NCBI GenBank assembly: GCA_016839785.1
Contig: JAEOTQ010000076.1
Span: 1 to 37,881, forward strand
DNA from: Candidatus Hodarchaeota archaeon
GTDB taxonomy: Archaea > Asgardarchaeota > Heimdallarchaeia > Hodarchaeales > Hodarchaeaceae
DNA length: 37,881 nt
Direction of reading: 5' to 3'
Part shown: piece by piece, positions 1 through 37,881 of the stretch
Position numbering within the stretch: position 1 is the first letter of the stretch
Layout: every line of letters begins with the position of its first letter
Translations under genes and position numbers: made by a program
Notes under the pieces: model-generated
Told to the model about the DNA's origin: nothing
What the model saw: the letters and a program-made list of their open reading frames with translations, nothing else
Database searches by the model: none

Positions 1-115
1 AACTTTTTTCTTCAACATTTATTGTTGAAACAGGGGATTTGGGTGAATCATCAGGCGTACAAAATGTACATGAAGCTTCACTAAAATAGGATCCACATTT
101 GGAACAAATTGGCAA
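1..115 (-). CDS. Partial CDS (N-terminus only) of a zinc-ribbon protein, running off the window
   Basis: Manual translation from TTG at 115: MPICSKCGSYFSEASCTFCTPDDSPKSPVSTINVEEKS, containing CxxC...CxxC. GAGGAG Shine-Dalgarno-like site just upstream (about 122-128, minus strand). Not in the ORF track. Confidence 0.7.
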   Translation of the reverse strand, partial: MPICSKCGSYFSEASCTFCTPDDSPKSPVSTINVEEKS

Positions 116-208
116 TATTAACTCCTCGTTCTGATGTATCTTTGAACATAGGGAATAACTCATAATTTTTAACACTTTGCTTTTTTACTCGCAACAATCC
201 TCATTCTA

Positions 209-2815
209 ATGGTCATGTCTCAAAGTTCATTATTTTTTACTGTTGTATTTGCTCCTTCCAAACAAGAAAATACCCTCCAAATATTAGGGTTTACAAAGGG
301 AAGGCTAAACCAGAGAAAACCTCGTTTCAAAGGTAAAATTCTCTATTTTTACAAGAGGGAGAAAATGTGGCGTCCACGTCGCATTTTTTGGGAGGAACAA
401 GGGAAATGGAAAGCTTACCCTCCAGAAAATACGATTCAAGAAATTATTTCGGTCGCAAAATACATTTTTCTAACTACAGATTTACCTAATAAAGAGAAAG
501 ATGGATTGACTCAATTTTGTACAGATTTCAATATTCCAATAAAGTTCACTTCACGGAATTTCTGTCCATTCTGTTTTTTCACCGAAAAATTTACCTTATT
601 AAAGCCTGAAGGCAACTATAAAGCTTATGGTCGTGAAATATGTAAAGCTTGTGCCATGCAGGAATTAGAAAAAGAGCTACAATCAAAAAAAATAAATCTT
701 CTAGATAATCCAGGATTTAAAAAGTACGCTGTTTCGATTTTGGATCGTTTTCATGATATACAACCTGTAACAGAGACTTTGACACAAGGAAGTGCAAATC
801 TTAGTGAATTGACTTTGGTAAAGAGAATAGAAACAATGAATACTGCTAGTGATCTACTTACAATTCAGAATTCACAAATTGATAAATATTTAAAGAAAAC
901 AATGAAAAAACGTGGAATAGATACCCTTTTACCTATTCAATCAGAAGCATTAAAGAATGGATTACTAAAGAACAAAAATCAACTAATTATAGCTAATACA
1001 AGTGCAGGAAAAACACTTATTGGGGAAATTGCTGGGATTACGTCTTCATTGAAGAAAAATAAATTTCTCTTTATTGTCCCTTTAGTAGCATTAGCAAATA
1101 CAAAATTCGAGGATTTTAAGAAATTTTATAGTAATAAATTACGTATTGGAATACGTACTGGAAGATCTCGAATATTTGATTCCATTAAGGAAAAAAAACT
1201 ATTTTATAAAAATCGTTTCTCAATTCAAGACTCAGATGTAATTATTGCTACCTATGAAGGATTAGATCTCTTAATTCGTGGGGGACAAATAAACTTTAGT
1301 GATATCGGATGTATAGTAATCGATGAAATACAAACTCTAGCTGATCCTGAAAGGGGGCCCACATTAGACTGCCTACAAGCAAAAATTCGAACATATTCGA
1401 AGAATGTTCAAATTATAGGCTTATCTGCGACAATTGGCAACCCTAATCAATTTGCAAACGACCTTTCGTTAAATTTAGTTACAGTAGATCATAGACCAAT
1501 TCCATTAGAACAACATTTGCTAATATCAAGAAGCGCTCATGAGAAAATTAGACAAATAACATCACTAGTTTTTACAGAGCTAAAAACAAGATCAAAATCT
1601 GGCTATAAGGGACAAACTATAATTTTTACTAACTCTAGAAGAAAAACAAGTGAAATAGCTGAAATTTTGCGCGAATCAGGGATTAGAAATGCTCAAGCTT
1701 ATCATTCTGGTCTCTCCTATACTCTTCGGAAACAAATTGAATTGGATTTTTCCTCAGGTAAATGTACAGCTATTGTCGCCACGTACGCACTTGGTGCTGG
1801 TGTAGATTTTCCAGCCTCTCAAGTCATATTTGAATCAATGATGATGGGGAATCAAATTCTTGATCCAAATACATTTACCCAAATGATTGGTCGTGCAGGT
1901 AGATTAGGAAAACACGATCGCGGTTATGCGGTTTTTCTATGTTTAGGTGAGTCTATTTCCTCTTTAGAATCTAAATCTGAGGTCGAAATTGCTTTAGAGC
2001 TAGTGAGCTCTGATCTTACCCCAATTACCCCTGATTATGATGAGAATGCTTGTGGAGAGCAAATTATTTCTATCTGTTCTACAAGGTCAAAAATGTCCCC
2101 GTCAGAAGTCAAAAAGATCTATCAGAATATGATAGGGACTGGTAATCATGACTTCATGCAAATTACCAACAAAATGATTCGTAACTCCTTAATTGCCATA
2201 AATTCCAAGGACGGGCATCGTTATTTAGAGGTAACTCCTTTAGGTAAGGCTTCCGCTCTTTCTTTCTTTTCTCCTGAAAAAACAATTAAAATTAAATCAT
2301 TAATCAAGAAAAAAGAACATTTTCTATCAATTGCTCTTGAAATGAATCATCCACAAAACGTTTATTTATCAAAAAAGCTACATGCATACCTTGAAAAGAC
2401 ATATCACATGAGATTTTCAACGCGATTGATTAATAGTCCAGTGTTAGATGTGATGAGTGCATCATTAAAGGGAAAAGAAGCAACAGAATTGAATAAGTGG
2501 TGTCTGACAGTATTTGCCAAATGGACACAGAACTTCTTCACCTGTACCTGCAAAGAAAATCCATATTGTTTTCATGGTTCAGAACAAATAGGAAGATACA
2601 TTGTTAATAAACGACTTGAGGGGAAAAATATTCATCAAATATCGCGTAGCTTTTCCAAGTTCGAACTTCTTATCTTTCCAGGGGATATTTTATCTTCTCT
2701 CAATGGAATAATTCATGAACTTGAGGGAATTCAGAGGATAGCATTAGCTATTGGTGAAAAGGCAAGTGAAAAGAAGATTACTCTTCTCATAGATAAGCTG
2801 GAAATTCCCCAGTAA
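209..2815 (+). CDS. Archaea-specific Ski2-like superfamily II DExD/H helicase (COG1202/ASH-Ski2 type)
   Basis: Q motif LLPIQ, Walker A NTSAGKT, VPLVALAN, DEIQ, motif III SAT, YHSGL, QMIGRAGR. N-terminal CPFC...CKAC and C-terminal CTCKENPYC cysteine clusters are typical of this family. Confidence 0.9.
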   Translation: MVMSQSSLFFTVVFAPSKQENTLQILGFTKGRLNQRKPRFKGKILYFYKREKMWRPRRIFWEEQGKWKAYPPENTIQEIISVAKYIFLTTDLPNKEKDGLTQFCTDFNIPIKFTSRNFCPFCFFTEKFTLLKPEGNYKAYGREICKACAMQELEKELQSKKINLLDNPGFKKYAVSILDRFHDIQPVTETLTQGSANLSELTLVKRIETMNTASDLLTIQNSQIDKYLKKTMKKRGIDTLLPIQSEALKNGLLKNKNQLIIANTSAGKTLIGEIAGITSSLKKNKFLFIVPLVALANTKFEDFKKFYSNKLRIGIRTGRSRIFDSIKEKKLFYKNRFSIQDSDVIIATYEGLDLLIRGGQINFSDIGCIVIDEIQTLADPERGPTLDCLQAKIRTYSKNVQIIGLSATIGNPNQFANDLSLNLVTVDHRPIPLEQHLLISRSAHEKIRQITSLVFTELKTRSKSGYKGQTIIFTNSRRKTSEIAEILRESGIRNAQAYHSGLSYTLRKQIELDFSSGKCTAIVATYALGAGVDFPASQVIFESMMMGNQILDPNTFTQMIGRAGRLGKHDRGYAVFLCLGESISSLESKSEVEIALELVSSDLTPITPDYDENACGEQIISICSTRSKMSPSEVKKIYQNMIGTGNHDFMQITNKMIRNSLIAINSKDGHRYLEVTPLGKASALSFFSPEKTIKIKSLIKKKEHFLSIALEMNHPQNVYLSKKLHAYLEKTYHMRFSTRLINSPVLDVMSASLKGKEATELNKWCLTVFAKWTQNFFTCTCKENPYCFHGSEQIGRYIVNKRLEGKNIHQISRSFSKFELLIFPGDILSSLNGIIHELEGIQRIALAIGEKASEKKITLLIDKLEIPQ

Positions 2816-2842
2816 TCCTATTGAAAAAATCCATCATTATTA

Positions 2843-3013
2843 TCATTTTCGAGTTGATTTTCGATATTTCAAAAAAAACCCAAGACCTGCAAAAGCTGTT
2901 AAGAATCCAAAAATGTAATAAACAGCAGACATAGCTGTACTCATTGTACCTCCCAACCCTGCAATTAGTAATCCTATGATTATAAGCACTGAGCCAATTA
3001 AAAGATCATACAC
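2843..3013 (-). CDS. Small 56-aa membrane protein with two predicted TM helices
   Basis: Manual translation from GTG 3013 to TGA 2843: MYDLLIGSVLIIIGLLIAGLGGTMSTAMSAVYYIFGFLTAFAGLGFFLKYRKSTRK. Two hydrophobic stretches, basic tail, GAGGT SD at 3021-3025. Below the ORF track size cutoff. Confidence 0.7.
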   Translation of the reverse strand: MYDLLIGSVLIIIGLLIAGLGGTMSTAMSAVYYIFGFLTAFAGLGFFLKYRKSTRK

Positions 3014-3081
3014 TATTTTAACCTCTTATAAATTTACAACGAGTCTAATTGATATTGTATTTTCAATTGCTAAATGAATTT

Positions 3082-4467
3082 TTAGGTAGTTTTACTTATT
3101 TCATTTGTTACAAGCTTATTAACATATTTTACATAATAATCAAGTTTATGTTTAGTATCTGCCTCAGCACGAATGGAAATTACAGGTTCAGTCCCACTTT
3201 CGCGAACTAGTACCCACCCGTCATCAAATTCAGCCCTTACTCCATCGATTGTTATACAATTTTGAGCTTCAGTAAATAGAATGGATTTAACGTTTTCTAC
3301 TATTTTTGATTTAATATTATCATTGCAAGGTATTCTTATTTCATCTGAAGTGGGATAGGAGGGTAATTTTGCAATTATTTGAGATAATGGCTCCTCCCGA
3401 GAGGCAATAATCTCCAGCATCTTCATTGATGAAAATATCGCATCATCAAATCCAAAATAATCTTCCCCAAAATAATAATGGCCACTTAACTCTCCTGCAA
3501 AAATTGCTCCTCTTTTCAGGAGCTTTTCATGAATCCAAGAGTGACCAACACGAGTGAATTCTACTTCAGCACCCAGATTACTTAAGTATTCATAGGTTGC
3601 TCTTGAAGTCTTGATATCAATTAATATCAATCCTTTCGGAACTTTTTCCAGTAAATACGCCCCAAAAAGCATTATAATTTGATCAGGTTTAATTATTGCT
3701 CCTTTTTCATCCACAAAACCCACTCGATCCCCGTCCGCGTCAAAACCAATACCTAGATCGTGAGAAGATTTGTTCATTGATTCAACTATATATTTTAAAC
3801 ATTTTGGCTTGGCAGGATCAGGTATCATAACTGGAAATGTTCCATCGGGGTTGGGATGTAAAGCTTCAACCTGCATTTTTTTGTCTTTTAAGACTTCTAG
3901 AATTGGATAGCATGTTCCATTTCCTATATCCACAACCAATTTTAGCTTTTTTATTGGATGAAAATGGTTCCTTTGATAATTCCAGTATTGTTCCCTGTTA
4001 ACATTTTCTAGTATTGATGTTTGTCCATATGTATTGTTCTTAGTTATCTTATAGTCATTCTGATCCATAATTCTCTTTATCTCTTTGTAAAAATTACCAA
4101 TATGAAATGAGACACCATTTCGATCACAGACTTTAATACCATTATAGTCAATAGGATTATGGCTTGCTGTTACCATAATTCCAAAGTCCACTGAGGAATG
4201 ATTTGCGGATAAGAAATATATTGTAGGAGTTGTACAAATACCAATGTCTTTTACGTTACACCCGACTTCCATTAATCCCAGTGAAAGTGCTGTCTTGATT
4301 ATTGGTGTAGATAACCTAACATCACCACCGATAATGACATTTTTCTGAATTCCGAAGTATGTTCCGAACGCTCTACCGATATTAACTACTGTTTTTAATG
4401 AAATATCCTGAGGAAATTTTCCCCGAATATCATAGGTACGAAAAATATTCTCACTCATTTCCAACAA
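3082..4467 (-). CDS. Phosphomannomutase/phosphoglucomutase (alpha-D-phosphohexomutase)
   Basis: FRTYDIRG, catalytic TASHNP, metal loop DADGDR, GELSGH, VRESGTEP. Confidence 0.95.
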   Translation of the reverse strand: MLEMSENIFRTYDIRGKFPQDISLKTVVNIGRAFGTYFGIQKNVIIGGDVRLSTPIIKTALSLGLMEVGCNVKDIGICTTPTIYFLSANHSSVDFGIMVTASHNPIDYNGIKVCDRNGVSFHIGNFYKEIKRIMDQNDYKITKNNTYGQTSILENVNREQYWNYQRNHFHPIKKLKLVVDIGNGTCYPILEVLKDKKMQVEALHPNPDGTFPVMIPDPAKPKCLKYIVESMNKSSHDLGIGFDADGDRVGFVDEKGAIIKPDQIIMLFGAYLLEKVPKGLILIDIKTSRATYEYLSNLGAEVEFTRVGHSWIHEKLLKRGAIFAGELSGHYYFGEDYFGFDDAIFSSMKMLEIIASREEPLSQIIAKLPSYPTSDEIRIPCNDNIKSKIVENVKSILFTEAQNCITIDGVRAEFDDGWVLVRESGTEPVISIRAEADTKHKLDYYVKYVNKLVTNEISKTT

Positions 4468-4514
4468 CCCGGATTTGAATATTTACCAATCGCCAAATTT
4501 TCCTTTTTACTTTT

Positions 4515-5297
4515 TTAAAAATACTTATCTAGTTTTTTCCCAGGTTTGTGTAAGATCTGTTGTAAATGTTTCCATTCCCATAGATATCGAATAAATGGAA
4601 AAGATCGTTGTTTAATTTGATTTGAATATTCATGAAAAAAATACATCAAGTTTCGATCTTTCTCATTGGGGTATCCTTGACCTAGAACAAACTCGGGTAA
4701 ATCCCATTCTTGTTCAATTTCTCGCAGCCTAAGATCTCTTATATGCTTAGCAACGCATGAAGCTGCAGCCACAACCGTATATTTTGCGTCGGCTTTTTTT
4801 GAAATAATGATATTTTTTGTAGCTTTTTTTAAGTTCCTTAAAGTAAATTTAATTTCATCCTTATTTGTTTCAATTAGTTTAAGAGATAAAGAAGGATCAT
4901 TTGTATGAATCAAGTTTGAAATTTGTGTCATTGAATAATGAGGGGAAGAAATTGTGTCCAGAAAGATTTCCTTTGTATTTAATTCCTTTATAAGCTTATA
5001 AAAGTACCTTAGTTCTAGTAAATTCAAATTATCCTTAGGCCGCATCTTTAATGTTTCATCTATTTCAGTAGAGGGAATTTTAAAAACTTCTACTTTCTCT
5101 GCATTTTGTTGAATCTCTATGGCTAATTGACTTCTTTTCCTTCTTCCTGATATACCGGTAAATAGTTTAGAATCTTTTACACCTTTCTTATGGAGTAAAT
5201 CGATTTTATCACGCTTCAGAGTTAAACCAACAATAATTAGCGGGCCTATAACACTACCTCTCCCCGCCTCATCAATACCAGAGAGCAGTGCTCCCAA
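4515..5297 (-). CDS. rnhB: Ribonuclease HII
   Basis: GIDEAGRGSVIGP, GVKDSK, KADAKY, AAASCVAK, GYP. C-terminal PIP-box-like KKLDKYF. Confidence 0.95.
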   Translation of the reverse strand: MGALLSGIDEAGRGSVIGPLIIVGLTLKRDKIDLLHKKGVKDSKLFTGISGRRKRSQLAIEIQQNAEKVEVFKIPSTEIDETLKMRPKDNLNLLELRYFYKLIKELNTKEIFLDTISSPHYSMTQISNLIHTNDPSLSLKLIETNKDEIKFTLRNLKKATKNIIISKKADAKYTVVAAASCVAKHIRDLRLREIEQEWDLPEFVLGQGYPNEKDRNLMYFFHEYSNQIKQRSFPFIRYLWEWKHLQQILHKPGKKLDKYF

Positions 5298-5299
5298 TT

Positions 5300-6364
5300 T
5301 TAATCAATTCCAGTCTTCTCGATTGCATTTTCTGCAGCAGATCTAGTCAGGCCTTCAGAAAGAACCGTATATCTTTCAGAACGAATATGTTGCGCTTTTT
5401 TTAACGCCAACAACATAATATCTCGGTCAATACCTAGTTCGCGAAGGGTTAAGGGAGCAGAAACCTTCTTTAAGGAGGTACGAATACGATTCCAGTCCCC
5501 TCCATGTAAATACATCATTAAAATTGCACTAATCCCTGTTTGATGACCATGGAGTACTTTAAAACCATATTCAGAAGATAACATATCCAAAGCATGACTA
5601 ACGAGATGTTCAGATCCACTAGCTGGACGAGAGGATCCCGCAATACACATTGCAACACCGCTACTGCCCAGAGCCTTGATTAAAGCTCTAACTCCTTTCT
5701 CTCCAAAGAAGTTTTTTCCAAGGTCATTTATTCTTTCCTCCACCATTGTTGCTGTCATTTCTGAGAAAGATGCTGCATAAATGTCATAATCTTCACCTTT
5801 CAATCTATTAGCAAGTCTCCAATCTTTAACAGCTACCCATTTTGATAAGATATCCCCAACACCTGCTTTCAAAGATTCTTTAGGTGCTTTACTAATCAAT
5901 GTTGTATCACCGACAATTGCTAATGGAGAAATTGGTCGATACTCTTGCGAAAGTTTTTTATTAAAAAATTGATCTACCTTAGTTCTTAATAAAAAGTTAA
6001 TATAAGGACTAGAAAAGCCATCATGGCTAGCATTGGTGGGAACAGCAATATATTCCGTTTTTGACATATTTGCTAAGAGTTTCACATAATCAATAACGGT
6101 CCCACCACCTACAGCGAGTAGATATGTCTGATGATGATCAATTCTACTAGCAATTTTGCTTAGATATGAAAAATCAATGTACTCGGGCAAGGGAGTAAAT
6201 TCATATTCTATATCATCTGAAATCTGGGGAAGTACTACTTTTTCTGTGATTTCGTGTGTTTTTGTTTGACCACTAAATATGTGTAATTTATTGATACCTA
6301 AATCCTTAAACGTCCCTGTTAATCTTTCAACAGCATTTATTCCGAAAGTAACTCGTCTTGACAC
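5300..6364 (-). CDS. egsA: sn-glycerol-1-phosphate dehydrogenase
   Basis: GGGTVID, PTNASHDGFSSP, GVGD, GSSRPASGSEHLVSHALD, HGHQ, RYTVL. Start uncertain because the frame stays open a little upstream. Confidence 0.93.
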   Translation of the reverse strand: MSRRVTFGINAVERLTGTFKDLGINKLHIFSGQTKTHEITEKVVLPQISDDIEYEFTPLPEYIDFSYLSKIASRIDHHQTYLLAVGGGTVIDYVKLLANMSKTEYIAVPTNASHDGFSSPYINFLLRTKVDQFFNKKLSQEYRPISPLAIVGDTTLISKAPKESLKAGVGDILSKWVAVKDWRLANRLKGEDYDIYAASFSEMTATMVEERINDLGKNFFGEKGVRALIKALGSSGVAMCIAGSSRPASGSEHLVSHALDMLSSEYGFKVLHGHQTGISAILMMYLHGGDWNRIRTSLKKVSAPLTLRELGIDRDIMLLALKKAQHIRSERYTVLSEGLTRSAAENAIEKTGID

Positions 6365-6480
6365 ATTTATTTCTTGAATTGGGCTCAGAATTAATTCATC
6401 CAGTAAAAATGAATTTTCAACGTCAATTAAATAGCAATCGGTCTAGTCATTTACATATTATTTGTCTAGTATGATAAAGA

Positions 6481-7515
6481 TTACAGTTTCTCTTCCTGAC
6501 TTAGATCTGCATAATCACGTCGATATCTAAGTAACTCGGAACCACCCAGTTGTAATGTGGCATACCCTCCTACTATACCAAGAAACAAAGATTTTACGAC
6601 ACGATCTATAAAAGCTACTAATGTAGCATCAGTCCCGATATAATGAGGAGAGTTAATTAAGACCAGCGCGATTACAGCTTCATATTCACCCATAGCTCCT
6701 GGAAGAATTGGAATTATGAAAGTTATATTGCCTACACATGAAGCTGCTATCACCCAAGGAAGATCAGTCAGAGTGAAAGAGGGCAAAATGGATAAAGCAA
6801 TGATATACAGCATAACGCCCTCAATTGCCCAGATAGCAGCAGATGTTAGTATCGCTTGAAACAATAGATTTGGTTTGGTACGAAGGTCGGTTAGCCCACG
6901 AATAAACGCTTCAAAGGCTGAAGTGAGTTTATCCTTAAGAAATTCTGGAAATATTCCAAGGATTTTGTAAACAAAAGTAGGTTTCATTAAAATAATGCCT
7001 ATCAGTAAAAGGCCTCCTCCTGAAATTAAAAAAAGAAGTATGATCAACTGTCCTATAACTCTTGAGCTTTCCTCCGTCTGAAAAGAAAAACTGATGAAAA
7101 ATAAACTTCCTGTTACAACTATCAATAAACCTATAATGCTTAAAACCTGTTCAATGACAATAGAAGATATTGAATCTGAATATTTTACTTCATAGTTCCG
7201 TTTTAACGATATGATCCTAACAGTCTCACCTGCGCGCGCAATTGTAAATAAATTTATAGCTAAAGCTGAACACACAGGAAGAATCAGGGATGATAAAGGT
7301 AACTGAGTTCCTTGTGCTATTAATAATAATTTCCACCTATAAGTACGTACTATTAAGTCAATAATATAAAATAGAACCAATAGAGCAATCCCCCAAAATC
7401 CTAACTGAAAAAAACTTTCTATGAGATTTTGAGGATTGATGAAAACGATAATGATGAGTAGTACGGTTAGTGTAGCCAGATATAGTAATTTGGATGAATT
7501 TTTATTTTCAAGCAT
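6481..7515 (-). CDS. UPF0104 / lysylphosphatidylglycerol-synthase TM-region (flippase-like) membrane protein
   Basis: Multiple TM helices; RTYRWKLLL, ARAGETVR, IPILPGAMGEYE and DR motifs of this family. Confidence 0.85.
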   Translation of the reverse strand: MLENKNSSKLLYLATLTVLLIIIVFINPQNLIESFFQLGFWGIALLVLFYIIDLIVRTYRWKLLLIAQGTQLPLSSLILPVCSALAINLFTIARAGETVRIISLKRNYEVKYSDSISSIVIEQVLSIIGLLIVVTGSLFFISFSFQTEESSRVIGQLIILLFLISGGGLLLIGIILMKPTFVYKILGIFPEFLKDKLTSAFEAFIRGLTDLRTKPNLLFQAILTSAAIWAIEGVMLYIIALSILPSFTLTDLPWVIAASCVGNITFIIPILPGAMGEYEAVIALVLINSPHYIGTDATLVAFIDRVVKSLFLGIVGGYATLQLGGSELLRYRRDYADLSQEEKL

Positions 7516-7539
7516 TGTTTATATCTCATTGGTATCAGA

Positions 7540-9462
7540 TTACATCTCATCTACTATTGGAATTCCTAGAATATGAAGTATATTTTGTATTACTATTGAA
7601 AAAATTTGAACTAAGGCAACACGAAAGTTTTTCAATTTTGCTGATTCTGCATTTAATACTCGAGAAGTTTCATAAAAACGATTAAATGAAGATGCAAGTT
7701 CATATGCATACTTTGCAATCATGAGGGGCTGCAATGAATCTGCAGCGTTTTTTATTACCTTGGGACAACGATAAAGCTGTAAAATTAGGTTTTTTTCATT
7801 TTGGGTAATTGCGTAATCGCCACGGGCTGAAAAAGCTTTAATTTTAGAAAGCTTGGTTAAAATCTTCATTGCTCGTACAGTTGAATACATCAAGAATGGA
7901 CCAGTGTCCCCCTCAAGTGATGTGGCATCTTCTATTCGAAATTTTATTTCAGTTTCAGTTGAGAACTTCACTAACCAATATCGAATCGCTGCCGCTGTGA
8001 TGCTATTTACTATCTTTTCTCTTTTTATTGGATTATCCTCTAAATCTGGCCTCTTTTTGGATATTGCTTTAAACGCAGCTGTATATGTATCCTCAAATAC
8101 TGCATCAGCCCAAGCCCTTTCCTCAATCCAATTTCCCGTTCTTCCTGAAAATCTTGCATGGGGGGCATTAACGTGTTTATAAGACATATGAAAAGAGTTC
8201 TCAAACTCATTATTCAATGAAAGAAGTTTTAAAGAATAGCGTACAATTTCTTGTTCGTAATTTTGTTCCATCCCGATTACGTTGCACACCCGATTTGATT
8301 TTCCAAAGATTTTTCCCTTCTCACCAGAAACTCGAAAATCAGTACTGGTCCATAGATCCCTTGTTTCTTCGCTTTCGTTCTTCTGTTTTACGACACTTCG
8401 ACTTATTAAATTCGCCTTTACTATCCCGAATTTCCACAATTGGAGTGCAACATCATGAGCTACATAAGTTGGGATTCCATTTGATCGAACAAACACTTTA
8501 TCTGGATTTTTTTTGTCTTGAAACTCATCTAATTTCCCAAGATTAGCAATAAAGCAACCAGCATTTGAACCTTCTTTTTCCCAGTGAAAAGATGAGTTTT
8601 TTTCCAATAATCGAAGAGTTTCTTCCCACACACCAGATCGAGAAATATCTGACTCCCAGACCAAATAATTATAGGTGACACCATATCTCCACGATGTTTC
8701 TAAGTTGTTATCGACACATGTCTGACAAATGTTTCTCATAAAACGGTACATATGAGGATCGTGACGCATATCAACCATTACTTTGTCGACCTCTGGCCAC
8801 AGATCATTTTCAGCAAGGAGACTATTACAATGGGAGTATACTTTCCCTAACCAAACATCATATTTCTCATTGATTTCGCGAACAACTCCAAGATGGTGCC
8901 CATTCAGAATCCCCCATATTAGGGTAGCTACTTGTCTGCCAAAATCATCAATGAGGTTTTGAACTTCAACTTTCCATCCGTTTCTCTTATATATTCTAGC
9001 AATGCAATCCCCAAGGATTGCATTTCTCAGATTCCCAATATGAAGAGCTTTTACTGGATTAATCGATGTATGTTCCACAATTATCTTTTTCCCTTTCCCT
9101 CTGGTATTCTCTCCATATTTAGCTCCTTCCTTTTTGATTTGGGTGTAAAGACGATTGAAAAATGGTATAAAATTGATAAAGAAATTGATATATCCTTTTA
9201 CTGGTGTAGTTTTTACGATTAGGGTTTTTTCATCCAAATTGTTATTGATACCCTGGGATAATTCTTCTGCAATTTTCATAGGAGATTTCTTGAGGAATTT
9301 TGCTAACTTGAAAGCAATATTCGAAGATCTTTCCCCAAATTCGAATGTTGGAGGGATTTCTATTGAATTTTCGATTAGATTCTCAATGCTAGAGTCTATC
9401 TCAAGATGGGAGTTGATCACTTGTTTTAGATGCTTCTTAATCATTTTTTCCATTATTATCAA
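7540..9462 (-). CDS. argS: Arginyl-tRNA synthetase
   Basis: VEHTSINPVKALHIGNLRN (HIGH motif), DDFGRQ, RSNGIPTY, FSGRTG (KMSK equivalent), GDTGPFLMY, C-terminal DEM. Confidence 0.96.
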   Translation of the reverse strand: MIIMEKMIKKHLKQVINSHLEIDSSIENLIENSIEIPPTFEFGERSSNIAFKLAKFLKKSPMKIAEELSQGINNNLDEKTLIVKTTPVKGYINFFINFIPFFNRLYTQIKKEGAKYGENTRGKGKKIIVEHTSINPVKALHIGNLRNAILGDCIARIYKRNGWKVEVQNLIDDFGRQVATLIWGILNGHHLGVVREINEKYDVWLGKVYSHCNSLLAENDLWPEVDKVMVDMRHDPHMYRFMRNICQTCVDNNLETSWRYGVTYNYLVWESDISRSGVWEETLRLLEKNSSFHWEKEGSNAGCFIANLGKLDEFQDKKNPDKVFVRSNGIPTYVAHDVALQLWKFGIVKANLISRSVVKQKNESEETRDLWTSTDFRVSGEKGKIFGKSNRVCNVIGMEQNYEQEIVRYSLKLLSLNNEFENSFHMSYKHVNAPHARFSGRTGNWIEERAWADAVFEDTYTAAFKAISKKRPDLEDNPIKREKIVNSITAAAIRYWLVKFSTETEIKFRIEDATSLEGDTGPFLMYSTVRAMKILTKLSKIKAFSARGDYAITQNEKNLILQLYRCPKVIKNAADSLQPLMIAKYAYELASSFNRFYETSRVLNAESAKLKNFRVALVQIFSIVIQNILHILGIPIVDEM

Positions 9463-10086
9463 AAACCGTCAAATCTAGAACGAGAATCTCCTTTGCAATT
9501 AGTCCATTGATTCTCATGTCTGCTTTATATTCTGTTATTCAAATGAAGTAGTATAATTCAATACACTTCGATCTCAAATATATTTTAAATTCTTATTGTT
9601 GGTTAGATGATCAAAATATACTCGAATTTAATCAAGGATAAGAGTTTCCACTAATTGGTGGAAAGAAAGGTTGTTAAAACTGAATTACATTATGAGTGGG
9701 TGAAGGAACTCCAGTATTTTTCTTAAAATATCAATGGGCAGTAAGAATAGATGCACTCCACAATTCCAATTTTCCCATATTTAGAAATTTAAAAAACGCA
9801 AAACTCACTAAATCTGTATTCTTCTTAACTCATCGGTTTTTTTTCTTCTAACATTCTGTAATGAGATGAAATTACATAAAGTGATATAATTTGCATAATT
9901 TGGATAGACCCCTATGTTCGATAAGGTTATAAATTTCTTGAGAAATCTATTACTCGTCCTAGTAAGATTATCTTTTTCTTCGTTATAATGCTCTGAATTG
10001 TGTTGTATTCTTGGAAAATAAGGAAATTAATTGAAGAAAAAACATACAAATAAGAAATCTTATCTCTAATTAGGAAGTACATCACC

Positions 10087-11343
10087 ATGACTCCCCCTTA
10101 TTATGATCAATTAGCTGAATGGACAGATATTGTACCAGAGAGTGAAATTCGCAGACTCCTTCTTTATAATGTAAAATACTACTTTGGAGGAGGAAAACCT
10201 GGAGCCTTACCAATTGATACATTCAAAACAATTCTACGCCAGATTGCAGATAACCTTGATACCACCGGAATTGATATTTTAAACTATGGACCCACTAGCG
10301 GACTATTATCGCTGAAAACAGTACTTGGAGAGAGAATGAAGAGAATTGAGGGCATTGAGATTCCACGAGGACCTGATGATATTCTCATTACCTCAGGCTC
10401 TCAACAAATGTTATACGCCCTTCTCGATACGCTAATTCGTCCGAAAGATGTAATAGTAATGGCAAGACCATCCTATCTTGGATTTGTTGTGCCAGTTACA
10501 AAGCTTGGAGGAAATGTTCTTACTGTTCCCTCTGATATCGATGGTCTCATTCCTGAACATGTTGAAAAAGCAATTAATGTGTGTAAACGAGAACTAAATC
10601 GAACACCTAAAGCTATCTATGTTGTTTCTGATTCTGATAATCCAAAAGGCACTACATTACCAGAAAAGAGGAGAAAAGCTCTCTTTGATATAGCGGTTGA
10701 AAATGAAATCCTATTAATTGAGGATGCGGCTTATAGAGAAATTCAGTTCGGAAAAATACCCCCTCCAATAAAGAAATATGATCCTGAAAATAAATGGGTT
10801 GCATATCTTCGAACAAGTAGTAAAGAAGCCGCAGTGCTTAGACTTGGATACTCAATTCTTCCAGAGGAGATTATGACTCCAGTAATAAAAGATAAAGGAT
10901 ATCTTGACCTATGCACCTCTTCATTTATTCAAAAAATGCTTGAAATCTATTATGCCAATCACATTGATAATGTCCTTGCGGATAACTTGAAAATATATAA
11001 GCGACGTAGAGATGCAATGAAAAAGATGATTGAAACGTATTTTCCCTCAAATGGCTTCAGCACTACTCCGACTGGAGGATTTTTCTTTTGGTTTCAAATG
11101 GAAAATGAGTCTTTTGACTCAGGAAAGTTCATGCAAGAAAAAGCTATTCCAAATAATGTTCTATATGTTCCAGGAAAGGCTTTTTATCCTATTAAAGGAT
11201 ATTCTATTAGTGCTGGTGATTCAAAACTTCACGGTAATCGAATTAAAACTAATGGAATGAGAATAAGCTATTCATTTGTTTCCTCCCAAATGATACTTGA
11301 GGGAATGGAAATCCTTGGAAAATTACTACAAAAGGAAGTTTAA
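10087..11343 (+). CDS. PLP-dependent class I/II aminotransferase (ARO8/LysN-like, no HTH domain)
   Basis: FGGGKP, YGPTSG, ITSGSQQ, NPKGTT, IEDAAY, SSK (PLP lysine) followed by LRLGY, GGFFFW, RISYS. Confidence 0.9.
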   Translation: MTPPYYDQLAEWTDIVPESEIRRLLLYNVKYYFGGGKPGALPIDTFKTILRQIADNLDTTGIDILNYGPTSGLLSLKTVLGERMKRIEGIEIPRGPDDILITSGSQQMLYALLDTLIRPKDVIVMARPSYLGFVVPVTKLGGNVLTVPSDIDGLIPEHVEKAINVCKRELNRTPKAIYVVSDSDNPKGTTLPEKRRKALFDIAVENEILLIEDAAYREIQFGKIPPPIKKYDPENKWVAYLRTSSKEAAVLRLGYSILPEEIMTPVIKDKGYLDLCTSSFIQKMLEIYYANHIDNVLADNLKIYKRRRDAMKKMIETYFPSNGFSTTPTGGFFFWFQMENESFDSGKFMQEKAIPNNVLYVPGKAFYPIKGYSISAGDSKLHGNRIKTNGMRISYSFVSSQMILEGMEILGKLLQKEV

Positions 11344-11396
11344 TACGGGTACTAAAGAATTATGTTCTTTCTGATGTCAAATTAATGAAATGGGTC

Positions 11397-13088
11397 CTAG
11401 GTGAATTTTCCAGTGCTGATGTACCACGTGAATCCAGGAAAAGATTTCTCATCAATTTGACGTTGATAAACATTGCAGAGATTATGAATACCTGTTAGAA
11501 GCGCAAGATCTAACCAGTTCCATGAAACTTCCTGAACATCCTTACCGTGAGTGAAACGACCATAATTATGAGAGAGCATAAGCTCCAAATTCCGTATCTT
11601 TCTCCTCAATTTCTTATCTCCTTGGTTTTTTCTTAGTTCATCATGATCTTGAACCAAGGTTTTGTTATCTTCAAGGGGAATGCTTTGCAAATGAATCCGC
11701 ATTGCTTCCAAGGCTGCATGTTTATCTGAAATTGTCTTTCCTTCATTAAACGTTTTAAAGATGCTTAATACTTTCTCTTGGAGTGAGGGTTTCCCTATTT
11801 CAGAAGCAGATTTTTCTCCCCAAGGAGTACTATAGTAAATTCGATTTGACCGTATTAGAATAGGCGGTTCAATATTTAGTCTTTTCATAGCGGGAATTAC
11901 TGCTGAATAATATTGTGTTTCCCCTCCTCCTCCAATATGTACTAATATTGGAAAAGTAATATTATTCACCATAGCTCGGGAGTCAGAACGGGGTGTTATA
12001 TTTATCTCAATATCACTTAGATCTGGATGGTTCGAATCATAAGAGAAAGAATATTTTTCATTACACGATAAACATTGACCTTCCAGAACACCTATTTGAA
12101 TGACTTCTAGTTCTACTCTAGTTCGGGTCTCACAATTCATACATTCTAGGAAGAAGGGAACATAATTTTTGTCTCTTAAAGGTAAACCTGGAGGGAGATT
12201 TAGACCAATTATTTTTTCATGAATCGAATTCAAGGTTTCAATATAATTTATCCGATTTTTTTCAGTTAGTAAGAATTCAAAAGCAGGTAGAACTAGCTTT
12301 CGATATCTCAAATTACTGGATGGAGTCAAAAAAATCCGTAAATTGTTTCTTAAAATTAAGAGAGTGCTCCATATCTTCTGACTCCAAGATGAGAAATCCT
12401 CTACTGAAAGAGCAGAATCATTAATTATATCAAACCACGTTTGAAATCGTTCATACAATAGAATCCGATTCTGAGGCAGTATCTTCGCATATTTCATCAA
12501 TAGTCGCAAATTTTCTTGAATTTTTCCTCTGCTTTCTAATAACCATTTTTGTGAAGGAACAGGTACACGGTGCATCGGTGTATTTTCAGGAACATCCCAA
12601 GAAGGTGGAGTGATGAGTAAACCAGAAGACGAATTTGCCTGTGGAAACCGAGTTACGGTTAATTCATTTTGGATAGAATCGTGATCTCCAATGTAAAAAA
12701 GCGCACCTAATCCAATAAATTTACCAATCCAATCTGCTAACGAGACTTTATTCATGAGAAAAGATGACCCACCAAAAATCAATGGTTGGTGACCAACATC
12801 TACGAGTCCTGAATCAAGCTTCTCCAGACTCTCCTTAACAAGAAACGTTAAGCTTCCCATTGCCCGATTGTGATCGACAGCAATTCTCCGTAATTCTTCT
12901 ACATTCTCTTGGAATTTCTCCAAACTATGAGACTGTTGACGGATTGTTATCTTTTTCTTTAAATCCGCATATGTTGAAGGAATATCTCCCCAAAATTGTT
13001 GAGTCAGATCATTCGGATTACCAGTAGCGGCTAGACGATATAATTCAAGGAGATTGTTAAATTTTGGTGCCAAGGTGATCATTCTCAC
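11397..13088 (-). CDS. bshC: BshC-like protein (bacillithiol cysteine-adding enzyme family) with a zinc-ribbon insert
   Basis: GHQPLIFGG...NK, GDHD, TPRSDSR and HIGGGGETQYY follow the order of BshC motifs (GQQ...GP..K, EDHD, SPNV..R, GGPGE..Y). Similar length. Extra CMNC...CLSC. Confidence 0.7.
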   Translation of the reverse strand: MRMITLAPKFNNLLELYRLAATGNPNDLTQQFWGDIPSTYADLKKKITIRQQSHSLEKFQENVEELRRIAVDHNRAMGSLTFLVKESLEKLDSGLVDVGHQPLIFGGSSFLMNKVSLADWIGKFIGLGALFYIGDHDSIQNELTVTRFPQANSSSGLLITPPSWDVPENTPMHRVPVPSQKWLLESRGKIQENLRLLMKYAKILPQNRILLYERFQTWFDIINDSALSVEDFSSWSQKIWSTLLILRNNLRIFLTPSSNLRYRKLVLPAFEFLLTEKNRINYIETLNSIHEKIIGLNLPPGLPLRDKNYVPFFLECMNCETRTRVELEVIQIGVLEGQCLSCNEKYSFSYDSNHPDLSDIEINITPRSDSRAMVNNITFPILVHIGGGGETQYYSAVIPAMKRLNIEPPILIRSNRIYYSTPWGEKSASEIGKPSLQEKVLSIFKTFNEGKTISDKHAALEAMRIHLQSIPLEDNKTLVQDHDELRKNQGDKKLRRKIRNLELMLSHNYGRFTHGKDVQEVSWNWLDLALLTGIHNLCNVYQRQIDEKSFPGFTWYISTGKFT

Positions 13089-13366
13089 TGTATATCTTAT
13101 GAAGTAGATTATGCATGGAAGATTAGATGTACTTTTTCAAATAGCTTTTGCATAAAAACGTTGATGATACATATATGCGAAATCCTCCCCAGAATTAATA
13201 ACTAATCTTCGAGAAGTCTCCCAGAAAAAATGGGGTTTCAAAATTCTTTTATAGCCACTTATTATATCTCATGTAAAAGAAAAATTAAGAGAAGATTTTC
13301 CCAATAATCTCTTTTAATCTTTAAATCTAGTCGTTAAATTGTTGAATTACTTGGAGAGACAAATAA

Positions 13367-16300
13367 TTGAGATTTATTACTCTTTACAATAAAAGAAAAC
13401 GCGCAATATCCCCTGTTATTGCTGTTATTTTATTAATTGGACTTGCGGTCGCTGCTAGTGCCGCTATATTTCTTGTAGTGTTGCCACTTTTTGAACCAAC
13501 AACCAGTCTTGAGCTAAATGATGCATACGTCCTTTATGACGGAACATGGACAAAAGCTGTTGAAGATGGTAATGGTTATGGCATTGGTACCCTTGTTCTT
13601 TCAAATGCTGGAACAGGTGAAGTCGAAATAGTTTCGTTTAAGGTTTTTTATTCTATTGCAATAGGAACTGGATGGACAGAAATTACTGGTGCTGTGAGTA
13701 TAGATGACATATCCACGTCAAATCCGTACGTTATAGACCCTCTAAAGACTTTTGATTCCATCAATATTCGTTTTCCCCTTCCTCAAGAAAACGACGATCT
13801 TGCAGTATACTATCAGCTGGTCGCTGAAACTAGCGGTGGAAGTACGATAGATACTATGGATGAAACTGATACAGTTGATGCAGAGGATATGAAATTATCT
13901 GCAGATAGACCATCTATAGGGTCTGTGACCTTGGGTACAATAAGAAGAACGCACACAGTCTCTCCATCCTCTATCTCCGATAATTCTGAAGTAAAAGAAG
14001 TGGTCTTTGAAGTAGTTCCGGTAGGAGGGGGAAGTCCATTATCCAAAACTATATCTGAACCTCTTTGGAGATGGAGCTGGAATACTAGGACCCCAGCTAG
14101 CCCTGAAGGACTTGCAAATGGTGATTACACAATGGATATCACTGTGTACGACTATGCTGGCTTGTCAGATTCTCTTTCAGCAGCAGTTCCTCTAACTATT
14201 GATAACGATTATACACCTCCAACAATTAACTATGTAGAAGGAGAAGCCCCCGAAGCAGAGGTAGGGACTACTTATGAAGTTATAGCTAATGTTATTGACA
14301 CTGGTTCTGGTGATTCGGATGTAGAAGATGTTTTTCTGCATTATCGTTTGGAAAACTCTACCATCAATACAACTGTAGGTATGGTTGAAGGTTTTGGTAA
14401 TAACTGGACCGCTTCAATTCCAATAGATGCGATGGCATTAGAGAATGATATAGATTATTATGTTGATGCTCGTGATAAGGATGAAAATAAGTTTGTTAAC
14501 CCTAAAACGGTTTTAACATCTGTGGATACTCAAAATCCTGATATAACACATACTCCTCGCACCTTAGCAGATGAACAGGAAGAAATCACATTTGTTGCAG
14601 AAGTAGAGGATCCAGGACTTGTTGATACTTCTAATGTTGATCTTTATATCCGAAAGTCAAATGATCTGGATGCAAATGCAACTGTGTCAGGAGAGGTGCT
14701 TCCTTCTTCATGGGTGCAATTAAACCCAAGTAATATCGTAAAAACGGACAGTATAACTTGGGAATTCACTTGGATAATACCTGAGGCATACTTCAACGTT
14801 ACCATACATGGATTAGACTATTATATATCTGCTACAGATGTGTATGGGCCTAATACAGCACTACACGGTACATCAATAATACCACACCATATACAAATAC
14901 TAGATTTGAATCCACCCGATTTTGTTGGGATTTCAGCAGGGAATTTCCCTTCCTCCTGGACTGAAAATACTAGTTATCCAATAACACTTCAAATCAATGA
15001 TAACGACCCAACCTTCGGTAGAGATGTTGGTGGGGATTTAACCTCATTTAATACAGGTGAGGTTACCATCCACTTCAAAACTTGGAACGGTGATCCTGGA
15101 CAGACATTCATCCCTGCAAACATTAATTCATCTGTTCATACTTTAGGAAATAGTAGTAATGGTGAGATCACTGTCTGGTTCGGGACTATTCCCAGAACAG
15201 CTTTTATTTTCGATGCAAATCATCGAGTTGACTTCTATTTAACCGTGAACGATCAATCTAAGGTAGCTCAAGATCAGGATGGTGTAGTGCCTACTCGTTG
15301 GCCTAGTGCAGGATTTTACAGTATTGATGTAAAAGAAACAGGTCAACCAGATGTGAAATACCTCATTGGAAGCTCTACTCTGAAAAATAACAACGCAACA
15401 GTGGCTTTCATGGTTAACAATACAGCTAGTGGTCAATCTGAAACTGCTGACGCAACTCTAACAGGCATGTTTCTTGAAATTTTCAGTAGTGACTGGAACT
15501 TTGCAAATGGTGCTCCTAATTTAACTTCTGTGTATTTCACGAGATTTAACGGTAATGACTATTCCTATAATGATACTGTTGGTTCTCCTCACCCATGGGG
15601 TGGCAATGGTTCTTGGATAACCTTTGAAACTGGAATTGAAGGAACTGTAGAAGATGATTTTGATTGGAATATTATCGAACTCACATTTTCAAACACCTCT
15701 GGTGGATCGATAAACATGCATAATATGATATTAAACATCACTTTCACAGCCAAAGTGGGTATGAATGATGTTGCTGATCAGAAATTAGTCTTGATTGCAA
15801 CTCCTGGTGTTGAACCACCGTCATCAATTTACCCAGCTTATCTGTATTCAGGAAGATACTATATTGCAAACTGGTTAGTTACCCCGGGTTACTCATATGG
15901 CTCATCTGGACTTGGTTGGGATTCAGAACTGGAAGAACCCTGGACATCTCCATCTGAATACTCAAGGACTGATATTGCCTCAGGAATGGTCTTTCCTTAT
16001 GATGGGTTTGGAGTAACACTAGGTTATGGAACTTATACTACAGATACATGGAAAATGGCTGTAAATAATGAAAATGGATATCGAATGAATATTGACTCAA
16101 TGATGGGTTCAGTATCTAATACATATGTTTGGTTTTATGCAGTTATTGAATTCAGTGGTAGTATCCCTTCCCCAACTTACATGTATCTTGGTTCAGATGA
16201 TGAGGCGATCTGCTATATAAATGGACAAGTCGCAGGACAATATGGAAGTCCACGAGGATATGGTGAAACCCAATTCCAAGTCACATCCTTGTTGAAAGGC

Positions 16301-16573
16301 GATGGTGAGAAAAATTACATTCTCTTTGGAGTCCACGAAGATGGTGGTAACTATCGTGGTGGATTAGCTTTTTCACAAAACTTCCAAGTCAAGATTTTCA
16401 CAGGCCCTCCTCCAGCTCCTTTAGGTTTTCCTCTATTGGCAAGGGGTTTCTCTTCTATTCCTGGTATAGCATTTTTCGATAACCCCATGATCTATTACCC
16501 ATTTCAAATGGCAAGTAGCATTATGACAATTTGTCGAGAGAAAATTTTCATTGAATCTGAAGATGGTTTCTGA
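13367..16573 (+). CDS. Giant archaeal type IV pilin-like surface protein/adhesin (class III signal peptide, Ig-like repeats, PA14-like C-terminal domain)
   Basis: KRKRA|ISPVIAVILLIGLAV class III signal. Acidic, Thr/Ser-rich beta composition with repeated D.TPP/D..NP.I and YY..A.D motifs. Many N-x-S/T sequons. YLGSDDEAICYING resembles PA14. Confidence 0.85.
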   Translation: MRFITLYNKRKRAISPVIAVILLIGLAVAASAAIFLVVLPLFEPTTSLELNDAYVLYDGTWTKAVEDGNGYGIGTLVLSNAGTGEVEIVSFKVFYSIAIGTGWTEITGAVSIDDISTSNPYVIDPLKTFDSINIRFPLPQENDDLAVYYQLVAETSGGSTIDTMDETDTVDAEDMKLSADRPSIGSVTLGTIRRTHTVSPSSISDNSEVKEVVFEVVPVGGGSPLSKTISEPLWRWSWNTRTPASPEGLANGDYTMDITVYDYAGLSDSLSAAVPLTIDNDYTPPTINYVEGEAPEAEVGTTYEVIANVIDTGSGDSDVEDVFLHYRLENSTINTTVGMVEGFGNNWTASIPIDAMALENDIDYYVDARDKDENKFVNPKTVLTSVDTQNPDITHTPRTLADEQEEITFVAEVEDPGLVDTSNVDLYIRKSNDLDANATVSGEVLPSSWVQLNPSNIVKTDSITWEFTWIIPEAYFNVTIHGLDYYISATDVYGPNTALHGTSIIPHHIQILDLNPPDFVGISAGNFPSSWTENTSYPITLQINDNDPTFGRDVGGDLTSFNTGEVTIHFKTWNGDPGQTFIPANINSSVHTLGNSSNGEITVWFGTIPRTAFIFDANHRVDFYLTVNDQSKVAQDQDGVVPTRWPSAGFYSIDVKETGQPDVKYLIGSSTLKNNNATVAFMVNNTASGQSETADATLTGMFLEIFSSDWNFANGAPNLTSVYFTRFNGNDYSYNDTVGSPHPWGGNGSWITFETGIEGTVEDDFDWNIIELTFSNTSGGSINMHNMILNITFTAKVGMNDVADQKLVLIATPGVEPPSSIYPAYLYSGRYYIANWLVTPGYSYGSSGLGWDSELEEPWTSPSEYSRTDIASGMVFPYDGFGVTLGYGTYTTDTWKMAVNNENGYRMNIDSMMGSVSNTYVWFYAVIEFSGSIPSPTYMYLGSDDEAICYINGQVAGQYGSPRGYGETQFQVTSLLKGDGEKNYILFGVHEDGGNYRGGLAFSQNFQVKIFTGPPPAPLGFPLLARGFSSIPGIAFFDNPMIYYPFQMASSIMTICREKIFIESEDGF

Positions 16574-16610
16574 AAGATTTCAGAAACCTTCACTCTTTTT
16601 CTTTTTATTT
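16565..16610 (+). terminator. Hairpin plus T-tract terminator after the giant pilin gene
   Basis: Perfect inverted repeat GGTTTCTGAAA-GA-TTTCAGAAACC (16565-16588) spanning the stop codon, followed by CTTTTTCTTTTTATTT. Confidence 0.6.
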
Positions 16611-16621
16611 GAGAGTTATTA

Positions 16622-17887
16622 ATGACACTGAGTCAAGATATTAGCGATATTGCCATCATAGGTACAGGACCTGCAGGATTATTAGCTGGATATGAAACAA
16701 ACCCATCATTAAATGACTCACAAGTTGATATTTTTACAAAAAGCTCAAAAATCGGACACCCTGAACACTGTTCGGGATTAATCTCTTTTGAGGGGCTGCA
16801 ACGACTTAATGTAAGCATGCCTGATCTAAAGAAAAAGATAGGTTATAACTCGATTCGTTATGCAAAATTAATCGCTCCAAATAATTTATCTTTTAGAATA
16901 GACCGTGGTACCAAAGCAATGATAGTGTTAGATAGACCTAAACTTGATGGCTATTTTGCTGCAAAAACTCGGAAAAGAGGATGCAATCTTCATTTAAAAT
17001 GCAAAATCCACAAGATTGGTTATACTAAAGGATACTGGTTCCTATTAATGACGAATCAAGGGAAAAAGAGTGTCACAAAATCGAAATTTCTAATTAATGC
17101 AGAGGGGATTCATACACATCTTGCAAAATCTTTACAGTTACCTGTTCCGAATCATAAATGGCATTTTCCAGCGTTCCAAGCTGTTATTGATGGAGTGAAG
17201 GATTTAGAAAGGGATTGCAGCGAATTGTACTTCGGTCAGGAATTTGCCCCTGGTTTTTTTGGATGGGTTATTCCCTTAAATGAGGAATCAGCCCGAGTAG
17301 GAGTAGCAGTGGGATCATGGACTGGAAATAATACCCGTAAATACTTTTATAAGTTCCTGAAATCTCATCCCAGGTTGAAAAATCGTTTAAGAAAGGATAA
17401 GATCGTTAAAACCTATGGGGGAATTGTACCAGGCGCAGGACCTATTTCTCGGACGTACCATACCAATTATATGGTTATAGGTGATGCAGCTGGTCAAACA
17501 AAAGCAACAACGGGAGGAGGCGTAAATATTGGTGGTTTTTGTGGTCGAATAGCTGGTAAATATTCGAAAAAAATTATTTCGAACGAGATCTCATCAAAAC
17601 AAGGGTGTGTTGATTATCAAAAACAATGGAGAGCATTTTTTGAACCCAATCTGAGTCTCATGAAATTTTTCAGAAGAACATTATCTTTCTTACCTGACAA
17701 AGACTGGAACAAAATTTTCCAAATCGCTTCAACAACTGGTTTAGAGAAAAATATGAAAGTAACAGATATTGATTTACATGGTACTGGACTATTAAATTAT
17801 GCTTTTCAACCGAAAGTAATTACAAAAGGTTTGAAACTGACCCCCCATCTACTCCTCAGTTATTTAAGAGGGGTATTACCTGATTAA
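16622..17887 (+). CDS. Geranylgeranyl reductase family FAD-dependent oxidoreductase
   Basis: IIGTGPAG, HCSGL, LDRPKLD, NAEG, PGFFGWVIP, GDAAGQTKATTGGG. Confidence 0.88.
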   Translation: MTLSQDISDIAIIGTGPAGLLAGYETNPSLNDSQVDIFTKSSKIGHPEHCSGLISFEGLQRLNVSMPDLKKKIGYNSIRYAKLIAPNNLSFRIDRGTKAMIVLDRPKLDGYFAAKTRKRGCNLHLKCKIHKIGYTKGYWFLLMTNQGKKSVTKSKFLINAEGIHTHLAKSLQLPVPNHKWHFPAFQAVIDGVKDLERDCSELYFGQEFAPGFFGWVIPLNEESARVGVAVGSWTGNNTRKYFYKFLKSHPRLKNRLRKDKIVKTYGGIVPGAGPISRTYHTNYMVIGDAAGQTKATTGGGVNIGGFCGRIAGKYSKKIISNEISSKQGCVDYQKQWRAFFEPNLSLMKFFRRTLSFLPDKDWNKIFQIASTTGLEKNMKVTDIDLHGTGLLNYAFQPKVITKGLKLTPHLLLSYLRGVLPD

Positions 17888-19240
17888 TCAACCTGATTGA
17901 AGACGGTTCTCGATTTGTTCTATTGATTTCACTAAGTCTCGACTTTGTTCATGAATATCTTTTACATTTTTTACTATTTCTAGACTATGATCCTGATACG
18001 AGGAGAGAAAACTTGTAAGAGGGACAAAAAAGCTTTGAATTTGATCTAATTGCTTTAACTCCGCTTCTGCTGTTAAAAAATCTCCTTTTGAAATCTTACT
18101 CTCTGTAGAAGTGACAAGATTGTTAATGATTGATCGCATCCCTTCTACGATTGGTTTTACTTCCAAATGTTCAGAGGATATTATAGGGGTAAGCACGTCT
18201 TGAAGATCTTTTCCCACCTTATTTAGCCGATTAGTTAATTTATCACCTTTCTTCTCAATTCTGATAGGAAATATGGCCGTTCCAAGTGAGAGTGAGTTTT
18301 TATTTCCAAGCATATCGGTGAATTCTGCGAAGACAGGTATTTCAATTGAAATCTCCTGATTTCCCTCTCCAGAAGGACATACAAGCGTAAATTGTCCTTC
18401 AGAAAGCTCTCCTGGTTGAAGCTGGTCTTTAAAGATCTGGTTTTGACCTGATACTGTGGTAAGATTTGATGGAATATTTATTGAAGCCATTACATTGAAA
18501 GCAATCCCCTCTCCAATATTTTCAAGCTTCACTGAGAAAGGAAAATTCTCACCAAATATTATATCAGAATGATACTGGAACATGGCTTTCACAGATGGAA
18601 ATTTCATGTTATTCATTAGGATCTGACGTGTTAGATCAAGAGCTCTTTTTATTCCACCTACAAACATAGCTGCAGGTTTTGTAGTCATTAAATACTGCTC
18701 TGTAAAGTCTGAAGCTTGTTGTAATAATTTTGGATCTGGATTAGACTTATTTATGGCTGTAACTAGATTATATGGAATATAAAGACAAGCAGTTGCTGCT
18801 TGATTGTTCGAGAAATCATTAGTTTTAATGAACTCGTCAAGATGGGTATTTACATTCCAATCTCCAGTTATAATTCTTAATAGCGACGATATGGTCATTA
18901 ATGCAGCACCTCCGATTAGATCATCCCAAGTAATATGCTCTTGAGAAGCCTTGGCTAGTGCTTTTGCTGACAAGATTAACCATTGAAACTCGAGATTTGA
19001 ATCATTTAAGAAGTTCTTGACAACTTGAGAACCAGAATAATACTGGTAAGCCGCATTTTTGAACTGTCCTTTCTTATCCAACTCCTGACCGTACGATTGA
19101 ATAAGTTGGACAGTTTCACGTGCTGCTTTGGTTCTTTGAATCGCATCCTGTATATTATTAAGTGATGTTAGTGCCGTTTGAACCTCATTAGCAGTATTAG
19201 ATTTACTCAGACGTTCAAAAAGTTCGTTTACAAACGACAT
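17888..19240 (-). CDS. Hypothetical cytoplasmic protein: N-terminal helical repeats, one CARDB/DUF11-like Ig domain, C-terminal helical bundle/coiled coil
   Basis: Start moved to ATG 19240 because GAGGAG lies at 19251-19256. GENFPFSVKLENIGEGIAFNV...LQPGE is an Ig-like pattern. No signal peptide. Confidence 0.75.
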   Translation of the reverse strand: MSFVNELFERLSKSNTANEVQTALTSLNNIQDAIQRTKAARETVQLIQSYGQELDKKGQFKNAAYQYYSGSQVVKNFLNDSNLEFQWLILSAKALAKASQEHITWDDLIGGAALMTISSLLRIITGDWNVNTHLDEFIKTNDFSNNQAATACLYIPYNLVTAINKSNPDPKLLQQASDFTEQYLMTTKPAAMFVGGIKRALDLTRQILMNNMKFPSVKAMFQYHSDIIFGENFPFSVKLENIGEGIAFNVMASINIPSNLTTVSGQNQIFKDQLQPGELSEGQFTLVCPSGEGNQEISIEIPVFAEFTDMLGNKNSLSLGTAIFPIRIEKKGDKLTNRLNKVGKDLQDVLTPIISSEHLEVKPIVEGMRSIINNLVTSTESKISKGDFLTAEAELKQLDQIQSFFVPLTSFLSSYQDHSLEIVKNVKDIHEQSRDLVKSIEQIENRLQSG

Positions 19241-19806
19241 GTTATTGTTTCTCCTCTTTAAATTTATGATGTGGAAGTTACAAATCATTGTGAATTGGAT
19301 TTAATCAAATGAAAACCGAAATGTTTCTAGCTGAAAGGAGTACAAACCATATTATTAATGCTTCTGAATTTTGTATGTGTTTCTTTCTATATTCATTTCT
19401 ATTTTGTTTCTTAAATATACGCTTTCTCACAATTAGAATATTATAAATATCATTACATGGTCCCTCCATTCTGAATATCAGCACAGAACGAAACTAAATT
19501 CAGGATAACGAAGTACGACCCTTTTTGATCCCTTATCATCATTTTTTGGTTCTTTCTTCTCAATAGGACATAATTTAAGAACAAAAATTAATGAATCTCT
19601 GTTTTAAAATAGTCTTTTCTCCCCTCAAACAAATCCATTGAATACGAAATTTTCTTTGGTGATTTGCACATCTTTAAAAGAATCAGGCCAATCTTACGTT
19701 ACTTGATTGAAAATACGTATCAAGTAAATTTCTGATATAATTTATACACGATTCCTCAATCAAAACACCTATCAAAGAGAGAAAGTGAAAATTCGGAGGT
19801 TTAAGT

Positions 19807-20514
19807 TTGGTTTTTTTCCTCAGTAAAAAGGAAGTTGAAATTCCAGATATTCTTAAGAAGGATCCTGCAGCAAAAAAGGCTTACAAAGAGATATTAGAGG
19901 GACTGGAAAAAGCTCTGATTTTATATATTTATGATTCAGGCCCTTACCCCCCAGACGAAGGGACTCAGATCTTACCCTTTACTGATTTAGCAAATTGGGC
20001 GGAACAAGATTGGAAACTTCTTTATCCAAAATTTGAGAAAAAGAGGTGGTTAGTTATCTTCGTTGCACGAGGAGGTTATCAGTTAATAGATTTGATTGAA
20101 AATAAAATTGATGACTTTGTTTGGACATACTTCAAACCTCGAACAGAAGCTCGCGACTTTGAAGATGATAGTATCTTTGAAGAGTATCGTGATCCCGCCT
20201 TTGAAGAAAAATTTGCTGATTTTATGGATGAAAATGTTTCTATTTTGTTTGTTGAGGATATAATATCCACAGGGGAAAATCTGGAAGCTGCATTTGATTA
20301 CACAATGGAAGTTGCAGAAGAATACAATGTTGAGGTAGGAGATGTTGTAACTATTGCTTTAATTTCACGTATGAGAAATCTCGGAACTATCCCGATATAT
20401 GGAGTGCAAACAGATATCCAAATTGATCTTCGATGTTCGTGGGGAAATGATCTACCTGATAGAATTGATGCACGGGATTTTACCGAAGGTAAAGAATATG
20501 TAGATGATCATTAG
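19807..20514 (+). CDS. Type I phosphoribosyltransferase family protein
   Basis: FVARGG (PPi loop) and ILFVEDIISTGENL (PRPP loop). GGAGGT SD upstream of the TTG start. Confidence 0.8.
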   Translation: MVFFLSKKEVEIPDILKKDPAAKKAYKEILEGLEKALILYIYDSGPYPPDEGTQILPFTDLANWAEQDWKLLYPKFEKKRWLVIFVARGGYQLIDLIENKIDDFVWTYFKPRTEARDFEDDSIFEEYRDPAFEEKFADFMDENVSILFVEDIISTGENLEAAFDYTMEVAEEYNVEVGDVVTIALISRMRNLGTIPIYGVQTDIQIDLRCSWGNDLPDRIDARDFTEGKEYVDDH

Positions 20515-20728
20515 AATCTGCCTCAAAGAGGAGTATTTACAAAGAATAAAAAAAAATATGAGAGGCCTGATAATTAAAATAAAAAGAATCTAGTGGATTT
20601 ACATAATTCAACGGGAAAAAATTACTTTTTTAAATAGGAATTTCATGTATTAAATGATTAGAATAATAACATATGGATTAGCAAAAGAATCGTCAAATAA
20701 GTAAATGACTCAAGGAAAATGAATTAAA

Positions 20729-21604
20729 ATGATCGATAAAGCATATATTGAGGCCGCCATAGAATCCTTAGATTTAGTTCTTCAAATTGCAAGTCACCTT
20801 CATTCTACACAACAATTACATAATATGAATGATTTTCTAACTCAAATTCACACTAAAGCCGAATCTAAAATCAGTTCTTCTCTCGGTCAAAGTTTAGGTA
20901 TATCAATACCTGTTGATCAGGAAGGAAAACCACCTAAGTATTGGGAAGGGGTTCGAGATATGGCTAAATTATCAGTAAAAAAATGGTCGGAATTGAACGA
21001 TATTCCCAGATATTTGGCATTCCTATCAGGTACTAGATCTAATCTTGCTGCAAAGATCGGGGTCCAAGTGGCCGCTAATCCCTTAGAAGATTTTGTAGGT
21101 GAGGCAACCGCTCAACCAGCTCAACCAGTTCCTGAACCAGCTAATCCATTAGAAGATATACTTAGTACCCCAGAACCAACACCAACGTTGCCTCCTTCAC
21201 CAATTCCAGAACCAGTTAGTCCAGCTGTTCCTCGACCTAAACCAGAACCCGTTCTCCCCGAAATAACACAGCCCGAACCTGTTCTCCCCGAAATAACACA
21301 ACCCGAACCTGTTCTCCCCGAAATAACACAACCCGAACCTGTTCCCGCACCCAGACCGATACAACCAGAACCCACACCACTAGCTGTTCCCGCCATCGAA
21401 ACTCCCGATAAATTATCTGCTCTGGATGAAGCCTTGCAGGCCAGTGGACTTGAAACCTCTACTCCTACTGAGCCTTCTTCCTCTCTTAGTGATATGTTAC
21501 TTGCAAAAGAGGATACTGGGGAAAAGAGTGATGAAGAAGACGATATGCTTTCACTATCTCTTCGTGAAGCCTTAAAGATTCTTCGTGATGAAGACGAAGA
21601 TTGA
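20729..21604 (+). CDS. Hypothetical protein: helical N-domain, Pro/Glu-rich repeat linker, acidic C-terminal amphipathic helix
   Basis: Long ORF co-oriented with, and 12 bp upstream of, the next gene. PEPVLPEITQ x3. Ends LSLREALKILRDEDED. Confidence 0.8.
   Translation: MIDKAYIEAAIESLDLVLQIASHLHSTQQLHNMNDFLTQIHTKAESKISSSLGQSLGISIPVDQEGKPPKYWEGVRDMAKLSVKKWSELNDIPRYLAFLSGTRSNLAAKIGVQVAANPLEDFVGEATAQPAQPVPEPANPLEDILSTPEPTPTLPPSPIPEPVSPAVPRPKPEPVLPEITQPEPVLPEITQPEPVLPEITQPEPVPAPRPIQPEPTPLAVPAIETPDKLSALDEALQASGLETSTPTEPSSSLSDMLLAKEDTGEKSDEEDDMLSLSLREALKILRDEDED
21241..21344 (+). repeat. In-frame 30-bp tandem repeat, three copies plus a partial
   Basis: Unit ACCCGAACCTGTTCTCCCCGAAATAACACA, near-identical copies at 21241, 21271 and 21301, with a partial copy at 21331. 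Confidence 0.95.
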
Positions 21605-21616
21605 GGATGAGGAATT

Positions 21617-22375
21617 ATGGCCACCAAAGACATAGTTATCACCTGTGTCTGGACAACAGATGGATTTGTTCTCCTAGACAAAAAGAATGAGCCGACTTCT
21701 GATGAAGCAGTTCTTCGAATTGATGAGGCTACAGAAACAATTTCTGTGTCTATTCCAAATGAACTATCCCTAATTACAAAGAAAATTATTGAACGACGAG
21801 TGCAATCGATAGCAAAAAGTGGTTTTTCCTTACCTAGTTCAAGCTTAAGAATAGGGGGAGGATTTAATGTTGAAATTAAGAAAACAGACGAAATACCAAC
21901 AGTGTTACTTCAAGAAGGTCATAAATACACCTTTGGCGAAGGGACTCTTCGTGAGAAAGAATCCATTAAACAAGAAATCCGTCCTAAGCTTCCTTCAGAG
22001 TTTGAGGATGACTATGTTCCCTCTTTCTTAATCCATGATCCCTCTGCTCCTCAACAACCACAAATTACTCAAGTTGTCAAGGAGATGGAAAAACCTGATG
22101 ATTTTACACAAGCAATAGATTCATCTGATGTTCAAAAGGTATTCCTGATAGATTCAACTTTGGAAAATGTAGCAGGTAGATTTGTAATTGCTTTAAGTGA
22201 ATATGGAGATATATACCTCAGTAGGCAGAAAGCTGTTTTTACCGTCGAATATTCCAAAGGGCGTATTGATTTTGAGGTCCAAGATGGAGAAATTAGCATA
22301 CTATCAACAGATCGAGTAGCTAAAGATGATGACTCCATTATATCTGCATTAGAACAAGCAAAAAGTGGAACATAG
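21617..22375 (+). CDS. Hypothetical protein with a possible divergent gelsolin-like N-terminal domain
   Basis: AVLRIDEATETISVSIPNELSLITKKIIERRVQSI parallels AVYIIVDEGVRKIFIWKGEEAPVRRKFISAKAAQQM in 28100..29041. GAGGA SD upstream. Confidence 0.7.
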   Translation: MATKDIVITCVWTTDGFVLLDKKNEPTSDEAVLRIDEATETISVSIPNELSLITKKIIERRVQSIAKSGFSLPSSSLRIGGGFNVEIKKTDEIPTVLLQEGHKYTFGEGTLREKESIKQEIRPKLPSEFEDDYVPSFLIHDPSAPQQPQITQVVKEMEKPDDFTQAIDSSDVQKVFLIDSTLENVAGRFVIALSEYGDIYLSRQKAVFTVEYSKGRIDFEVQDGEISILSTDRVAKDDDSIISALEQAKSGT

Positions 22376-22442
22376 ATAAATGTGCCTAAAAAGCACCTGA
22401 TAACCTCAGATGTACTAATGTGAATCTTAATTGAAGAGAACT

Positions 22443-24737
22443 TTATTCTAAATCTGAAGGGAGAATCTCCCTGCTTCTAGTGGTATAAGTTATAATTTCT
22501 TGGGTAAATAAATCAACAAGATGCCCATTTGTAGTAATTACTCCAACTAATTCCTCTTTTTCGGGATTTTTTGGTTCAGGGCAGATCAAGAGTTCTTCGG
22601 CATCTCTGATACAGCCCCAAAATTCAATTCCATCGAGTTGTTTTAACCGAATATTGGAGGAGGATACCACCTTTTTCAGAGTGGTCTTAGGGACTTTAAC
22701 AAAATCTCCAATAATGGTCACTCGTGTCTTAAATGGCAGTTTAGAAGCAGTCATAAGTGTTTGCAGTTCGGGACGAGGCATGAGAATTGTAAGAGACGAT
22801 TTTGTCCTTACAGTTAGATCACGAAGGAGCATGATAATAACTGGTTCTCCAACAACAAGATCGGTGTCAAGTAATGAGGGATCTAATTCATCTAATTCTA
22901 CAGAACTCATCACGTTGGTAATTTTGCTCAATTTCTGTTTCATTTCCTTAATAGAAAAAATCAGAGCAGAGACTTCATCTTCAAGTTGTCTTTCAGTTTT
23001 ACCTACAAATTCGTCAATCTCGATTTTCGTCCCATTCAGATATGAAACGAATGTTTCGAGCTGTTCATTTGCATAATTGGTAGTAAAAGTACTCAAACCT
23101 GAGAAATATGATTTTAAAGATGTATCGAGATCTATTATATCCTTAGATGTGTTATTAAGATTAGTTTTTACCTGATTGCTCAATTCACCGATTTTTACAG
23201 TTTTCTGGTCCAGTTCACTTTCTTCGATAACTTTAGATTTTCTTGTTTCAAAATTTACTATAGTTTTCTCTTTGAACTTAATAATAGACTTTAATATTGC
23301 CTCTGAAAGGACATTTGTGGAATTTTCAGATTCTAATTCTAGATCTTGTATCAATTTTCTGAATAAATTATCAGATTCACTCTTTAGTGAACTTATTTGA
23401 TCGTTAATTCCCTGTTTAATTGTTAATAATGAATCGTTTACTTCTTTACCTAGGTTCAGATTAAATTCATTTTCAATATTGTTCAATTGCTCTCTAAACA
23501 ATTTTCTTCTTTCTTCAAACACATCAATTGTTGATTCTACTCCCATATCTGTAGCGTTTACTATTTTTATCTCAATTTCAGCCAGAACTTGGTTAAGTTT
23601 TTTTAATATGTCGGCCTTTTCCATTGAAGATGTGACTAGTTGAGAAATTGCACTTTTCTCTTCTTGTATCATTTTGAGTTGATCAATAAACTCTTCTTTT
23701 CCTCTGAACATTTTCCGATTTTTTATTTCCGATGTTAAATCTGAAATCACATTTTCAATATTGTTCAGTTTAATAGGAATTGATGAGAATAAAGATTGAA
23801 GATTCTTTTCAGCGTCATGATATCCCGAGTGGAATTCCTCAAATTTAGGTCGAGTAGTCCTTGCATCATTTTTTATTAGTTCTAGCTTGTTTTTTGTCTC
23901 AAAGGTAAATTCTTCAACACTTTCGCGATTTTTAGCTAAATTAGTGTTAAAATTTTCTAGGATACGTTGATTTTCATTCATATGTTGAAAAATTTCTTTC
24001 CCGAACGCCTTGTTAATCTCATCAGATTTCTGAATCTGTTCTGTTCGAATTTCTTCAAGAGTAGAGGATATTTTTTGCTGAACAATCTTAAGTTGGTTTT
24101 TTACTACTGGGAGATTATTTTCGAATAAACTTGGAACTTTTTCGATTTCTTGAATATTTTCATTATTGAGTTGGTCATATAATTCAGATGCTTTATCAAT
24201 AATAGTCTCTATTTGGTCTTTTACAAATTGAATATCAGATTGAATAGTCTCATTTACTGATGTAACGAGATTTGATTGGTCTGTTGATATTGCTGAGAAT
24301 CCTTCAGTTATTGGATTCAAATTCTCTGAAAATTCTTGAGTTAAACTTGCTGAATGCTCTCGAAATTTATCTTCGGTGCCATTAAATTTATTTTGAAGTA
24401 ATTCAACGCTTCTTTCAAGAGCTTCCTTTGATTCTTTCCTGACATTATAAAGAGTTATCGGGTCGTATGACAGAAAAAAGGCCTTTAGGAAGGGTTGAAG
24501 AGCAATATACCGTCCAACTTTTCCAGGTATACGTTTTACCAAGTTACTACCAATGAGTACATTCAGAGCTTCCTGGGTTTGTATGAAATCAATCCCTGAA
24601 ACGAGACTAAGCTGACCCAGAGTCGCCATACCCAACGAAAGCAAGTTTATATATACAACACCCTGTTCATCCTCGGATAATCCAAGAATGTCAATGATAT
24701 CTTTTAGCTCAGATGATGAGATTTTCAGCCCGACCAT
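22443..24737 (-). CDS. TrmB-like winged-HTH, long coiled coil, C-terminal TrmB/PLD-like domain
   Basis: LGLSEDEQGVVYINLL...L..L...LV...PGKVGRYIALQP (TrmB HTH). About 500 aa of heptad-like helical sequence. RTKSSLTILMP...IRDAEELL in the C-domain. Confidence 0.8.
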   Translation of the reverse strand: MVGLKISSSELKDIIDILGLSEDEQGVVYINLLSLGMATLGQLSLVSGIDFIQTQEALNVLIGSNLVKRIPGKVGRYIALQPFLKAFFLSYDPITLYNVRKESKEALERSVELLQNKFNGTEDKFREHSASLTQEFSENLNPITEGFSAISTDQSNLVTSVNETIQSDIQFVKDQIETIIDKASELYDQLNNENIQEIEKVPSLFENNLPVVKNQLKIVQQKISSTLEEIRTEQIQKSDEINKAFGKEIFQHMNENQRILENFNTNLAKNRESVEEFTFETKNKLELIKNDARTTRPKFEEFHSGYHDAEKNLQSLFSSIPIKLNNIENVISDLTSEIKNRKMFRGKEEFIDQLKMIQEEKSAISQLVTSSMEKADILKKLNQVLAEIEIKIVNATDMGVESTIDVFEERRKLFREQLNNIENEFNLNLGKEVNDSLLTIKQGINDQISSLKSESDNLFRKLIQDLELESENSTNVLSEAILKSIIKFKEKTIVNFETRKSKVIEESELDQKTVKIGELSNQVKTNLNNTSKDIIDLDTSLKSYFSGLSTFTTNYANEQLETFVSYLNGTKIEIDEFVGKTERQLEDEVSALIFSIKEMKQKLSKITNVMSSVELDELDPSLLDTDLVVGEPVIIMLLRDLTVRTKSSLTILMPRPELQTLMTASKLPFKTRVTIIGDFVKVPKTTLKKVVSSSNIRLKQLDGIEFWGCIRDAEELLICPEPKNPEKEELVGVITTNGHLVDLFTQEIITYTTRSREILPSDLE

Positions 24738-25390
24738 AATTATTACCTATATTAGTTAATATCTGTGTTCTACGATAATCATGTACCAAGAAGCTAGTTA
24801 TTAAGTTATAATATATATTCGTAGGAGAATAGCCAATGAACCTAATTCTAACGTTGAAGGTAGGTCACTACCGATTGTCCTTCGGTCATAATTTTAGAGT
24901 AATTAGGAAATGTCATCAGTCCTTTTTTAATTTTGTATTCAACAGGAATGGATTATCAAGTGTAATTCTGTTGTTATGGGAAAAATCAAAGAATTGCCTT
25001 TCTTTGATTCTAGAACGAAAATTTTTTATCTGCTCATAATCTAGTATATTAGTTTCTTATTCTAACGGGAATTTTTTGTTAAGTTTACCCAATCAAGTAA
25101 TTTTTCTAATCTTTTCCTAATATCTCTTACGAAAGATTGAGGGATTTTAACTTGTGTCTAATTTATACTTGAATGCCCTGATATTACTGAATTAATTATC
25201 CTCTATTCAAATGATAAGGTAAGATTGAAACACAAAAGTAGTTAGATCATATAATGTAATTCTAAGATATTCCAAAACTAAATCAATTTATAATGGATAT
25301 CGAATTCTTTAAAAAAATGGCGATTTATGGCCTTATTATATCTAGTTCTTCATCTCGTAACCAATATCTTTTCAGTATTGATCTATTGTT

Positions 25391-25969
25391 TTGCAGATAG
25401 GAGCCTATAAGTTGTTATTGATGAAAGTTTGTCTATTAGGCGATGGTGCAGTCGGGAAAACAGCATTACGTGAACGTTATCTTGGGAAACAATTCTCGAG
25501 TGGTTATGTGATGACTATTGGCGCAGATTTTGCCGTTAAAAAGACTCAAATTTCCACTGAAGAAGGAAAAAAGAGTGTTAAGTTCCAAATTTGGGATTTA
25601 GCGGGTCAACCACGTTTTAACAGTGTTAGAGAATTATATTATAAGGGGTCGCATGGGGGTCTTCTAGTCTTTGATATCACTAGACGTGATTCCTTTACAA
25701 ATTTAACTTCCTGGATAGAAGAGCTTTATCGGAATTCAGGAAGAGGAATAATGCCAATAACCCTTTTAGGGAACAAAGTAGATCTTCGTAATGAGGTGGA
25801 AGACCCTGTTACACCAGATGAAGCCCAAGCTTATATTGAGGAAATTAAGGGTCAGTATGGTATAACTTTTGATGTTCCCTATCTTGAAACTTCTGCAAAA
25901 ACTGGTGAAAACGTTGATGAATCGTTTAATACTCTTGCTCATACGATTCGCAATTATCTAAGGAAATAA
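25391..25969 (+). CDS. Rab-like small GTPase (Ras superfamily)
   Basis: G1 GDGAVGKT, G2 TIGADF, G3 WDLAGQ, YYKG, G4 NKVD, G5 ETSAK. The real start may be a few codons downstream. Confidence 0.93.
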   Translation: MQIGAYKLLLMKVCLLGDGAVGKTALRERYLGKQFSSGYVMTIGADFAVKKTQISTEEGKKSVKFQIWDLAGQPRFNSVRELYYKGSHGGLLVFDITRRDSFTNLTSWIEELYRNSGRGIMPITLLGNKVDLRNEVEDPVTPDEAQAYIEEIKGQYGITFDVPYLETSAKTGENVDESFNTLAHTIRNYLRK

Positions 25970-25991
25970 TTTACAAAAGAGTGAATACTTC

Positions 25992-26543
25992 TTGGTGACG
26001 GTGTTTCGGATTGGCCATCGTATATTTCGTGATAAGCGAATTACTACCCACCTAGCCTTAGTAGCCCGAGCTTTTGGAGCAGTAGGTATTCAAATCGCTG
26101 GGGAAACTGATGAAAAGATAATAAAATCAGTTTCTAAAGTAGTTTCGGAATGGGGAGGAAAATTTTCAATTGATTTTCTACCTTATGAAGGATGGATTCA
26201 ATTCTTAGAGAATTGGAAACTGAATAATGGGAAAATCATACACCTCACAATGTATGGAGAAAACATATTAAATTTTCAAATGAATGAGAATTTCAAAAAC
26301 TTAGAATCTTCACGTGAGGAATTAAAAAAACTTTTAGTAATTGTAGGTGGGGAAAAGGTACCCGCCAAAGTATTCCAGTATGCAGATTGGAATGTCGCCA
26401 TTACGAATCAACCACACTCCGAAGTAGGATCTTTAGCGATATTTCTTGAGAAATTAGTCCCAAATTCATTGAAAATAGATTTTCCGAATTCTAAAAGACA
26501 AATTAAGCCTTCTCTTAAGGGGGAAAAAAAATACCTAAATTAG
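25992..26543 (+). CDS. trm56: tRNA (cytidine(56)-2'-O)-methyltransferase, aTrm56
   Basis: RIGHR..RDKRITTH..LVARAFGA, HLTMYG, VGGEKVP, NQPHSEV. Confidence 0.95.
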   Translation: MVTVFRIGHRIFRDKRITTHLALVARAFGAVGIQIAGETDEKIIKSVSKVVSEWGGKFSIDFLPYEGWIQFLENWKLNNGKIIHLTMYGENILNFQMNENFKNLESSREELKKLLVIVGGEKVPAKVFQYADWNVAITNQPHSEVGSLAIFLEKLVPNSLKIDFPNSKRQIKPSLKGEKKYLN

Positions 26544-27077
26544 GTGAGGATGATGCATAAGAATAAGCTACAGATAGGAGTAATTGGAGATTCAAAGATA
26601 CGCAATGATCTAGAATATGATATTGCCTATGAAATAGGTCAAGAAATTGCTCACTCTGATGCAATATTAATTTGTGGTGGAAGAGGAGGTGTAATGTCCG
26701 CAGCTATAAAAGGAGCATACGATGCTAATGGGATTTCTGTTGGAATTCTTCCTGCAGGAGTAGAAGATGAAGAAACATCTCCTTATCTAACAGTGAAAAT
26801 TCCTACCTATTTACAATGGGGACGGAATCCAATTATTGTCCTTGCAGCTGATGGTGTCATTGCTTTGGGTGGAAATGTGGGTACTCTTTCAGAATTATCA
26901 TATGCTGTCCTTTACAACCGACCGATCGTTTGTATCACAGCAATCGAAGGATGGAGCCAAGAAATCGGTGATCGGGGTTCGTTGCATAACCCACCTGTCC
27001 CAAACCAAATCTTATGTGCTGAAACAGGCTCAGAAGCTGTAAAAAAAATAAAAAACGCGATTTTATCCACCAAATAA
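26544..27077 (+). CDS. TIGR00725-type LOG/SLOG family Rossmann-fold nucleotide-binding protein
   Basis: IGVIG, CGGRGGVM, GILP, RN, GGNVGTLSE. Confidence 0.85.
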   Translation: MRMMHKNKLQIGVIGDSKIRNDLEYDIAYEIGQEIAHSDAILICGGRGGVMSAAIKGAYDANGISVGILPAGVEDEETSPYLTVKIPTYLQWGRNPIIVLAADGVIALGGNVGTLSELSYAVLYNRPIVCITAIEGWSQEIGDRGSLHNPPVPNQILCAETGSEAVKKIKNAILSTK

Positions 27078-27878
27078 TGAAAAAAGTCCCTTGTTCCCTT
27101 TTGGTTTCAAAAAATCGGAGACCCCATCACACAATCCTTTAAGTAATGAATCATGCTGAGCGTTTACAAGATCAGTATATTCTTCAATAATTGATGAATA
27201 TAGATCGTAATTTCCCGCTTCAACGGATTTGAAGAGGTGAGTAACTAATTCAATATATTCAGAGGTTTTTGGAAGAGATTTAGCCTCTTCTAGATACTTA
27301 CCACACCCCTCAATTTCATAAGCATTCAATTCCGCTAGTGTTAAATATGCTAACACACGTGGAGATGATGATGTTAATGTATTCCATTCCTTCAATACAT
27401 TAAAGCATTTTACATATTCCTGTTTAAACACTAAGAGTCCGGCATAATAATAGTGCAGATCTGCAATAATTTCCTTGGGATATTGCTTTCTGGTTATGGT
27501 TTCCATGATTGATTGTATAAAATCTTCTTGAGCAGATTTTGTTTCAAGAATCAGTTTATTAATAAACTTGGGAACGCATGAAGGCATATTATTTTCTCTT
27601 AACAATGCCAGTATATCGGGTATAAGCACAAACCATTCAATAATTCCAATTTTCTTTTTGAATAGAGGAATGGTACCTAAGATGAATTGACAATACAATT
27701 CCTCCATTTCTTTTGGAATTAGAATTTCATTGGTTCTCTTAAAGATCTGTAAAGCTTTGGTAGGTTGATTTAATCTAAATACCCGTCGTACAGCTCCTTC
27801 TATCAACTGCATACCATCGAAAATTTTCCCTGAGCTTAATGAAGTGAATCCTCTCTCAGTCCAATTGTCAATCTTCAT
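27063..27878 (-). CDS. Alpha-helical repeat protein, candidate Get4/TRC35-like (alternative: SNAP/TPR-like)
   Basis: All-helical 271-aa ORF. Segments GKIFDGMQ, DLHYYYAGLL and GLFSLFGG recall Get4. The CDS is well supported; the family is tentative. Confidence 0.6.
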   Translation of the reverse strand: MKIDNWTERGFTSLSSGKIFDGMQLIEGAVRRVFRLNQPTKALQIFKRTNEILIPKEMEELYCQFILGTIPLFKKKIGIIEWFVLIPDILALLRENNMPSCVPKFINKLILETKSAQEDFIQSIMETITRKQYPKEIIADLHYYYAGLLVFKQEYVKCFNVLKEWNTLTSSSPRVLAYLTLAELNAYEIEGCGKYLEEAKSLPKTSEYIELVTHLFKSVEAGNYDLYSSIIEEYTDLVNAQHDSLLKGLCDGVSDFLKPKGNKGLFSLFGG

Positions 27879-28099
27879 TTTTATGCGATTAAAGACAAGA
27901 CCTTAACTAAACAAAAAATATATCTAAAAATATAAGGTTGTTAAAAAGAAAGAAATTTATGAAAGAATTTTACATGCTTTATTGAGTCAATATATTAAGT
28001 GGATTTTAAAAAGCTGTATTGATATCCTCTAGATATAGAAAACCGCGAAAATCACCTAACTCTCATGATTTTGCACGTAAAACTGTGTGTTGATAACCT

Positions 28100-29041
28100 G
28101 TGAGCAACTCTGATCTTGTTAAAAAGTTTACAGTAAACGACGATGGAACTTTAACTCCATGTGATGTGTCATCTCTCGGAGGACTGAAAAATAATGCAGT
28201 TTATATTATTGTAGATGAAGGAGTAAGGAAAATTTTTATCTGGAAGGGTGAAGAGGCACCTGTACGAAGAAAATTCATTTCAGCTAAAGCTGCACAACAG
28301 ATGCGCCAAGAACAGTATGGAATGGTATATCGTATCGATAGTCTCGACCCTGGAATAGAGGGGAAGGATTTTCTTGCCATATTTGGAGAAATAGTACCAC
28401 AAACAGGAGCTTCGGATACAGATCAAGCTAGTACTGAAGTTATTTCACGTCCTAGATCTGCTCCTGCTCAAACTACGGTTTCAACCCCTCGTCCTGCACC
28501 ATCGGCAGCGCCAAAACCACGTCCAACTCCCGCTCCCTCTCAATCTCCAAGATCGGCCCCAAAACCATCGACTCCCTCACCACCTGCTCCGGTACCGACC
28601 GTTGTTTCCACACCTAAACCGAGTAGTGCACCGACGCCTTCACCTGTGTCAAAATCGAGAGTTGTGAAAGAAACCGAAGTTGTTGTTACACGCCAAGTAG
28701 ATGCTACACCCTCTACTCCTCTTAGTGTTGTCACTGACAAGCTAAAAGAATTAGACGTTCCATCTCATTTGGAAAGGGAAATTGTTATTATCGGAAATAC
28801 TGTATTTTCAGTCATAAAAGAACATTTACAACTTTTTTCAAAAGATGTCGTAAAGTTAGAGCCAATGGATGATTTACCTGCAGGAATATTCCCTGCTGCT
28901 CATTATGAGGTACGTCTATTTATTGAAGATGGCCAAATCCTCTTTATTGACATGTTGAGGGAAAAAACTCGCTCTGAACGAGACGAATTTATTGATGACA
29001 TGCGTCAATCGCTGCAAGATCTATCAAAAATGGGATTATAA
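28100..29041 (+). CDS. Gelsolin-like domain protein with a Pro/Ser/Thr-rich linker and a C-terminal domain
   Basis: VYIIVDEGVRKIFIWKGEEAPVRRKFISAKAA...DPGIEGKDFLAIF is a gelsolin-repeat signature, followed by about 100 aa of Pro-rich linker. Confidence 0.88.
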   Translation: MSNSDLVKKFTVNDDGTLTPCDVSSLGGLKNNAVYIIVDEGVRKIFIWKGEEAPVRRKFISAKAAQQMRQEQYGMVYRIDSLDPGIEGKDFLAIFGEIVPQTGASDTDQASTEVISRPRSAPAQTTVSTPRPAPSAAPKPRPTPAPSQSPRSAPKPSTPSPPAPVPTVVSTPKPSSAPTPSPVSKSRVVKETEVVVTRQVDATPSTPLSVVTDKLKELDVPSHLEREIVIIGNTVFSVIKEHLQLFSKDVVKLEPMDDLPAGIFPAAHYEVRLFIEDGQILFIDMLREKTRSERDEFIDDMRQSLQDLSKMGL

Positions 29042-29062
29042 TTAACGATTTGGGTTTTATCA

Positions 29063-29584
29063 ATGACAGGCAATAATGAATACTTACTCAAAATTTGTGC
29101 AATTGGATCTGGGAATGTGGGGAAGACTTCTCTGATTCGTCGATTTGCAGAAAATAAATTCGACACCAATTATTTACCTACATTAGGTGTTGACATCACG
29201 ACAAAAAAAATCGATCTTGATGAAATACAGGTCAAATTGATCTTAGTAGATACTGCGGGACAGGAGTTCTTTGGAAAATTAAGACCTAGCTACTATCGAG
29301 GAGCCTCTGCTTGCTTAATCATGTTTGCGCTAAATGATGAGAATTCTTTCACAGCTATCCCGAACTGGCGAAGTGAATTTCAAAAGTACATCCAACCCCC
29401 TGTACCAATTGCTTTAGCTGGGAATAAAAACGATCTGGTAGATGAAAGGGCAGTATCTGAAAAAGATGCTCGAAAGGTAGCTGATGAGCTAAATATGGCA
29501 TATTATGAAACCTCTGCAAAAGAGGGCGGTTCTGAAATCGAAGAAATTTTCCAAAGCTTAGCAAAACAAGTTATATCAAAATAA
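29063..29584 (+). CDS. Rab-like small GTPase
   Basis: GSGNVGKT, YLPTLGVD, DTAGQE, YYRGA, NKND, ETSAK. Confidence 0.93.
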   Translation: MTGNNEYLLKICAIGSGNVGKTSLIRRFAENKFDTNYLPTLGVDITTKKIDLDEIQVKLILVDTAGQEFFGKLRPSYYRGASACLIMFALNDENSFTAIPNWRSEFQKYIQPPVPIALAGNKNDLVDERAVSEKDARKVADELNMAYYETSAKEGGSEIEEIFQSLAKQVISK

Positions 29585-29631
29585 TTTGAAAAAAATCTTT
29601 TGCATACATTATCATCTCTATTAATTACAAG

Positions 29632-30393
29632 GTGTTCACCATGCAGGCACAACCCTCCTTTGAAACAATAAAAAGAGATCATCAAGGCGTCCCTGTAGTT
29701 AAAATAGTCTTTTGGGGGCCCACTTTAGCAGGGAAAACTACAGCATTAACGATAACCAAAGTTCTAAAGAGCCTTGAAGATCCAGAAAATGTCTATAAAT
29801 TCTTAAAATTAGAAGATCCAACAGGACGCACTCTTTTCTTTGATCAGGGTATCTTTGGAATTGGTAAAACGAGTGCAGGGTTACCTATTTTAAAATATCA
29901 CTTATTTACTGTTCCTGGTCAGGAGCGTCACTCTGGGCAGAGGAAAGTTGTCCTAAGAGGAGCCCACGGATTAATTTGTGTTGTTGACTCTGAGAAATCT
30001 CGATGGGAGGAGAATAAATTTGCACTTCGGGAAATTAATGATCTTGCTGGAGATAAACTAGCAAATGGTTCACTACCATATCACATTATGCTTAACAAAA
30101 TGGATCTCCCTGCTGAACAACGGATTAACTCCTTTGAGGTAGGAAAATTGTTAAGCGAATCTGGTGCCGTTGCTAGCTTAAGAGATGCAGCAGTCAGAAT
30201 CATTGAAGTTTCGTGTCTCGCTGCTCGTGATGATTTGAAACTACTACTTTCTAGGAGTGATCGAAGCAAGATAGTTAATGAAGACGGCAGGTTGAAAAAA
30301 GAGTACCGTCCTACAAGCGTAAATCGTGTGATAAAACCTGTTGAAAGTCTTGTAAGAGAAATCATTATCCATATGATGAAACAACAACAGTAA
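29632..30393 (+). CDS. MglA-family small GTPase
   Basis: KIVFWGPTLAGKTT, GRTLFFD, G3 variant TVPGQ, RKVVLRGAHG..VVDS and NKMD are MglA hallmarks. Confidence 0.88.
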   Translation: MFTMQAQPSFETIKRDHQGVPVVKIVFWGPTLAGKTTALTITKVLKSLEDPENVYKFLKLEDPTGRTLFFDQGIFGIGKTSAGLPILKYHLFTVPGQERHSGQRKVVLRGAHGLICVVDSEKSRWEENKFALREINDLAGDKLANGSLPYHIMLNKMDLPAEQRINSFEVGKLLSESGAVASLRDAAVRIIEVSCLAARDDLKLLLSRSDRSKIVNEDGRLKKEYRPTSVNRVIKPVESLVREIIIHMMKQQQ

Positions 30394-30467
30394 CTTAAAG
30401 AAAGCCCCCTAGATTCTTGGAGGACATATAAAATACCTCATATTTACAATTTAAGAGAGAATATCTC

Positions 30468-31097
30468 TTGACAGTCCTTAATGCCAGTGATCCTGAAATA
30501 ATAGATAAATCAGCTGCATTATTGAGGAGAGGAGCTGTTGCAGTGTTTCCTACTGATACTGTTTACGGACTAGGAACTATAGTAACAAAAGAAAATAATA
30601 AAAATATACGTAAAATCTTTGAGATTAAGAAAAGGTCTTTAAAAAAGCCTCTAAGTATTTTAATGACTTTAGAAATGATTTCTGAATATATTGATGCTTC
30701 TGACATTGTCATCACCGGCCTGAAAGAGCTTTGGCCTGCATCAATCACATTTATTGTAAACTTGAAACATTCTTGTCTGAAAAAATTATCTCCTTACTTA
30801 AACACTTCTGGAAATAATACAATTGCATGTCGTGTGCCACCACATGATATTCTGTTAAGAATTATTGAAAATATTGGGATCCCAGTAATTGGTACTTCAG
30901 CAAATATCTCAGGTTATAAACCTAGTTTTGTTTTTGCCAATGTATTTAATGATTTATCATCTAAGGGTATAGATCTTTGGATTGATCAAGGAACTTTGCC
31001 AATAAAATCACCTTCTACAATCATCGATATTACCTCCCCTAATGAACCAAAACTCTTACGACAAGGTGATTATAAATTTACTACTTTTAGATCATGA
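30468..31097 (+). CDS. tsaC: L-threonylcarbamoyladenylate synthase, short TsaC/YrdC form
   Basis: FPTDTVYGL, KKR..KPL, TSANISG, PSTIID, LLRQG. No Sua5 C-terminal domain. Confidence 0.9.
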   Translation: MTVLNASDPEIIDKSAALLRRGAVAVFPTDTVYGLGTIVTKENNKNIRKIFEIKKRSLKKPLSILMTLEMISEYIDASDIVITGLKELWPASITFIVNLKHSCLKKLSPYLNTSGNNTIACRVPPHDILLRIIENIGIPVIGTSANISGYKPSFVFANVFNDLSSKGIDLWIDQGTLPIKSPSTIIDITSPNEPKLLRQGDYKFTTFRS

Positions 31098-31139
31098 AAC
31101 CTTAATAAGCTAACTTATAGATTATCCCAATGAATTACG

Positions 31140-32978
31140 ATGGATACACAAATGGATTCTACTGATCTCCTTGTCGTTCACCAAAATAGAGTAATTTTCA
31201 GCTCAGGTAAAGGTCTTTTGTCTCAACACTCAAAAATTAGTGCAACTGTTACGCAAGTTCTCACTCTTTTTTCGCAGAAGATTATGGGAGGCGAAAGAAT
31301 TCACTTCATTAGATTTGCTAATCATCGTATGATATTTTTATTTCCCCACGTAAGAAGAACTGATGATCTTGTGGCAATCGTTTTGATCCCTATCGCGAAG
31401 AATGCTCGTCAAGTAGTTCCTACCATGGGAATTGTCTTAAACTTAATAGAGCAATTTCTTTCAGGAGATGTTTTAGATGCCCAAAATAGGCATTTAGATA
31501 CTTTTTATCAGCTTTTAACCTCTCCTGCAGATTCTATCTATGTCATACCACGAACTGGGGAGGGAATGTTATCTGCTTTGGTATTACTTACAGCATTTGC
31601 TCATGATCTTAGATACGGAGTTGAGAGTGTAGTATCAAGGTTGGTGTTCATCGACCCGAATGATACAAGCGACCTTCTATCCGTTATTGAAACTTCCAAG
31701 ACTTCACGAGTTCTATCTTTCACGCCAATTCCTGGGGTCGAGGAAAATGATAATATACTGATCTTTGGTTTGGAATCACCTCTCAAGCAATATTTTTCTG
31801 CAAATCCAGGAGAGCAGGTATATGATGTTCTTAGTAGGATTTTTGGCGCAAATTCAAATACTGCAAAGATGAGAAAGTTCATTGACAATAATGATGCCCG
31901 AGAGATAGCCCAATCCATGGCACTGTTTCCTTCTAGTGAAGATAATTTTATCAGAAGCAATGTATTATTATCAACCGTTATACAACCTGGAAAAGACATT
32001 GTGGTGACAATGTCAGCTCCAGTTATGCATAAAATGCGAGAGCTAGCACCTCCACCACGAGGGGTAGAGCCTACAGAACTCCCCGAACTACAGGAACTAG
32101 TGGTGGAAAAAGATGAGTTACAGACACCATCCTCGACAGGTTTCACCCCTCCAGTGGAAGAAACTGTCATAAAACCTAGCATTGAACTTAATGCGGAACC
32201 TGATGCTATACCGACGAAACAACCAGTAGTTGAACCAGTTATTAAGCGTTCCATCACTCATGAGGCTATAAGTCCCGAAATTACGTCCCAATTACAGAAA
32301 ACCAGAGAGAGTGGATTACAGTATAATTTCGCTGATATCCCAGTTGTTCTGGATACCTCACCCATGACCCTTGATCTCGCACCAAATAATGTTGTACCAT
32401 CTAGTAAATCAAATATTACGGTCAGCTTATTCCACAAACTTAATCAGTTTGAATGTCATATTTCTACATATGGACCAAGACTCGAAAGCATTAAAGACTC
32501 GTTAAAGGACTTAGCTTCAAAGCTTGAAGGAACTTTAGAACTAGGCCATGATTCAGTTTCATTAAAAGTTTCGCATGAACGCGATAAAATTGCTCTACGT
32601 GGAATACTGTGGTTAAGCATTGTTGAATATCTTACTCAAGTAGAAGGGAATATTAAAACTCTATCTTCAAGATTTAACATACCTAGAGAGGGGTCAATTT
32701 TAATCATCCCTCCCAATCGTGACTTTGTTAAAGAGAAGATACCATCAAAATTTAAAACTTTCATTTATGAAAAAGAGATTCGTGAACAGATTGAAACGGA
32801 AGCATTATGGACTCTGGGCAAAGCACACGATGCAATCCTTTCTATGATAATGCAACCACTATATCAGGGTGAAGGAGTTGCGTTTGTTGCCTCAGAATCA
32901 AATCAAGAAATGGAGGAAATAGCTTTATTCTTGTTACTTATATCTGAAATCTGCGGAATCGGTTTTTCACGTTGGTAA
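31140..32978 (+). CDS. Hypothetical protein with a longin-like N-terminus, possibly DENN-like, and a Pro/Glu linker
   Basis: LLVVHQNRVIFS...VTQVLTLFSQKIMGGERIHFIRFANHRMIFL...LVAIVL fits the longin beta-beta-alpha-beta-beta-beta-alpha pattern. The CDS is solid; the domain call is tentative. Confidence 0.65.
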   Translation: MDTQMDSTDLLVVHQNRVIFSSGKGLLSQHSKISATVTQVLTLFSQKIMGGERIHFIRFANHRMIFLFPHVRRTDDLVAIVLIPIAKNARQVVPTMGIVLNLIEQFLSGDVLDAQNRHLDTFYQLLTSPADSIYVIPRTGEGMLSALVLLTAFAHDLRYGVESVVSRLVFIDPNDTSDLLSVIETSKTSRVLSFTPIPGVEENDNILIFGLESPLKQYFSANPGEQVYDVLSRIFGANSNTAKMRKFIDNNDAREIAQSMALFPSSEDNFIRSNVLLSTVIQPGKDIVVTMSAPVMHKMRELAPPPRGVEPTELPELQELVVEKDELQTPSSTGFTPPVEETVIKPSIELNAEPDAIPTKQPVVEPVIKRSITHEAISPEITSQLQKTRESGLQYNFADIPVVLDTSPMTLDLAPNNVVPSSKSNITVSLFHKLNQFECHISTYGPRLESIKDSLKDLASKLEGTLELGHDSVSLKVSHERDKIALRGILWLSIVEYLTQVEGNIKTLSSRFNIPREGSILIIPPNRDFVKEKIPSKFKTFIYEKEIREQIETEALWTLGKAHDAILSMIMQPLYQGEGVAFVASESNQEMEEIALFLLLISEICGIGFSRW

Positions 32979-32990
32979 GACAAGACTAGA

Positions 32991-33109
32991 GGAGCTTTTC
33001 AATAGAGACTGCTAATGTATCGGTCAGCAGAGGCCTTCCCGTTGCGATGAAGCTGATTACCGTCCGGCTTAGCAGAAAAGCGTTACGCTGATACCTTTAT
33101 TGAAGTTCC
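32991..33109 (+). ncRNA. Structured RNA with a K-turn/K-loop; candidate H/ACA pseudouridylation guide
   Basis: GC-richer island. Outer stem 32991-33007/33095-33109. CTGCTAA 33009-33015 pairs with TTAGCAG 33069-33075. Upper stem GGTCAGC/GCTGATTACC. K-turn AGA (33029-33031)/GATGA (33046-33050). AAA at 33076. Confidence 0.55.
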
Positions 33110-33372
33110 GGTTAATTTATTTTACTTTCGATAAGGAAAATGGTTTAGAATTAACATTATTTCTGCAATAATTGTATCTAAAGTGAATTCCCTACCATTG
33201 AATTAAGTTTATTAGAATCAGGAATTTTGTTTGTTAGGAAAGATAAAAAAGAGAAGACTTGGACAAAGATCACAATTAGTTCGATTTTCAAGTGATTTGA
33301 AATCTCTTTACCAATCTCTCAAATAGAGTAGATTTAATCCAAAATCAATAAAAAACTGTAAGAAGTGAAAAT

Positions 33373-34236
33373 ATGAAGAATTGGCTTATTACAAAAAGAA
33401 CAAAAAGAGGGATAAGCCCTGTAATCGCCACGGTTTTATTAATTGGACTTGTTGTAGTAGCTGGATTAGGAGTAGCGTTAGTGATGTTTGGTACCATTAA
33501 TACTCCCGATCCATTAGGGGTTGAAGTTGTGGCCATATCTTCTTTCGAAACCACTGATATTGATATTAATGTTGACAAATTTGATGTAACCCTCCAGAAT
33601 ACCGAAAGAACAAATGTTGAAATTTCTTCGGATGCATTTTCACTCCTTTATTTCAATCGTACGCCAATTCTAGGATGGTATATGGATCAATCAAAGATTT
33701 TTTTATCAGGTTTATCCATAGTAACGATTCCTCTTACTTGTGATAATACAGTCGATCGAAATGAACTAGTACCTGGGAATGATACTATTTACATTGATGT
33801 AACTATTTTTCCAGAAGGTAAGACAAGCCCAAAGTCTGCAAGAACATTCCGATCTAATATATTGACTATTGGAGATACCTATGGTCCAGTTTCCCTCGTT
33901 TCATTGAATCCATTATCGACTTTCAGTCAAGAAGGATTCACAATGAACTTTACTGTTACAAACAATGGAAGTACGGATCTTAATTTACGTTTAGATTTTT
34001 CAACAGCTTCTTCAAGTGGATTATTCTTCATTGTGAACGGTATTAACACTAGCTTGCATGTTTTCATACTGGAAAAGCTAGAATCAACTTCCTTTCAAAG
34101 TGATCTTTTCCAATTAAATTCCTCTGACCTGACAAGCCCTGGAGTACCTTATTTGATTTTTGTTACATTGTCTGATAATGATAATGGAAACTTCCTTGCA
34201 ATAGAAAGTCTATCGGTGACATATGAACCGATCTAA
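33373..34236 (+). CDS. Archaeal type IV pilin-like protein (class III signal peptide)
   Basis: RTKRG|ISPVIATVLLIGLVVVAG followed by beta-rich domains with N-glycosylation sequons. Confidence 0.88.
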   Translation: MKNWLITKRTKRGISPVIATVLLIGLVVVAGLGVALVMFGTINTPDPLGVEVVAISSFETTDIDINVDKFDVTLQNTERTNVEISSDAFSLLYFNRTPILGWYMDQSKIFLSGLSIVTIPLTCDNTVDRNELVPGNDTIYIDVTIFPEGKTSPKSARTFRSNILTIGDTYGPVSLVSLNPLSTFSQEGFTMNFTVTNNGSTDLNLRLDFSTASSSGLFFIVNGINTSLHVFILEKLESTSFQSDLFQLNSSDLTSPGVPYLIFVTLSDNDNGNFLAIESLSVTYEPI

Positions 34237-34926
34237 TTAGGTTCTAGATCTCTTGGGCTCTAGAACTGCTTTAACTATTTCGTAGACCCCTTCCTCTCTA
34301 TATTCGTTCCAATGTACCCTAGATTCTTCGACAACTATACGAGATGGAAAGAAAGGCGCATCCAAAACAAATGATTCATATTCTCCTCCTTCCCCAGTCA
34401 TAGCAAGTTCTGAGATTCCTTTTAAGCTCATAAGGGTACCTAACCTTTCAAGCGTAAGTTTTTCTCCTAAAAGATCCTTCCCAAATCCCATAGCGGAAAC
34501 AGAAACCAGGATGATATGAAAATTATTACTTAGGAGTTCTTCCATATAAGTTCTTGGTGAAAGCCTCCAAAGTGGGTTAAGACAATACATATTGGCTTGA
34601 AACGCTGCATAATTGAACCTATACCTTTGAAATTCAGATCTAATACCTCCAGTAATAATAGCATCTGCTCCAGAATCAATGAATGTTTTAGTTAGCATTG
34701 ATGTTTCTTCATTTACATTTGAAAAATCTGTTTTCACTTCAAGGAGTGGTAGGTTCAACATTTTTGCAATTAAAGAAACATATTGAGTATTTGGAATATG
34801 AAAAAGAAAGCTATCAGAGGTATTAGGCCGAATGTTAATTATCGATATTACCTCAAATTGGTGAAGGGCACACCATAATGCGAAGATCGAGTCTTTCCCT
34901 CCAGAGACCAAACAGGTAACTTTCAA
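34237..34926 (-). CDS. dph6: Diphthine--ammonia ligase family PP-loop ATPase (MJ0570-like)
   Basis: SGGKDS, SFLFHIPN, G.I.SEFQR, PLW, GEGGEYESFVLDAPFF. Confidence 0.88.
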   Translation of the reverse strand: MKVTCLVSGGKDSIFALWCALHQFEVISIINIRPNTSDSFLFHIPNTQYVSLIAKMLNLPLLEVKTDFSNVNEETSMLTKTFIDSGADAIITGGIRSEFQRYRFNYAAFQANMYCLNPLWRLSPRTYMEELLSNNFHIILVSVSAMGFGKDLLGEKLTLERLGTLMSLKGISELAMTGEGGEYESFVLDAPFFPSRIVVEESRVHWNEYREEGVYEIVKAVLEPKRSRT

Positions 34927-35148
34927 TATAAATCCTCGAGCTTAGAAAATAGTATTTCTTTGATAAATTCACAAAAAAACTCGAAATAAATAGTTTATCA
35001 TACATTCTTCCTCAATGATTACGATTCTATGCTTCAATCAAAAATTCTCATTAGTCTCAATAAATAGCATATTTGAAAATTTATATGTTGAAGACATTGA
35101 AAGCTCTTGATGATGTTTAATCAGAAAATTCGATCTGTTTGCTAGATA

Positions 35149-36018
35149 TTGGTGAAAAAAATGGCATATCTCCCTCCTAAATTACTAGAAAGAAAATTAC
35201 TGCAATTTCTCCAAGAGGATCTTGAATTTGGGGATATAACTACCGAAATAACACCAGATAAAATCGTTAACGCTGATCTCATTGCTAAAGAACATGGATT
35301 TGTAAGTGGTCTTGAATTTGCGCGTATTCTTGTAAACGCAGTTGGATTAGAGATAAAAACAAATAGAAATGATGGAGAACAAATTAAACAAGGAGATATT
35401 ATTTTTACTATTAAAGGAAGTAGCAGAGCTATACTCGTAGTGGAACGTACATTATTGAATATCATTATGCGATTATCAGGTATTACCACTCAAACCAAAA
35501 ACCTTGTAAACATGATATCAAACTCTAAACTTTCAATAAAAGTTGCTTCAACTCGTAAAACCACTCCCGGTTTTAGATACTTCGAAAAATATGCAGTTAA
35601 AACTGGAGGTGGTGACACACATCGTTGGAGTCTCTCTGATGAAATTTTAATAAAGGAAAACCATTTAGCACTATTTAAAGGTGAATTAATTGACGAAATT
35701 CTAAGAAAATATCAACAACAAGCATCATTCACTAGAAAAGTTGATATTGAGGTAGAAACCCTTGAGGAATTTGAAAAAGTACTCAAAATTCATCCCGATA
35801 TTATAATGCTTGATAATTTTACTCCTGAAAAGATACACCAAGCAATTGCTTTGATGAATGATCGGATTTCTGGAAGGAAACCGTTGATTGAAATTAGTGG
35901 AGGAATAAATCCTGAAAATCTCGAGAAATATCTAATCAATGGGGTTGACATAATCTCTATAGGAGCATTGACTCATACAGTAAGATCTTTAGATTTTTCG
36001 TTAAAAATTCAAACCTAG
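35149..36018 (+). CDS. nadC: Nicotinate-nucleotide diphosphorylase (quinolinate phosphoribosyltransferase)
   Basis: ED...GDITT, ERTLLN, STRKTTPG, HR, IKENH, IEVE, IMLDNF, SGGI. Confidence 0.96.
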   Translation: MVKKMAYLPPKLLERKLLQFLQEDLEFGDITTEITPDKIVNADLIAKEHGFVSGLEFARILVNAVGLEIKTNRNDGEQIKQGDIIFTIKGSSRAILVVERTLLNIIMRLSGITTQTKNLVNMISNSKLSIKVASTRKTTPGFRYFEKYAVKTGGGDTHRWSLSDEILIKENHLALFKGELIDEILRKYQQQASFTRKVDIEVETLEEFEKVLKIHPDIIMLDNFTPEKIHQAIALMNDRISGRKPLIEISGGINPENLEKYLINGVDIISIGALTHTVRSLDFSLKIQT

Positions 36019-36026
36019 GTAGTTTA

Positions 36027-36296
36027 TTGAAGATGGTTTATACAATGACTGAAAATTTATTATTTAATATCCTCCGAGGAATTTTAGTAGCTATTGTCTC
36101 ATCCATGATCATAGGATTTATGGTTATAATTCTTGGACCACTAATTCCATTTATACCGTTTGATGGGATTTTTCCATTTGCTATACTTTTTCTCATTTTC
36201 TGTCTCACCCTTGTCACGTACTTTTCTTTGCCTCCAGAGGTAAATGAGAAAGAGGAAGAAATAACCATATCTGAAACCTTGAGTGAAAGTCTTTAA
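36027..36296 (+). CDS. Small membrane protein with two TM helices and an acidic tail
   Basis: Two hydrophobic segments. Fills the gap between nadC and the acyltransferase on the same strand. Start may be ATG 36033 or 36045. Confidence 0.7.
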   Translation: MKMVYTMTENLLFNILRGILVAIVSSMIIGFMVIILGPLIPFIPFDGIFPFAILFLIFCLTLVTYFSLPPEVNEKEEEITISETLSESL

Positions 36297-37038
36297 AGTA
36301 ATAATTGAGGCACAATTCATGGGATCTACCAATTTTCATTCAAAAAGAGCAAAATTATTCTCACCTTACATATCGAAAGCAAGTTTTGTGTATGGTCCAT
36401 CAACAGTTGGGGAAAATTCTATAATCGATCCGTCGGTTATCATTGGTTACCCGACTCGACCAAAAACTAAAGAAATTATGTCAAAAAATGACGCTTTACT
36501 TGATTTAGATATGTACTTTGATATGAATTCAATTGGCACAATTATTGGAAAGAAAAATCATATTAGATCTTTTACAACAATTTATGAGGACACAGAACTA
36601 GCAGATCACGTCGAAACAGGCACCAATGTAGTGATTCGAGAGAAATGTGAGATTGGATTTGGAAGTATCATAGGTAGTGGAACAATCCTAGATGGTGAAG
36701 TTATTATCGGGAAAAACGCAAGGATTCAATCAAATAATTTCATCCCTCCCAAAATTAGGATTGGTGATGATGTTTTCCTTGGTCCTGGGGTTCGCTTTGC
36801 AAATGATCTTTACCCTGTAAGCAGTCGTTTAATTGGAATTGATATAAAGAATGGTGCAATTATAGGTATTGCAGCTGTCATTCTTCCTGGAATTGTCATT
36901 GGTGAAAATTCAGTAGTAGCTGCGGGATCTGTTGTTACAAAAAGTGTTCCAAAGGATGCTGTTATGATGGGAACACCTGCAAGGCAGATAATGACTCGTA
37001 ATGAGTATGACAAAAAGAAAATTGCCTATGAAAAATGA
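36283..37038 (+). CDS. Hexapeptide-repeat (LbetaH) acyltransferase, probably acting on a sugar nucleotide
   Basis: Repeated [IV]G.... hexapeptides, IGDDVFLGPGV.F.ND.YP, VAAGSVVTKSVP, GTPAR. Likely start is ATG 36319. Confidence 0.88.
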   Translation: MKVFKVIIEAQFMGSTNFHSKRAKLFSPYISKASFVYGPSTVGENSIIDPSVIIGYPTRPKTKEIMSKNDALLDLDMYFDMNSIGTIIGKKNHIRSFTTIYEDTELADHVETGTNVVIREKCEIGFGSIIGSGTILDGEVIIGKNARIQSNNFIPPKIRIGDDVFLGPGVRFANDLYPVSSRLIGIDIKNGAIIGIAAVILPGIVIGENSVVAAGSVVTKSVPKDAVMMGTPARQIMTRNEYDKKKIAYEK

Positions 37039-37064
37039 TTTAGACTTTCCTATGAATTTTCTAG

Positions 37065-37364
37065 TTATTTTTTGAAGCAGCTACAAGGTGATCCTAAGCA
37101 CTTTGGACATTTATTTGGATATTTATTCCACGCAGCAGATTCAAGATCAATTTTAAACAGATTACATATCGAGCAGAGCCACGCGAATATATCAGCTACT
37201 TCCTCAACTATCTCAGATGTGTCTCCTTTGAGATAAGCATCTATTAACTCTCCTTGCTCTGTTTGTAACCATAATAAGCTTTTTTCTATTCCTCGCTGTT
37301 GATCACGCACGATATAGAGTTCTTTCATCAACTGTTGGAATTCTTTTATTGTTTTATTTGTCAT
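37065..37364 (-). CDS. MazG-like nucleotide pyrophosphohydrolase
   Basis: TEQGEL, EEVAD, and a C-terminal CPKC...PCSC typical of archaeal single-domain MazG proteins. Confidence 0.88.
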   Translation of the reverse strand: MTNKTIKEFQQLMKELYIVRDQQRGIEKSLLWLQTEQGELIDAYLKGDTSEIVEEVADIFAWLCSICNLFKIDLESAAWNKYPNKCPKCLGSPCSCFKK

Positions 37365-37377
37365 GGGTGAGAATACC

Positions 37378-37881
37378 TCAAGGAAGCTGGATCACTTTGT
37401 TATCTCCTATGTTTATATCATGAAACTCTCCTTCCACAGAGGTTTCATTCCCAATAATAGAATTTTTAAGAATCGTATTTTTAATTACTGACCCTGAGCC
37501 AATAATGGATGAAGATATTATACCCCAATTTACGATAGTATCTTTAGCAATACTTGAATTTGGTCCAACGACTGAATTACTGATGGTACAACCACTTTCA
37601 ATGGCAACAGGGTGAATAATGATACTGTCTGTTAACTCACTCTTTATTATTGATTTTTTTAAAGAAGAGAGGACGAATCGGTTTCCTTCCAATAAAGATT
37701 CTTTATTTCCACAATCAAACCATACACCAGAATCAATTACTCCTAATGTATATCCATTTTCAATCATCATTTGTAATGCGTCAGTTAATTGAATTTCTCC
37801 TCCTACTCCCGTAGAGTTTGTATCAACAATAGCTTTCAAATAGTTATGAAGGATTTTTGTATTGCGGATCATATATACTCC
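37378..37881 (-). CDS. Sugar-phosphate nucleotidyltransferase (glucose-1-phosphate thymidylyltransferase long form), C-terminal part only
   Basis: GEIQLTDAL, WFDCG and a C-terminal LbetaH region with SVVGP. The N-terminus lies beyond the window end. Confidence 0.85.
   Translation of the reverse strand, partial: GVYMIRNTKILHNYLKAIVDTNSTGVGGEIQLTDALQMMIENGYTLGVIDSGVWFDCGNKESLLEGNRFVLSSLKKSIIKSELTDSIIIHPVAIESGCTISNSVVGPNSSIAKDTIVNWGIISSSIIGSGSVIKNTILKNSIIGNETSVEGEFHDINIGDNKVIQLP

Follow-up and report, generated by a model that had tools for sequence, protein, structure and literature searches.

A gelsolin gene of the GelX type and genes for two small GTPase switches, one Rab-like and one MglA-type, follow one another at positions 28100-30393 of the window (the whole 37,881-nucleotide stretch analysed), and on gene context we lean toward the view that GelX is an actin regulator under GTPase control. 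The more general proposition, that this gelsolin family is linked to small-GTPase machinery, is well supported by comparative gene context. The host, Candidatus Hodarchaeota archaeon, belongs to the Asgard group that stands nearest to eukaryotes. A real coupling would make the control of actin dynamics by GTPases older than eukaryotes.

Layout of the locus

Five plus-strand open reading frames, separated by gaps of 21, 47, 74 and 42 bp, begin and end where a reading of the sequence alone had put them, and the gelsolin, Rab-like and MglA-like genes are co-oriented with spacers of 21 and 47 bp, again as that reading had it. The features of the locus are as follows.

27879..28099, no strand: likely promoter region of the cluster, judged from TATA-like runs
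28100..29041, + strand: GelX (1DGelX-type), 313 aa, with a gelsolin-fold N-domain, linker and X domain
29063..29584, + strand: Rab-like small GTPase, 173 aa, from Pfam Ras, PDB matches and a Rab tree
29632..30393, + strand: MglA-type GTPase, 253 aa, from the MglA alignment and conserved residues
30468..31097, + strand: TsaC/Sua5 (L-threonylcarbamoyladenylate synthase), 209 aa, a housekeeping gene
31140..32978, + strand: 612-aa multidomain protein of Hodarchaeales, from structure matches, without a Pfam or NCBIfam family

The first interval is a divergent spacer of 221 bp between a conserved 271-aa gene on the minus strand and the gelsolin gene; it is AT-rich (27% GC), reads as containing several TATA-like runs and is the likely promoter region of the cluster. 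Neither the 21-bp spacer (Gel/Rab) nor the 47-bp spacer (Rab/MglA) holds a run of at least five T residues, and a putative TATA-like ATATAAAATA is present in the 74-bp spacer 5' of the TsaC/Sua5 gene. An RNA-library contig extends over 29507-29698 with 2 differences in 192 nt and thus bridges the Rab/MglA junction, with the qualification that these are metatranscriptome contigs, in which DNA carry-over is possible, and that a two-gene contig does not prove one transcript. Positions 29857-31913 are uncovered by such contigs, a gap that proves nothing. Five orthologs of the upstream 271-aa gene gave no Pfam family at E<0.05, the window gave neither Rfam nor tRNA-scan matches, the ORFs annotated around the cluster include no che gene, and a GC-rich stretch at 32995-33105 folds no better than shuffles (z -1.1 and -1.3).

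The GelX protein, its GTPase neighbours and the genes downstream

GelX consists of a gelsolin-fold domain (residues ~6-96, 28115-28387), a disordered Pro/Thr/Ser linker (~100-201) and a conserved X domain (~203-313, 28706-29038). The N-domain has the gelsolin/cofilin fold, a mixed sheet on a long helix, together with sequence likeness to solved gelsolins. The window protein does not reach the PF00626 gathering score and has no Pfam family at E<=0.01; its ortholog in a divergent relative, L021, passes PF00626 (23 bits vs 21), as do several distant relatives. One gelsolin domain, a linker and a conserved C-terminal X domain are the GelX / 1DGelX architecture, and the accessible parts of the published accounts give the same gelsolin domain, long linker and C-terminal X domain, found across Asgard lineages, for 1DGelX (PMC7444086) and for L. 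ossiferum B35_GelX (bioRxiv 10.1101/2025.11.30.690169; PMC13716822). As far as the available text of Akil et al. (2020, PMC7444086) goes, Thor 1DGelX binds and nucleates rabbit actin and severs it independently of calcium in vitro. The window GelX is likened to Thor 1DGelX on architecture and phylum-wide spread, not on sequence, and by this analogy we infer that it may sever actin.

The X domain is predicted by AlphaFold2 as a helix, five strands and a helix (pLDDT 85-89), whereas a low-confidence coiled coil model is given in the accessible parts of the earlier work. Of 400 Asgard genomes, 351 carry it, as do 88 of the 90 high-quality ones, and it nearly always stands at the C terminus of proteins of 250-320 aa. 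Twelve X-domain proteins of odd length were inspected; eight gave a Pfam match, in every case to Gelsolin (alongside another domain in two proteins and coiled coils in one), the other four gave none, and none of the 12 was a 'Rosetta stone' fusion of X with a GTPase or Roadblock domain. The best ESM Atlas scores (0.80-0.81) all belonged to unnamed archaeal clusters, an X-domain profile found nothing below E 0.7 among PDB sequences, and no eukaryotic counterpart appeared in searches that included these two. Comparison with a profile of the GelX-adjacent Roadblock proteins gave no sequence-profile likeness (hhalign probability 0.3%). A complex prediction, run without controls, that paired the X domain with the MglA-like GTPase in the presence of GTP and Mg scored 0.01 against a mark of 0.32 and speaks neither for nor against an interaction.

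The Rab-like protein matches Pfam Ras at 1e-50. It has 795 PDB matches at E<=1e-10, and nearly every one of the 60 listed is a Rab/Ypt GTPase; the best among those listed are Rab22A (first, at 3e-37), Rab21, Rab23, Rab5 and Rab1. Its end (...LAKQVISK) has no C-terminal cysteine, the prenylation motif.

In gliding motility, MglA-GTP reportedly acts on MreB, which is actin-like. The product of the third gene shares with the MglA-MglB switch of Myxococcus xanthus and Thermus thermophilus (6hjh, 6h5b, 3t12) the TVPGQ motif, the RTLFFD Arg and the catalytic Gln. It matches M. xanthus MglA (6hjh) at E 1.1e-18, and MglA chains are its only PDB matches below E 1e-16, with the next best at 0.02. Arg53, Thr78 and Gln82 of MglA align to R66, T93 and Q97, which are invariant across 45 aligned relatives; the features that place a protein with MglA, namely Thr for Asp in G3 (TxxGQ), the intrinsic switch I Arg and the catalytic Gln, are all present. 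Identity is 81-96% within the genus. In contrast to the MglA-MglB switch, the window gene has no cognate Roadblock (MglB) gene beside it, its product is 253 aa rather than ~195 and has a conserved C-terminal extension of ~55 residues, its partner genes encode a true gelsolin and a Rab-like GTPase, and the host archaeon has eukaryote-type actin. The Roadblock fold is the fold of MglB, and Roadblock genes accompany GelX in most Asgard archaea. Asgard genomes encode small GTPases by the dozen; in this one, a crude set of 3911 ORFs contains 57 genes for small GTPases and 14 for Roadblock proteins, and a more canonical cluster (Roadblock / 193-aa MglA-like / Roadblock) lies elsewhere, on contig C116.

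A larger module would take in all five genes: GelX, the Rab-like and MglA-like GTPases and the 612-aa protein would work together, the last offering the MglA-like GTPase a GAP or GEF platform in its MglB-like N-domain. This seems unlikely to us. The sequence-only reading had described the 612-aa gene as longin/DENN-like. The N-domain (~6-110) is predicted by fold to be Roadblock/MglB-like; the DENN assignment is not supported, since none of 46 family members matched any DENN Pfam model (E<=5) and the structure matches are to DHH/DHHA1, with no DENN listed (for a 612-residue model, from which single domains can escape). The remainder is predicted to comprise a DHH-like domain (~112-300), a disordered stretch (308-373), a DHHA1-like domain (~378-500) and, at residues 517-612, a C-domain of Rossmann-like fold with an invariant GxGFSRW at its end. 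DHH/DHHA1 phosphoesterases such as RecJ, Cdc45 and NrnA carry the catalytic motifs DHH and GGGH; neither string occurs in the 612-aa sequence. An HMM of the N-domain matched no gene in 60 foreign loci. The 612-aa protein could, through its MglB-like N-domain, regulate the MglA-like GTPase, but the link is weak and its membership of the module is doubtful. The tRNA-modification gene TsaC/Sua5 separates it from the trio; in L021, where TsaC/Sua5 is missing at the corresponding place, a subtilase gene does so. TsaC/Sua5 is probably outside the module despite the co-oriented run, and it and a pilin-like gene further on are most likely bystanders.

Gene order within the genus and across Asgard archaea

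We fetched 26 related loci, of which 20 reach far enough downstream, three break off within the gelsolin gene and three carry a GelX that is more distant. Gel, Rab and MglA are consecutive in 20 of 20 loci of sufficient length, most of them from one genus. Within the genus, this order says little because an entire block of 12 genes, housekeeping ones among them, is kept: Ras-like, Trm56, SLOG, the 271-aa gene, Gel, Rab, MglA, TsaC, the 612-aa gene, pilin-like, Dph6 and NadC. The upstream part of the block is kept in 18 of the 19 loci that have upstream sequence. The 20 loci also include the divergent L021 (identities of 36% for Gel, 42% for Rab and 67% for MglA), which keeps the trio while all other neighbours differ and has a Roadblock/MAPKK1_Int gene (PF08923, 4e-8) directly upstream of it. 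Adjacency of MglA to the Gel-Rab pair is limited to the window's genus and a single other genus; in L074 the +2 place holds no MglA.

Evidence from outside the genus is stronger than within-genus synteny. We sampled 60 loci picked solely by their X-domain match, 59 of which have a gene immediately downstream of GelX (+1). That gene encodes a Roadblock protein in 33 loci (32 called and one, L113, missed in ORF picking) and a Rab-like GTPase in 10, so that 43/59 loci have one or the other, spread over 11 family codes; in the remaining places between -6 and +6, such genes make up 13/508 in all. Roadblock genes occupy +1 in eight family codes (f6, f11, f18, f19, f20, f26, f27, f31) and are co-oriented with GelX in 30 of the 32 called, and Rab genes occupy it in f2, f4 and f7 as well as in the window's own f1. 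The 16 loci of 59 with neither are seven f4 'type A', two f6, one f9, three f13 and three f21. In a Rab tree, all 16 gelsolin-adjacent Rabs (families f1, f2, f4 and f7) form one clade together with three own-genome paralogues and one f9 Rab, to the exclusion of this genome's 29 other Rab-like proteins; its local support in FastTree was 0.957, and 0.821 after four more sequences joined. The best GelX tree places the window gene with Rab-paired 'type B' genes (support 81/0), but the AU test does not reject the alternative (p-AU 0.38), and the tree does not settle which Heimdallarchaeia paralogue, or Roadblock-paired GelX, is its ortholog. The ortholog of the GelX-adjacent Roadblock does occur in this genome, but away from GelX, on contig C69 (E 1.8e-41), where genes for ribosomal protein S26e and a PfkB kinase neighbour it.

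These counts bear on a simpler explanation, that the order is inherited without functional coupling and the trio is merely part of a slowly rearranging block. Trm56, TsaC, Dph6 and NadC are kept in the genus as well as the trio is, and a gene for NAD(P)HX repair (YjeF_N + Carb_kinase), a housekeeping function, adjoins GelX in 6/6 loci scanned for it, in four other family codes, so that two genes kept side by side need not share a function; small GTPase genes of Prometheoarchaeum MK-D1 are, moreover, described by Tran et al. in the accessible part of PMC10933270 as generally lying outside operons with Roadblock or longin genes. However, the enrichment is confined to particular family types and to one position, +1, where it persists as the flanks change (thermosome, phosphodiesterase, VWA protein, PGM, IF-2), the adjacent Rabs of four family codes fall in a single clade, and L021 retains the trio amid wholly different surroundings. 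We regard inherited order as an improbable explanation. That the gelsolin domain serves the GTPase and not actin, GelX being a GTPase-regulating or membrane-traffic factor by analogy with Sec23/Sec24, whose gelsolin-like domain contacts Sar1, is more improbable still.

Of the proposed coupling of two GTPase classes to an actin regulator, the link between the gelsolin family and its Rab-like or Roadblock neighbour is well supported by gene context; MglA adjacency is confined to two genera. A tentative extension, which probably claims too much, is that GelX and its downstream partner form an ancestral, phylum-wide Asgard cassette predating eukaryotes, in which a small-GTPase switch, either a GTPase regulated by a Roadblock protein or a dedicated Rab-like one, directly controls an actin-severing and actin-nucleating protein via the otherwise orphan X domain, and to which Hodarchaeales added an MglA-type polarity GTPase. 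Were this true, cell polarity and actin turnover would have been wired together as in crawling eukaryotic cells.

A possible mechanism and its relation to known systems

Under the favored reading, GTPase control of GelX, the Rab-like subfamily of 29063..29584 would be the one that accompanies GelX in Heimdallarchaeia, and GelX would act on actin as 1DGelX of Thorarchaeota does in vitro (PMC7444086). The nucleotide state of the neighbouring GTPase or GTPases would set the activity or cell location of GelX, whether by binding the X domain or gelsolin domain directly or via a Roadblock platform, and in Hodarchaeales the Rab-like and MglA-like pair would occupy the place that a Roadblock gene has elsewhere. 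The outcome would be a switch of polarity type that governs the severing and nucleation of actin and could plausibly serve the protrusions and crawling described for cultured Asgard archaea in the accessible part of PMC13716822.

Eukaryotic Rho-family GTPases act on gelsolin/cofilin pathways, controlling actin-severing and capping proteins. The logic proposed here would be the same, a nucleotide switch setting the place and time of filament cutting or capping, but no Rho-family GTPase is present at this locus and the coupling is read from gene order alone. An Asgard operon described by Liu et al. (bioRxiv 10.1101/2020.10.19.343400) joins a LAMTOR1-like Roadblock, a Rab-like GTPase and a DENN-domain protein as a proposed GTPase-regulating module. 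Like the GelX loci, it is a conserved Asgard neighbourhood of Roadblock-superfamily and Rab-like genes; compared by description only, and from the part of that source available, it differs in naming no gelsolin, while the window has no detectable DENN domain.

The sequence-only reading knew of no described system that combines these genes. As the gelsolin belongs to the GelX/1DGelX type already described (PMC7444086), what is new is the gene pairing alone, and literature searches found no pairing of GelX with GTPase or Roadblock genes in print. The 1DGelX and B35_GelX papers, in their accessible parts, treat the protein alone and leave Roadblock, Rab and MglA neighbours unmentioned; the words 'GTPase' and 'operon' occur 0 times in that text of PMC7444086, and 'roadblock' and 'neighbour' 0 times in that of bioRxiv 10.1101/2025.11.30.690169. 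Matching Asgard small GTPases to their regulators or targets from genome layout is called difficult in the available portion of PMC10933270. The phylum-wide tie of GelX to a Roadblock or Rab-like gene provides such a matched protein pair, and a lead on archaeal actin control. The accessible text of PMC13716822 has Asgard actin driving protrusions and crawling and names gelsolins and profilins as likely regulators; it also reports one Hodarchaeales strain in pure culture, and the trio is therefore open to experiment.

Products of the GelX cluster

The best-supported reading of this locus is that GelX, with its gelsolin-fold N-domain and conserved C-terminal X domain, regulates actin and has a functional tie to a small-GTPase switch, which in this case would consist of a dedicated Rab-like and an MglA-type GTPase. 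The window is the whole of contig C27 of a 4.04 Mb genome that is 84.5% complete. Five ORFs, all on the + strand, occupy 28100-32978 with intergenic gaps of 21, 47, 74 and 42 bp, and are preceded by a divergent, AT-rich spacer of 221 bp and followed by a spacer of 394 bp. The sequence-only reading had described the gelsolin, Rab-like and MglA-like genes as co-oriented with 21- and 47-bp gaps, and the ORF positions confirm this.

Genes of the cluster and its surroundings in the window
25391-25969, +: second GTPase of Ras/Rab-like type (192 aa; Pfam Ras 1.3e-45), lying 2.1 kb before the gelsolin gene
27063-27878, -: conserved gene for a 271-aa product, oriented away from the gelsolin gene
28100-29041, +: GelX, 313 aa
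29063-29584, +: Rab-like GTPase (Pfam Ras 1e-50; listed PDB matches nearly all Rab/Ypt)
29632-30393, +: MglA-type GTPase (MglA chains are the sole strong PDB matches, 1.1e-18; next 0.02)
30468-31097, +: TsaC/Sua5, a tRNA-modification enzyme
31140-32978, +: 612-aa protein (model pLDDT 77.6)
33373-34236, +: pilin-like gene (TIGR02537 4.5e-6, the N-terminal domain of archaeal type IV pilins)

The identification of a gelsolin-domain gene holds. In an AlphaFold2 model of the protein (53-row alignment, mean pLDDT 71) the N-domain is confident. Residues 100-201 are disordered in the model and correspond to the variable Pro/Thr/Ser linker of the alignment, while the C-domain (pLDDT 85-89) forms a helix, five strands and a helix. 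As far as the available portions of the two papers describe them, this architecture is that of the '1DGelX' of Akil et al. 2020 (PMC7444086) and also of 'B35_GelX' of L. ossiferum (bioRxiv 10.1101/2025.11.30.690169), an equivalence by architecture and not by sequence. According to the same portion of PMC7444086, Thor 1DGelX has a Kd of 7.7 μM for rabbit actin and both nucleates and severs in a calcium-independent manner, and its X domain was left without a function by the authors. Another gelsolin-domain gene of the window's genome (248 aa; locus L002 on contig C140, 1354-2100, - strand) encodes a Lys/Thr-rich linker and, where GelX has its X domain, a zinc-ribbon-like C-terminus of the form CxxC...CxxC. 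Two rare variants of the GelX family, P0411 and P0430, were also seen; one has the X domain N-terminal to the gelsolin domain, and the other has gelsolin and X domains followed by approximately 200 residues that match coiled-coil families.

The assignments of the next two genes as Rab-like and MglA-like likewise hold, given the Pfam and PDB matches listed in the table. The Rab-like GTPase lacks a C-terminal cysteine in its sequence. In the MglA-type GTPase, the hallmark residues R66, T93 and Q97 align to Arg53, Thr78 and Gln82 of MglA and are invariant in 45 relatives. The protein carries a conserved C-terminal extension of about 55 residues and is unusually constrained, at 81-96% identity versus 56-85% for GelX. 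A FastTree phylogeny of 52 Rab-like proteins, in which supports are local values and not bootstraps, places all 16 gelsolin-adjacent Rabs (families f1, the window's own, f2, f4 and f7) in one clade of 19 together with three own-genome paralogues and one f9 Rab. This clade excludes the 29 other Rab-like proteins of the window's genome (local support 0.957) and was kept when four Rab-peptidase fusion proteins were added, with support down to 0.821.

The genome has other GTPase genes of note. The Ras/Rab-like gene at 25391-25969, which is followed by Trm56 and then a SLOG/TIGR00725 gene, falls in another Rab clade than the gelsolin-adjacent Rab and is kept at the same place in 18 of the 19 related loci that extend upstream. 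Contig C116 (27573-29657) has an MglA-type cluster of more canonical layout, in the order Roadblock (144 aa), a 91-aa ORF, an MglA-like GTPase of 193 aa (E 2.5e-42 with the MglA HMM made here) and Roadblock (164 aa), and a paralogue closer to the MglA-like gene of the window lies on contig C227.

Gene order in relatives

Twenty-six loci were fetched with the GelX alignment, of which 20 reach far enough downstream; of the other six, three stop within the gelsolin gene and three carry a GelX that is more distant. The gelsolin, Rab-like and MglA-like genes are consecutive in 20/20. Most of these loci appear to share one genus (the 21 genomes whose X-domain matches are strongest were coded 'same genus'), and synteny inside the genus, the check proposed with the sequence-only reading, cannot discriminate because the whole block is equally conserved, from the second Ras-like gene, Trm56, the SLOG protein and the 271-aa gene through Dph6 and NadC. 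When five orthologs of the 271-aa gene were scanned, none matched a Pfam family below E 0.05.

Outside the genus, locus L021 keeps the trio (36%, 42% and 67% identity for the gelsolin, Rab and MglA proteins, respectively) while every other neighbour differs: TsaC is absent, a subtilase gene precedes the homologue of the 612-aa protein, and a Roadblock/MAPKK1_Int gene lies directly upstream of GelX. At a second such locus, L074, the gelsolin and Rab genes are kept together and MglA is not.

The 612-aa protein has no Pfam or NCBIfam family, and its description as DENN-like is not supported, as 0/46 family members match a DENN model. Its apparently MglB-like N-domain may regulate the MglA-like GTPase, although this link is weak. 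Alternatively, the protein may belong with the pilin-like gene and not with the GTPases, because the adjacency of the two is found in both the window and the divergent L021 (pilin-like gene at 16843-17694). Neither TsaC nor the pilin-like gene appears to be more than a bystander of the trio.

GelX neighbourhoods across Asgard archaea

Of 400 Asgard genomes, 351 have a match to the X domain alone, as do 88 of the 90 genomes of high quality, and the matching frame is nearly always 250-330 aa long; an exhaustive profile search found only 244 representatives among 1.84 billion proteins. A set of 60 loci was chosen with an X-domain match as the sole criterion; ORFs in them were called crudely and labelled with HMMs from alignments made here. 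The gene directly downstream of GelX (+1) encodes a Roadblock protein in 33 of the 59 loci with such a gene (32 plus L113, found on rechecking 18 blanks) and a Rab-like GTPase in 10 of the 59. Over the rest of the range -6 to +6, eleven positions in all, these two gene types together account for 13/508, and the background in the window's genome is 71/3911 crude ORFs. Counts are given by family code and carry no p-value, because kin are not independent: Roadblock is at +1 in f6, f11, f18, f19, f20, f26, f27 and f31, Rab in f2, f4, f7 and the window's f1, and neither in f9, f13, f21, the f4 'type A' loci and two f6 loci. Thirty of the 32 first-called +1 Roadblock genes are co-oriented with GelX, and their products match solved Roadblock/LC7 proteins, with MglB matched weakly. 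The other flanks vary by family (thermosome, phosphodiesterase, VWA/copine-like protein, phosphoglucomutase, IF-2, topoisomerase). What holds at the level of the family is that a gene of the GTPase system is kept immediately downstream of GelX.

Heimdallarchaeia have two GelX types, 'type A' and 'type B'. A careful GelX tree joins the Hodarchaeales genes to the Rab-paired 'type B' genes with a support of only 81/0, and the alternative of grouping these genes with 'type A' is not rejected (p-AU 0.38). The orthologous Roadblock gene lies 5.5-6 kb from GelX in four f4 loci of 'type A', and the ortholog of the GelX-adjacent Roadblock in the window's genome (E 1.8e-41) is on another contig beside unrelated genes.

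Several loci carry further genes of note. Proteins of 557-612 aa with an N-terminal Rab-like GTPase are encoded two genes upstream of GelX in L107-L110 (f26, f27) and at 5424-7262 of L029; the remainder of the L029 protein matches M20 peptidase (Pfam Peptidase_M20 6e-18), and the f27 protein scanned (L109) gave GTPase-type matches only. Upstream of these genes, f26 encodes a protein of 281 aa that ends in a GTPase domain; its N-terminal half looks longin-like by eye, and Pfam reports the GTPase only. At the f19/f20 loci L103, L114 and L128, a co-oriented protein of ~690-720 aa directly follows the GelX-adjacent Roadblock gene and has a C-terminal VWA/copine-like domain (VWA 1e-8 to 1e-9 in these three loci scanned); a similar-sized protein is at the same place in other f19/f20 loci, and it may be a further cassette member in these families.

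GelX could be tied to its GTPase by direct binding through the X domain, by binding through the gelsolin domain, or by a shared platform. The sequence-only reading knew of no described system of this kind. The architecture was already known as 1DGelX (PMC7444086), but the available portions of PMC7444086, PMC10933270, PMC13716822, PMC11914678, PMC12962969, bioRxiv 10.1101/2020.10.19.343400 and 10.1101/2025.11.30.690169 nowhere state that GelX genes are paired with genes for Roadblock, Rab-like or MglA-like proteins. Liu et al. (bioRxiv 10.1101/2020.10.19.343400) report, in the part available, a conserved operon of a LAMTOR1-like Roadblock, a Rab-like GTPase and a DENN protein, which differs from the GelX pairing as compared by text description, with some overlap possible.

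Transcript evidence

In one metatranscriptome run, the gelsolin, Rab-like and 612-aa genes are each covered in part by contigs, and one 192-nt RNA contig bridges the Rab/MglA junction with 2 differences and 78 and 67 nt on either side. This is a weak hint of a shared transcript; these are contigs only, DNA carry-over is possible, and bridging is no proof.

The spacer after the 612-aa gene contains a locally GC-rich stretch (32995-33105) with no Rfam family and no tRNA, and it folds no better than shuffled sequences. One contig of the RNA library near this stretch has a depth of 41.8 versus 3-11 over the genes, with differences listed at 33046 and 33059, and could represent an unannotated small RNA or another organism's transcript.

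Follow-up and report, generated by a model that had tools for sequence, protein, structure and literature searches.

Our comparative data confirmed a structured, conserved RNA at 32991-33109 of the 37,881-nucleotide stretch of DNA that was analyzed (the window; Candidatus Hodarchaeota archaeon, contig JAEOTQ010000076.1), where a sequence-only reading had noticed an unannotated RNA. The reading that we favor, and hold to be probable, is that of an H/ACA-type pseudouridylation guide directed at the helix-24 loop of 16S rRNA, which would be stored like an intron behind a protein-coding gene and excised at a motif of the bulge-helix-bulge (BHB) type. Features of the RNA described below lie on the forward strand.

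The RNA is single-copy in its own genome and in 20 of 21 congeners, the exception being G005, whose contig stops within the upstream host gene. In the alignment of the resulting 21 genomes (own genome plus the 20 congeners that carry the RNA), 91.6% of the cells could pair over 33 pairs, compared with 25.3-55.3% in slid alignments, and both sides changed in 16 of the 33 pairs, compared with a mean of 7.7 after shuffling. None of 500 shuffles reached the observed value on any of five measures, and structural conservation, one of the checks named by the sequence-only reading, was strong on the grounds of this covariation. All stems of the guide hairpin were maintained by compensatory or G.U changes; for instance, the lower stem showed a U-A to A-U swap in 5 of the 21 genomes and, at one position, a U.G pair in 5 of 21, and such G.U pairs fix the RNA on the forward strand. 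A search with the full structure model over 83 genomes of the class, under stricter filters, matched 21 genomes, all of them in this genus. The RNA also forms a GC island (GC content, 0.48-0.49; 0.24-0.30 in the spacer). The folding energy of the 119-nt stretch gave a z score of -1.94, with 6 of 200 shuffles equally stable, and that of the 78-nt hairpin gave +0.33; folding energy was rejected as proof, being by itself not beyond chance and not singling out the hairpin.

All of the stems, loops, and boxes that had been described for the guide hairpin were found in place when the sequence was re-read. The lower stem (P1) pairs CUGCUAA (33009-33015) with UUAGCAG (33069-33075) and shows covariation; it has 7 bp in the genome of the window and 8 bp in 15 of the 21 genomes. 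Above it, the internal loop is formed by UGUAUC (33016-33021), which contains the 5' guide GUAUC (33017-33021), and by GUCCGGC (33062-33068), which contains the 3' guide GUCCGG followed by C, giving a pocket of 5-6 plus 6-7 nt. In the upper stem (P2), the 5' strand GGUCAGC (33022-33028) is matched by a 3' strand (33052-33061) that consists of GCUG (33052-33055; partner of CAGC), a bulge AUU (33056-33058), and ACC (33059-33061; partner of GGU), with compensatory changes in both paired parts; the bulge has 3 nt in 17 of the 21 genomes, 2 nt in three others, and a single nucleotide in the remaining one. The stem is capped by a K-turn or K-loop (33029-33051), which comprises AGA (33029-33031) and GAUGAA (33046-33051) and was recognized by what we take to be the K-turn consensus: G33030-A33031 lie opposite G33049-A33050, the 3-nt loop is G33046, A33047, and U33048, and the apical loop spans 33032-33045. 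Its letters GA and (A/G)AUGA are invariant in 21 of 21 genomes, while the 3b and 3n positions, 33029 and 33051, vary freely. The ANA box is AAA (33076-33078). From the first base of the 3' guide, G33062, to G33075 there are 14 nt, followed by A33076, and this spacing is identical throughout the 21 genomes; the box reads AAA in 18, AUA in 2, and AGA in 1, with the first and third A invariant and the middle letter free. Next to the box stands a small genus-specific hairpin, AGCG-UUA-CGCU (33079-33089), of which three pairs are kept in all 21 genomes, one of these three with a change on both sides.

The H/ACA reading of this RNA is supported. The layout proposed for it held, with invariant K-turn letters, a box at 14 nt, an invariant 3' guide, and pairing of the pocket with 16S rRNA. 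Archaeal H/ACA guides are recognized by a hairpin in which two stems, the lower one no shorter than 7 bp, are separated by an internal loop with 5-11 nt on each strand, all of which was found; by a K-turn or K-loop with tandem G.A pairs and a 3-nt bulge in the apical part, which was found as a sequence pattern only; by an ANA box that follows the lower stem immediately on its 3' side, also found; and by bipartite complementarity around an unpaired U-N, found with congener 16S rRNA. The distance from the box to the target U, 14 nt here, agrees with the 14-15 nt of the archaeal rule in the available text of PMC2377435. The upper stem violates the Pyrococcus rule, consisting of 3 plus 4 pairs, a non-standard 3b.3n layer on top of these 7 pairs, and the 1-3-nt bulge; in Pyrococcus guides, the same available text gives a functional upper stem of 5-6 bp, failure of 7 bp, and never more than one bulged base in H2 (PMC2377435). 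An ACA box was never found among the 21 genomes of this genus, AAA, AUA, or AGA standing in its place.

Searches of Rfam returned no family at the gathering score in the whole window, so that the check for a match to a different family, which had been named beforehand, came out clear. At E values of up to 10, the region 32900-33400 gave four weak, irrelevant matches, and the guide hairpin and the forward strand were free of overlaps; the nearest match, sn2417, lies on the reverse strand at 33079-33166 with 15.5 bits against a gathering score of 80. A box C/D sRNA, which would carry its C and D boxes at paired ends, C'/D' boxes inside, and a guide upstream of box D, was rejected on anatomy, the RNA having a single apical K-turn in a hairpin and no terminal C/D pair; the weak C/D matches in Rfam were on the other strand, with bits far below the gathering score. 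A strict H/ACA descriptor run on the genome for other H/ACA RNAs gave 260 K-turn placements, all of low GC content and unconvincing, and a relaxed descriptor within 179 GC islands returned only this RNA and one tRNA-like stretch. The genome encodes Cbf5 (423 bits), Nop10 (51.6 bits), and L7Ae (92 bits), all above the cut-off; Gar1 gave only a sub-threshold match (19.8 bits; cut-off, 29.3), and it is similarly weak in 14 of 22 genomes of the genus.

The ends that had been given for the RNA, 32991 and 33109, proved to be the exact ends of a further outer stem (P0), and this stem, as judged from its letters and pairing, is a BHB splicing motif of the tRNA-intron type. The 5' strand of P0 (32991-33007), which is the inner helix h' of the motif, forms 15 pairs with the covarying 3' strand (33095-33109), and in 11 of these 15 both partners differ among the 21 genomes. 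Outside P0, a central helix of 4 bp joins GACU (32984-32987) to GGUU (33110-33113) between bulge 1, AGA (32988-32990), and bulge 2, AAU (33114-33116). The outer helix is formed by GGUAAGACAA (32974-32983) and UUAUUUUACU (33117-33126), which pair in 9 of 10 ungapped positions. All four central pairs, at fixed offsets and with the two 3-nt bulges on opposite strands, are present in 21 of 21 genomes, and the second pair varies between A-U, G.U, and G-C. The outer duplexes ranged from -5.2 to -18.2 kcal/mol across the 21 genomes, with specific covariation clear only in G017, G001, and G011; the cognate partner ranked first or second in only 6 of the 21 genomes, because the 5' strand is mostly a conserved ORF end and non-cognate partners pair with it almost equally well. 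The sequence-only reading had missed the BHB motif and the circular form.

A tRNA-Lys intron in the window's genome served to check the rule for the cut positions, and when the BHB finder was run on GC islands, its top match genome-wide was this real intron with correct ends. Two other BHB candidates were rejected, one (C222:3142-3234) overlapping a tRNA on the other strand and one (C139:12392-12526), a well-paired element of 135 nt, occurring in none of 21 congeners and thus no sibling. The machinery is encoded: two EndA paralogues (tRNA_int_endo genes, located on C116 and C222) scored 99.4 and 64.8 bits, and RtcB, encoded in two pieces, scored 366.6 and 225.1 bits. By the BHB rule, the archaeal splicing endonuclease would cut the transcript after 32989 (between 32989 and 32990, in bulge 1) and after 33115 (between 33115 and 33116, in bulge 2), and RtcB would then join the excised ends into a ring of 126 nt (32990-33115). 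In such a ring, P0 would be capped by a 7-nt loop and would close a three-way junction bearing the small hairpin and the guide hairpin with its lower stem, pocket, upper stem, K-turn, and A-N-A box; the predicted circular fold retained the same structure. L7Ae would be expected to bind the K-turn.

The RNA, which is represented in metatranscriptome assemblies, is probably cut out and closed into a ring, a form that we infer because the BHB cut signal frames the RNA and one permuted contig supports it. The contig, from run X4, is 155 nt long with a depth of 22.5 and is circularly permuted: it reads 33021-33115, then 11 letters, then 33002-33050, and its ends overlap by 30 nt, so that it closes to a circle of about 125 nt compared with the predicted 126. 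The match ends at the predicted cut 33115, and AGG follows the joint. This contig is an assembled one of a single run and stems from a relative, from which the window differs at 8 of 95 nt; the 11 letters at the junction are unalignable. It supplies the RNA contig for the discrete transcript that had been named as a check. In run X2, a contig (33065-33310; depth, 2.2) crosses the 3' cut site and is uncut there, and no spliced-exon contig was seen among the metatranscriptome contigs. Runs X2, X5, and X6 gave contigs on neighboring parts only, which are uninformative on processing, and stretches that no contig covers were not counted as evidence. That the RNA is instead linear and stable, with the BHB likeness and the permuted contig both artefacts of repeat assembly or of a template switch made by reverse transcriptase at the foot of the long stem, appears highly improbable to us. 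The joint was seen in one contig of one run only, A-rich letters flank it and could favor template switching, and the run X2 contig crosses the cut site; yet the joint coincides with two positions predicted independently by the BHB rule, the contig closes on itself through an overlap of exactly 30 nt, at a depth of 22.5, without branching into the flanks, the element is single-copy in every genome, and the 4-bp helix with both bulges is kept in 21 of 21 genomes with compensatory change.

Directly upstream of the RNA lies its host gene (31140-32978), an ORF for a conserved 612-aa protein with no Pfam family, no PDB relative, and no Atlas relative. Its stop codon TAA (32976-32978) and last codons are part of the BHB outer helix, and the excised RNA would start 11 nt after the stop codon. 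All 21 congeners, and two sister genera as well, have an orthologue of this gene directly upstream of the RNA. In the sister-genus genomes G022 and G023, an RNA of the same layout was found by synteny behind the orthologous gene; its P1 has 8 bp and its P2 has 6 bp, it possesses a K-turn, and its ACA box lies at 14 nt in G022 and at 15 nt in G023; the small hairpin of 33079-33089 is absent from both. The BHB motif of G022 scored 20 in the finder with an outer helix of 11 bp, and that of G023 was read by eye, RNAfold giving an outer helix, a 3-bp CAG/CUG helix, and an AAA bulge; it was not returned by the strict finder because no contiguous inner helix follows the bulge.

An alternative account takes the element mainly for a BHB intron or a 3'-UTR element that controls the stability or expression of the host gene, either by being excised or through its K-turn when bound by L7Ae; the H/ACA likeness would then be incidental. 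The outer helix takes in the last codons and the stop codon of the host in 19 of 21 genomes, the RNA is tied to one gene across three genera, and BHB introns in mRNA regions are known from the cbf5 mRNA and the 5' UTR of HVO_1309 (available text of PMC7714728). We nonetheless judge this account improbable. A distance of 35-130 nt separates the element from the stop codon in G017, G001, and G023, where the outer helix is a different one, so overlap with the stop codon is dispensable; moreover, a pure intron would not account for the invariant pocket strand and the A-N-A pattern, nor for the 14-15-nt spacing in three genera and the ACA boxes of G022 and G023.

In the favored reading, the RNA is an excised guide for 16S rRNA. 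The host's own 16S and 23S rRNAs are absent from the assembly, and the target was read from congeners. The helix-24 loop that had been described as common in archaeal 16S rRNA was found as GAGCCGGAUUAGAUAC in all four congeners having a 16S, and the pocket pairs with it by 6-7 plus 5 bp in each of the four; against the 16S of G002 and G017, the pairing is 7 plus 5 bp (genus-wide, 6 plus 5) with one G.U. In the loop, (G)CCGGAU would be bound by the 3' guide GUCCGG(C), and GAUAC by the 5' guide GUAUC, leaving U-A unpaired. The pairing that had been proposed stood, with GUCCGG invariant in 21 of 21 genomes and GUAUC complementary to GAUAC. The 5' guide is not invariant: it reads GUAUC in 16 genomes, AUAUC in 4 (one pair lost), and AAAUC in 1 (two pairs lost). 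The first unpaired U of the loop would be converted to pseudouridine. This U is U726 of the G002 16S, which we take to be close to E. coli U789 and to adjoin the position of yeast Psi999. The eukaryotic helix-24 pseudouridine is presumably the neighboring U (E. coli 788), and position 789, predicted here, is a C in eukaryotes. The strict target motif had no occurrence in 8.08 million positions of the assembled genome. That yeast Psi999, guided by snR31, lies in helix 24, as had been stated, is borne out by the available text of PMC2794176. No pseudouridine in the helix-24 loop is listed for P. abyssi or S. islandicus in the available texts of PMC2377435 and PMC11077068.

Another account keeps the BHB-excised H/ACA-type RNP RNA but gives it a substrate other than the helix-24 loop (23S rRNA, a tRNA, or some RNA missing from the assembly), or a role as a chaperone or processing factor that modifies nothing; it is in our estimate somewhat unlikely, though it deserves more weight than the other alternatives. 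The geometry of the upper stem is outside the range functional in Pyrococcus, one or two pairs of the 5' guide are lost in 5 of 21 genomes, experiments failed to confirm many of the targets predicted for archaeal H/ACA guides (available text of PMC11077068), and the host rRNAs and most tRNAs are not assembled or recognized. The positional homologues in G022 and G023, furthermore, have pockets different from that of this genus and no clear target on its 16S and 23S rRNAs, no rRNA being assembled in G022 and G023 themselves; this suggests that guide specificity is not common to the locus. Candidate targets for these two pockets on the rRNAs of this genus (the 16S U1159 region and the 23S U2553 region) were weak and inconsistent. 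Against another substrate, the helix-24 loop is the sole match of at least 9 bp in congener 16S and 23S rRNAs (12 bp, one G.U). Shuffled pockets reached 11 bp in 112 of 3,000 cases and did so with at most one G.U in 1 of 3,000; over random and shuffled pockets, the corresponding figures were 79-112 and 1-5 per 3,000, so chance seldom yields a match over the full pocket with one G.U. The 14-nt spacing fits the helix-24 register exactly, and the invariant strand is the 3' guide, the most important one in the available texts of PMC2377435 and PMC11077068.

Several known systems resemble the proposed guide in part. Classic archaeal H/ACA sRNAs (Pab21, Pab35, Pab40, Pab91, Pab105, Pab160, and Pab19 of Pyrococcus; sR115 and sR435 of S. 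islandicus) share with it a single hairpin with a lower stem, a bipartite pocket, and an upper stem bearing a K-turn or K-loop, an ANA box 14-15 nt from the target, a target in an rRNA loop, and a 3' guide that exceeds the 5' guide in both conservation and importance, as the available texts of PMC2377435 and PMC11077068 describe them. Proteins of P. furiosus accepted guides of foreign origin in the available text of PMC11077068. The RNA here differs from these in having 7 upper-stem pairs and a 1-3-nt bulge rather than 5-6 pairs, an AAA, AUA, or AGA box, 5' and 3' ends paired in a 15-bp stem, BHB flanks, a circular appearance, and no Rfam match. The box C/D sRNA in the tRNA-Trp intron of Haloferax volcanii is likewise a K-turn guide in a BHB intron, released by the endonuclease and circularized (available text of PMC7714728); it is of the C/D type, directing 2'-O-methylation, and the tRNA in which it resides is also its substrate, whereas the RNA here is of the H/ACA type, follows a protein-coding gene, and would have 16S rRNA as its target. 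The BHB introns of archaeal mRNAs, in the cbf5 pre-mRNA of Crenarchaeota and the 5' UTR of HVO_1309, also arise from a protein-gene transcript and yield a circular product, but they lie in an ORF or a 5' UTR and no guide RNA is reported in them in the available text of PMC7714728, while here the content would be the functional product. A circular isoform of an archaeal H/ACA-type RNA has been seen by RNA-seq for sR109 of Sulfolobus solfataricus; that circle is a minor form with few reads, the available text of PMC3326292 contains neither the term BHB nor bulge-helix-bulge, and sR109, which has neither a lower stem nor an ACA, is not a typical guide (available text of PMC11077068).

In eukaryotes, intron-encoded H/ACA snoRNAs are similarly guides within protein-gene transcripts that are freed by RNA processing, and snR31 targets the same helix-24 loop (yeast 18S Psi999; human Psi1056; Arabidopsis Psi1000) in the available text of PMC2794176. 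They differ in their spliceosomal introns, exonucleolytic trimming, two hairpins with H and ACA boxes, and lack of a K-turn. The resemblance to snR31 is offered as a likeness only, with no homology claimed.

Both H/ACA guides and BHB splicing are familiar from archaea. A literature search that included Asgard archaea, in which H/ACA was partly ineffective as a search word, found no report combining the two, and the BHB substrates reviewed in the available text of PMC7714728 are only tRNAs, rRNAs, the cbf5 mRNA, and one 5' UTR. If confirmed, the RNA would extend the range of splicing-endonuclease substrates to a guide RNA, would represent a circular H/ACA RNP RNA with an internal box, and would relax the upper-stem rule derived from Pyrococcus; it would also predict a pseudouridine that is new for archaea, in a 16S rRNA loop of central function. 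The Hodarchaeales are the archaeal order placed closest to eukaryotes. It is conceivable, though we consider it a long shot, that a Hodarchaeales guide spliced as a ring from a protein-gene transcript, with its target in a helix-24 loop whose pseudouridine is conserved from yeast to human and plants, represents an archaeal counterpart, possibly a forerunner, of the intron-hosted snoRNAs of eukaryotes. Because the organism is a Hodarchaeales Asgard archaeon, the finding, if confirmed, would bear on the origin of guide RNAs in the introns of protein-coding genes.

The element lies directly behind a 612-aa host gene (31140-32978, + strand), starting 11 nt past its stop codon, in a genome bin (4.04 Mb, 248 contigs) that is 84.5% complete. 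The parts named in the sequence-only reading were all present at their positions on the + strand: the lower stem (33009-33015 with 33069-33075), the pocket strands (33016-33021 and 33062-33068), the upper stem with its 3-nt bulge (33022-33028 with 33052-33061), the AGA and GAUGAA letters flanking the apical loop, and an AAA box (33076-33078) 14 nt past the base that opens the 3' pocket strand. The region forms a GC island (0.48-0.49 vs. 0.24-0.30 in the surrounding spacer), and its folding energy by itself did not stand out (z = -1.94 over the 119 nt and +0.33 over the hairpin). A search of the window against Rfam revealed no family matching the element, and thus no assignment to a different family, a possibility that the sequence-only reading had raised. 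DNA searches recovered the element from 20 of 21 same-genus genomes (E ≤ 7.7e-15) and from none of the 19 genomes belonging to other genera, where the best E was 0.17; in G005, the sole congener lacking it, the contig stops inside the upstream gene. Each genome had one match, and the same gene preceded the RNA in all 21 copies. Orthologues of the host gene occurred in 24 of 83 genomes, restricted to this genus, G022, and G023, the latter two standing for the other pair of genera searched within the order. The product of the downstream gene (33373-34236, + strand), which does not adjoin the RNA in every congener, begins with a signal like that of archaeal type IV pilins and an N-terminal helix (Pfam Pilin_N, sub-threshold at 18.1 bits; cut-off, 25.2).

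To assess the fold, a 33-pair structure was counted on an alignment of 21 sequences, with partners slid by 1-3 columns and 500 shuffles as controls. Paired cells amounted to 91.6%, compared with 25.3-55.3% for slid partners, and two-sided changes were seen in 16 of 33 pairs against a shuffled mean of 7.7; none of the 500 shuffles attained the observed value on any measure. These changes were distributed over the outer (11 of 15 pairs), lower (1 of 8), and upper stems (3 of 7) and a small hairpin (1 of 3). The RNA can be assigned to the + strand, since its G.U pairs would read A.C on the opposite strand. Covariation, strand-fixing G.U pairs, and one match per genome make it practically certain that the element is a real, structured, single-copy RNA, and the structural conservation on which the sequence-only reading had hinged is seen across 21 genomes. 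Between the box and the 3' strand of the outer stem (33079-33094), the RNA carries a small, conserved hairpin along with a spacer resembling G(A/U)A(A/U)(A/U)C, neither of which is present in the sister genera.

The features expected of an H/ACA guide were maintained across the 21 genomes. The K-turn letters GA and [A/G]AUGA were invariant, with neighbouring 3n and 3b positions varying freely, as was the 3' pocket strand GUCCGG; the 5' pocket strand read GUAUC in 16 genomes, AUAUC in four, and AAAUC in one. The box 3' of the lower stem (AAA in 18, AUA in two, AGA in one) varied only at its middle base, as expected of an ANA box, and is read as such. The lower stem and 3' guide always summed to 14 nt. 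For Pyrococcus guides, it is reported that the box lies 14-15 nt from the target in working guides and the 3' guide outweighs the 5' guide (PMC2377435); the same spacing and 3'-guide weight are stated for Sulfolobus islandicus (PMC11077068). The spacing and the more constant 3' guide of our element resemble both. The Pyrococcus text also gives an upper stem of 5-6 bp, failure with 4 or 7 bp, and never more than one bulged base (PMC2377435). Unlike those guides, the upper stem here comprises three plus four pairs, a non-standard layer, and a 1-3-nt bulge, and covariation indicated that both of its parts truly pair. The guide is therefore atypical in its upper stem, as well as in its non-ACA box. 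Profile searches identified Cbf5, Nop10, and L7Ae in the bin, each above curated cut-offs; Gar1 gave a sub-threshold match only, as in 14 of the 22 genomes of the genus. Invariance and spacing thus support the H/ACA layout proposed from sequence (K-turn, pocket, and ANA box at 14 nt), and the element likely forms an H/ACA RNP.

No 16S or 23S rRNA gene was found in the bin. The 16S gene is present in four of the 22 genomes of the genus, and its helix-24 loop reads GAGCCGGAUUAGAUAC in all four, the sequence anticipated earlier. Targets were scanned on the 16S of G002 and G017 and the complete 23S of G001, with the 3' guide paired as far as the nucleotide preceding the target U, U-N unpaired, and the 5' guide paired. 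The helix-24 loop was the sole site with at least nine pairs (7 + 5, one G.U); the runner-up had eight. Chance was assessed with the genus-wide 5 + 6-nt pocket anywhere in 16S and 23S: shuffled pockets reached 11 of 11 pairs in 112 of 3000 trials (1 of 3000 with at most one G.U), and random pockets in 79 of 3000 (5 of 3000). A scan of all 8.08 million positions in the assembled genome gave no occurrence of the strict motif for the target; wobble-rich matches numbered 61, mainly inside genes. The predicted modified base is U726 of the G002 16S, which we take to be E. coli U789; the neighbouring U788 would be the alternative if the G.U pair fails to form. By our assumed alignment, the eukaryotic helix-24 pseudouridine is presumably the U next to the predicted base. 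Yeast Psi999 (snR31), previously named for this loop, does appear for helix 24 in a published list, together with human Psi1056 and Arabidopsis Psi1000 (PMC2794176). The loop is absent from the 16S sites listed in the consulted passages on Pyrococcus abyssi and S. islandicus, whose supplements may hold further sites (PMC2377435, PMC11077068). On balance, complementarity favours the 16S helix-24 loop as the putative target.

Four metatranscriptome runs, used as assembled contigs, gave rise to the idea of a motif of the bulge-helix-bulge (BHB) type. Run X4 contained a 155-nt contig (depth, 22.5; host-gene contig in the same run, 7.13), which derives from a relative and shows 8 differences over 95 nt; it is ordered as 33021-33115, 11 unaligned letters starting with AGG, and 33002-33050. 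The contig opens and closes with one and the same 30-nt stretch, as expected of a closed cycle in 31-mer assembly, which would give a circle of about 125 nt; it also provides the discrete transcript that the sequence-only reading had called for. The evidence for the circle is this one contig. A contig from run X2 (33065-33310; depth, 2.2) spans the 3' cut site uncut, and no ligated-exon contig was seen among the metatranscriptome contigs. Pairing of the flanks on the + strand yields an outer helix (32974-32983 with 33117-33126), a central 4-bp helix (32984-32987 with 33110-33113), 3-nt bulges (32988-32990 and 33114-33116), and, as inner helix, the 15-bp outer stem of the RNA (32991-33007 with 33095-33109). 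On either strand, cleavage of BHB motifs follows the second base of the bulge. This rule held for the tRNA-Lys intron of the bin, the top match of our BHB finder, in agreement with the 60-nt intron called by aragorn; here it predicts a 126-nt RNA (32990-33115) starting with AGG, whose ends are the joint positions of the X4 contig. All four central pairs, at fixed offsets with 3-nt bulges, were present in 21 of 21 genomes, the second being A-U, G.U, or G-C. Outer duplexes ranged from -5.2 to -18.2 kcal/mol. Non-cognate partners paired nearly as well (mean, -11.7 for cognate vs. -8.9), with the cognate ranking first or second in only six of 21 genomes, because the outer 5' strand is usually the conserved ORF end. 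Where the element differs or sits further from the ORF (G017, G001, and G011), the outer helix was different and specific (-13.2 vs. -3.5, -13.1 vs. -5.0, and -18.2 vs. -9.2, respectively). The motif of G022 is textbook (11-bp outer and 6-bp inner helix); that of G023 was read by eye, and of its parts RNAfold gives the outer helix, the 3' bulge, and a helix of 3 bp. Folded as a circle, the RNA retains the structure of its linear form, and profile searches found two splicing endonuclease (EndA) paralogues and the ligase RtcB in the bin. BHB excision or a circle is thus highly likely.

The EndA paralogues (C116:2837-3091, 183-aa frame; C222:7427-7687, 217-aa frame) suggest a heteromeric enzyme, a kind said to accept relaxed BHB motifs (PMC5829648). 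Contig C222 also carries cbf5, and C116 carries nop10 and a weak Gar1-like match. RtcB occurs in two pieces (C169:3109-3975, reaching the contig end, and C135:49341-49904; profile positions 1-284 and 245-426), which could mean that the assembly is broken, that the gene is split, or that it holds an intein-type insertion. The 16S of G008 (L031, C9:1695-3919, - strand) measures 2225 nt vs. 1474-1476 nt in G002 and G017 and diverges from them immediately 3' of the helix-24-loop GAUAC; the insertion, probably an rRNA intron, thus begins where the predicted guide-target duplex ends on its 3' side. Only 13 tRNA genes, six with introns, were called by aragorn in the 4.04 Mb, and at least one GC island (example loci, C137:68246-68379 and C235:11914-12126) resembles a tRNA broken up by additional inserts. 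These observations suggest that many tRNA genes carry introns missed by standard tools and fit a preprint in which Asgard tRNA genes are reportedly heavily interrupted. A 135-nt segment (C139:12392-12526, - strand; -42.9 kcal/mol) with a nearly perfect BHB-like frame had no Rfam match and, being found in none of 21 congeners, is strain-specific or due to chance.

Published reports describe circular forms of an H/ACA RNA as minor species in Sulfolobus solfataricus (PMC3326292), and a C/D guide within the BHB intron of Haloferax tRNA-Trp, as well as BHB introns in cbf5 mRNA and one 5' UTR (PMC7714728). Our literature search, partly insensitive to the term "H/ACA", returned no H/ACA guide with a BHB motif. 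Collectively, our findings confirm the sequence-only observation, support and extend its interpretation, and point to an H/ACA-type guide that very probably leaves its transcript by excision at a BHB motif, is circularised, and is more likely than not aimed at the 16S helix-24 loop.

RNAs of the same layout lie behind the host-gene orthologues of both G022 and G023, with textbook values: an 8-bp lower stem, a 6-bp upper stem, a GA...AUGA K-turn, a 6-nt 3' pocket strand, and an ACA box, which lies at 14 nt in G022 and at 15 nt in G023. This genus (33108-33113) and G022 (L088, ~3488-3495) have UUCCGGU(C/U) in common at the foot of the structure on its 3' side, the rest of the RNA being divergent; these letters form the end of the outer stem and the central BHB helix, a sequence conserved beyond pairing. 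The pockets of both sister RNAs are unlike that of this genus, and no rRNA was found in either assembly. As judged from their sequences, these copies strengthen the putative H/ACA identity of the locus, and their differing pockets show that the predicted guide specificity is not conserved across the locus in the three genera.
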